Shown piece by piece: positions 1-64,000 of a stretch of DNA of 64,000 nucleotides; position 1 is the first letter of the stretch, and each line of letters begins with the position of its first letter. The stretch covers positions 434,001 to 498,000 of the forward strand of contig JAPETS010000008.1 in NCBI GenBank assembly GCA_026023565.1. Direction: 5' to 3'. This DNA is from Cirrosporium novae-zelandiae. Lineage: Eukaryota. Made by a program: the position numbers and the translations under genes. Under the pieces are notes generated by a model, which searched no databases, was not told the DNA's origin, and was given only the letters and a program-made list of their open reading frames with translations.

Positions 1-855
1 ACATTATGCAGGTACAAACACACGTTTTTCGTCTGATGTTTATGAACGCGCGTCCTTGGCTGGGGTTTCCCTCCAAACTACGCTTTCTGATATCCTTTAG
101 GCCATGCTTAGACCTTAACAGACACCTTGTATTGAACTCCAATTATCCAATACTATCCACATCTCTCCACCTTTGCACAGTTCCCCAATAGTCAGATAAC
201 TTCTGTTTCAATGTTTGGTCTTGATGGGTCTTCTAGACTTCTTGGCCGAGTCCGCCTATGGTCCAAAGAGCTTCCCGCCGCTCGTCCCACCTCAGGGCAC
301 TCGCTGATGGTCATGGCGGTTGGGTGTCAAACCATCATCTTATCCTCTTCTTTTTCATGTCAGGCTAACCTTTTCCCCTGACTTCTAACAGGTTGACAAA
401 CCCGCCTTGGCTGACGATCACCATGCATTGGTCCTTCTCCATCATCACCCAGAAGGGAATGGTTAATCGACCTCCCAGGATCTTCGAGCCACAAAACACA
501 CTACGGTTTTTGTTCATCTATCTGAGATGTCTGAGTTATGTTTCTGTTTCCTCTTTGAGCTTTGGTAGTCCGTCGTAGAACTGCTTACGCCCAGTGTCAT
601 AGTTCGAACCATGGAAACATGGTTTCCCCTATCCTTTTTGTATATAAGTTTCGCTCTTCTCTTCTTTTGCTCAGTGTCTCCTCTCCATTCAAGTCATTGT
701 CTCCAAGTGCTGTGCATTTCCAACCGTCTTTTTTTTCTCACAACTATCTGTGCTAGTCGCAGTTTTCCACCTTCTTTCAACAAACTAGTCTATCTCTTGC
801 AACAGTCTTTTTTCAAGACTCAATCCTCAATCATCAAACATTCACTACAATCAAA

Positions 856-2100
856 ATGTACTTCAACAACGCCGTCGTTCTCTCCACTGCCGTTCTCGGC
901 CTTCTGTCTGGAACAGATGCCTCTGTCCTCAAATGGCCCCGTAACTTCAAGGGTGGAGTTGAAAGGGCTGCCGACTTCGGTGGCCCAACCGGCTCTGCTG
1001 GTGGTGAAGGAGGTTTCGCAGGAGCAACTGGCGGCATGCCCTCTATGCCCTCTGGAACCGGTGCTGGTTTCGACTCTAACGGATTCAACATGGCCACCGG
1101 CTCTGGTAGCTCCTTCCCCACTGGAGGTTTCGCTAGTGGTGGTTCTTTCGCTACTGGAGGTTTCCCTGCTGGTGGTTCTTTCCCCACTGGCTCCGGCGGT
1201 CTCTCTATGCCTTCTGGCACTGGTGCTCCACAAATGGGCGGTCAACGACGACGTGCCCTCGAATTCGGCAAGAGGTTCTCTATGCCAAGCGGTAGCGCTA
1301 CTCAAGGCGGTGCGATGGCAACTGGCGGATTCAGCTCTGGGTCCGAGTCCGGCTCCTTTGGAGGGTTCTCTGAAGGCAGTGCTCAAGCAACTGGTAGCTC
1401 CGGCTCCAGCTATGGTTCCGGTTCCTTTGGAAGTTTCTCCGAGGGCAGCGCTCAAGCAACCGGTAGCTCCAACTCAGGCTCTTTCTCTATGCCCTCTGGC
1501 GTCAGCAACAATGTTCAAGAGTCCGGAAGTGCTCAAGCTAGCGGCAGTTTCCAGAGTGGTGCTCAGGCTAGCGGCCAAGGTAGTGCCATGGCCACCGGTA
1601 CCAGCAGCTCTGGATATGGATCGAGCAGCTCTTCTCAGGGTGGCATGAGCGGATCCCAGGGTTCAGCTCAAGCCTCTGGCACCAGCGGTGGAATGAGCTC
1701 ATCTGCCTCTGGATCTGCCCAAGCTTCCGGCGTTTCTGGTAGCATGAGCGGAGAATCTTCTCAAGCCAGTGGCAGCTCCATGCCCATGCAATCTGGAACT
1801 TCGTCATCTGGATCTTTCGGGTCCTCTACCGAATCCTCAGGCGCTTCTGAATCTGGATCATATGGATCCTCTACTGGATCCTCAACAGGTGCTTCTGAAT
1901 CTGGATCTTTCGGATCCTCTACCTCATCCTCTACAGGTGCTTCTGAGTCTGGATCTTACGGATCTTCTACCTCATCCTCCACAGGTGCTTCTGAGTCTGG
2001 ATCTTCTACCTCATCCTCTTCAAGCTCTTCTGAATCAGGCTCCTCTGATTCCGGCTACTCCAGCGACAGCAGCGATTACAGCTCCGATGAGTCCAAATAG
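856..2100 (+). CDS. Secreted Gly/Ser-rich low-complexity repeat protein (414 aa, intronless), possible Kex2-processed precursor
   Basis: ATG in good context (CAAAATG). Hydrophobic signal peptide MYFNNAVVLSTAVLGLLSGTDA. Basic sites RRR and KR. Repeats SMPSG, GSAQA(S/T)G and GS(F/Y)GSSTxSSTGASES. TATA-like TATATAA near 641. Confidence 0.85.
   Translation: MYFNNAVVLSTAVLGLLSGTDASVLKWPRNFKGGVERAADFGGPTGSAGGEGGFAGATGGMPSMPSGTGAGFDSNGFNMATGSGSSFPTGGFASGGSFATGGFPAGGSFPTGSGGLSMPSGTGAPQMGGQRRRALEFGKRFSMPSGSATQGGAMATGGFSSGSESGSFGGFSEGSAQATGSSGSSYGSGSFGSFSEGSAQATGSSNSGSFSMPSGVSNNVQESGSAQASGSFQSGAQASGQGSAMATGTSSSGYGSSSSSQGGMSGSQGSAQASGTSGGMSSSASGSAQASGVSGSMSGESSQASGSSMPMQSGTSSSGSFGSSTESSGASESGSYGSSTGSSTGASESGSFGSSTSSSTGASESGSYGSSTSSSTGASESGSSTSSSSSSSESGSSDSGYSSDSSDYSSDESK
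1810..2040 (+). repeat. Coding tandem repeat, ~48-nt (16-aa) unit with alternating Phe/Tyr
   Basis: Units like GGTGCTTCTGARTCTGGATCTTWCGGATCYTCTACCTCATCCTCYACA repeated about 4 times. Confidence 0.85.
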
Positions 2101-3430
2101 AGTACTATCTCTTGACCCCAAACGGTGCTAGTTTTGAGACCCCCCCCCCCAATGGTATCGCATGGATTTAATGAAGGAGATTATGATGCGAAAACGGTGG
2201 ATCTAATTGGAATGCGACGAAAACAAAAAAACTCGGTGTGTGAATTGGTGGAAAAGATTAACCTTGGCTATTGGATCACCTTAGCCTGTGTGAAATTTTT
2301 TTATATTGGACTATAAGTGTGTGATGGTGGATCCCTTGATACCTTTTTATTTTCTTGTGAGATATCTAACCCCAAATGACGGATGGGAACTTGTACGTCA
2401 ACGTTCTTTCAAAAATTTCTTGTACCTAAAACGGCTCGGATTAGGGGGGGGGGGACCAGGTGTCTTCCCCCTTTTTTTTTTGGGCTGTCTTTCAAAATAG
2501 AGGAGAACCAAAAAGTTTCGAGGAATTTTTCGTGTGTACTTGTAGAAGTGTAGAGTGTAGTAGTGTACTTCTATTGTTGACCTTTGTCTACTTTTCGTAA
2601 TCCTACCAAATATCTCAAGGAAAGAATATTCTAAATTCTCAAAAAAAAATTATTTTTCCCTTTACAAGTCAAGTCATAATCTAAAATAAATGAATATAAA
2701 ACCCAACTTTCAACAAAAACTCTTCATCGCTTCACCAATTTCTACGCGCAAGGGGCGGATTTAAACACCCATCTTTACTTTTACATCCATTCGTATCCCC
2801 ATCCCTACCCCCCTCGGAAATAAAATAAAACAAACTCATAACTAACAACCACGCCTATAGAAAGATTAAAGATAAAGGGGACGGGAGGGAAGCCTCGCGG
2901 CCGCGACGAAGCGAGGCGAGGCGTGTTGGTCTGGGCTTCGTAATCTTGCTCACTTGCTCACTTTGTTTGTTTGTTTTGTTTGTTTGGTCTTTAATTACCT
3001 AGGTACTCATGAAAGTGAAAGTGGGATTGTAAGTAAGGGAGTGAGAGAAGGAGGGAGAAAGAAATGTGGAGTTTTTGTTTGGGTTGTATTATTTTGGGGG
3101 GTTGATGGTTTGGGATTTGAGGCTTAGGATAGGTACCTAGATGATGAATAGATTAATGATGGATGAATATTTATTTATTTATTTTTCTTTTCTAATTTGC
3201 TATAGTACATTTTGAGTTGTGGTACTGTAAGGCTGTGGTTAATTAATTAAGCAATTGTCTCGTTTGCTTATTTCCCATGTAGCTTGTTTTTTTTCTTTGT
3301 CGTGTGAGGTCGAGTGTAGCGAATGAGTGAGAGTGCCCTTGCCTTTTGTTGCTTTGGTGGTAAGCTCTAATATCATAGATATCCTTTTCCATCCATTTAT
3401 CCAGTCAAGATGTGAAGACACCCCTCCCTC

Positions 3431-4516
3431 TCAAAAACCCCCTTTAGGTGTATCCAACTCCAATTGCTTAGGCACCACAAACAAGCCCTGAGCAGAGCAA
3501 ACCATATCCCCCTTCCCATCATTCATAGTCCCCACCACCCACCTTTTCCGCTCACTAACCTGGGCTGAACCCGTGCTCCCACTCTGCTCATGTTTCCTAA
3601 AGCTCTCGGTCGTCAGCGGCCCATCGCTGGGCGCTAGAACGGCCTCGATGATATATGTCTTCGAAGGTGCCACCGGCGCGTAGTAGTTTACGTTGAGGAA
3701 TGCGGTCATGACGGATTTGTGTGGGGGAGGGAGGGTGCGCGTGGCGAGGCGGCTCATCATCTCGTCGAGGAGTGTGGCAAGGGCACCCCCGTGGATGAAG
3801 CCGGGCCAGCCGACTAGTTTGGGGCCTATGGAGACTATGGCTAGGAGGACTTCGTCTCTGGGATTGTAGAATATCCTCTGTGTGGGGAAAGATGTGTTAG
3901 CTTGATGGTTTTTTAAGGTTTGTGTTTTTTTGTCCTCTGTATTTTTTTGTCTTTCTTGTGCAATGTGTGGGTAATGTGCACATGCAATATCAAGCGATAA
4001 TGCAGAAAAAAAACCTACCTGCATTACCAACCCATCCTCACCGCCAAGTGGACCAGCCGTATACAGGTGTTTCTTCTCTTCCTCCTCCAATCCACTATAT
4101 GCTTCCCATTCTAGCCAACCCTCTTGTTCTCGTAACAGCGATATAGCCTTATTAGAAGACAACTCCCTCACTACCCAGTCCGTCAAAGTTTCCCCCTCAT
4201 CTACTAGGCCCAGCTTTTTCGCTATCTTGTAGGCACCCCGATCACCACTCTTGCCTTCAACGTCGGGAACCGATTTTGATCCGTAGCGGTAGCCTAGGCC
4301 TGTAAATATCGCAATGTAGAGGAGGCGACGGAATAGAAGACCTATTCGGAAAAGAGGTTGGGGGGCTGGGAAGTACGTGTTTGGGACGGTGTTGGCGGTG
4401 CGACGGAAGGTGAGTGTGTTGTTGCTGTTGGTGAGATGGGTTCGGGGAATTATTATTCTTCCTCTAGGAAATATGGTGCGAGTCGATGAGACCAGCGGTC
4501 TCAAGAACGCCCGCAT
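3431..4516 (-). CDS. Hotdog-fold (PaaI/4HBT) thioesterase, probably mitochondrial (Fmp10-like); one intron at 3878-4018
   Basis: Motifs GWPGFIHGGALATLLDE and VMTAFLNVNYYAP. Arg-rich presequence-like N-terminus followed by a TM segment. Intron GTAGGT..GCTAAC..CAG of 141 nt. Confidence 0.85.
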   Translation of the reverse strand: MRAFLRPLVSSTRTIFPRGRIIIPRTHLTNSNNTLTFRRTANTVPNTYFPAPQPLFRIGLLFRRLLYIAIFTGLGYRYGSKSVPDVEGKSGDRGAYKIAKKLGLVDEGETLTDWVVRELSSNKAISLLREQEGWLEWEAYSGLEEEEKKHLYTAGPLGGEDGLVMQVGFFSALSLDIACAHYPHIAQERQKNTEDKKTQTLKNHQANTSFPTQRIFYNPRDEVLLAIVSIGPKLVGWPGFIHGGALATLLDEMMSRLATRTLPPPHKSVMTAFLNVNYYAPVAPSKTYIIEAVLAPSDGPLTTESFRKHEQSGSTGSAQVSERKRWVVGTMNDGKGDMVCSAQGLFVVPKQLELDTPKGGF

Positions 4517-5092
4517 TGTCTAGTAAAAAAAAGAAAAAGAGGTTGTGGAGTGGGGAGTTATATGAAGTTGAAGAGAGGCATTGCGGTTCCTGATTTACAG
4601 TACAGTGCATACGTCAGAGCCGAGATTCTGCCGTGTCGCAACCAAAAAAATTTGATTGGAAGTCATCACGAAGTATACAGCAAACTGGTAGGTGTCAAAA
4701 GCGGCTGAATTCACCAATTCATGCTAGAGAGCCCTTTAAGCAAAATGATGTTTTGATTAATTAATCCCTTCTTTAATCATCAATGTGACTCGGAAGTTCA
4801 TGTCCGCATCAAACATGGCCGAACGCGGTCATTTAGTTTCTGTCGAGACCTCACTCCTACTCTGAATACCGAATTTATCACGGACCTTTAGCCGTGTAAC
4901 TGTTTTATGTCAGTATTAATTGGGAAGCGATTGGAGAATCAGTGGACTGGTGTTCATTGCTTGAAGTCTCCAGATCTGCTTTCTACCCCGCCAGCCCACA
5001 TATTGGAATGCGACGCGATTGTCTATTTGTTTTCTCGCTATAAGATTAGCTCTTCTGATATTCTTTTAACATTTCTTCTTACTTCTGTCACT

Positions 5093-7015
5093 ATGAAGTT
5101 TCTTGTGTATGGCATCTATTTTATCGCTCTCCTTTCAATAGGAGTTTCTGAGATATTGCAAAATGGACAAGTTCGTGGTAATCCTTATCCAGGACAAGCA
5201 AGTTTGGTCCAGGTAGCAAATAGCTCCTTCTGGAAAACATATCCTCCAAATTCTACACTGCTCTCCTACAAGGGGAGATGGGATAGCAAGTATATTTCAT
5301 GTTAGCATCAATTAGGTTTGTATATTCTTCAATAATTAAGACTAATATCGCAATTAGGGTGGTCGTTAGCATAGACTTCAATTGGTTCTAGCCTAGAAGT
5401 ATTTATTTATTCTATAGCGCTCCTAGGTTGAAGTTTGGGTTTACTGGAGATGATGTCTACAGAATTAAATCGGACTTATTTGATGAAAGCTGACCCCTTC
5501 AAAGGTCGCCATCAGCTTTGGCAATTATACAGACCAAGGAGTCTCGGTAGCCTACCGGTACCTTATCCATATAGAAAGACTAGGATTCGACAAAAATATC
5601 TTCTAACTGTCTACAGCGTTGATGGACAAGATTGGCAATTCTCCAACGTACCAGATCGATATCTCCAAATCCCTCACTTTCATATTCTAACCATGAAAGG
5701 TCACTGCGAATTCCACATATCAATTTGTCAGCCCAAGCACGACCGGGGTCAATCTTACGGTACCCACAAATGCTGTGCAGACCTTTGAAATCAGAGTAAC
5801 AAACTGGGCCTACGGATAAGTTACTTCGATTTCTGTGGTGGTGTGAGAATCTCTAACACTTATCACTGTGCAGTTAGATAGTATCTCCCTAGCAGCAAAT
5901 GGATCACTCTACAAGCTTCCCCAAATGTCCAAAACGATTGAGATAATCGGAGATTCGTGAGCGATTATAAAACCATGTATACTTTGCCTGGGTTACTTAT
6001 AGGTATTTAGATTGAGCGCTGGCTAATACGCTACATACGAAGTGAGCAACCTCCCTCCACCATCGGAAACTAGCCCTTACCGACATCGCAGGGCATATCC
6101 TCCTGTGCATGGGGTCTTGGTGAAGGCTTCGGCAACATCGAATTCTCCATAACAGCTTACCCAGGAATCTGTCTCACAGACAAGCAATGCTATGGAAACC
6201 ACCACGGTCAAGTATTTCCGAATCTTCTTCCTCTACCCGCTTCAACCTCACCTCCTCACCACATCTAACAGACATACCAATGGTGCCACACAAGCGACAC
6301 TTCTCCCCGCGCAATCTCCATCTGGGGTGACGAGCCTGAACTTTGGAATTTTTCAGCTCATCCTGCCGCGGATATCGTTGTGATTAACCTAGGTACAAAC
6401 GATAACAACACCGTCAACAATGTCACGAACGACGAGTTCTATGATAGCTATATAAATCTCGTGGACGAGGTGCATTACATTTGGCCCTCGGCGCAGATTA
6501 TTCTGTTGGTATGTCTGGTTTTGTAGCTTAGGGGTGGTGTTTTCCCTTCATGAACATATTTTAAGAGAGTAAGTGCATACACATATATAAGCTGACAACA
6601 AAACCTCGGTGATCCCAGAGCCTTTGGAATGGTTTCTCTGCCACCGGAAACACCTACGCTCAAGGCGGCGCTTTCATCACCGAAATCCACGATGTCTATC
6701 GCTACTATCTTTCTTCGTATGATGCGCCATTCGTACATTACTTCAACACCACAGGTATTATGCAACATAACGACATAGTAAGAACCCCCCCAAATTCTCT
6801 CTATTTAATACTACTACTGCCTACACGACATTTACTTACTAACTCTTTTTTTCAAATCTTAGGGACCGCAGTACCATCCCACGGACGTTGGACACATCAA
6901 GCTAGCGAGCCATCTACTGCAGTATATCCAGCTGATGTTCGGATGGCAGTTTGGAGCCACGGGTCCGGAAGTACAAGTACAAACACTGTATTGGAATGAT
7001 CAAGAAAATTATTGA
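5093..7015 (+). pseudogene. Secreted SGNH/GDSL esterase (lipase/acylhydrolase, CE2-like), 12 exons, in-frame TAA at 6024-6026; pseudogene or null allele
   Basis: Manual splicing gives signal peptide MKFLVYGIYFIALLSIGVS, TIEIIGDS|LSAG*YATYE (block I), VVINLGTND (block III), HNDI|GPQYHP (block V) and TGA at 7013-7015. Includes a 7-nt micro-exon at 5358-5364 and one AT-AC intron. Confidence 0.8.
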
Positions 7016-7294
7016 GGGTTTTGGGGAAGGAATGTTTTCTCTCATTGGCCAATTAGCCTGCGAGGTCTTTTACTTAACTAGCTATACTAGGGCTGTTAGA
7101 ATTAGAATTTAACCTTTCTCGTTATCATTGAGAGGTAAAGTATTAAGGATGTGAAATTGTAGATAATTGAAATTGAGAGAAATTTTGTAAATACTTGAGG
7201 AAAAATTTATCATAACAGTATGCCTCCGCACCCAAAAAGCACAATATACTCACCCAATAAGACCCCCATCCAAGCTTCACTCCGCCTTACTAAT

Positions 7295-8266
7295 TTAGCC
7301 CATAAACTCCTTAATTTCAAACCCTCTCTCAGTTAACATTCCATTTGCCCAGCCCCATACCTTATTCATCTCCTCTGGATCATTAAAAAATTTATCTGCA
7401 CTCCCCACGACCTTCCCCACCGGCTCCAAATACTTCCCGCTTAGCAAGACAGCGTCAGGGCTCGTAGCGCAAAAAAGAGAGTTCTTGGCGCCCTCGAGTG
7501 GGGACACTGGACCTGGAAGGTGCATGGAGGCGCGAACCAGCATGCCAAGGAAGGTAGGGTCGCCCGTCTGGAGGTTCGTTTTTATGATTCCCGGGTGGAC
7601 AGCATAAAAAGCGATGGAAAAGCTGGAGTAGAAATGGGTGTGGAGCGCGTGTGCTAGGAGGATGCAGGTGAGCTTGCTATTGGCATAGCGTTTCCAGTTT
7701 GCAGACCAGCCTGCTGTTTGGGACATGTTGGGGTCGGAATAGGAGATTGATTTTACCAGGAAGGCGGCGTTACTGGAGACGAAGATAACGCGGACACGGT
7801 GATTGGGGGGGTGGTTGGCTGTTACTGCTGCGCGGAGGACTGGGAGGAGGTACAGAGTTAGGAGGTGGTGGGCTAGGCCGTTGACTTGGAGCTGGGCATC
7901 GAATCCGTCTTCGGTGACTTGGTATGGGATGGCCATGACGCCGGCATTGTTGAAGAGGAGATCCAGTTTTGTTTCTTTGGACATGAATTCGTCGGCGGCG
8001 GCTTTCACGCTCTTCAGGCTCATGAGGTCCAGGTGGAGGTAGTGTAGGTCGAGGGTTTGGCCGCCGTGGGAGGATTTCATTTTGTTGATGGCGTCTCTGA
8101 CACGTTCGGAGGACCGTGAGGCAATGTAGACGCGGGCGCCGTGGAGGGCGAGGTTGAGTGCGGTTTCGTAGCCAACACCCGAGTTGCCACCTGTGACTAT
8201 CGCGGTGTAGGTGGAGAGAGTTGGCATGGAGGTGACCTCGAAGGTGGGGGCGGATTTGCAAGGCAT
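7295..8266 (-). CDS. Short-chain dehydrogenase/reductase (retinol-dehydrogenase-like subgroup)
   Basis: TGGNSGVG, NNAG, YANSK (YxxxK), VHPG motifs; first ATG at 8266 (MPCKS). Confidence 0.92.
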   Translation of the reverse strand: MPCKSAPTFEVTSMPTLSTYTAIVTGGNSGVGYETALNLALHGARVYIASRSSERVRDAINKMKSSHGGQTLDLHYLHLDLMSLKSVKAAADEFMSKETKLDLLFNNAGVMAIPYQVTEDGFDAQLQVNGLAHHLLTLYLLPVLRAAVTANHPPNHRVRVIFVSSNAAFLVKSISYSDPNMSQTAGWSANWKRYANSKLTCILLAHALHTHFYSSFSIAFYAVHPGIIKTNLQTGDPTFLGMLVRASMHLPGPVSPLEGAKNSLFCATSPDAVLLSGKYLEPVGKVVGSADKFFNDPEEMNKVWGWANGMLTERGFEIKEFMG

Positions 8267-8454
8267 TGTGGAGGGTGATAAATATAACTTGTATGATACT
8301 ATAGTCAAAGATATTGAAGTTTGGATTGTAGTAGCCGAGTTAGATGGTCAAATATTATACTTAATGTTTGAAAACAAGGAGAGAATGATATGGATTGATG
8401 TCGAGAATGGCAATACATTGTTGAGATTATATACGTTATTTGCTTCATATACAG

Positions 8455-8603
8455 ATGTCAGAAAGGTCAGAAAAGTCTTGGAATTAACAGCCATGATGGA
8501 CAAGTTGTCAGAAAACAATTTCAACGGTCAGAAAGAAGGTAGAAAGAAAATAGAAATGTGAAAGACAATGAAATGTCAGAAAGGTCAGAAAATGATGGAC
8601 AAG
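8455..8603. promoter_or_regulatory. Divergent-promoter array of six GTCAGAAA motifs
   Basis: GTCAGAAA at 8457, 8466, 8507, 8527, 8575 and 8584. The 20-mer ATGTCAGAAAGGTCAGAAAA is duplicated at 8455 and 8573. Confidence 0.55.
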
Positions 8604-8964
8604 AGGATGTATAAACATTTTGGTACTAGGCCGATAAGGGTAAAGATGGCGATTCTCAGATACCAAATTTAACCAGGAGTTTACGTTATAAAACAAGGCT
8701 GCGCCCTCCAAATAAAAATACCGTACCAAATTCTGTAATAACTCTGAAACGACCAACCCCGCTAAATTCTTACATGAACAAACTCGTCCACGTACCGTCA
8801 TTCATTGACTTCTCAAGGTTCAGGTCCCAATCGCATCCACCAACGACCCCAACATCCAAGCATGTTCAATCAGGCACACACTCCGGTAGCTCTAAAGCTA
8901 CCAAAGCCAAAGCCAAACCATCTACCGCTACGAATGCACCAGCAAAACCCCAACACCAACAACG

Positions 8965-10006
8965 ATGGCCTCGGAATCGACTGACCTGCAACTTCGTCTC
9001 AAGTACGCGAATTCGGAAAAGGATGACTGGACCCGAACTGAGGATAAGGCGGAGCGGAAAAGGATCCAGAATCGGCTGGCGCAGAGGAAGAGACGTATGC
9101 TACTACTGCCCATGATGCATATCATCCACCCACCCGTTTTACATGTGGGGTTTCACCTTGAGAAGAAAAGAGGTGCTGATCGAATGGGATGATGGATGAA
9201 TAGGTGAAAGGACACAGAAACAGACTACCAGCAATAACCAATCGAAGAGGAAACCAAAGAAACAGGGCTCTGAATCACAAATCGAGGATGTCACCAATGA
9301 TGACCACGACAACAACAACTCCGACGACGAAGAAACCTCCCCCTCCTCAGGCCGATCGAGTTCCTCCTCCCACACCTCCTCCACCGAAATCGTAGTATCC
9401 TCGCGCCCCCGAAAATTCGACACCATAGCCCGCTACATCGAAGTGCTAATGGCCATCCCCGCCTTCTCCGAACACCACTTCATCAGCCTCTGCAAATACT
9501 CAGTCCTGCGCGCCGCCCTAAACAACCTATCCGTGCTGGGCATCGACCCCTGGCTAATGGCCGACGACGAATCCATCTCCCCACTCACAGTCGTAACCCT
9601 AGACGAAGCCCGAGCCACACAATCCCCGCCACCCCCAAAATTCCCACCAGCACTCACCCCCACCGCCGTGCAAATAACAACTATCCACCACCCCTACATC
9701 GACATCCTAGCCTCCCCCTCCCTTCGGAACAACATCCTCCTTGCTCAGCTCACCGACGAGCAGGAGGATCAGCTCTGCTACGACCTCACCTCCATGGGCT
9801 TCACCGTCTGGGGTAGCCAGCCCTGGGATCCTATGGGCTGGGAGGTCTCGCAGGACTTTATCGATAAGTGGGGTTGGCTCGTCGATAGGGATACGGTAAG
9901 GTTCTCGAATTTTTGGAGAAGAGAGAGGGGTGAGGAGCCCCTGGTGGAAATTGATTTGGGGTTTGATCCTGCGGTTGCGGCTGCTTTGATGTTGGAGGAG
10001 CTGTGA
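8965..10006 (+). CDS. bZIP-like basic region plus DUF3425-type transcription factor; intron 9095-9203
   Basis: DDW..ERKRIQNRLAQRKRR basic region. C-terminal L.PT..Q....HHPYID, WGSQPWDPMGWEVSQDFIDKWGWL and SNFWRRERGEEPL. Removing the GTATGC..GCTGAT..TAG intron joins the two ORFs in frame. Confidence 0.88.
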
Positions 10007-12484
10007 GAGGGGGTAGGGTGGGGGAGGTAGGACCCACCCCCCTGCTGGGATTTTTGATTTTGAGCGGGCATTTCGGGGGAAGGAAGGAATTAATGATTGT
10101 AAAATCTAAGGAGGTGTAAATTATATGTGTATATATCCAATCCAAGAGCGGTGTCCACCACATATTCTATCGAACTACAAAAATATAAAACCATTGGCAT
10201 ATACGAGTCCTACTAGTTATCATCCATCATCCATCATCATCATCACCATAATAAAATCCCGACCCATCCATAGATATCTATATTAAAAATATGTCATCGA
10301 GAATCTAGGAGGAATCCACTATTCCCGTTCTCCAATCCACCATTAGTATCGTTCGAACCCTTATTATCTCACCTCCAGTCCCACCCTCCGGCCACAATAC
10401 CCCCCTACCCATAGTAAAGAAAAAAATCCTAACCAAGATCTTACATCTTTCTCCCCCTCCTTCCCCTAGCGTCCACGGACGCCTACCACGCTTACTAACC
10501 CCCTAGGCTTATCACGAACACCAACACCCAACATCAACATCAATATTAATCCAAAATATGTATATAAATTTTTTGATTAGATGGGTATGTTTGGATTATT
10601 TGGTGTTGCGTAGAGGCTGGTATGGGTATGGGGGAGTTGGGAGTTTTGAGTGGAAGGGGTTGTTTGATGGAAGCTGGTAGGTAGCTAGGAACGTAATATG
10701 TATGTATGTGTGTGATAGGGGTTTGCAGGGGGGGGTGAAGGGAGGTATTAGAATAGTAGGCCCTAGATAATATCGGATACGATGTTGGTGTTAAGTTATA
10801 AGGAAGTAGAGTAGGACTGTTGGAGGAAGAAAAGGAGGAGGAGCAACCTTCTGATCCATAAGCTGCTCAAACCCCCTACTATACTCCTATACTCTATTTT
10901 GATTTCTAATATCCCCCCTCCCCTTTTCTTCTCTTCTCTTCCTGTCTCTTCTCTTCCATGCCATCTTTTCTTTCTTCCATTATTCATACCCCCCCACAAC
11001 CTCTTTTTCCCCACATCATTATTCTTAGCGAATCCTTCTACTGATATCACATATGACCTATCCACCAACTCCCCTTCGCCTTTCTCCCCTAGGCTCTATT
11101 TTAGGGATTCCACAAGCTTTCTGCTAGAAACTTTGCCCTCGATATAGTTCGCATTTCTAGAGTTCCTTTAGCTTGTGACTCTGTTTCTGGATAGGGGAAA
11201 TACTCACCGCGGGAAGGGGAGAAAGCTGGCGACCTGGAGTTTGCTGGACAGAGAAAATATAGGCGTGAGGGGGGTAGAGTAGGTGTAAGGAAGTTCGCTC
11301 CTGTCGTTGTTGAAACCATGGTTGAACATCCAAGGATGTCTCATGAATCATTATTGAGTCAACTGCTCTGCTCAGGTCATGGCGCAACAAGAATGCTAAA
11401 ATGCATGTTGGAGGGGGCCATGGAGATATAGTTAGTCACTGGAATTGAGCTACCTATCCAGCCGCAAAAGGCGAATGACACTATACAGATTAAAAGTAAA
11501 TTGGTAGGTAGAAAAGAGATTATTGTGTCGCCTTTAAGGGCAGGAGACAGATCATGAGAGTATTAGTCCAGCTTAGTTGTAGAAGTGACCATATCAACAT
11601 CAAAGCTCAAGGAAAGCTAAAGACCTTTTAACAAGTTTTTTTTCGATGAAACGTATATAGTTCCAATTAAAGAAATGCTTCCTAGATAACGACATAAATA
11701 GATAGGGTTCTCTCTCGGAGCTCTAAAATACCTTAGGGATTCACAGCTCTCTAAGGTGTACGTATGGACGGGCATTGGCTACCTGGGTACTCTATCGTAA
11801 AACCGAGACATATGGATGGGAAAGAGCCCAAAAGAGAAAAAAGAGACGACTGATGGAAAGGTTGGAAGAATTATCAACTACGGTTGATAATATGGCCATA
11901 TCTGGTAGCCGGTATTAGTACCTCCTTGGTATATATTATAACACCCGATAGCCTAATAACCAAATCGATGACAATAATTCAAACACCGAAGTATTAATTA
12001 TGTACCTGAGGCATATTAGTTTGGGAGAAGAGAGTAGACAAGAAGAAGGGGAGAGAAATAACTTCCAATTTCAATTCCCAACAAGTCATGAGAAGTCATG
12101 CATCAACAAAGTCACGATAATAAAACCATCTACCCATCACCATGAACGAAATAGAATATAGATATCTCCAACTAAACCCTAGATCCCCAACCCCCGCAAG
12201 ATAATATAATAAAACAGAATATAATATAACACACGAAACAAAAAATAAAACAAACCACACCTAAGCTCCAGAAACACACAAAAAAACCTGCACATACATT
12301 ACGCACGCACGCACATGTACGCAACACAACAGAATGCACCTACCCTCTTTCGATCCCCACACAATCCAATAATAACCAAATCCATTGAATCCAGTCCATA
12401 TTTATTCTGCAGATCTGCAGATGCCATTTTTGATGTCGTAACCTTGTGCTTGTGTGGGTAGTACGGTAACGGGGTCCCAGATCT

Positions 12485-12650
12485 GATGGATGGATGGATG
12501 GATGGATGGATGGATGGGACCGATCTGATCTATGCAAGATCTCGAGCTGGCTAGCAGCTCTACTCACCCACTCACTCCAGATGGATGGCTGGGCGGCGGT
12601 TTCGGGTTCGGCTTTGGGTTTTCGGGTTCGGGTTCGGGTTCGGGTTCGGG
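12485..12650 (+). repeat. Microsatellite block: (GATG)8 and (TTCGGG)5
   Basis: Read directly at 12485-12516 and 12621-12650. Confidence 0.9.
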
Positions 12651-13910
12651 TCCGATGTTCGATATCTTAACTATGGAGTAATTACCCGTTCTTTCGGAGT
12701 TGTCGTGTTTAATGTGGGAACGCGTGCTTGCTTGCTTACCTCACTTTGAGTGCCCATGTCGGGTAGAAGTTTTGGATAAATAGATGAAGTAATATTATTA
12801 CTTTGTGTATAGATAATATAATAATTCAACGTTTTTTCTTTTCCTTCTACCTGCAAATGCAGGAGAGGGGCCCTTGGGTTTGGGTTTGGGTTTTATATTG
12901 CATTTTTTAAAAAAAGAAAAGGAGAGGTAGAATGGAAAAATATAACATGTAACATGCATGCCAGTGTTGCTTTTCTTTCATATAGATATTCAATGAAATG
13001 AATGAATAAATGCAGGAGGACTCGGATGATGCGATGCGATACAATAATTCCTTCCCCACGCCCCCCCCTCATGAAAAAAGAAAAAAAGGGTTTATGCTAA
13101 TTACATGTCCTAATTAAATTATCCATCCAGTTTATCTCTAAAGTGCCATGCGAGTTGCGTTCTGCACTAATCGATAAGATGAACCACCACGCGAATTTTC
13201 AAATCCAGAGCTGGAATGAAATTTGAAGTTCTGAACTATATCTAGTATTTACTCTATTAATTGCCTTCAACCTTTTTGGATTTGAATTTTTCAACTTCGG
13301 GAGCGTATTTGAGTAGAACTTCTCGAAATACGGAATTATGGTCGGTGGTAAAGAATGCGGACTTATTGATTATTGTGTTTTGTTCTTGTCTTTTCTTTAA
13401 GCGGAGATAACATGGACAGTGCTTTTACTTACCTCTTTACTTTTTTTTCTTTGATCCTTCCAAAATGATCAAGGATCGGACCCTTTGAATTATATAAAGT
13501 TTTAGAATCTATCTCTTATCCTTGGAACAACGCTCCCTTTGTTTCAGTTGAAGAGTCCTTCTGTCGCTGATACAAATATATATAGTCAATCAATCAATGA
13601 TATCAAACCCTCTAACTATAATTGAAATCCGAGGTCGACCGAGCTGAGCGACTGGTAGGCCGATAATGTCTACCTCCTAAAAGCTAATATCCCTGACCAA
13701 ATGTGCGGAGATAGCAAAAACAATCTCCAGGTCAAAAAGTACTATCTCCAAGTAAACTCCGTAGCTTTCTGTTTGTATAATTAACCCCGCCTTCGCTGGC
13801 TAGCTATGGATAGCGAAGAGGGTATCTCTCTAAATCAATTCCATTCCCACGTCGGTATATAGACATACACATACACATACACGCATACATAGACATATAC
13901 ACAACCAAAA

Positions 13911-14735
13911 ATGAGTGCCCCACAAAAAGTCGTCTTGATAACTGGTTCGTACTTCCCAATCTAACCCTCCATTTCCCATATCTTGTCTAACACCCTCACC
14001 CACACAGGCGCCAACCAAGGCGTCGGCTACGAAACAGCCAAAGCTCTCCTCCTTTCCCCATCCCACACCTACCATGTCCTCCTATGCAGCCGCAACGCCT
14101 CCAACGGCCTCAGCGCCGCCTCAACCCTAACCGCACTTCCCAACAAAACCGGAACCGTTTCCTCGCTCCAACTGGACGTAACCTCCACCCCATCCATCGC
14201 AGCAGCAGTGTTGCTCGTAGAAAAAACCTACGGCCGTCTCGACGCCCTCGTGAACAATGCCGCCGTTATCAGCACCGCGAAATCCGCCAGTGTGGCACTG
14301 AACGAGAACCTCACTACTAATGTTGTGGGCCCCGTTGCTGTTACTGATGCCTTTATGCCCCTCCTTCGTAAATCGTCGGAGCCGCGCCTCGTATTTGTGT
14401 CTTCGTCTATGGGGTCTATAACTCATGCTTCCAATCCCGCATCCCCCTATTACAAGAGTAAAACGGGAAATAACTTTTTAGAGTACCGTATTTCAAAGGC
14501 TGCGTTGAATATGGTGATAGTGGAGTACCATAAGGCGCTAGAGGGGGAGGGGATCAAGGTGTTGGGGGCGGATCCTGGGCTGGTGGTGACGAATTTAGTG
14601 AATAAGGAGGCGGTGAGGAAATTGGGGATGCCCGAGGCGGATGTGGGAGCGGGTTTGGTGGCGAGGGTTGTGATAGGGGAGAGTGATGAAAATGTGGGAA
14701 GGGTTGTGGGGAGGTATGGGATTTCGGAGTGGTGA
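13911..14735 (+). CDS. Short-chain dehydrogenase/reductase (carbonyl-reductase/CsgA-like); intron 13945-14007
   Basis: Spliced MSAPQKVVLIT|GANQGVG, LVNNA, YRISKAALN, DPG motifs. Confidence 0.92.
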
Positions 14736-15020
14736 GAGGGGGGTGGGGTACATACGCATAAGTATACATACCTTCCTTTTTTTATCCTCCCTATTGGCTT
14801 TTTAGATCTAACTTTAGATAGTGGCATGGTATCAGAGAGGGTGCCTATCAACTAAAGACGTGTTCGCGTTTCTGAAGGAAGAGATTGTTAGGTTGAGTGT
14901 TCGTTAGTATCATTGTTGTTCAGAGGCAAATTGTCATGTTTGCTAAATATACTTCTGGCTCCCTTCCAACGCCTATTTCCCCTGCTTTTTTTTTAATAGA
15001 ATAACATATTCAGACCAAGC

Positions 15021-16951
15021 TTAGCAAACACTCTTATGAATCCCACCTGGCATCGGTCTCTCCACCAGCCCTTTCATCTGCGCTGCAAACCCCTTACTCG
15101 AATGCTGTTTTTCAATAGTATGGGAAGTCCCAGGCTGGAACGCAGAAAGGTCCTGCACATCACTTCTCATCAACGATTCTGTCACCGAAATGATATCGCT
15201 GATTAGGCGGTTCAGCAAATTCATGCTCATGCTTTCGCGGACGACAACACGGAGTATCTCGGTCTTCTGGCATGATGGTGGGAGAGGATAGTTGGGGATG
15301 ATGTATTGGCGGGCGCGGAGAAGGGTGCTGACACTTTCCTGCTTCACGTGTGGGTAATCTTTCTTAAAGGTGTCGGAGAAGTGAAACGCGACAACGGGGA
15401 GACCGGCATTGTAGTCAGCGCTAGTCTCGCTGTCCTTGCCTCCGAATACCGCTTCACTAACCCCTTGGAAAACATGCTCGCCTTTCTTGCGGTGGATTTC
15501 GCTGACGCAGAGATACCAACCTGTAGCTTCGAGAGTCTTGCTAAGCAGCCTTGCATTGCTGAGGCAGTTTTCCATGATGGCTCGGTACCCATTGAATCCT
15601 AGGTGGATGAGGTTATAGTATTGGGCGATGACTTGGGCTCCAGGACGAGAGAAGTTGAGCGTGTAGGATTGTTCGACACCTCCTAAGTATTGGAGTTCAA
15701 AGATTAGATGCTTGGGGAGGTATTTCTCGTCACGGTAGATTATCCAGCCTAAACCAGCGTAGACAAGACCAAATTTGTGGCCAGAGGTATTTATGGATTT
15801 CACGCGGGGCAGACGAAAGTCCCTAGTTTGAAAATGTCAAGGTCTTGAAGGGTTGAAGAGGGTACAAAGGGAGCATACCACTTTGGTCCTCCAGCATGAA
15901 CGTTAGTGAAAGGGGCTATGAAGCCACCTGATGCTGCATCCACATGGATTGGAATGTCAGTCCCAGTCTCCTTTTCATATGTATCAAGGATGTTGGATAT
16001 TTCCTCCACTGGCTCATAGTGACCGGTGTAGGTGCTGTAGAACGCTAAAAGTCAGTTAGGATGTAATAGTAGAGAAGGAACTGTGCACCCACCTCCCCAA
16101 TATCACAAATACGCCAATAGTATTCTCATCAATGTTCTTCTTGACCAATTCTGGATCAAGACGATACTGTGACTTCTCACTGACCTCCAAAATGCGCGGC
16201 TCAACTTCGAAGTAGCGAGCGAACTTCTCCAACGCAACCTGCGCATTAGCACCCATGATGATATTTGGCTTCAAGGTATCTTTGCCTGCGGCCTTGCGCC
16301 TCTCTTGCCAACGACGCTTCATGGCGAGACCACCCAGATGGATGGCTATTCAATCAAGGTGAGCAGCAGAAATATGGCGCAGAATCGTCAAACATACCCT
16401 CTGAGCTTCCAGTCGTGGCAGACCCAATTGGATGTTCTCCATTATTCCCACCACCCCAGAGGTGAGCTATCATCGAAACACAACGAGTATGCATAGCCTC
16501 CATTCAAATTAGCCTTGGGGACCCTCCCAAGTTTGAATAACTACCTAGGTAAGCACTAACCATCATTGCAGGGTATTCGTCAGCATCAGCAAGATTCTTG
16601 GAAATATTTTCTACCACTAGATCTGCTCCATCTCTTTCCATATACGTCCCCACAAAAGAAGCGAGATTCAAGTTGGGCTTTCCATCCAAGTCCAATTCAT
16701 CTTTTAGCAGTTCATGCACTGCATCTGCTGGAGCTCCCTCTTGCGGGATGCGGAATTTGGGTATTTCCTGCTGGCTTGCATAGCGAGTAGAATAGGGAGT
16801 GACACTGGACGTGGTGTTTTTGACATGGTGTTTATGGGGAGTGTCATGATACGTGTGGATGAGCTCATCAGGATCAATCTTTAAATGATGTTACTTAGAA
16901 ATATTGGAGGTTGAAGTTTGTTTGAATACGTACGTGACGAGCGAGCGACAT
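15021..16951 (-). CDS. gad1: Glutamate decarboxylase (PLP-dependent), multi-exon
   Basis: MSLARH|IDPDE.., [61 protein letters not shown] (PLP lysine); five GT-AG introns splice in frame. Confidence 0.95.
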
Positions 16952-18237
16952 GGTGGAAGCTAGAATGAGAAAGGTCTAGTTGTTCAATAATTAAACCGCG
17001 ATAACCTAGAAAGTATTTGGCAATTCAATATGATAATGATAGAAGAAAAGAATGCTGCCAAGGCCTGTTATATGATTTCTACAGTATGGCATAATACTTT
17101 GTAGGAGATGAAGTCAAGCAAGAAACGAAGAGGGGTCTGTCCATCTTGCGTCACTTAACCGGGGACCGGTAATATGTAAGGTTAATTATTACAAATATTA
17201 CCTAAAATTATATAATACCCAAGGTTATTACGGCACGTACGGCACCATCCTCATGATACTTGCCGCAGACTTCCCGGTTACCAAAGGCATGCTCGGTTCC
17301 ACGGTTCTTGTGCGAAAGTAATATAAAAATCAACGATGGATGCTTTAAGCTTATCGAATAGTGTATTTGTGGGGATGACATGAACTTCACACGCTTCACC
17401 CCGTCATCTTGGCATTAACTTGGCACCGGGTGGCCATCACCTAACGTCATTCCACCCGAAATTTCTAAAGCTTTAGCATCGAGCTACTAGCGGTCATTTT
17501 CTGCACGTCCCTAGTGTTTGGCCTCCTGCTTCGTAATTCCTCTACAAAATCCATCATCTACACCAACACATAACCCACCCAAGTCATCATAAGCCAACAG
17601 GAACCAAGCTACACCCCTGATCGTCCCGCTACTACCGCTAGAGTGCACATCAAATGTATCGCAGACATAACAACGTTGAAATTATTTCAAGTGGGTTGAA
17701 CCCTAAGACAAGCGTTACCGTGCGTCTTTTAGAATCGCAGCCGTCTCTAGCAAACATTCAATACATCCATATCCATGAACTCGAATCATTCAAATGCGCG
17801 TGCCGTTTAACCGCCGCCTGCAAGCGAATGCATGAGGTATCCCAAACCAGAAGCCCGAAAATAACAATAAAAAGGGGAATACAAATGCACAAGGGAAACC
17901 AGGCGCAAAAGTGGTATCTAGCCGTGCGACCCATCCGGATCATCAAAATGAGAAAATAAAGGCCAAAAATTGGAGAAAAAGGCAATCACAAAAATACCCA
18001 CATGTCCGTCATAACCTGATGAATAGGAAACCCTATTCGCTAATCACGATAAATATACAACTAACATGTTTGAAACCGCCAGTGCATGTCCACATCTCTT
18101 TTTGCTTTTGATAAAATCGATGACCCCAATAGAATGTTTCCACCGCGCCAGCGCTCCTTGGATAATGATATAATACAACCTGAGAAGGGAAAAAGCGCAC
18201 ATGTCGTGTCCCATGTGTTATTATATCAAATAAAAGC

Positions 18238-19621
18238 TTAGCTGTGGTTGGCACTAAGCGCAGATTTGGTGTCGGCGTCACTCGAGGAATCTCTTTTCGA
18301 ACCTCCAGTACCGCCGTCACCCTTATCTACTGAATTTTCATTGTTTTTCGTATCTTTACCGCATCCCTTGACAAGAACATGTCTCTATACATTTCATTAA
18401 TTTTGACCTCAATCAGTCGGTACTTCTTTGACGTACCTTGAGAGCGTCTTTTCTCGAGAAGCTTTTATCGCAATGATCGCATGGAAAGGGCTTAACAGCC
18501 AAATGTATTCGTTTATGCCTTTTCAGGTCATGATTACGGTTAAACCCCTGTGGACATTGATCGCATTTGAAAGGACGATCGTTCTGCGAAGTTTGATGAG
18601 GTGCCGGATGTCCTCCATAAATCTGTTGCATATGCGCAGCGTGTCCACTATTGAACCCAGGAACCATTCCTCCATGCATCCCACCCACCAACGACATGGG
18701 ATGCCCAGGACTAGTTACGTTCGACATTATAGGGCCAGCCATGGCAGGGAGAGGATAACCCGGATATGATCTTGCAAATTGTGCAGCAGCTTGGGTTCCC
18801 ATGGATGGCTGACCTGGATTTTGGCTGAGTGGCGACATCCTCGAGATTGGGCCACTTGAGCCCAGAGGACTTTGTTGCTGCCCCGCGTAGGCGGAGAAGC
18901 TATGTTGTTGTGGATTGGACGATGCGGGTGGACCTCCATAATAATTTGGGGTCGGTGGCGCTCTCTGAGAATAATATTCACTCATTGAGGAAGCTTGCGT
19001 TGTTTGTGGCATTTGATTAGATGTGTTCATGAAGGCTGTCGCCATAGGTTGTTGGTGGGTTGATTGCATGCTGTTTGAAGAAGCGGCCATGGTCACTGGA
19101 GCGGACCCAAAGGGTGGAAGTTGAGCTGGGTCTAATGGTGGTGGTGGTAGGTTATCCGTACTTGTGGGAGAGCCACCGTTATTTCGCAGGATCGAGAGAG
19201 AAGGTGAGAAAGAACTTTTTGGGAACATTGAATTACCTTGATTATTCCAACCCTGGGGGGTTGTCCCAGTTCCATATCCATAAGCGGTCATTCCGGTGGG
19301 CCAGTAAGTGTTTGGGGCATGCGACTGCACACTGGTGGTAGCTCCTGTGCTGCCGCTGTTGGGCCCAGAGGAAAGTGGACTTAGACTATCAGAAGGCCCA
19401 TGAGCCGGAGGGGTCAGGAGATTACCAGCACCGTTTGAAGGTGCAGGTTGCGACTGAGTCGCATGGAGTATGGGAAAGGGTGGGTATTTTTGTGCTGCGT
19501 TGGATAATTGGGAGAGCGAAGGAGGTGGAAGTGGTAACTCCATGGCGGGCATATTCAACGTTGCAGAACGGCGTGCTGACAAACTTTGGGGAGGATTAAG
19601 GGCATCAAGGGAAGATGCCAT
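18238..19621 (-). CDS. flbC: Two-finger C2H2 transcription factor, FlbC/FLE1-like developmental regulator (AUG-initiated form); intron 18385-18436
   Basis: DRPFKCDQCPQGFNRNHDLKRHKRIHLAVKPFPCDHCDKSFSRKDALK|RHVLVKGCGK after splicing. Pro/Ser/Gln-rich N-terminus. First ATG at 19621 in GCCATGG context. The FlbC assignment is from my recollection of the finger sequence. Confidence 0.8.
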
Positions 19622-21513
19622 GGCTGGCTGCTGCACCACTGCAGTCGCCACGGTGGTGGGTCTTTGGTACACCTGCCCTAAAGGCTTGAAGGCGTCTGTC
19701 GGCGCCGTTGGTGGCGTCAGCAAATTGTTCAGGGATTTTATTCGGTTTTGCTGCTGCACCGGTGTCTGGCCAGCAGGCCAAAATCGCCCAGCGTCACCCT
19801 GGGAATCCAGCAATGGTGATCGATCGTGGTCCTCAAAAGGCGGAGATGGATATTGGTGAGTGGATGTCCTTAGAGTAGAAAGGGTGGACTCGTCCGGAAA
19901 GAACCTCGGGGGAGGGGCGAGGTATGCCGTCTTGAAGGATTGGCTGGGGCGGCGGGAGAAAGGCGAAGGTTCGATCGGGAAGTATGCAGGAGGGGAGAGT
20001 GATCGTTTTTGGTTCTGGGTCAGCAGCAAGATGGTTTGATCGGTGGACGAAGCAAGTGAGACAACACGGTCGGACTTAAATATGTGGGTGGGAACAACAA
20101 AAGTAGGGTAGGCTGAATCAACCTTTTACTACTAATGTTAGAACGGACGATGATATAAGCGTCGACGAGGAAAAAGTGATGATGATATTTTTTTTTAAAA
20201 TTGTACTGATTCGAGATTCGAGTTGTTGATAATGTTCCCAGCAAAGAAAGAGAGTGCGACGATCGTTTGAAGGGTCGAGGCGTGTGGGCGTCTTTTGGGG
20301 CTCCCTTGTTGGCGGGCAGGTAATAAGCTTGACGGGGTGGGTTTCTTTAGTCCGGGTCTCACTATCTATCACTGGGTCTTGTCGATCGATCGGGCACCGA
20401 CCCAAAAGACAAGTTTAGAGCACCAGCAGCAAGTAGAAAGGAACAACCCAGTCAAAGAAAAGAAATCGGCCCAATTTTATTTCTTCTTTTAAATAATTAT
20501 TAACCTGGTTCTTAGAGTTGACGCTGCAAGATTAACAATACAGCGATATAGTCGATATCACTCTCGAGATATCTGGAGGGGTGGTGGTGGTGGTGGGGGG
20601 GGGTGTTCGACGTTGGGGCCTTGCGCACCGAGTGTCGGAATTCTAGGGAAATGGGTACTTTGAAGTTGCCAGGTTAAGTTGTTTGGTTCGTCTCCGGGAT
20701 GATGGAATTCAAAAATAAAATAAAATCAAAAATCAAAAACAAAAGAGTGAAATAAGGTCTGAATTCAGGTCAGTTGACAGGGCCGTGAGTTGAAAAGTCG
20801 AATGCGTCGATCCCTTTGTTTAAACTCGTTTAAACTCGTACCACGGGGCGCTTTCAAGGTAATTGAGGGACGGGAAGGCGGTTGAATGGATGTGAGACGG
20901 TGTTGAACGCTGGACTTGTTGGATCGCGGCCTGGTAGCCTTGTGGCAGCCCTCGTCTATTCTCACTCTCACACACTCTTTCACAACACACACACACTCCT
21001 CTCTCACTTTCTTGTTTCGTTCTTTAGGCTTTTTGTCTCTCGCTATCTTCCTTCCTTCTCTCTCCTCCGTTTCCCTTCCTAGATATAGTAGTAGAAGGGT
21101 CCGGTTCAAACGTTTCAAAAGCCGTTTTCCACCGAGAGTCAGGAAAATAAAATAAACAAAGGCTGAAGAATAACTTGATGCTTTCTCTATGCAGCCTATT
21201 TTGCAGTCTATGCACGCGGAAGCCGAGTAATTGGGTACTGGTCAGAATATCCTCGTTGGTGGGCTGCGGCAGGGGGCTTGTTGCTGGTTTGACTGTTGGA
21301 ATTCCAAGGCGTCGAGAATAAGACGATTGAATTACGGGGAGATGGTCAATGATATCTATTTCCAAAAGGCAGCCCCTTGTACGGCTGGTAGGTAGTAGTG
21401 GTAGTAGTGCCTTGCCTATTACTTTAAATTATACTCCTGCAGGAGACTTTTTCTTTTTCTTCTTATTTTCTTCCTTTATTTTTTTTTCCCTTGGATTGAT
21501 CCTATTTCAATTT
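19622..21513 (-). promoter_or_regulatory. Putative very long AUG-free 5' leader of the flbC-like gene, with an in-frame open extension (19622-~20125)
   Basis: No CAT trinucleotide on the + strand in 1892 nt (manual scan). TATA-like TATAATTTAAA on the - strand at ~21423-21433. Confidence 0.6.
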
Positions 21514-22010
21514 CATGCCGGCTGTGCTCGATTGGCAAAGACCCCGGGTGACCCCAGCTCAGGACACCAGGTAGTCTGACAGTTCAGTTTTGATGCGAGT
21601 TCACCCGCAGCCAGAATCTGGAACTTCAGAGACTTTCACAGGCCGAGGACCAAATCCAGAACCCGAGAGGCCTGTTCCAAAGCGACAACCAAGCAACCAA
21701 CAGTACCGATTAAGCAGCTTAGCAAAGTTCTACAACCCTATCCTAGACAGTCATAGTTAATTTCTAGAGACTCTTGGGGACTTTAGACAGGGTTTGGCCG
21801 GCTGGACACCAAGACATCCACCAAGACAGGGGTTAAAACTCTAACCACCAAAAGTTCGGCCAAAAAAAATAAAACTCTCCTTGGTAATTTTGGAGGTGGG
21901 AAGGGGAGGGGGTGACTTAGGGAGGTATGGGGACTTTGGGGGGACTTTAGTCAACATTGGAGGGAAGAATGGTACTAAAGCCCGAGGAAGAATGATGGGG
22001 AGGGAAGAGA

Positions 22011-22106
22011 GATTGGTCGAAGATTGGCTAAAAGATTGGCTAAACAACTTAACAAGAAGCTGGAGAAGTCGGCGTATCAAATCATCAAATGCAATCTTGA
22101 CCAATC
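22011..22106. promoter_or_regulatory. Cluster of CCAAT boxes upstream of the flbC-like gene
   Basis: GATTGG at 22011, 22022 and 22034 (about one helical turn apart) and CCAATC at 22101. Confidence 0.45.
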
Positions 22107-23001
22107 TTAGTCCATCTCTCTTTTCTCTCTTTCCCTCTCTCTAACTGTATAGCCTCTTGGTTTGTTAGTCTCTTAGTCTCTAAGTCTCTTAGTCGCTTGG
22201 TCTCTTAGTCTCTTATTCCATCTTAATACATCTTAGTCAAGTTTCCCTTGATCGCAATATCTCAGATAGGTATAGTTACGCGTTCGGAAGATGCCCCGTA
22301 CGGTTACCACTAAATCATACACCACCTCCCTTTCCTTTTCCATCTCCGAAATCACGTCACTATATCAAGATCCAAGATCCGCTCTAATACCAATACCCAA
22401 TCTGTCAACCGTCGAGGCTTAAATATCAATAATTCATTTCTTCCACGAGGCCATCCGTCCCCGGAAATCTCACTTGGATGTGAATCCAGTGATAGATAAT
22501 CCGGAATAAAAAAATATATCGAGAATCTCGTCTGTCATTCGCAAAGCGTAAGCGGCGGCCATGCTCCTGATTTAGGCCTAATCAATCTTTGGACCATGAA
22601 AACCCGCCTTCTCCGTAATGAACGGGCCACTGACAGAAACGCCCCATCCATGATCAGGGAGGAAGGTAAAGGGAAAAACGAAAGGGATGGTGACCATAAA
22701 CTCAATGGCTTTGAAGCCACTACCGTCAGGAGCCTCGACCGGCTTTGGTGGCAGCTGGGGAACCTGCCATGGGCTGATCGAAAAATTGTCTGTTTGGGAT
22801 TGTGGTCATTCTAACTTCCGTCATCTAAGAACTTACCTAACCAATCTTTGTCTCGTGCAACTTTGACTCTAAGGATAGAATACATAGACGGTGAGATGGT
22901 GAGATGAAGATTGAAGAGAGATGCCCAGTAATTGCCCATTGCTTTGGAGCTAAATAGCCTACCCTGACAAAGATGGTGTCGAAACCTGCGCATAACACAT
23001 A

Positions 23002-23039
23002 GACACACACACACACACGCACACACGCACGCACACACA
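23002..23039 (+). repeat. (CA)n/(CGCA)n microsatellite
   Basis: Read directly. Confidence 0.85.
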
Positions 23040-26000
23040 ATCGAGATTTCGCTTACTTCAAAGCCTAGCCTCGATATAGCAGGCCTATACGATCACCCTT
23101 TCAAATTCTAATGGTTATAATGTGAAAAGATGCAGATTTTCTTCGCAAACCTGATCAGGTTTACTAGGTCAGGCTTGCTCTGAAATCCTGGTCATCAAGT
23201 TGTACCAAAAATTTGCATCTCTAGGATACTGTTCCTGAGCCTCTCATCCTTCGGTTGAATGGATGCTGCCTACTTCCCAAAGCTGAAAGGTACCACACAA
23301 TCATCAGACTCGTGTAAAGAGTCAAGAGTCAAGGGAGCTCAAGTTTCACAGCAGGTACCGAGATTAACATTAACTAACAGTCATCTTTGATTCTTTGACA
23401 TCCAAGAGAGGTCGGGATCAGCTCAAGGGATCTACGCCGATAATCTGATTGGACAAACCTGATGCGCTGTCGGAGGTTGTCTACAGGGGTTTCTTTTTTC
23501 TAGTGAGTATTTTTTGTAGAGACGGTGCCTGTCAAAAAGAAGATGTCAGCTTGAAACCTCAGGTATAATAATAATATAACCAAGTATCATGAAAGATTGG
23601 AGGGAGTTTAGGGAAGCAAGTAAAGAAGAAAAAAGGGTTATTTAGAAAATAGACTTGCGGTAGGCTGAGTCCAAGGATAACCTAATCTTTGGGTAATTGA
23701 CTCTCTAGGAAATTCCCTGTATTGGAATGTCCGTAAGACCGTGGGAGTTTGGATGTTTGAAGGTTGAAGGCTGGTGAACCGGCCGGCACTGGCAAGACTA
23801 AGCTAGCATTGGGTGTTGGGTGGCATAGGCTGGCATCGCTTGGCATCGCTTGGCAAAGTTGGCAGCCTCTAGCAGCTCGGGGTGGGCGACGCTAATTGAA
23901 TTTAGTCCAGTTTTAGCGTCAGAGTTAGAAAAGCAAGATTTGGGGAATCCCTAACAAAGAAGGTACCTAAAGTACTTAGGTAGATAGATACCTTAGGTAG
24001 GTAGAGGTAGAACATATATACACCCACACGTGTACACACACACATATATATACACACATAACTATACGCATACACACCTACACCCACACCCACACCCACA
24101 CCTACAAGCACGCACATATACATAACCTTGAGAAATCTCTCCAATTCAGCCAACGATGGCGTTAAATTGACTTTCAAGCACTGTCCATGTGGTAGGGGTG
24201 TAGCATGATCAACCACCAGATGCGTCTCGCCAGTAAGAAAAAAGTACTCAGATGATCAGCCCCAAATCCTTCTTTGTATCGCTAATGTTATCAAATCATC
24301 AAATCAATCAATCGTGATTAGTTATTTATTGTTAATTCATCATTTTATGGTACGATGATTGCACCATGTATTCAATACATACAGGGAAGGGGGATTTACC
24401 CCAACAAATCTCTTGATCGTATCGCATCTGCTGGTAAACTGCTGGGTTCCGACAAGTGCATCTTTGCATCTTTTGGGGCTGAACATGGGGCCCGAGGGCA
24501 ACGGTACGAGCCTTTCCAACTGCTTCTCTCGTTGGCGCCCGGAGATTCCGAACTGTTCAAACCCGGAACCATTGCTTGTGCTTGAGTTAGTTTGGGTCTC
24601 CCTCGCTTGATGACGACAATTCATCTGATTTTTTTTTGTTTATTTATTTTATGATATTATTATTATGATATTGTTTTAGATAAGAGGCAAAACAAATGAT
24701 CATCCATGAACTACTGAGTCTTGCAGAAAGAGAAAGCTGGAACCCAAGGTGCATGATGGACCCGTAAGGTTTCCCTATGCAGCATTAGAATCTTAAGAGC
24801 AAGGTTTGGATCGAGTCTCAGGGATGAGAGAAAGAAAGAGAGAGTAGTAAGAATCTGGTTAAGGGAAAAAAGCAAGATGAGGTAGTTAAAAATGTCTGTT
24901 TCAGTGACAAAACGGAAGTTGCCATTCTGCCAAACAGTCGGAAAGTTAGAGATGATGAGATGATGAAAGTATGAATGAATTTACTTTGCTCATGGATAAT
25001 TCAAGACTTCCGTAGTTAGAGATGTAAAAAAGCTACAGTGTTAGCGGAGGCGTAAAAACAAGCAATGCCGTTGTTGAGGCTTGGAGTGCCTTAAAATTCT
25101 GGGAACGTCAGGGACCTCCTGCCACTCGATGAGGATCCTTGGAGTTTTGCAGCTCATGGCTCAAAGCTCATGGCTCACGGCTCATGGCTTCACGGCTCAT
25201 GGCTGCTGGCTGGCTCCAACGTTCCCGTAGACTTGGTTTGAAACAAAAATGTTCCGGTGATGAGGTCTTGGTTGAGAGGATCGGCACGCCTCATTGACAG
25301 GGAGAATTGAGATATTGAGATATTCATTAACTTGCCCTAACTATAACCATGCCTTATCGGCCTTGGGTATTATTATTTTTTTCTTAATAAAGCAATGACC
25401 CTTTTTCAAGTCTTCACTCCTTGGATGATCAACTAATAACATACTGGGGATAACTATTAAACAACCACAGCACCAGAACGCCATGGGCCCGCCACTATGA
25501 ACCCCTTAAACCAGAACTATAGAAAAAAAAACCCAAAACCCTGGATCAGTCGCACAAGTTTTATTTTATTTTTTATTTTTACCAGGGGTCATCTCGCAAA
25601 AAGTCACAAGAACCGTTTCATAATATTTGTTGAACTAGATGTTTTGTAATAACAGTTCGCATGCTTAAGCGAGTCGAGATGCATTTTCGTACAGTTTGAG
25701 AAAATTAAGTGATGGCAGAGATATTGTTATATCCCTTAATTGGAAACAGCGCAATGCCCAAAGAAGAAGCTCAAAACAAAGGAAAGAAAAGAAAAAAAAG
25801 GAAAGTTCCTAGATCTCAGTCGCCAAGATGGTCCTGGACAGGATCCAATCAGATGACATGACAAGCGAGTCCAACTCTAATCAAATGTTAGTCTGTACTT
25901 TTAGTTACTCATAACTAGCATCCCATTCATCGATGATGGATCAGTTTATAATTAAATCTGCCTAGTTAATAACAAATTCTGCTTGAATCGCCCAATGTTC

Positions 26001-28424
26001 CAGTTATTATCATTCAATTCATTTTCAGCTTTAAACAAGAACCTAAAAAGTAATAGATACTTGGAGCAACAATTCTGATTTCCCAGCCAGCTCTCCCTTT
26101 TTTTTGTCGCAACTTTTGCCTCTGCTGTGACCTTCCAGATCCAGCCTTGTCATTCTTTTTATTTACACACTCTGTCTTTTCTGTTGTGCTTGGATAAATA
26201 AAAAAAATATCTTGAAATTTTGACCTCTCTATCCCCAAGAGGATCAAGTAAAAAAAACTATCTTCCAGTCTATTGTTTCCCACACATCCCACCCATGAAT
26301 TTACCTCAGGACGGAAGGACCCCTGATCGCTAGAAGCCAAGAATTTGCGTGTTAACCTTCATCTGATGTCCGAGCATCACCTCCCCCTCCGCGCCAGCCA
26401 GTTCTTACTTGTAATAGGCTTTTTCAAAAAAGCTCCAGATTTTTTGTGTCCTGTTGGTTATTGCATATCAAAGGCTGACTGTACTTGACAAGTTAACAGT
26501 TTGCTGATATCAATATTTAGATATTCTATCCAAGCACAAAACACACCAATGTCATCGTCATCATCATCATCATCATCTCTACTTAACCAAGCTTTTAATA
26601 GCTCTTACATTTGCCTTCTTTTCTATATTGATTTTTGACTATGTGCCTGTGGTGGTGCCTCTTCTTATCTCTCACTATTGGAATTGCAGGAACCCTGTTT
26701 CCAACAACAGCAACAAATATTCCGAATCCTTGACCATCCAACAAACTATTAGTTACAGAGTTCAAGTCAAGTCAGCTCTCATTAGATGATTTTCTTCTTT
26801 CCCTTTTCGATTTATCCAGTTCCAACATCCAATCAATCCAACCTCAAAAAACATTTCCCAATCCCCAGTCTGACCATCTTTCCATTCAACCGATCCAAAA
26901 AATCTCCCTCCCTCTTTCTCAGCTCCCCTTCTTCTTTTCTATTCATCCCAACCCCCTTCACACACAAACTCATAAGCTACCGAAATAACATCATAACTTC
27001 AGGAAACTCAATTAACCATAAAAAAATAACTTTCGGACTAAAACTAAGCCCTCCCGCACCGCGCTGGGGGCTTAGCAATACCTTATTTCCAATGTATAAA
27101 GTACTGTGCGCCAGCCGACCAAGGCCGTTCCATCGCACATTACATACCTCACATATACATATACATAAATCACATACACACGATACCCACAACACAACAT
27201 AACACATCTAATAAGTATGCACAGTACATGTACCATAGTAGTAAAATGAAAAAAAAAATAGTTTAGTTGGACTGGACATAACTAGTTTGCAGTTGTGTGT
27301 GCCTATTTCTTGTACTATAATACTAGTCTAGTAAGATATCTCAAACACCAGCTTGGCCTACATACATACATACATACATACATGGTTACCTAGTTACATA
27401 ATACTCTTGTTTCATTTTTACCCACTTGTGGCTTTTGGGATTCTAGGCCCTCTGCTTCTGATGACTCTTCTCTCAGCTTTTTGGAGTAGTAGTGGAAGAT
27501 GATTAACGGCATATGGACGCACATACACACACACAAACGCACATAGCATTTCTTCATCACAGCTTCACAGCATCATAGCTTCACAACTTCACAACTTGAC
27601 AATTTCTCTACCTCTCTCTCTGCCCTTAACACACCCCAACCCAATCTATATATCCAAATCTAACTACTGTAGCGCCAAAATAACCAACCAACCAACTAAA
27701 CCAAAGTAAAACCCCCCAACGTCCATCACATTCATCATCTTCATCTTCATCTTTATTCCCCCTTCTACCACCCGACCAACCCTATATTTTCAATAACTAC
27801 GTAACCCATAACCATATAACCTAAGTAAGATATCCTAAACGGCTAGCTAAATTAACTAGGCTAGGGCTAGGTTAATTTGATTATGAAAAGTTATTTTTTT
27901 TTATGTACATGTACTTTAAAAAGAAGAAGAAGAAGAAGAATGGGGGTTTTTATTGGGGTTGGGGTTAGGTGGGGGTATATGGGAATGATGTGATGTGATT
28001 GATTGATTGATTTATGGGGTTGTTTTGGGGGTTTGGGGTTTGGGGAAGCTGTGGTTGTTATGGTTGTAGGTGAGTAGGGCTACAGTAGGATGTAACTAAA
28101 ATCCGTATATATTTCTTCCTCAATAAAATATTCCCAACCTTTAATTTTTATTTTATTTTGTATATCCCTAAATTTCCATCTCCATAAAACCCTCTCTCCA
28201 TCTCATCTCATCTCATCTAAACTCATAAAAACTAACCCCCCCCCTTAGAAATATTAAATATTAAATAGAACTTTATCTTTATTTCTATATATTTTTTGTG
28301 TTTTTTTTGTTTCTTATGGTGTTGCTTTTGGATGATGAGGCTGAAGGGCTGAGGGCTGAAGGCTTATATAATACGTACATGTACTGTACGTACGTAGGAT
28401 AATCTTACATATAGTACAGTATAA

Positions 28425-28576
28425 GAGGTGGAGGTGGAGGTGGAAGTGGAAGTGGAAGTGGAAGCTGGGGGTAGACTCAACCATCACCTTGGGTATACTC
28501 TACTTACAGTATACCTACCACATACTTTTCATAAGCCCTCCACCTCAACTTCTACTTCTACCTCCACCTCCACCTT
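28425..28576. repeat. Inverted hexamer-repeat arms: (GARGTG)n ... (CTYYAC)n
   Basis: 28425-28464 is complementary to 28538-28576, with most mismatches being G-T. Confidence 0.75.
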
Positions 28577-31143
28577 CGTATGTCATATGAATCGTATGAT
28601 TACCTACCTACATAGGTGAGGTATCTAAGGTTATGATTTTGTGGGGGATGGGGAAATGTGTAAAGGGTTTTAGATGAAGGGGAGAGGTTTATTGTTGTTG
28701 TTAGTAGATAGTTGACTTCAATTAGGTGACTGTTTTTACGTTAACTTTCCCCTTGATACCTAGGCACCCAGTTATCGGATGATTGACATGTTTACTGTAT
28801 CTCCCCCGAGTTCGGCTGAGCCCGAGAGATCTGTTTCCTCTACTTGTGCTCTTGGAAGTCTATATCTGAAGTCTATACCTTGAAGCCTAGGATGACAGTG
28901 TAAGCTTCCTTTCTTCAGCTTTCTCTCTCTTGCTCATTCTCACTCTCTCTTAGGTGGTTGGGTTTACCCTGGGGGCAGGGAATCGCGGGGTCGTAATACG
29001 TATGTAGGATTTCAACGTGCCATCTATTGAAGAAGAAGGGATTGCTAGGAGAGTGGAATCCAAGTATGTCCGGTTTGATGGCATTTAGAATACAGTTGGA
29101 GATGCTCGCTTGTTCGCCTGTGTTGACTTTTTTGCCTCCCTGGATACGTCATCTAATCTCTTTACCAGGGGTGTCTTGGAGATCTGGATGAGAATGTGGC
29201 GGATCAATCGATAGGATCGGAGATTGGTTCTAATGCTGATACTGATATCAAAAAGAAAGAATGGAGGCCTGAAGATACCCACCAATGAAGCTCAAGTCGA
29301 ATTTATTATTCCTGTGCGATGTGATGCGGTGTGTGACTCCTAGTGGGAATAAGATAAGGACCGTTCGTTTCTTTTCTATTGCGGCTGAGTGTGATGGGCG
29401 CCAACGTCTGTGCTAGTAACTGTGGCGGAAATGTCCTAGTTCGTTATTTCGAAGGCGTTGGTTCTGGCTGGGAGGTAAATTGGCTACACAATGCCGGCAT
29501 TGAGGATCTAGGTATGAATGTGCGTCCTAACGGGGGTTGGAGAGTGTTGCTTTGTTCTGAGTAGAAGGCTAGGGGGTTAGGCTGGTCTGGTCGTGGTGGT
29601 CGTGATACTGTAGCATTGTTATTCTATGGCTGAAACGGTCACTCGCTCAGGGGCTCGATGAAAGGAGATTTCATGCAATGCAAGGACAGAGTCCAACGGC
29701 TATGATTGTGGTGTTTGAATTTTCGATTGTGTAGTATAGTTCGGCTGCATGAACCGAGAACGCCTGATCCGCTTTTCACGACAGATTAGTCTTGTCCAGA
29801 TATTGCTCAAATTCCCGATGCCAAAACCGGTAGCCGGAAGTCTAAGCCAACGGATTGGGGAGTCATCCCATCCCGTCTTCAAGGAACCAGTGTTCGCAGT
29901 AAGCCAATCCAAGCACCGGCTTCTAGTCGCATGGCATCGCATATGCAAATTAAGTGATTGCATGGCAGGGCAGGTTCACGAGATTTTTTAGTGCAAAATG
30001 CGTGAGGGTTTGGTTCACCATAATACCCTATCTGTGCATTGGATTGGGGATTCTTTCAAAAAGATCGACGTGATTTGCTTTGAATAGCTTTCTTTTGGTA
30101 AACAATAAAGGACATGTCACATTTTTTGATCGATATATGGTTGCACTTAGAATATCGGGGAAGACCCTCGCTCAAGCAACAATCCAATGTCATCTGATTC
30201 CCGCCACCAGTTTTACCAGGTATACAGTGACCACAATAGGTAGAAACGTACATCGTGGTGTAATCATAATCAAGGGTTTGTAGAAGGCTAGCTTCATTCC
30301 CAGGAAAACGAGCGGGTGCAGGGACAACGGCCGCACTCGCTCCAACGAGGGATACGACGTTCGCCTTCGAGGATCTGGAGACATGCTTCCTAGTGTGGCC
30401 GTCAGCTGTAGGAGCTATGACCAAAAGTTGGACGTTGCTAGGTGATACCGGGACAGGTCTGCAATTGAACGTATGTACGACTCGATGGCCAAAGAAATAA
30501 ACCGTCATCCCAATTTTTTTTTCAAGGAAGTTGTCAATTAACAAGGATATGGTTCTCACAGTAGCAAGATCTACATCGCAAAAAAGGAAACATCTTATTC
30601 CATATCTCGAGGATCTGATCAAAGTGTTGCTAACGTGCGTATTAATCATCCCTCCACGCGTTTCACGAACAACACTAAACTGTATGAGAATAACAAAACA
30701 TGCATTCAGAAAGATTTTTTAGTTTGATCGTTTTGTAAATCTTTCATGGTTGACGTATGTCTCGAGGTTGGGGGTTAATGAGTGCAGGTTGTAGACATGG
30801 AGGTCATTCTTGTCCAAAAGCACCGACGCATAGTTCGGCTAAGTCAGCAAGATTAGTATACTTTCTTTTTCAATTTGGCAGGCCCTTCGGCTGGAAGACC
30901 GATGAAAGCATTGTCTTATCAAGTTCAGCGCTCTGCTCCATGAGCGCGGAGAACAGCGCCGACAGAAGCTATCGTTAAGTGGGTGTGAGGGGATGGATAA
31001 GAAGAGTACGACGAACAGTCGGAACAATGACTTCCAAAGTATGTGAATTAACCCATAGTGCTGAAGGATTTCAAATACCTCCTGCGTGTAGCTATCTTTT
31101 ATTTCATTAACAAAAGGAATTCGTTCTGAGCCATAGGCGAAAG

Positions 31144-32563
31144 ATGCCGGGACGCATTCAGTGGCCAGAGTGGCCGGAATTTCACGCTCCCGAGGGCATT
31201 CAAAAGGACGCCGAAGAATTACGCAGCTATAAGAAGAAGATTATCGACGAATATGGTGAAGAATCTCTTCGAAAGGGCTGGTTAAAAACTTGTGAAAATT
31301 TGAAACAAGTTACAGATTCAATTGCAGAAAAGGGAACTTTGGCGATCCCAAAAATCGAGTTTGACGAATTAAAGAAATTGAGCGATGCAAGAAGGGAGCA
31401 ACTTAAGGATGCTGGGTGCTTCGTGATTCGCAATGTGATTGAGAGAGATCTAGTCAATAAACTGTTCTCCGATCTCAAAAATTATGTGGACGCAAATGGA
31501 GACAAGATTGGAGGTAAGTAGTCTATCAATGAGATTCGAATTACTCAGGCACTTCTTTACTAACCAGCGTTGCTCCAGGCTGGCCCGAAGAGACCAAAGC
31601 AGTTAAACGCCTCTACTGGTCTCCGACACAACAGGCACTCCGAGCACATCCTAATCAACTTTTTGTACAAAGGACCTTAAACTCCTGGTGGAAAACCACC
31701 TCTCCAGACGTCTCTCCCGAACCTCTTAGCTATGCTGACGGGGTACGGATCCGCCCTCCTGGGGTCCCTTTCTTTACTCTTGGGCCCCATATCGATGCTG
31801 GCAGTCTGTCCCGGTGGGCTGACGAGAAGTATCACAAAGTCTATGACTCAATTTTCAAGGGTGAACCAGATAAGCATAATCCTTATGATCTGGACGTGAG
31901 AAAGGATACCATCCAGGACCTATTCGAGGGGAATGCCCATTCGAGTGTCTTCCGTGCTTTTCAAGGATGGACGGCCCTCACCAAAGCAGGCGCAAGGGAA
32001 GGGTCCATTCTACTATACCCTGATGTGAAGACAGTTATAGCATACCTTATCCTGCGACCCTTCTTTAAGCCTCCGACGGATACAGTCGATGAGATGGACG
32101 CATCAAAGTGGACTTTGGACACTGAAAGTTCTTGGTTCCCAGGCACCACCAAGCCAGACTCCCAAAGACTTAGTTCGAGCTCGCATCCGCATTTGAGACT
32201 TAAAGAATGCCTAGTTAATATTCCTACCATGTATCCCGGTGACACAGTATTTTGGCATTGTGATGTATGACCCCTTTAAAGCATGATACCTATCACGAAC
32301 TTTGGCTAATAGACTTGCAGATGTGTCATGCAGTAGAGGTTGAACACTCTGGAGATTCGGATTCTAGCGTAGCTTACATCGCTGCAACACCAACTACTCC
32401 AGCCAATATCCGATATATCAAGGGCCAGTTGAAGAGTTTTTTGGCAGGAATGCCGCTTGAGGACTACCCAGCAGGAAGCGATGAGACGAAGCTTGTAGGT
32501 TATTTAGGAGAAAAAGGAATTCCGAGCGAAGCCGGCAGAAAAGCAATGGGTTTTGAGCTTTGA
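31144..32563 (+). CDS. DUF1479 / Gig2-YbiU-like 2-His-1-carboxylate oxygenase-fold protein; introns 31514-31578 and 32265-32320
   Basis: LYWSPTQ, YADGVRIRPPG, LGPHIDAGSLSRW, FRAFQGWTAL, PGDTVFWHCD|MCHAVE motifs. Confidence 0.88.
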
Positions 32564-34316
32564 AGGATGATATCAATGAGATTAACGCGGGATATGTTAA
32601 TCCACTTTTGAAGTGAGCGTTCATTTGCGCCCCATATAATGTCGGCCTATGACCTCTTAATCGAATGGCATCCGTTTCATCGAGAATCGTTTCTAGCTCT
32701 TTTAATTTATATTATGCTGCCAATTAGGGCTAGTTATTTTCAACATGAATCATATTCTTGCCTGTATTAGTCCCCCAATTCCTCTGGCTTCTTCTCAATC
32801 TGGAGAGATTGAGAAGGCATAGTACTTCACATCTCTAGTATTCCCACACGTTTCATCGAGCTCAACATGTAGGCGTCAACCCAATAGTTGGTATGGAGAA
32901 GCTAACATAAAGGATAGAATATAAGCGGACGGTGGTTGAACATGTTATTAATCCTATTCAGGGGTAATTGTAATTATGGCCCCGTTTATATAAATAGGAG
33001 ACATCCATCTAGTGAGAATTGACCTTCAAATCCCTTTACCGTCCAATCGTTATATCTTATATAGTACTTGGTTACATATTGGAGGTGCTTTCAAGCAACA
33101 TGAACCTAAGACTGTTATCGCTATGAGAAGAATCGCAGATCCAATTGCTAAGAAGTCAAATACTGTACTAATGATGCTTTATTACACAGGATAGAAGAGT
33201 GGAATGATACCTAACCCACTTCCAGGATTTCTCCAAGTAGATGAATTCAAAGTGATTGGATAAGAGTTGCGTTTCCCATAGATTTTTTTCACCAATTGAA
33301 AGGATAAAATCAAAACTACAGAGGGGCAACATCATCATACAAGGTTCTTGATGCAAGGAGCCAAACGAAGTTGTCAAGCTGTGTCGCAAGTCGGCGTGTC
33401 CGAAAGGCCTGCTCCCGTTATAGTAAAGGGTTTCTGAGTTGAGGAACAGATGATGTACTGTGATTAATATCCTGGCCGAAATGTAGTTGTCGGAGTATGA
33501 TCTAGAATTGGAAGGTGTAAATTCTAAAAATTCGAATATTTTACTTTCGAAAGTATTATCAGGTTTGATTCGATACTGTGATGCGATAAAAGTCGTTGAT
33601 CATCACCCCGCATTTTGATTTTCAAGCTTAAGCTGCCACCAACTAAAAGACACCGAGGTATCCACAGTTACCGAAGCTACGAAGAGTAAATTATAACATC
33701 TTCACTTGTCTATTATACAATCCATTCTCAACACTTGCTCTAGCTTCTCATAGATCTGCCATAGACCGGTCATCCAATGCGACTAACAGTTATGTTCGGC
33801 CTTACTGGCTGTTTTGCATTTAGCAAACATTCTCGTGCTCGTGGAACAATCAAGGAACCAGATGTAGACAAGGCTTAATTCAACTATTAATTAATAGCTA
33901 GAAGAAAAGTAGCACAGCTGTTGAGACCCGAGACTCGAGGTACAAGACATAAGGCTTGCACGGTATTTCAAATTTTCATTGTTTATCCTTTCCCTCCACT
34001 TCCCTGCGTGAACTAGAACTCAACTATTCACCCCTGCAGCCTTAGGATTCTTTTTCATCTTATTCTCCAATCCCGAGGTTGTTGATTCGATATATTATAT
34101 CCCTCCACCAAAACTTCTTGCCATTCACTTTTACCTACTGGTGGGGTGCTGACTATCCTTGCCCTTGTCATACTTCACTCACTTTCAGCACCTTCGGATT
34201 CAATTCTCAGTTCCTATATCTCCCAACGCTTCTTGATTCCCTTCGCCTTCTGCCTGTAACCATAAACACCATTCAACTTCACATTATCTCAGTCCCCAAC
34301 CACCCGAATTGTTACC

Positions 34317-36467
34317 ATGAATTCGAATTCAGATAAATCCCTCCCTAATTCTGGAGAGGAGAAACAGGACATCGCGGATGAACAGGTCGAGCAAGTTCAG
34401 ACCAATGAGAGAATCCCAGGACATGAAAATTATTACGAAAAAGATGGGTTACGTACATATGGAGACGATGAGGACCACGACCATGAGCCCAAGGTAAGTG
34501 TTAGTTTTAAGATTGCTCAAAAGGAAAATACTAACAGTTGCAATAATAGATGACATTTCATCGAATAATGAGCCTAGTTGCCATGGCATTCCTTTGGACT
34601 GGATCTCAAATCCCTGTCTACCTATTTGGCGGTATCCCCCCTTATATTTATCGTGACATCGGTGGTGCAGACCGCTGGATTTGGTTTGTCCTTGCCAATC
34701 TCTTGTCACTTGCAGCAGTCTGCCCTTTCGTTGGGTCGCTCTCTGATCTGATGGGAAGAAGATATGTTGCACTCCTGGGAGCCGCCTTTATAATCCTTGG
34801 GATGATAGTTGGTTCGACTGCTAACACGATGAACATTTTTATATGTGGTATGTCTCTAGCTGGGATTGGGGCCGGTATCAACGAACTTACCGCCCTGGCT
34901 GCCACATCTGAACTTGCTCCCACTAGAAAGAGAGGAAAGTATGTGGCTGTATTAATTTTCACCATCCTTCCTTTCTGTCCTTCTGTTCTCTGGGCCCAGT
35001 TGATCGCGTCAAACTCCACTTGGAGGCACTGTGGTACACTTTGTGGTGTATGGGCCGCGGTAGGATTTTTTATGACCTTGTTCTTTTATTTTCCACCAGT
35101 AAGATCCCTAAGACGCTTGTTGGTTGTGTATAGATGACTAATTTTCAAATAGCCCCGAGTCAACTCTCAAGGATTGACCCGTATGGAGGTTATCAAACAG
35201 ATTGATTTTGTGGGAGGTTTCCTTTCAATCTCAGGAATGATCGTTTTCCTAGCAGGCCTTCAATGGGGAGGGTACATGGTCAGCCTACATCATAATTTCC
35301 AGAATTGAGTTATTAATTAACAATACGTAGTACGATTGGAAATCGGCCCATGTTCTCGCACCTCTACTGATCGGTGCTACCTTGATCATCGCATTCATAG
35401 TTTGGGAGGTATATTTCGCTCTATACCCAATGTTCCCCCGTCGTCTAGACCAGGCTCCAAGAATCTTGACTATGACCCTTATAATCACTTTCATCTCAGG
35501 CGCCAACTTCTTCTCTATTCTGATGTTCTGGCCAACTCAAGCATACAATGTTTATGGACACAACCCTGTAGGGGTCGGAATTCGAGGAATCCCTATTGGT
35601 TTTTCGATTTTAGCAGGTGCTGTCATTGTTCTATGGCTGCTCTCTGCTCTCCGCGGAAAGAATAAGGAGTTGTTGATAGCCAGCAGCGTTTTGATGACGG
35701 CAGGTAAATGCACCGACATAATCCTAAGCAATTCCTTTCGAAAGTGCTATTTTAGCCCTTTTACCCTTAACTACCTAATACAGATCTCCCGTCTAGAAGG
35801 CTACATAATAACGGCCTAGAATTATAGCACCTTTATATGACATGGAACTTCAATTGTTAATGCATATATATTTTAGGTACCGGATCCTTAGCCGTCGCTA
35901 ATGCCGATAATCTGAATACGCTCTGGGGTCTGCTCATTCTCGCTGGCCTAGGAATTGGCGGGATTGTCGTCCCTGCTTCCATAATGACAACGATCATCTG
36001 TCCTGACGTAAGTCAATCCACCCAACTGCACATCCCTAACTAACCACCAATAGGACCTAATTGCCACCGTGGCAGCCATAACCCTAAGTATTCGTGTCAT
36101 CGGAGGTGGAATTGGCTACACGGTCTACTACAACATCTTCATCAAGAAATTCACTACTGCAAGCATCCACTACATTGGCGGAGCCATGATGCTAGACCTT
36201 GGTATCACAAACACAACCTACATTACCGACGCCATCAAGCTGACAGGAGCCGCCCTCCTCGAAGATCTCGCACTCATCCCTGGCATCGGAGATAATGTCA
36301 CTGCGCAGGAAATCGTCATTAGAGCTGGGCAGGTTGCCTTTGCTGAGAGCTATCGTTATGTGTATTTTGCTAGTTTAGCTTTTGGCGCAGTAGCCATTAT
36401 CGCAGCTTGCTTTTTAGGGGATATTAGCGAGTACATGGACGATCATGTCGCTGTTGTTATGCACTGA
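34317..36467 (+). CDS. MFS efflux transporter, fungal TRI12-like (DHA2/14-TM), multi-exon
   Basis: MAFLWTGSQIPVYLFG, GSLSDLMGRR (motif A), GAGINELTALAATSELAPTRKRG, many TM segments, GT-AG introns. Confidence 0.9.
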
Positions 36468-36957
36468 AGCCGTATGCTTGCTTGTGTGCGCATACATACT
36501 TACGTAGTTAGTGTAATGAGTGGAGAGAAGGAGAGTTCATGATAGCAGGCGAAACAGGACATCGATTCATTAGGTGAGTTTACCTAGTTAACCTAATTAG
36601 ATCAACAAAGAGTAGAAAAGATTTTTCTTGAATCTTTTTTTTAATCTTCCTTTTTTGTTTAATTTTTTTTCTATAATAAATTACTAGCTATCCATCTTGG
36701 CCCGTTTCATTTCCTCAAATGTTTATTCCTATGAAATTTTGTAAAGCAGATGCTGTATTGTATTGTATAGTATTTTTGGTATTCATTCTATCATAACTTA
36801 TAAGGGTATAATATACATGCACTGTAGTGCAGTGCAGTAGTATAACAATATCTAACTTTATACATCTTAATTCCGATTTCTTTTTCCATCCATCCACCCA
36901 GAAGAACCTCCTCCCCCACACCCCACGCCCCACGTCCTACCCACCCTACCCACTACA

Positions 36958-38171
36958 CTAGCCACACGCACACCCACCCTCCCCCAAAACCCTCTCCACC
37001 AACCCCGCAACCCTACCGACCTCCCCCCCCTCCCTCCTCGCAGCCCCAACCCCCCTCCTCACATCCCCCAAATACCTCTCTCGAAAAACCTTCCTCCGGT
37101 CCTCAACATCCCCATACATTCGATTTTCCCAATCTAGCGGCGGGCCAAAGAGATTGAGATGTGCGTATGCGTTCTTGCGGGTTGGAAGGATGTGGTGGGA
37201 TGTTTGATATAGTGGAAAGGGGAAGGGTGTTGTGGTTTTGGTTGAGGGATTGGGTGATGGGTGTGGGTCGCAGAGTCCGACTTCGAGGAGTTCAGAGAGG
37301 ACTTGGAGGTAGCGAACGAGGGCTTTGCCCTCAGCATTTGTGCGGCCAAACGCGCCGCGAGGGGTTGTCCATTTAGAAGTTGGGTCCTGCGGTAACCAGC
37401 CGAGGAGAGCGAGGAAGCTCTTGAGGGTTTTCGCCCAGCCGCCCTTGCAGGCGACGAGGTCCTGGCCTGCGGCCGCGAGGAGCCAGGAGAGGTAGTCGAT
37501 GGTTGAGAAGCGGATCTCGGGTGCCAGGTGAGTGAGTCCAATGCGGATGTAAGGGAGGAGTTTTTCGGTGGTGGTGGAGGTGGTGTCATCGGTGAGTTCC
37601 GATGGGGGCAGGGCCCGCAGGAGTTTTAGGAGTTGGTTGCGTACGGAGGCGCTGCCGTCGATGGTCAGGGGGGCGAGTTTTGGGAGGAGCACGGTTAGGG
37701 GTTGCGGGAGGGGTGTTAAGGGTGGGAGGGTGGTTATGGTCGTGGTGAGGTAAGCTAGTGAGTCTCGTCGTTGGGTGTCGGAGCGGTGGGTCAGGAGGGA
37801 GAGGTGGTGTTGGAATTGGGTGGAGGCGGATGGGGCGGTGATGTTGAGGGATTGCGCATTCACTACGATTGCTGTGGTGAGGGGGATAGGTTAGTTTGGG
37901 GTGCGAGAGGATTGGGGGATGTTGGCTTGGTTAGTTGTGTGTGGGTGCGGGTGCGGTATTATGAATATAATGAACCGTACCTTTCGATCTGAAGCTTGTA
38001 TCGGTAAAATTATCTGCCTTTGGTCTGGTCTTTCCAACCTTCAACTTCGATTTCTGGAATAGCTGTTAGCTGGTGTATCTACGCATGCTGTAACGGGAAC
38101 CAAAAAAAAAAGTCACGACAAACCTGAAAATCCTTCTTCTTCTCTTTCTTTTTCCTGGCGCTGGATCCCAT
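36958..38171 (-). CDS. IPI1: Pre-rRNA-processing protein Ipi1 (Rix1 complex); two 5' introns
   Basis: MGSSARKKREKKKDFQ|KSKLKVGKTRPKADNFTDTSFRSK|AIVVNAQSL, then RRDSLAYL, DGSASVRNQLLKLL and GLTHLAPEIR. Confidence 0.9.
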
Positions 38172-38667
38172 GTTTCTTGATTAAAATATCATTGAGATAC
38201 CCTTCTCTTATGTGTAGGGAAACGGTCGCAGTAAAGAATGTTTTGTTATATATGTACGTATGCAATTGCAATTGATATCGATAGATAATCGATACTGAGC
38301 TATCTCAAAAAAAATAAAAACCTCGGAGCTTTGCTTGCTTTCCCCCACATTATCGGAGGTTTCGGGTTGCCGATTAGCCGATTTCACTTAGCCGATCTGC
38401 AAACCCTTGTTTGTTCCCTCGTTGGTTCGACCAAAAACGGGAAACTTAATTATTTACATGTTGAGAGCATAACCCACCCACCTTCATTAAACATAATTAA
38501 CTAATAAATAATTGTGCACTGGGATTTTGAAAAAAAAATTACAAACTCAACCCCACGCAAATCCTCAATTCGACATCCCATCTCCTTGCGCTCGAAACTC
38601 ACAATAATCTTATACCTGGTCGCTAAAACCGTCTAACTTACCTCTTGCATAACTTAATCCATCCATC

Positions 38668-39266
38668 ATGACCAAAGAAGCCGGGGTATTGTTCTCCCTC
38701 AGCTCTCCGACGCAGGTTGATAGAACTAACGTCACAAGCAGCTCACAGACACATCCGCCCTTCTCGCCCGCCTATCCTCCAAACCAGGCGTGCAATCCAC
38801 GCTGATTCTGTCCGCCGAAAATGGCTCCGTGATCCGCGTCAGCGGCCTCCTTTCGCAAACGACATCCAACCCGGATGGCTTGAATCCTTCGTTTCCCCAG
38901 AGCGGCGGCAAGCCCGAGTATGAGACGGCGGCGGCATCGACGACGACAACGACAACAACGACGGATGCTCGGTCGCCGCAAGATGAAGGGGAAGGAAACA
39001 AGAAGAAGGAAAAGACGGCCGAGGATGTAGCGAAGATGGTGTGGGGATTTATGGCTTCGGCGGGGGAATTTGTGCAGGAGTTGGATGAGGAGGAGGAGGT
39101 TAAGCTACTGAGGCTGCGGACTAAGAGGAATGAGATTGTTATTGTGCCTGGTATGTCTTTATCTCAAATAAATATCTTGGATTCGCGACTGATGGCTGGC
39201 GCTGTAGACTCTAGGTTCCTGCTTGTGGTTATCCATGACACACCCTCCCATGGGGCAAATACCTAA
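38668..39266 (+). CDS. Roadblock/LC7-domain protein (dynein light chain roadblock-like); two introns
   Basis: LARLSSKPGVQSTLIL and VKLLRLRTKRNEIVIVP|DSRFLLVVIHDTP; second intron at 39151-39207. Confidence 0.85.
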
Positions 39267-39851
39267 CAACCTTGGAGGATAATCCAGAAACAATAATTTC
39301 AATTCTCGATACCTAGTACTTGAGCGGGTTTTTTTGGGGAGGCGTTACGGAGTTTACTATGAAGGGTAATGAAATATATGAAGGGCTAGGTCTTGGTTCA
39401 ACTGGTCTCAAGTTTCCCAAAGGCGTCGAGATGAACGCTGTGACCATCATCCTAATGCATGGAAAGCCTACAATCCACATTTCATCAAGGAATTCTTCTG
39501 GCCTCCCCATACGCAAAACGGTAACCCAGATATTTAGAGGCTATTTATATTTCATGCCTTGATCCAAAAGCTACTGGAGTCCTCCACGTTCCAGATCATG
39601 GCTTCATTACTGGGCGTTCCATCGTGATATTTAAATAAACCGAAACCCCAATGTGCAGAAACTGCTGATAAAGAACGGAGACCCTATGATGACCCCTCAT
39701 AAGGCCAAACATTAACCCCGATGCAAACAAGCCCATACAAAATAAATTAAATGAATACCACAGGGTTGGTGATATTCCCTCCCCCCCCCCCAAAAAGTCA
39801 ATGCTTGTAATTATGTTCAAACGATGCTTCCCTCAATATGTTATGTACCCC

Positions 39852-42738
39852 TTATACCCTAATGATGATGGCAACATCAAGAGCTCTTGCTTCCCTAATG
39901 CTACAGCTAAGGCATGTCTTTCTAGCTCTCGCAATTACCGCATGATATGCAACTTGGGCACACCAAGATCGAGCGAAAGCTTCTGCGGCTTTGCTTCCTC
40001 TAGCATCAATGACCCAAATTTCCTTATTATTTCTGTTCTTCACTGGAGGAACTGCTCCGTATAACTCCGAAAGACTCTTGTAGGTATATGAATATGACTT
40101 ATGCAAGAGATGCGCCGGTAAATGCTCCCTTTCCGGGTGAATAGGGTCCATGTGCGGACCACGACACGAATCGATAGAAGTGGCATGCGCCGCATGACCA
40201 GGAGGTGGTCTACATGGAAACGCAGCGATAAAATATATATCATATAGAAGATCAAACGTAATGGTCTTAGGCGAGTTGTTCGATGTTATGGTAAAGGTTG
40301 TCGAAGCCTTGTAAACAGTAGGATTAACATCATTAGCGCCTGGCGAGGCTGGGTGCGATGTGTTTTCCTTAGTAAGAGTAAGACTATCGAAAGAAATTGC
40401 GACGGATGGTATAGGCCTGGGATCAACTGGTAAAGTGAAGTTGTCGGGTAATATAAACCCTGCACTGATCCCGGTGATACTTGACTCTGAAGAAATTGAG
40501 AAGATATCCTTCAGCCGTGGCCTGTCTCTCTTGGGTGGACTTTGAACATCGATCTCGGCCCAAGTTTCGGGTATTGTAACTGCGCTTGGATCTTGTGGTA
40601 CGACAGGGGAGCTGATCCATCCAAGGCATTCCTTTGACTCAGGCAGGCAAGCAATTACCCTTCCAGCCACACATGCTTTACTCCACCAGCTACGACCATC
40701 GTATATAAACCCTCCATATAAACTTGCACAATCTCCAAGTCGTAGAAGTGCATCAGCGTCATTCTCCAGGAGCGTAGAAATAAGAAAGTGACTAGTAGCC
40801 TCTCCCGGGAGAACTAGTCCTACTAACCAAGATCGTGAGAGCCACCCTCCGGCTTCATTACCAGAAAAAGTTGACTTCAATTTTTGAGAGTATGATGGTC
40901 GACTTACATTTCCTGGTCGAACCTGGGCATAAGAGGAGAAGTCAAAGTACCCGCTACGTGTAGACTGGGGAGTTTGTAATGGGGTTGCATATATGCTATC
41001 AGCGGGAGACGGTGGAACCGACGAGGGGCCGAGTTTCTCATGCATCTGTGCCGAAAGTTGATCATGATTTGGCCAGGACAAAAATCGAGCGAAATGTAAA
41101 AGGCCTTCTAGCTGAAGTTTGGGATGACGAGGAAGAATGATGCAGTCAGCATCTCCCTCTAACGTTTGGTCATGATTTAGATCAGGACGTTTTAGGGCCG
41201 AAAGTAATCGGTTGTTTGGGGGTGGTGTAGGCTTAATGCCGACTTGCGAGGATGCTGATGAGGAATCCCGTTTATATAGTTCAACCTGCACTTCATCAAA
41301 AAAAACTCGCGCTAAGATTAAATCCCAGTCCACTTTTCTACTTCTTAACCTGTTGAATATTTCAATCTCTTCAGCAGAAACATCAAGTTCTGGAGCACCT
41401 TCCACAAACGCTATTTTGATGATAGCATCAAGTCTAACCAGTAGCTCCATCGACAGGAGTATTTGCAAGAGTAACCACTTTCGTTCAACTCGAGGTTGCA
41501 CCGCCAATTTTTTATGGGTATCATTATGAAGAGAGGCGGTAGAATCCTCCCAAAGGAGCTGCCCAAGGCGAATGCGCCATTCAACGTGACTAAAATTGAT
41601 CCATGAACCCTTCGCACTCAGGGTCTTGACCAAACTTTCAATCTGGACTTTTAAGCTATATGGATCTCCTGCTTCTCGAGGTGGAAGCTTCAATGGTGGA
41701 ATGAGAAAGGTGGTAAAAAGTGATCTGTACAGACTTTCGGAGGTTTCCATGTCAAGAATAGTAGATTGCGGGCCTTTTGCCAGAAATTTGTCATGCAGGC
41801 AAGTCAGCTCATGGAGCCTCTGTGCAATCTGGTCTAGCTTGATGTCTCTGATCCCAATTTTTTTCCAGGCTTTTGGTCCCTCGTTGATCAACTTCTGACG
41901 TTCGACAACCGAATCACCAGGGTGCGGTCCTCCGCCGCGACCTGTTTCTGGTGGTTTCAAAGCATCTGCAACTGGTAATTCCATGAAATATCTAAACCCT
42001 ACTGTTCCTGGCTCTGCTCCTTGCATGCTCAACATATTTGGTAGCTCATATACGCCGCTGTCAAATCTTGCTCTTTTCTGGAGATCCTTTTCATCCTGCT
42101 CGCTCTCTTCCTGTTTTTTCAACCGTTTGTGAACTGGCAAGTGGGCGTGTAGAGTGGAGGCCGCAAAGGATTCATGCTGAAGATGAAGTCGGTCGCTCAG
42201 GTCGGAAGTCTCATTGTCAGGGTCATACGGAAACCAGACTTGGGGGAAAAGATGGTTCTCTTCCCCACGTTCAACCAAGAACTGGGGAGCACCAGAGAAA
42301 AGCATCTGAAGGTCATGTTGTGTGAGAGGTTCTGAACCAGGTTGGCTTGGCGGGGTAACTGATGAACGTCTGGCTTTCTTTGAAGTAGATTTCGACTTTG
42401 TATCATTCGGTTTGGATTTCGCTTTGGCCGAAGATGATACAGAGGCTTGTTCTGTTTTCGAAGGATTTGACTTCGCGGCGGGAGTGATTGGAGTGATTGG
42501 AGTGCCTGGAGTGCTGGTAGGATTTGGTTGCTGCCGCAAGATTAGCGACAAACATCAATTCGACTCTGGGGTGCAAGCAAACCGTAGACCGCGAGGTTCG
42601 TTTTATTAATGCATCTTTAGACTTCAACAGCCGTCGCAAGAAATTCAATTTGCTAGTCTTGCCATTCTCCTCACCATTGGCGGTTGTAGTATCGACTCGG
42701 AGAGATTTAGATCGAACAACAGGTGAAGGGGAAGCCAT
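39852..42738 (-). CDS. Conserved fungal hypothetical protein (~950 aa); one 5' intron
   Basis: 899-codon ORF joined to the 42738 ATG exon by a phase-0 GTTTGC..GCTAAT..CAG intron. Motifs LFSGAPQF, GGWLSRSWL, WWSKACVAGRV, ARSWCA, CLSCSIREA. Function not recognised. Confidence 0.85.
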
Positions 42739-45700
42739 GACCTTTCAAAATCATATCATTAACGGAGAAAGCAAGCGATCAAATAAGAGATGTATCTTCC
42801 GCTACAAGATTAAAATCTTGATTATTTCAAAGCAATTGATTGTTGATAGACGGTAGGATCAAACATTATCATGAGAAGCACATGTTGTTACCATGCTGTG
42901 GCCAAAAGTTTCAACGTAAGGATAGAGCTTGACTTTGGAGCCATGAAGCTTCCAATTATTGTGGGGGGGACCCATGGGGCCTTAAAGATCATAGGTTCAT
43001 ATTATTTCGTAATACTCGTAAGACTTGTTCGAAATCTCAAGGAGGAGATTGGAGCGAAATACATTGTAACTTTTTACTGCGATGAAAGATAAACACACCG
43101 CAATTGTATTGGTTCCTGAGGCCACATGCTGAGCGCTGCTTTGTTAGCTGCTCGTACAGCATAAGTAACCCCCGGTATTGGGGGTCAGGGTCAGGTGTCA
43201 GGTGGTGGCCAAAAGAACAGGAAAAACCTGATGTGGTTCGATTGATATCAATTGGTCTTGGCTATGGCTGTGCTTCTTCACCTTTCCTTCACCTTTCAAG
43301 CCACAGTTTCAGCCACAGCCCTGTTATTATCCGTTCTTTCCCTCTCGTCATGACCAAGCTCCTCCTTTGACATGAACTACAAAGGAAATGGTTGAAATCG
43401 TCCCGACGCTTTGGAATCCTTCCGAAGCTTTGTTTTAGGTATTAAACGGGCATTTCTCAATCTCTTAACATTGTCTATTATGGTGGAGTAAGTGGGCATG
43501 CCCACTTACCTCTGTATAAACCCCCCCCTAATAAAAGCAATTTGGTTTAGTTTCTTTTTCGGAGGGATATAAGGGTCAGCGAGAGTCTAAGGATTGAAGA
43601 GAGATCGAGCGATCTATCTTTCGAGTTATCCATCTACCCATCTATGAATCAATCAAAAAGACTTTTGATTTACTTATCCAAATATATATCTAATTAGGGA
43701 ACCATTTATTTAATCAATCAGTTAGTTGTTCATATTTCTATTCTATAAATTAGGGTCTACTGCCTACAATTACACCCCGTCCATTTGCAATTATCGACAC
43801 AGTGCCCGAATCAGTACACGACTACTATGGCTATAGACATTACCTTAGGGTTTGGTTTGTTTGCTGTTCCTATGACTTGAAAGTACGTACAGTCCATGAG
43901 CATACAGATACACTCCACCACACTATGATGATAGAAGAAGAAGAAGCATAGCTTTCACATGAATGGTTCATCCATCAGTTATCTCGCCTGAAAGTGAACA
44001 TTTTCATTATTAGGTTTATGAATTTCATATTTTTGGAGAAAGCGGAGAAACATTTTCAGCATGTGAAAAAAAATAATGACAAGAAATTTGCTTGTTATTT
44101 ATAGGCCTGCATTATCACAATCTTGGTTTCATCATGGACACAAGAAACGGCCAATAGAGCTGATCGGTTTTATCTAATATGCCTGTTTCTTTGCATGATG
44201 CATTTGATACGAGCCCTCCTTTCTCCTGCAGATTCTAAATACCTAGCAGTGAGACATTTTGCATTCTTTTACCTTTCTTCCTTCTTGTATCATGGATATT
44301 TTAATCCTACATTAACCCTCGGAACTGTGAGCAGTATGGAGGTCTTGTTAACAAATTCAATGCTCTGTGGCTTCATGTTTAATCTATATGTGCCCATTGA
44401 GAACTCGTGCAAGGTCATCTCCGTGGCCAAGTCTTTCGGGTTAAAGCTTTAACAACTAACATAGTCGAGGAAGTTTATAGAATCCGAGTCAACCTTAGGC
44501 AAACTCTCCCTAATCATTCCGATTAAGGGGTACTTTTCTTGCAATTATGCGAATGGGATCCTAGACTGAGCCCTGTAAATATAGTAAGTAAGATTTTGAT
44601 AACCACCAGCTAATTACACTCATGGGTCTTCAGCAAAAGATGGTGTTTGATCAAACCTGCTTTATATACAGCATAGCATGACCAGGAAGAATCTTCGCAA
44701 ATGATATTTACTGTTCCAATGGTAGAGATGATCTATTTGATTTAAGGTGGCCGTGAACTGCGCCATTGCTTGTGACATTGAGCAAATATAAGAAGAGCAG
44801 AAGTGCACGTCAATTATGGATTATGAGACAAGTCGTGTTGGGCTTCATCGAATTTAACTATGTCTTACTGCCCCCAAAACCTCATTTCTGTACATTTCTG
44901 CTATTCGTTCAGGTCCATAATCTAGAACCATCAAAGCTCAGGTACGTAAACGTGGAGACGTGTAGCCCTGAACCTAGTCTATGGTAATAGGAGTATTAGT
45001 AAAAGGTAATACCAATTAGTGAAGCGCCACATTCTCTCTTCTTGGATATCTTCTTCCAAATGAGCCACAATCTGGTCCGGTTGTGGTTTGGTATAAGGGC
45101 ATGAATGGAGCCGGACATTGAAAAGGGACAAGGGCTTTATAGAAACTAAGGGCTAAGGCTATAGCGGTTCATCTCAATTGGAATAGAAAAAATAGACGTC
45201 TGTCAACTTAATCGAAACCTAATCTACGATGAAGTACCCATGCAATTTCCATATCATTACTTGAAGTATCACAAAAGTCGAGATGCAGCCAGGCGTAGCG
45301 AGATGCAAGCCCTATGCCAAGAATCAATAGCTTTGAAATACACCAATAGGCGATTAAGGATAGAAAGTTACCCCGGAGTTTAGAGTACCCGAGACGTTCC
45401 CGATATTCCCCCCATGGGTGAGACGAACAAACGAACAAGGGGGTTGTCATCCACGGTCCTCTATGGGGTCCTTCCACCATTACCTAGCAACCCCAAAGGG
45501 CCCGTCCTCTCTTCTGTCCAGACTCTACTCTAAAAAAAATACAATAGGTGCTAACAACAAATTCAACATCACTTTGTACCAACTCTAGTTGAAAAAAATT
45601 GCCTTGCTATTCGATATTTCAGTCTAAGCCACACTTCAACACAAGCCACAACCCAAGGAAAAGAAGTAAAATTGAAACTTGATGCTATAGAACTATGGAT

Positions 45701-46819
45701 ACGTATAGCTTTGTATGATGTACGTTTGGTACCTTTTTCTTCCTCGCATCTTCCCTTTTCTGTCGTGTTACTTTGGCAAAATCCAATAAATGCATTACAA
45801 TTACATCTTAAATCGTAGTCATCATTTCTGCAAACGGCTGAGAATAATTACACGTTGACTTGAAAGAGTTCCCCGAATCTCCAATGTATGTAAAGATTGT
45901 CTGCAGCTACGAACATGCTAACTTACGTTTAATTATGAAGAAGCGGATGGGCAAATGCACATGCCAGAAGTACCTGAAGGATCCTGAAACATGAAGTTCA
46001 TTGGTTCTAGCAAGGCACACATATATAGTCGGTCAGCAATCTATGTCATGACCTACAAGACCACGTACATATGAACTATGATTGCAATGTAAAAAACCCG
46101 GCCTTTTGGATTGCATAGAACTCACACATCCCCTTTTATCTATGAGGACTTAATGATAAAATGATATTTACATAATTCCATTTCGAGACTTAGATGCATG
46201 TACCTCTACATTATTAAACCGTGGCTACCTGAAACTTACTTGGATTTGGACACTGTTCTTCAAACTTGCTTTTAGGTCTAATACTGCTAACACTGCCGTT
46301 TCCCGAACCCCCAATTGGTTCCACTCTTGACAGCATGCACTCCACTGAACTCCACTGCACCCCACAGCTGAACCCATCCCACCAACCCGCGAAGAACTTA
46401 CCTCCAGCCTTGTGATAGTTTTAAAATCTAGTGATACGGGGATATTACTTAGTATAAGCACAGTATTAAACTTCACGGACCAAGGGACTTCTATTATGCA
46501 TTAAGCCCTTTAGACATATCGAAGCCCTACTGCATCCCCATATCTAGACTATTTTATAACGTCCTCTGTCGTAATCTCATCTACCTTTTACCTGCCCTAC
46601 AAGATATCCACCCTTCCTCCCACTTTCCTTTATCTTTCACTTTGTAACTACTCACCTCACTTCTCTCGTTCATTCCTCTCTTACCATAGGGTCACTGTTC
46701 TTTCACATCACAAATCTAATCACTCTCAACATACCTCTGAATCCCCTTTGGATCTTAAACAATTACTTTCTTCGTCTAATACACTAGTCTCTCTCTTGAT
46801 TTTGTTATTCCTTTTCACC

Positions 46820-48320
46820 ATGGTTTACTCTCTCACCTATCGGCGCCCACCTTTTGTGCGTCCACTATCTGCTGGAAGTGAAAGACCAGAATCTGTCATT
46901 TCATCTGCCAGATCTACTGACAGCGCAACTCATGGAATTCCTGATGCCCTTTCCTTCGACAGGATTATTAGTGGCGGCACCTGCCCAGTGAGTTCCCATC
47001 TGAGACCATAATTCTCACTACCAGCTTGAATATAATTCTGAGATTTAAGCGAGCTCTAACATATCTCTAGCCGGTTACAACAAAAGATTTCATGAACTAT
47101 CTCATTTACATTGAACGAAGTGCAGAGAATCTGCAATTCTTTCTCTGGTATCGAGAATATGTCCAGCGATTCGAAATGCTACCTGCATCCGAACACAATC
47201 TTGCCCCAGAGTGGACTAAGGAACAAGCTGATAGTGATGCTACGGCTCCTCCAATGAACTCGGGAATTAACCTCGCGATTTTGAAAGGTACAGATTTTGC
47301 TCCAGGCTCCAAACCCAACACCATAGACCTTGGTAATAGCCCATTCCAAACACCACCAAGATCTCCAAATCCAGATCAAGAAAATACACCTTCAAGCTAC
47401 GCCTTCAGCAACGATGGCATAACACTAAAGAGCTCCGACAAGTCTATTCAGGAGAAGACTGCAAGTGCATTTGATCATTCGGGGATCAAATGGCAACCCT
47501 GTAAGAAACTACCTTTCCATTGTATACTCAATGAAGCTTATACGCTCGATAGTCACAATCCAGCCATTCCGAGAAGAGATTTCAAGAATCATTGCAACAT
47601 ATATCGCTGATGGGAGTCAACGTCAACTTAACCTTTCTTCAAAAGAGCGCTCTGCTCTTCTGCACGCTCTTGGGAATACCACTCACCCATCGGCTTTTCA
47701 AAATGTGATTCAGACCGCCGAATGGTCGCTCCGTCGTCAAGCTCATCCCAATTTTATCAGATGGACTATTGGTAATGGGAACCGCCCTCGTGTTACTTTC
47801 GCTCGTAGTCTCGGAGTTGGTGGTATCGTAGCGGGTATCGCAACCGGCATCCTCTTGTGCTTAAGCTCCGCTGGTCGCGGCTGGAGAGTAATCTCCATGA
47901 TTGGGCTCATGATAGGCATTTCTACTCTAATTGCTGCGTGGAAGGGCATGTGTGTGGTGAGTTTTGTATGATTATTTCCAGTTGTAACTTTCAACTCATT
48001 ATTTTCAGGTTCTTCACGGGATGCATCACCGCCATCTTCGTCCATGGGAGTTGTTTGCCGATGAAGACGAAATATGCAAAGAAAGGGACTCTCTCGATAC
48101 AATCGGATCCTCCAATAGCTACGAAGATGAACCATGGGTTGCAAAGTATGAAAAGCGCAATGTTATTCGCAAGATCTTTGACCGAGAGGTTTGGATCCAA
48201 GAACCTGCACTACGTCAGATTCAAGATACCATTTTCGTGCAGGCTCTCCTAGGGTCCTTCGTCATCTCGGCGATCATTACTGGGATATTCTGCGCCGTCC
48301 CAAAGGGGAATTTCTACTAA
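46820..48320 (+). CDS. RGS-domain protein with C-terminal transmembrane helices; 4 exons
   Basis: DFMNYLIYIERSAENLQFFLWY and QPFREEISRIIATYIADGSQRQLNLS (split RGS box), followed by three hydrophobic segments. Confidence 0.85.
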
Positions 48321-48678
48321 ATTTTCTTGTTCGAATTCAAGGTGGAACGGCGGCGCTAAGGGTAAAAATTACTGTCTTGTAGCGCACAGGCTCAATTCAA
48401 AAGGGAAAGTGGTTTACCGGAGTACAGGTTTTGGAGACAAATGTGGTGTTTCAAGATCATATGCCCGATACTTGATAATAACGATCCTGAGCTGTCAGGA
48501 AACAGGAAATGGCTATTAATGTTAGGGAGAGCGTATCAGGATGTGACGCTAACTTTCTATTTCACGAAGGATTTTCTCGTGCCAACTTCGAGGAGGCTAT
48601 CCTCTAATTTCCAATTTTACTATGATAAGCCTTTACATTATATTTTATAATCCAACATCTTCATAAAGAGGTCCATAG

Positions 48679-52511
<3,833 letters not shown>

Positions 52512-52985
52512 CCCCTACTACATGATGATTAACTAGCTAATTGGCTATCTAGATCTGTTGCATGGAGTCTGGTGTATGTAATTATGCAGTTAGCTGAGCT
52601 GGCCTTTTTGGTTAGGAGGGTAAAGGTGGGGGGGTTACAGTACTTTTGATGGGTGAAATGGGCGTTGTTTGTTAAAACGTTCGGTTAATGATATCCCAAA
52701 TTCTATGATTGTATATGATTTTCTTTTCTTGGGGAGTTGGCTTGTACAGTACATGGGTTAAGAAGTGATGCAGGGTACAAATAGGGCAAATAGGCAATGA
52801 AGTTGATTTCTTGATTTTGTCTTTTAGATGTGGATGTACCTCGCAGTCTAATTGAAGCTCTTTTTTGGGGGGAGTAGGGGGGTTTACATCGACTTATATT
52901 TTGATACGAACTCGATCGCATCATCATGATTAGAATAATCCCAATGGGATATATATAATCGCCGTCTATCTATCGACTACTTCAT

Positions 52986-54728
52986 CTAATGTCCACCATT
53001 CCCAGGTCTCCTCAACCCCTCAATTCTCTCCCCAAACCCCTCCGCCCCACCTTCCCTCCTCACAATCTCCCTCACCCCCTCCACCCCCATCATCATCGTC
53101 GTCATTGTCACCCCATCATCCCTCCCGCCCCCCTCCCCCTCCCCAGCCCCACCACCACCAACCCACCCCACAATTCCCATATTCCTCGTACTCGGGATCC
53201 TTAGCCACTCCGTCCTAACCTCGAACCCGCATTCCCTGGCCAGCCGAATCACATAGCTGCATAGAGATGCATATGTGGATTCTTGTTTTTGGATGCGGTG
53301 GGCTTTTAGGGTGGTGAGGGAGCCGGAGGTGGAGTTGGGGTTGGGGTTTGTGGGTGGGGTTGTTGGTGGTTGGGATGGTTTGGAGGAAAAGCGGAAACGG
53401 GATCCGTTGAGGGCGTGAGAGCAGCAGGGGATTGCGAGGAAGGGGGATTGGGAGAGGGAGGCTAGGAGGGGCGTCCAGGGCGTTAGTTCATCGGCGTGGT
53501 TGGAGATTAGGAATGTGTGGGGGGGGAAGACGCCGGTATGGATTTTGGGGTTGGTTTCGGTCGGGGGGTATTGTTGTTCTTCTTCTTGATCTTGTTGGGT
53601 CGGAGATAACAATTGCTGTGGTATCAGCATCATTTCTTCAAGGTGGCTTTGGATTTCCGGTTCAAACGTCGCCCACGTTTTCCGTCTCCGCGCATCGAAT
53701 CCCCACCCCCTATATCCCTCGCGGAGGAGTACACACACAAGGATTCCATTTCCGCACCCGATATCCACGAAGCCGTGGGGCATTTTCGAGGCCTTCTCGC
53801 ATGCTGGTACGCACGGGTCTAGGTTGTAGAGGTCGCGCCATAGCTCAACGAGGAAGGCGACAATTAGTAGGTCTTCGAAGACGTGTTTAGAGGGGTCGGT
53901 GCTTTCGACCCAGCTGCTAGAGAGGCGTTTTGCGTGCGTGAGTTTGAGCCGTGTGTATGTGTCTTGGAGCCGTTTTTGGGGGATGATGGTGTCGTGGATT
54001 ACTCGTTTTTGGTAACCTGATTGTTGGTTGTGGCTGTGTTTTGCTATGGTGGTGAGGAGGTTTGAGGCCGTTTTGACCAAACGTGGAGTGAGTTCTTGGG
54101 GGGAAGGCGGAGGGAAGAGGAGGTAGTAGAGGGTGAGGGTGTTTGGGGTCGTTTGTTGTTGATTTTGTTGTACTTGTTGTGGTTGATTAGGAGATGGGGG
54201 GAAGTAGCTGTAGTGGAATAGGAGCTGTTGGACAACAGGATGGTACCAGGGGATTGAGGACGGAGTGTTTGCGTGGGGGATGTAGATGACAGCAGAGTGG
54301 TGGGGAGAGTCTTCAGAGGTAGCAGTAGCAGTAGGACTCTCCTGTTGAAAGCTGCTATAGAAATGACAGGTCTGAATCAAGGAAGAATCCAGATTGGGAT
54401 TGCGAGGGATGAATCGGCGAACAATGGTGAAATCCAAACGGAGATGATCGCATTCCGGGGCCGGAGCTGGTCGAGTATCTTCAAGACTTTCCTTTTCTGT
54501 TTCTTTATTGATTTGTTTTGAGGTTTGGGGATTCCGGCTGTCGTAGAGGATGTCAGCGCGGAATAGGTGGCTTGAATTAATATTTGGGCGTTCAACCAGG
54601 TTCAGCATTACTTGCATGAAGATCGAGGGCGGAAAGGTGCATTCAGTCCTAGAGCAAGCTAGCTCCCATCTTCCTGCTTGGGAGAGGAGATTCACTGCCC
54701 CGAGAAATTTGGGAGATTCTCCCTCCAT
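52986..54728 (-). CDS. TRM44: tRNA(Ser) Um44 2'-O-methyltransferase
   Basis: WVESTDPSKHVFEDL, FVDIGCGNG (SAM motif I), GWGFDARRRKTW, ISNHADELTPW, IPCC, LRIPSTRN; first ATG at 54728. Confidence 0.92.
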   Translation of the reverse strand: MEGESPKFLGAVNLLSQAGRWELACSRTECTFPPSIFMQVMLNLVERPNINSSHLFRADILYDSRNPQTSKQINKETEKESLEDTRPAPAPECDHLRLDFTIVRRFIPRNPNLDSSLIQTCHFYSSFQQESPTATATSEDSPHHSAVIYIPHANTPSSIPWYHPVVQQLLFHYSYFPPSPNQPQQVQQNQQQTTPNTLTLYYLLFPPPSPQELTPRLVKTASNLLTTIAKHSHNQQSGYQKRVIHDTIIPQKRLQDTYTRLKLTHAKRLSSSWVESTDPSKHVFEDLLIVAFLVELWRDLYNLDPCVPACEKASKMPHGFVDIGCGNGILVCVLLREGYRGWGFDARRRKTWATFEPEIQSHLEEMMLIPQQLLSPTQQDQEEEQQYPPTETNPKIHTGVFPPHTFLISNHADELTPWTPLLASLSQSPFLAIPCCSHALNGSRFRFSSKPSQPPTTPPTNPNPNSTSGSLTTLKAHRIQKQESTYASLCSYVIRLARECGFEVRTEWLRIPSTRNMGIVGWVGGGGAGEGEGGGRDDGVTMTTMMMGVEGVREIVRREGGAEGFGERIEGLRRPGNGGH

Positions 54729-56845
54729 TGAAAAAATCACAGTCGCACTGAAAGCCTCCACGAAAAGAAAATATTGGGTGATGAGAGAAAAAATAAACCC
54801 CACCGCATGCGTGTTTCTCTAAACGCTAATTAGCTTAGAAGAAATATGGCTCGAGATTAGCTGTTGATATCGTTAAGCCAATATATGAAAATATTCGAAT
54901 TTTTATTGGCTTTTTGCAAGTACCACATTTATACTTGACATGAATAAGTACTCGCTTCACCTGTTGGTGTTCTCCATGGGAAATCTACAACCAGAACAGC
55001 TATATCTATTACAGGAACGACTTCCTGAACATGACTAATTATTCTTTATTTTTCTCGTTGCTTTTATTTGCATCCATGTCTAAAATGAAACCAAGCCAAC
55101 TTAAGAGTAGGATTCATCCGTTTGAAACTACGGGACTTATGTCTCTGCTGTTTGCACTCGACTGATGTTGACAGATGACTATCAAACTTTCCTGAAGAAC
55201 AGAGATGGCTGTCGGGTGGGAAATTGTACCGATTTAAGGCTACAAAAGTTGATTGGGTCTTTGGACACAGCATGAAACATACTATACTCGTGCCACCTAT
55301 CGTGTTACCCATCGCACGCATCGTCTCTCACTGGCTCACAGCAGAAGAAGTTTAGAAGACAAAAAAGATCAAAGAAACTAGGCAACTAAAGAATCGTCTG
55401 TCCTCGGTACCTTCCTACGATTCGAGCTCCTGCTGGATCAAGAAGGTCAAATGGCACAGTATTACACCCGAGATGCAGCATCCCTCAGGATGGATGTTTG
55501 TAGGAGGTGATCCAACCATTTTGCAACAAGTACCGTGTTCCTATGTATATGCAAACCCTAGCTATCAGGCAATAGTTCTGTGAACATAACGACACCGACC
55601 AAAGGAGAGTTGCTGCACGTACCAGCCTTGGAAGAAGGACTGGAGATGGATGCTTGATGGTAAGGACGAGGGAACGTGGATTCAGGACACCATCGACCGG
55701 TCGGAACTTTGGATGCCAATATGATGCAAACGGCCCTGCACCAACAATTACCATTCACGGTATCTCGAATCTTAACCAGAGAAATTGATTTTTGGGGCTT
55801 TAGAAAACTCTTAACCGTCTGATGGATGAAGAAGAAGAAGAAGAAGCTACAGTTGATGGTGATACATCTTGTGGGCTATGTTTTATATTATTTTTGCGAA
55901 ACCAAGCATATTGATTGGAAAGTTGTGAGACATTGCTTCTTCCTAGTGGTTTTGTTTGATTATAAGGATTTGTTTCTTGATTTGATAGGGCTGTATAGAG
56001 CTGTACAGCCAGATTGTAGATTTTAGGTGTTTTTGAGTATGTGCTAAACGTTGGAATAGGCGGGAAGTAACTAAAAGAGTTGAGATTTGGGGCCGGTATC
56101 TCCGGTTGTTTAGGTCTTTACGACTTTGATAGCTTTGCCTCAATCTGCCACTTTTCAAGTAGGAATCTTGATTTGTTGCTGATCTTCTTCTCCGCCCATT
56201 AACTATCTAGGTATCTTCCGCATAAGCTTAGTTACCCAAACGGAACCCAATCAACCGCCCCCCCGACCCCCGAACCCCCCCAAGAACTTTCCCCTATTGC
56301 ATACCCCTCGGACGGGCTCTAAACAACCCCCAAGACATTTCCGATACCTCAGCGTCCTCAGGTCATCCCCGACATGCCCGCCTATCAACCCCATCCACAA
56401 TCCCCCGACTCTCAAAAAAACTGTCTCTAAAAAGTATATCAATTCATCTCATACCCCCCCCCAAAAGGATACCCCTCACCCGAAGCTCTGCAGCCAGCAT
56501 TTACCACAGAACCATTGAGGGGTCTGTGATTAAAGCACCGTGAGCACCTAAGTCAACGCCTGTTCCTAAAGCCTCCTATCGCGGTCTAGGTACCCTCTTA
56601 CCTGTCCCCGTATGGGCTAGTTGGTGACCTACACACTCGTGCTATTCCTTCCATCAATTATCATCATTTCTTCTGCCTTTAACAACCCTCCAATTTCAAA
56701 CAATCTCCTCTCTGCAAGTCGTCTCGTTTCCTACAGCCTCTTATCTTTAACCTTACTGTCGCCAGTAAGCGCTCTTTACTCCACTCCATCTATTTTGTGC
56801 ACATCGTCTACCGGTACCGATGCCTGAAAGGCTGAAAAGATTCGC

Positions 56846-59475
56846 ATGGACATTAAGATTCCTTCACCGTCCGCGTTCCTGAGCTCCTCCGTCATTGTCG
56901 AAGAGCCAACCCCAACCCCGCTTTCAACCACGGCAAAATCACTTCCAAAAAGGTCAAGGCCGCCTACAAAACCCACAGCAAAGAGGCCTACAGATGGAAA
57001 TCCTGCATCTGCTGTTCAAAAACCAAAGCAGTCAAAAAGTCGCAATGGTATGGGCACCCCACAGATCTTGCTCAGTTGTTCTTATCGCAACACGTTGATA
57101 AGGATGTTATCCGAACCCACTCTAGACGAGGTCCAGATCAACCATCAAAAACTATGCTGACGAATCTAAATTTGTAGGCTGCGTTACATGCAAAACAAAA
57201 CGGCTGAAATGTGATGAAACAAAACCTACCTGTCAGCAATGTCAAAAACGCAAGGTCGCTTGTGGAGGCTACAAAAAAGATTTCAAATGGCGGTCTTTCG
57301 AAGAAGCTTCCTTCACAAACAAGCCTACCATCACCAAGCCCAAGAGAGGCTCTCTGTGCGTCCCCACCGATGATAACGGAAAGCATTGCCAGGGCCAGGT
57401 TTCTAGTCCTTCGCCCTCCGATGCTTCTCATTCCACTGCCGGCAAGGTTGATGTGCCTCCCACTCAGAATCATATAGTCAGGCCTCTAGATGAATCTTCT
57501 CCCATCAATTCTTCTTCAACCTTTTCACAAATTCCACCTAACCACGGCACGTTTATTCCTGAAATGTCTCATTTTGTAGATGGTCATGACCAGGCTCCCA
57601 TGTTTTCACCTTTTTTCATGGACAATACGTTACCTCAGGGACTAGGTTATATTAACAACATGTTTGATGATAATGCAGGGCTTCCACCTACTTTTACACG
57701 ATCGTCAAGCTTGTCGCAAGAAGAATCACCTCAACAATTTGATCTAATGTTCTCTAATGCAGGGCTAGATGTGTACCCCGCAGATTTTGTAGAGTTACAT
57801 CAGACTCAGTCTGGTCTTTCTTATCATCCGTCCGAAACATTTCTACCACAGTCGGCCTTGATAGATCAAACAGATGATATCGAGGAAATCATCCGACAGC
57901 CGCCGGATCCGAGAACAGAAACCTGGGAGATGCGCTTTCCCTCGCCGGCATCTTCGGCTTCAAGTCCCTCCAGTGATGGCACAATTTCTAAAATTTTCCT
58001 CCAGCCCATGTTTCAAATCGGGAGTCCCGAAATGCTGATGTCTCACTTCGATAGACAAACTTGCGGTATCTTATCAGTTAAAGACGGGCCATCAGAGAAC
58101 CCATGGCGGACATTGATTTGGCCGTTAGCAAACGATTGTGCTCCGTTACGATATGCAATGTATTCCATGGCCGCATTTCATGCGTCCAAAGAAGTACCGA
58201 GACTGAGGGTAGAAGGGATTAAATATACGAATAGTAGCGTTGGGTCCTTGTGCAATGATCTTCAGCGTATGAGTTTGATGGATACCCTTGCAACGACACT
58301 CGTTCTTGCCTTTGCTGAATCATGGGACCAACAAACATCGGCGGGGACTCAGCATCTGCGTGCCGCAAAGGAATTAGTTATTAAGATCCTCAAGGAACAC
58401 CGCCAGCAGCCCTATATTGATGGGAAATTGGCACGGTCCAGATTTCTTTGCAATACATGGGTATATTTGGACGTTATCGCTCGACTGACTTCCGTATCTG
58501 ATGATGATTTCAATGATTTCGAGGCCGCTTTGTTCCCTGTTACTGGACCCTGTACGGGTTTGCAAGAGATTGATCCCTTAATGGGATGCGCAAGTACACT
58601 ATTTCCCATGATTGGTCGCGTGGCAAATCTTGTGCATCGTGTGCGCAGGGTTCCATGTAATTCTCCTGCAATTATTTCCCAAGCATCAGAGCTAAAAAGA
58701 GCCATTGAGGAATGGCAAGTTCCTCCAAATGCTGCGTTTGAACCAGCAGAAGATCCATCCTGTGAAATTGAGCATAGTCGACAGACTGCGGAAGCATACC
58801 GATGGGCAACCTTGCTTTACCTGCATCAGGCCGTACCTGAAATCCCTTCTAGAAGTGCTTCCGAACTTGCCAAAAAGGTTTTATGTCTCCTTGCAACTAT
58901 TCCCTTGAATTCTCGCACTATTATTGTACAAATATATCCATTGCTTGCTGCGGGCTGTGAAGCCGTGAACGAAGAAGATCGAGAATGGGTGCACAATCGA
59001 TGGCAATCAATGACGTCAAGGATGGCAATTGGTAATCTTGATCGATGTATTGAAGTAGTTAAAGAAGTTTGGAATCGACGGGATGCTTTTGCAACCGAGG
59101 TGGAAATGGAGCAACAAAGACGGTTAAATGGCAAGATGCCTGCTGGATTCGCTCCTAACATAAGTCCTATGAAGAGGAAATTCCACGGTTCTGGAAATAA
59201 TGGCATGGAGAGCATGTTTGGTTGGTCTGACCCGTTTTCTGGGCCAAAGAGAAGGTCAATATCGATGGGAGATGGAGGCAGTTGCGCATCTGTACCAGTT
59301 CCTCAATCTAGAAAAAAGTCTGCGGATGGGTTAGAGAGTCTGGAGCATGAGAAGACGGTACGCGGTCGTTTGCATTGGCAGGGCGTTATGAGCGACTGGA
59401 ATTGGGAAGGCAAGTTATATCTCTCCCAGCATATATTTCGTATTTACTAATTGTCGAATAGTCCTTTTAGGTTAA
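56846..59475 (+). CDS. Zn(II)2Cys6 transcription factor with fungal_trans_2-type domain (Acr-2-like); introns 57048-57177 and 59410-59461 (GC-AG)
   Basis: KSRN|GCVTCKTKRLKCDETKPTCQQCQKRKVACGGY, SVKDGPSENPWR, IDPLMG, AEAYRWATLLYLHQ, and C-terminus WNWE|VLLG*. Confidence 0.9.
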
Positions 59476-60799
59476 TAACTGACGACTTTAGGGGATTACT
59501 GGTAGAATTTTCGGTTTTGCTACACTTGAGCGATCGGTGTTTTCGGATCTGGGGTAATGGTGATGATATATTGAATACGTTCGTTAAGCTCATAATAAGG
59601 AATTTTGGAATGGCATCTGAACAGGCTGAGGGAAGAGAATGGACGTTCAATGGTTCTAGAAATCTTTACTGGTTGTACTGATATGATAAGTTGAAATGCC
59701 CTGCTTTGGAGAGTGGGATGCGGCGAGGGCCGCTGTGTTCTTAGGTGTCTCTTAAGAAGTACCTTCGAATGAAAAGGAATATTTAACAATGTGTCTATAC
59801 CTCTTCTAGAAGACTTGCTTTCTGACCTGTGATACTCTCAATGATATTAAATTTGCGTAAGGCAGGATTAATTTTGGCTTTGTCCTACGACTTGTACGAG
59901 AATCGATGGTTGACAATGAATCCTAATGCTAAGCAATGAAACACAATGCCTCTTCGGAGGACGCTTTGTTGTCAGTTAGGGCCCGCAGAACCGAGAGAGG
60001 GAAGAAGCTGACCCATTCAGCAGTAGATATTGCGTCGTACTCAGCCTTGTTGGAATGACCAGCCTCGATCTGAGACTATCGAGGAACGTTTGGCCTGGTT
60101 CAGGATGATGACACAAATACAAGACAAGAGAAAGAGTTATCGCTATCTTATCAGGGCGAAAGCTTAACAGTCGAGGGACTTTCTAGCTGAAAATGGCAGT
60201 CCAGTCCCCTCCCTGGACCCCAAGGACCACCGATGTTTAGTTTCAGATTCTCCTCGACCATTAACAAATATCCTTGAATGACTTTTATTCCCAACAACAC
60301 TGTGTGGGGTCGTTATCGTTTTCATCCAGTCAACATTCAAACAGCCATCAGGCCAAGGAAACGTTTGGCTGAATTTTACTTGCTTCAATAAGCTTCAGCT
60401 TACCTCACTTCGACAAGATGCGGATCACCTACAATTCAAGAAACATAATGACGGAACAAAAAGTATACAATGTTAATATTACCATATCTGGATGTGAATT
60501 GTCTGCAGCACTTTGTCAGCGGAGTCCATGAGCCAAGCGGGGCTTGATGGCCCGCTGCAGGAAATATTATATATTTAAAGCTCTTTTCTGCAAGCTCCTT
60601 GTCTGCAGTAACACTTTTCCAGATAGCAATTCCCATTTGACCAGTTAGACTAAGTTGATTCTTCGTGTTATCAGTTCCACCAGCATCTTATATATTAAAG
60701 GTATGTTTGTTCCCTTATACTTTCCGTACAGCCTCCAGCATACTTCCACTGACTGAAACCGCTTTCAACCATCTGAATAATATATAACTCCGACTAACA

Positions 60800-61380
60800 A
60801 TGGGCTCTGCCATCAGCCACCTCAAGTCATCCAAGAAATCTTCCAAGAAATCCTCATCTCCAGAAAAAATGGCAGCTCCAGTGGCATTCAACTATTACGA
60901 GCAGGCACAGAAGAACTTCAAGCCTCCCTGCATTGCGAATGGAAACGCGTTTTTGGGTGACGTATACTCGAGGTACGTATCCCTGTGTTTTTCTGTCGTA
61001 CAATTCATCTCATATTTCTGCCATTCAATATGCTGACCTCATATGCGGTATCAATTAGCGACAAGGTCGATTCCAAAGCTCCAGTTACATGTGGCTTCTA
61101 CAGACAAGAATCTGGCACCCCCCTTGTATACACTTATGATTATGATGAGATGAAAGTCATCCTCGAGGGAGAGATTGACATCCAAGATGAGACAGGGCAG
61201 AAGGTCCACGCCACACCTGGTGATGTCTTCTGGTTCCCCAAGGGTGCCAAGATCACATTCACAACTCCAAGTTATGGTTTGGCATTCTACGTACGTTAAT
61301 TTCTTTTGATAATCCTTCTAGGGAGAATGTAGGCTAACGTACCGTCGAAGTGCGGTTCAAGGAAGGAGGGGACTGCTTAG
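60800..61380 (+). CDS. EutQ-like / cupin_3 small cupin; introns 60973-61058 and 61291-61350; start at 60800 or 60869
   Basis: TCGFY..G..LVYTYDYDEMKVILEG..TPGDVFWFPKGAKITF cupin motifs; last exon CGSRKEGTA*. Confidence 0.88.
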
Positions 61381-61582
61381 GCCCTGTCAATGCAGAAGGA
61401 AAATAATGTTATTAGTAAAGAATTAACAATGACAAAAAATCAATACTTTCTCATAATTTCCTCTAGATCTCCCCTACTTGATCTATTTGTCTTCGTATAA
61501 AACGCAATATTTCAAGACCATATGGTTTTTATGTTATGACGTCAGACACATTAGAACAAATAGTCTATAACACTAACCTTTG

Positions 61583-61829
61583 AGTACTTTTAAAGGGTAG
61601 AAATAAAAGCGACCAGACCTAAAGATGGAATCAGAATGTGATCCTAGGGAGGCCTTTAAAAAAATCAGTTTTCAACAACAATTCGTTTTGAAGGCTTCCC
61701 CAAAGCCTTAAAGACAAATTAATTATAAATATATAAAAATTGATTTTGTTTGAAGGGCTCCTTAAGGTCACTTTTCTAGGTTCGTTTTTGGGGGTCTAGT
61801 CTCTTTCATTTCTACCCGTCGAAAGTACT
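61583..61829. mobile_element. Degenerate palindromic MITE-like / fold-back element (~250 bp)
   Basis: Left arm AGTACTTTTAAAGGGTAGAAATAAAAGCGACCAGACC matches the reverse complement of the right arm AGTACTTTCGACGGGTAGAAATGAAAGAGACTAGACC, with similarity over ~90 nt. Inner hairpin AAGGCTT..AAGCCTT. TA flanks at 61585 and 61826. No ORF. Confidence 0.7.
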
Positions 61830-63084
61830 TTATATGCCAAAAATAAATCTAGGCACAGTTAATAAAACATTTCCGAAAGATGGTTTAAAAATGGGGGATA
61901 ATATAGCATAAGTATGACGATTCTTAAGCTTCTAGCAAGCACGTGTTAGCTCAATCCTTCGCTCAATACAAGCAATTCCCTCAACACTTTATTTCAACCA
62001 TGTCTGTTTCATTATCCTCAACTCCATCTTTTTTAAAAAAAAATCACCCCTTTGTCTTAAAACATCTTAACTCGTCTAGCAATTGCGGGTACTTGCCTTG
62101 CATTGTGCCAAGTCCTCGGCTTTTCCTGCATTTCCTTACTCACACCTGGTTTATTTTTTGTTGTGAAGAAGACATAAAGGTAACAAGGGGGTTTAAACCG
62201 TTTGATATCCTAGGAAAAGAGATGCCGGCAGTTCAGCCGTACATGTTTTATCGCATATATCATTTCCAATTCTCATGATGTCTCCGCATTCAACCCCGCA
62301 GTTGAAAGTCGACCCTCGACGTTGTTATTCGACCATAGCAATTCTACATTCTTTTCCTCGGTGGAGATCGCATACACCGAGGCAAGACTCTATTTTTCTA
62401 TCCTTGAAGTCGGTGATTCGGATAAAGATTTATGCATGACATCAGTAAATCTATACCCGTGGAGAACTGTCTGAACACTGACTATACTGCACTATGTTGT
62501 TGATATTTGAACCCTCTTAATTAATTTTATTTGCTTATGTCTCTTTACGTTATCTAACTCGGACGTATTGCATACTAATCCCAAGGTCTAGAGCACCTAA
62601 TTATGCAATTTAATCTTCTACTAGGGCGGTGTGCTACGAACGAGAGATAGCAGCAAGTGATAGGGAACCCTGTAGACACTATTGCGTTCTAGGATTCTTA
62701 TTGAGTTACTCACGGTATCAAAACCTATGAAAATGCTACCTACTACCATGACTGTACCTACGATATAAGACTCATGCCCATTGGAAGTTGAAGACCGCGG
62801 GATCACTCGGTTACCCTATTTTGCCAGTATCCAAACCTAGGGATTTATGTATTATACTGAGGCACTTGCGGGGTATTATAGATGGTGGGCTGTCTGAAAA
62901 TTAAAAATTGTTTCAGTCTCCTTTCACCTTGGCCCTATTTAATGTGTATCATATTCCATTCTTTGACTTTCCCGGAACACATGGTTTCTGGAAATCGAAA
63001 CCTTTATACTTTTTCAACCCATTGCTTTTAATCTAGACACACCCACCTTACTTTTGAATTAGACACATATTTATCCTCGCGACC

Positions 63085-64000
63085 ATGGCCCCAGAAGTTG
63101 CTTCTTTAGATCTGGATGTTCCGACACCTGAAATAACAAATAGGACCGATGGCTCCCATGTTAATGGAGCACATATTAATGGAGAACATATCAATGAAGC
63201 TCATGCCAACGGCAATCCCATTTCAAACGGAAATTACTCCATCCCGGATTTGACATACTACGATACATCCAAAAAGCAAGTACGAGTCCTAACAATTGGG
63301 GCCGGTATATCCGGCATACAGATGGCATACTATCTTCAGAAGTATTCTGAGAACGTTGAGCACGTTATATATGAGAAAAATGAAGATATAGGTGGAACCT
63401 GGATTGAGAATAGGTTAGTCAGTGCAGTGAAATATATTACATATATTCTGTTATATTGACTACTTGATCCTAGATATCCTGGTTGTGCATGTGATATCCC
63501 GAGTCACGCATATACATACAATTTTGCTTTAAATGTTGGTTTCTCCTTTCATATTCGTATCCGCAATAACTCCACCCGAGCCATATCCTCGTCGATGCCT
63601 CTTGAAGAACCCCTCAGGGTACTATTCCTAGCCTTGTCAATCTCAGGAAGGAATTCAAGTCTACGTCGGTTGGCTCATTGCGGATACTTTTAGGTTTCGA
63701 AGAATTGATTTGCTAACAAAGTGCAGCCGGAATGGCCTAGGTTCTTTTCTTACGCCCCTGACATCTGGAAATATCTTGACCGAGTCTGTAATACTTTTGA
63801 CTTAAGAAAGTATATGACTTTTAATTCGGAAGTCATTGGCTGTTGGTGGATGGAAGATGAAGGGAAGTGGAAAGTGAAAATACGCCAGACAAAGTCTGGT
63901 CAATCGAGAGAATTCGAAGAGACTTGTGACCTGTTGTTGCACGGAACAGGTATATTAAATAATTTCAAATGGCCTGATATCAAAGGGTTCGAGAAGTTTA
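63085..64000 (+). CDS. FAD-dependent monooxygenase (Baeyer-Villiger/FMO-like), truncated by the window end
   Basis: IGAGISG Rossmann motif, [43 protein letters not shown]. Confidence 0.92.

Follow-up and report, generated by a model that had tools for sequence, protein, structure and literature searches.

Upstream of the hscA-type gene on the minus strand of Cirrosporium novae-zelandiae, the gene's own strand lacks AUG in all three frames for 1,892 nt. Of this supposed leader, at least 309 nt (19930-19622) probably behave as coding sequence that starts at conserved non-AUG codons. The reading that we consider likely is that a long AUG-free leader is scanned and feeds a nested set of non-AUG starts, with subunits that leak past them initiating at the annotated AUG. 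All positions refer to the window, the stretch of 64,000 nt that was analyzed as a whole.

A member of the HscA family

The annotated coding sequence, which encodes the 443-aa protein P0001, was placed by tblastn on the minus strand as exon 1 (18437..19621; residues 1-395, 100% identity), an intron that interrupts the second zinc finger following ..DALK (18385..18436), and exon 2 with the stop codon (18238..18384). Its annotated start is the first AUG (19619..19621, minus strand), and orthologues agree: among the 59 loci with a tblastn alignment over this residue, 56 have Met. The finger intron is also present in genomic orthologous loci; six loci are without it and, for that reason, are taken to be cDNA contigs.

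The gene had initially been described as FlbC-like, an assignment that we replace. Printed sequences of AN2421 (FlbC) and AN12029 (HscA) of Aspergillus nidulans, both from the supplement of PMC8396895, were compared with the window protein by reading, and the likeness over the whole length of AN12029 places the gene in the HscA family, as one that encodes a transcription factor with two fingers (C2H2 + C2HC). The C-terminal finger pair of HscA, ..SFNRNHDLKRH.RIHLAVKP(F/Y)PC..CDK.FSRKDALKRH.LVKGC, is found in the window protein, and its NRNHDLKRH segment occurs only in the AN12029 rows of the A. nidulans transcription-factor table and is invariant in the orthologue alignment A1. Two further HscA blocks, the N-terminal M..L.....(S/P)L(S/T)ARR....LP.FELP and ..YSLPAM.GP(I/V)MSNVHSPGGQM.., recur in both the window protein and the A1 consensus. 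AN2421, in contrast, has the fingers KCKVCDKRFTRPSSLQTHMYSHT and FACDVEGCGRHFSVVSNLRRHKKVH joined by TGEKP, against FKCDQCPQGFNRNHDLKRHKRIH and FPCDHCDKSFSRKDALKRHVLVKGC joined by LAVKP in the window protein, and the two share no N-terminal blocks.

Presumed orthologues of the window gene are carried by A. nidulans, A. flavus, and Zymoseptoria tritici. The Z. tritici orthologue is MYCGRDRAFT_92288 and not ZtFlbC, which is protein 100355 (PMC6102487, Tables 1-2). Names attached to the ESM Atlas matches are limited to the generic "C2H2-type domain." As far as the main text of the study describes it, HscA of A. nidulans and A. flavus is a hyphae-specific C2H2 transcription factor involved in conidiation and sexual development as well as in stress and mycotoxin production (PMC12306176).

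Strand-specific absence of AUG codons

The absence of AUG upstream of the gene is far beyond chance and specific to one strand. A computed count over 19622..21513 found no CAT on the plus strand, that is, no AUG on the gene's strand, and 23 ATGs on the plus strand itself, so that both counts made by hand in the initial annotation stand and no CAT had been missed. The run is bordered by the CATs at 19619-19621, the annotated AUG, and at 21514-21516; the latter is the first upstream sense AUG and opens an ORF of only four codons (MKLK, then stop; 21502..21516, minus strand). Dinucleotide-preserving shuffles of the span (n = 2000) gave 19.6 +/- 3.6 CATs with a minimum of 7, and single-base composition predicts about 25, both fewer than the roughly 30 first estimated. 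At a mean of 19.6, the Poisson probability of finding none is about 3e-9. CAT is the sole strong outlier among the 64 trinucleotides of the span (0 vs. 19.7 expected), the next being CGC (10 vs. 15.6). The CAT-free run, at 1894 nt, is also longer than any other trinucleotide-free run in the window, where the second-longest CAT-free run measures 611 nt and lies within a long coding ORF.

The sense strand of the leader is poor in G (19%), which would suit an origin by chance or as a compositional artefact such as low complexity or RIP-type mutation bias. We regard that explanation as refuted: no shuffle fell below seven CATs, ATG density on the complementary strand is normal, the span is neither repetitive nor of low complexity, and orthologues show the depletion again although their upstream sequences are unrelated.

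Within the first 800 nt upstream, 22-26 non-redundant orthologous lineages show 1-3 sense and 17-19 antisense AUGs per kb. Counted in successive 200-nt bins from the AUG (26-22 lineages, window excluded), sense ATGs number 5, 8, 14, and 6, and antisense ATGs 96, 90, 81, and 77. Sense AUG density is back at background by about -1400. Between the AUG and the conserved element described below, 14 lineages with that element have 25 sense and 256 antisense AUGs. Exceptions with upstream AUGs inside 800 nt are the loci L001 and L048, with four each, and an out-of-frame AUG stands at -8 in L024/L026. Since the depletion recurs upstream of orthologues, it is best read as the work of selection that keeps upstream AUGs out of a long scanned leader. 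The leader proposed in the initial annotation thus keeps its strand specificity, its excess over chance, and its conservation, but gives up the at least 309 nt next to the gene that behave as coding.

A putative N-terminal extension

Directly upstream of the annotated AUG lie 103 unannotated codons in frame with the coding sequence (19622..19930, minus strand). At the protein level they align with orthologues over the pattern ..LD..G.(Y/F)WP.....LxTPPT..D.FKP.G, and three lines of evidence, conservation, pN/pS, and indels, indicate that this extension is under purifying selection. In the main frame, pN is below pS in all 13 pairs compared, with pN/pS from 0.34 to 0.79 (the highest value coming from the pair L050-L053); in frame +2, pN exceeds pS in all 13 pairs, and in frame +1 it does so in 9 of 13. 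The alignments, being guided by the in-frame translation, favor the main frame. From the ACG at 19930 or from a second candidate start (site B, below) onward, the only indels are multiples of three. The frameshifting indels and low identity that lie upstream stop within 5-40 nt of the ACG or, in other clades, within 90 nt of site B. As a protein query for longer proteins, the extension alone returned no match, and 45 ORF fragments of 20000-22300, representing the leader above 20000, gave no tblastn match in 80 loci.

It is improbable that all 1.9 kb are scanned without being translated, with an RNA or DNA regulatory element, and not protein, as the conserved part. The depletion and the fact that it is conserved would suit this reading equally well, and NCBI eukaryote annotations begin at the annotated AUG. 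Against it stand the confinement of pN < pS to the main frame, the restriction to 3n indels, and the persistence of the peptide motifs between classes despite saturated synonymous change. Nor was a consensus RNA fold found where one was looked for, in the conserved element and over the 75 nt that follow the ACG. Windows of 200 nt across the leader fold like their mononucleotide shuffles (z between -2 and +2), and Rfam returned nothing at gathering score over 19400-22400. Weak miRNA-like Rfam matches were seen at 21964-22157, outside the AUG-free run.

Above the extension, the nearest in-frame stop is a TAA at 20126..20128 (minus strand), and no in-frame AUG lies between the upstream stop and the extension in the window or in orthologues, apart from the in-frame ATGs that L006, L017, and L023 have at the innermost candidate start itself (site C, below). 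The window frame stays open for 65 codons above the ACG, and a start still further upstream is possible. This open frame would also suit a reading in which the extension is reached by splicing from an upstream exon with a normal AUG, the AUG-free stretch being largely intron and the gene misannotated, and several NCBI gene models from lichen fungi do join the extension through predicted upstream AUG exons. We consider this very improbable. The predicted N-termini of the lichen models are mutually non-homologous; the nearest sense AUG in the window lies 1.39 kb above the in-frame stop and opens only the four-codon ORF; and an intron is not expected to be under selection against AUGs. The cDNA evidence points the same way. 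Contig L025 and its genomic counterpart are colinear throughout the extension and for a further 389 nt, which means that the in-frame stop of L025 is retained in the mRNA and that no AUG exon is spliced in. The L072 cDNA, with 851 AUG-free nt, likewise keeps an in-frame stop just before a near-cognate codon, a TGA three codons before the GTG.

Candidate near-cognate start codons

Near-cognate codons mark the boundary of the extension, as read from the orthologues, and they are more strictly fixed than the encoded amino acids would require. These codons stand at the 5' edge of conservation, and synonymous alternatives are avoided there. The claim that the first in-frame AUG is the start accordingly needs revision: with conserved near-cognate codons and coding-type evolution upstream of it, this AUG is probably not the sole start.

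The outermost candidate, site A, is an ACG 103 codons before the AUG (19928..19930, minus strand) in the context ttcAAGACGGca, with A at -3 and G at +4, and is most likely the start of the longest isoform, of 546 aa. All seven lineages with the motif read AA(A/G) ACG GCN here (ACG ACG GCG in L026), and the share of ACG among Thr codons in the coding sequences of these lineages is 0.12-0.44. An in-frame stop lies seven codons before the ACG in L005 and L014.

Site B, within an LP[SF][LV]D motif, consists of TTG CTG followed by GAT (19808..19813, minus strand), with the CTG 63 codons before the AUG. Of the 19 lineages with the motif, 10 have CTG at this codon and 9 have GTG, and the next base is always G; the T at -3 makes for a poor context. 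Dothideomycete-like loci have an in-frame stop 3-4 codons upstream, and the same spacing separates stop and GTG in L042, L064, and L072. The GTG of site B is taken as the start of several metagenome proteins by prokaryote-style gene callers; such callers accept GTG by design, and for that reason we do not count these starts as evidence. An in-frame TAG before site B in L015 and L016 was considered as a splice acceptor and rejected, the L025 cDNA being colinear there.

Site C, a GTG followed by GCG (19649..19651, minus strand; context accaccGTGGcg, again with A at -3 and G at +4), lies 10 codons before the AUG in the window and about 10 in orthologues. Across 28 lineages, which are related, so that codon counts at these sites are not fully independent, it is GTG in 16, CTG in 8, ATG in 3 (L006, L017, and L023, in frame), and absent in 1, so that 27 of 28 carry one of the three. 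Interchange among Val, Leu, and Met is confined to NTG codons, as a start codon but not an RNA motif would predict. As a control, six invariant Leu or Val positions of the coding sequence use three to six different codons each, with CTG at 30 of 159 Leu and GTG at 11 of 27 Val. In L038, L054, and L048, an in-frame stop precedes site C by 5-7 codons.

The leader and its upstream boundary

Further upstream, a candidate transcription start at about 20876 falls within a conserved non-coding element (20800..20915, minus strand) with the consensus ..CCAGCC..C(C/A)GCC(A/T)T..GCGCC.GG..GCTT..AACAAAGG(G)ATCG.C. The element is shared by 15 lineages, in the same orientation and 0.7-1.25 kb upstream of the AUG, and its invariant AACAAAG core (20820-20814) is presumably an HMG-box-type site. 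The spliced cDNA contig L053 has its 5' end inside the element; the matching window position is about 20876, and a start there would make the leader about 1.25 kb long. From relatives, the spliced cDNA contigs L025, L072, and L053 reach 590, 851, and 1007 nt upstream of the AUG, lengths that are lower bounds, the contigs being possibly 5'-incomplete. They contain 0, 0, and 2 AUGs, respectively, and one of the two in L053 opens an out-of-frame ORF of 100 codons.

In the window, the AUG-free run continues for about 640 nt above the element, and these 640 nt reflect either a more distal start in C. novae-zelandiae or another cause. The leader may reach up only to the element, the upper 640 nt being untranscribed promoter that is free of ATG by chance or composition. 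The 5' end of L053 would agree with this, as would the 14 orthologous lineages in which the next sense AUG, and with it the end of the AUG-poor zone, comes 24-359 nt above the element. We hold this to be rather unlikely, since the chance of meeting no ATG in 640 nt is about 1e-3 at the local rate (19.6 per 1892 nt) and about 1e-5 at the window-wide rate, antisense AUGs occur there at normal density, and a TATA-like TATAATTTAAA (21423..21433, minus strand) stands 80 nt inside the upper end of the run. This TATA-like sequence is a possible distal promoter. It had been pointed out initially together with a CCAAT cluster, and both are present, the latter as three CCAAT boxes within 28 nt (22012..22039, minus strand).

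Model and implications

The favored reading, a scanned leader with nested starts, would work as follows. The very long 5' leader of the hscA-type mRNA would be kept AUG-free in all three frames by selection, and scanning 40S subunits could, as a consequence, reach weak but conserved non-AUG starts in the main frame. In the window they would meet the ACG at 19930, the CUG at 19810, and the GUG at 19651 in turn, and subunits passing all of these would initiate at the first AUG (19621), so that the nested products measure about 546, 506, 453, and 443 aa. Of the AUG-free run, 309 nt would then be unannotated coding sequence, and true leader would account for about 0.95-1.6 kb. Initiation at the near-cognate codons, the relative use of the sites, and the position of the transcription start in C. 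novae-zelandiae are what we infer here.

A broader reading seems to us possible rather than probable: that the HscA family in Pezizomycotina is translated largely from near-cognate codons, with the leader serving as an uninterrupted scanning path. A GUG or CUG about 10 codons before the first AUG would be almost universal, a CUG or GUG and an ACG further up would add extensions of 60 and 100 residues in several classes, and the 1-2 kb AUG-free leader would begin at a transcription-start element conserved across classes. The isoform ratio might be set by start-codon stringency, through eIF1 and eIF5 levels and eIF2 phosphorylation, and so couple nutrition and stress to hyphal versus reproductive development.

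If the nested starts are used, a conserved fungal developmental regulator would have a wrong or truncated N-terminus in the annotation of essentially every genome. Constructs for deletion, tagging, or over-expression whose first codon is the AUG, such as those of the 2025 HscA study, would miss up to 100 conserved residues, including the LPSLD, GQYWPG, and LPTPP motifs. The family would become the second well-supported case in filamentous fungi, after cpc-1, of conserved multi-site non-AUG initiation and, unlike cpc-1, one whose leader is without any uORFs. A long strand-specific AUG-free run ending at a conserved start element may serve as a search signature for further genes.

Parallels in fungi and animals

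The closest parallel is cpc-1 of Neurospora crassa, which encodes the CPC1/GCN4 homologue and, according to the main text of its description (Ivanov et al. 2017, PMC5487733), uses several near-cognate codons to start conserved N-terminal extensions. Both genes encode Pezizomycotina transcription factors, have leaders of more than 700 nt, and carry an upstream extension of the main frame with several near-cognate codons conserved across many species. The cpc-1 leader, however, contains two AUG uORFs that control translation, whereas leaders of the window gene are AUG-free for 0.9-1.9 kb, and near-cognate initiation was demonstrated in vitro for cpc-1, while for the window gene it is predicted from sequence comparison. 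C2H2, zinc finger, and flbC are not mentioned in the main text of PMC5487733. The micro-ORF of brlA-beta in A. nidulans is likewise a case of leader-based translational control of a developmental regulator, but there an AUG uORF blocks ribosomes, whereas the leader of the window gene is purged of AUGs (bioRxiv 10.1101/627414).

HscA itself agrees with the window protein in the N-terminal block after Met, the internal blocks, and both fingers. The HscA study takes the annotated AUG as the start, with an over-expression primer that begins ATGGGG, and "start codon," "UTR," and "isoform" do not occur in its main text (PMC12306176); its strains include hscA(p)::hscA::FLAG. The literature searched on flbC yielded no report of non-AUG initiation and nothing on its leader or 5' ends, the uORF matches being irrelevant; that on near-cognate N-terminal extensions in Aspergillus conidiation yielded nothing on the HscA family. 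FlbC (AN2421) resembles the window protein as a regulator of fungal development with a C-terminal zinc-finger pair, but outside the generic C2H2 pattern the sequences are unrelated.

Non-AUG extensions combined with AUG-free leaders are familiar from animals, in c-Myc (CUG), FGF2 (CUG), and EIF4G2/DAP5 (GUG), where leaky scanning past a well-placed near-cognate codon to a downstream AUG produces nested isoforms. These are other proteins from another kingdom, and beside them the window gene is extreme: its nested conserved sites number three, and its leader has no AUG over 1-2 kb.

Results

No AUG occurs in any frame on the gene's strand for 1892 nt above the annotated start codon, since a direct count found no CAT on the + strand from 19622 to 21513. 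The run is bounded below by the annotated start itself (19621-19619, minus strand) and above by an AUG at 21516-21514 (minus strand), where a four-codon ORF begins. The initial annotation had described this gap from a scan by hand, and our count bears out both the gap and its estimate of about 23 AUGs on the opposite strand (we find 23). Its expectation of roughly 30 was too high; the figure is nearer 20-25, with 2000 dinucleotide-preserving shuffles of 19622-21513 giving 19.6±3.6 CATs and a minimum of 7. CAT is the sole strong deviant among the trinucleotides of this span, and nowhere else in the 64-kb window does any trinucleotide stay absent for so long. The second CAT-free run, 611 nt without a minus-strand AUG (53840-54450), falls within a stop-free frame of 610 codons (52986-54818) and is thus simply a Met-poor coding stretch. 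The span 19622-21513 is not repetitive and matches no Rfam family at the gathering score, and no unusual RNA folding of the leader was seen.

The previously noted TATA-like element (21433-21423, minus strand) and the cluster of three CCAAT boxes (22039-22012, minus strand) can both be read directly in the sequence. The cluster is flanked by a tandem repeat of about nine 8-nt units (AGTCTCTT-like; 22151-22222) and an imperfect inverted repeat of 25 nt (21989-22138); weak, sub-threshold matches to miRNA families are confined to this region. From 19000 to 21000 the sense strand is rich in C and poor in G, with a + strand GC skew of +0.2 to +0.32 that covers the CDS as well as some 1.4 kb of leader and drops to about 0 above 21000. 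No ATG-initiated ORF of at least 110 aa is present on either strand from the gene start (19621) to 26786, so more than 7 kb of gene-poor DNA lies above the regulator.

The gene comprises exon 1 (19621-18437) and exon 2 (18384-18238) on the minus strand, separated by a 52-nt intron within the second of the two zinc fingers (Pfam zf-C2H2) that end the ORF. Its product shows 100% identity to a hypothetical protein of 443 aa from Cirrosporium novae-zelandiae (class Xylobotryomycetes). The earlier flbC-like label has to be abandoned: the fingers of FlbC (AN2421, 354 aa) differ from those of the window protein, and the two have no blocks in common. In the A. nidulans transcription-factor set printed in the supplement of PMC8396895, the string NRNHDLKRH occurs only in AN12029 (413 aa), whose N-terminal block, internal blocks and both fingers agree with our protein alignment of the window protein and its homologues (A1). 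By sequence, the window gene matches the HscA (AN12029) family. AN12029 was named HscA in 2025 in PMC12306176, which describes it as expressed in hyphae and as regulating conidiation, sexual development, stress response and mycotoxin production. In Z. tritici, the orthologue of the window gene is MYCGRDRAFT_92288; ZtFlbC as studied in PMC6102487 is another protein, 100355.

AUG depletion is a trait of the gene family. A scan of metagenome contigs yielded 80 orthologous loci; the alignment spans the annotated Met in 59 of them, and 56 of these share it. The loci were collapsed at ~88% identity into 29 lineages, L010 being dropped as a near-duplicate of L006. With the window left out, and with the number of lineages dropping from 26 (first bin) to 22 (fourth bin), successive 200-nt bins upstream of the AUG hold 5 sense versus 96 antisense ATGs, then 8 versus 90, 14 versus 81 and 6 versus 77; by about -1400 the sense density has reached the antisense level. 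Sense AUGs (0-4) are fewer than antisense AUGs (7-25) in each of the 22 lineages for which 800 nt or more of upstream sequence is available. Exceptions within 800 nt are loci L001 and L048, with four upstream AUGs each, and L014 and L067, with three each; L024/L026 have an out-of-frame AUG at -8.

Part of the supposed leader appears to encode protein. In the window, no stop interrupts the main frame for 168 codons above the AUG, and this extension aligns in many homologues (..LPSLD..AGQYWPGA..TLPTPPT..DVFKPPG..AAVQQPGM). Across 13 orthologue pairs, its in-frame pN/pS is 0.34-0.79 in alignments guided by, and so biased toward, the in-frame translation; in the same alignments pN exceeds pS in 13/13 pairs in frame +2 and 9/13 in frame +1. 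The same boundary emerges from independent alignments of the nucleotides. In the L006-L017 pair, frameshifting indels end at -349 and identity climbs to ~85% from an ACG (-312) onward; in the L004-L014 pair, the final 1-nt indel (-326) adjoins an ACG at about -321. Downstream of the ACG boundary, indels in both pairs are multiples of three only. In four pairs of other clades the boundary falls at site B, one of three candidate non-AUG starts (A, B and C) in the main frame.

Site A (ACG, 19930-19928, minus strand) lies 103-107 codons above the AUG in the longest extensions, those of the window, L001, L003-5, the L006 group, L014, L017 and L026. Homology there begins at AA(A/G) ACG GCN (ACG ACG GCG in L026). 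The codon is ACG in 7/7 lineages, and ACG makes up 0.12-0.44 of the Thr codons of the same genes. Its context has A at -3 and G at +4, a favourable combination for initiation. L005 and L014 carry an in-frame stop seven codons above the ACG, with no other good near-cognate codon between; near relatives L003/L004 of L005 lack this stop, so the region above the ACG tolerates one. At site B (CTG 19810-19808, preceded by TTG 19813-19811, minus strand) the motif is LP[SF][LV][DA], with the [LV] codon CTG in 10 of 19 lineages and GTG in 9, with a G following in every case and TTG CCC usually preceding it. L042, L064 and L072 have a stop 3-4 codons above site B, and GTG is the sole near-cognate codon ahead of the conserved sequence. 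The L042 group is Dothideomycete (86% identity to a Cladosporium protein); in named Dothideomycetes, Zymoseptoria, Cercospora and Aureobasidium among them, the annotations span the AUG onward only.

Site C (GTG, 19651-19649, minus strand) lies 9-12 codons above the AUG and is followed by GCN. Among 28 lineages its codon is GTG in 16, CTG in 8, ATG in 3 and absent in 1, and never another Val or Leu codon. At six control positions in the same lineages, where a Leu or Val of the main CDS is invariant, 3-6 different codons are used, with CTG at 30 of 159 Leu codons and GTG at 11 of 27 Val codons. A Val/Leu/Met exchange limited to NTG is what a start codon would predict. In L038, L054, L048 and L076 the frame is open for just 3-7 codons above site C. 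Remnants of a longer extension (..PQPP..LPISSSD..) can be read in frame in L038 (~5935-6042) and in L054, where a TAA interrupts them 6 codons above site C; the long isoforms appear to have been lost in this lineage, with site C alone retained.

Six loci lack the finger intron (..DALK joined to RH.LVKGCGK) and therefore represent assembled cDNA. Upstream of the AUG, the L025 cDNA has 590 nt with no AUG, that of L072 851 nt with none, and that of L053 1007 nt with two. The two L053 AUGs, a one-lineage exception to the AUG-free rule, both lie in the context AGACGAATGA (cDNA 686-745), as if duplicated, and one opens a 100-codon out-of-frame ORF overlapping the extension. The extension might alternatively be read from an AUG-bearing upstream exon, and several NCBI models of lichen fungi do reach it through predicted exons of this kind, which are mutually non-homologous. 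The cDNAs argue strongly against this: the L025 mRNA retains an in-frame stop three codons before TTG..CTG, that of L072 retains a TGA three codons before GTG, and the L025 leader is unspliced, being colinear with its genomic counterparts save for the finger intron.

A blastn search with the window leader returned one short conserved stretch, which extends to a non-coding element of ~90 nt (..CCAGCC..C(C/A)GCC(A/T)T..GCGCC.GG..GCTT..AACAAAGG(G)ATCG.C) at 20800-20915 on the minus strand and, among relatives, at L004 5035-5155, L016 5119-5239 and L042 5032-5152. It lies 0.7-1.25 kb above the AUG, in one orientation, in 15 lineages including at least the ACG and GTG clades, and keeps its sequence, orientation and distance though the proteins are only 40-50% identical. 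Its AACAAAG core, an HMG-box-like site, is invariant; of the 22 lineages whose upstream sequence reaches 1.2 kb or more, 17 carry the 7-mer between -686 and -1199, and one of these matches (L050) does not align with the element. No consensus RNA fold was found in it. The L053 cDNA begins within the element, immediately past CCGCCA. From this point to the main AUG, 14 orthologous lineages have 25 sense versus 256 antisense AUGs, and the next sense AUG lies 24-359 nt above it. Given the L053 5' end and the scarcity of AUGs below, the element most likely marks the transcription start. In the window this point falls at ~20876, 1255 nt above the AUG, and the interval between the two contains 16 antisense AUGs and no sense AUG. 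A further 639 nt above the element (20877-21513) also belong to the AUG-free run, an excess that is unlikely by chance (~1e-3 at the local rate). This suggests an additional putative distal start in C. novae-zelandiae, perhaps at the TATA-like element; the run may reflect such a second distal promoter or another constraint.

Discussion

The long scanned leader proposed in the initial annotation is favored by the AUG depletion and the long cDNA leaders of relatives, but it is unlikely to be wholly untranslated, as the extension evolves as coding sequence. The leader of the capped mRNA, 0.95-1.5 kb long, would be scanned without interception because it lacks AUG. A fraction of 40S subunits may initiate at ACG, CUG or GUG in the main frame, and the remainder would reach the AUG because none intervenes in any frame, giving isoforms of ~546, 506, 453 and 443 aa. 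We infer the initiation at non-AUG codons, the isoform ratios and the start site in C. novae-zelandiae.

In the literature searched, with the flbC name included, we found no report of non-AUG initiation or an AUG-free leader for the HscA family, and the terms "start codon", "UTR" and "isoform" are absent from the main text of PMC12306176. Non-AUG N-terminal extensions reached by leaky scanning are a known class, in which we place this HscA-family gene. The nearest described parallel is N. crassa cpc-1, which, as presented in PMC5487733, likewise has conserved extensions from several near-cognate codons; its leader contains two AUG uORFs, whereas that of the window is uORF-free. Two features are unusual here, the three nested conserved sites and the uORF-free leader of 1-2 kb.
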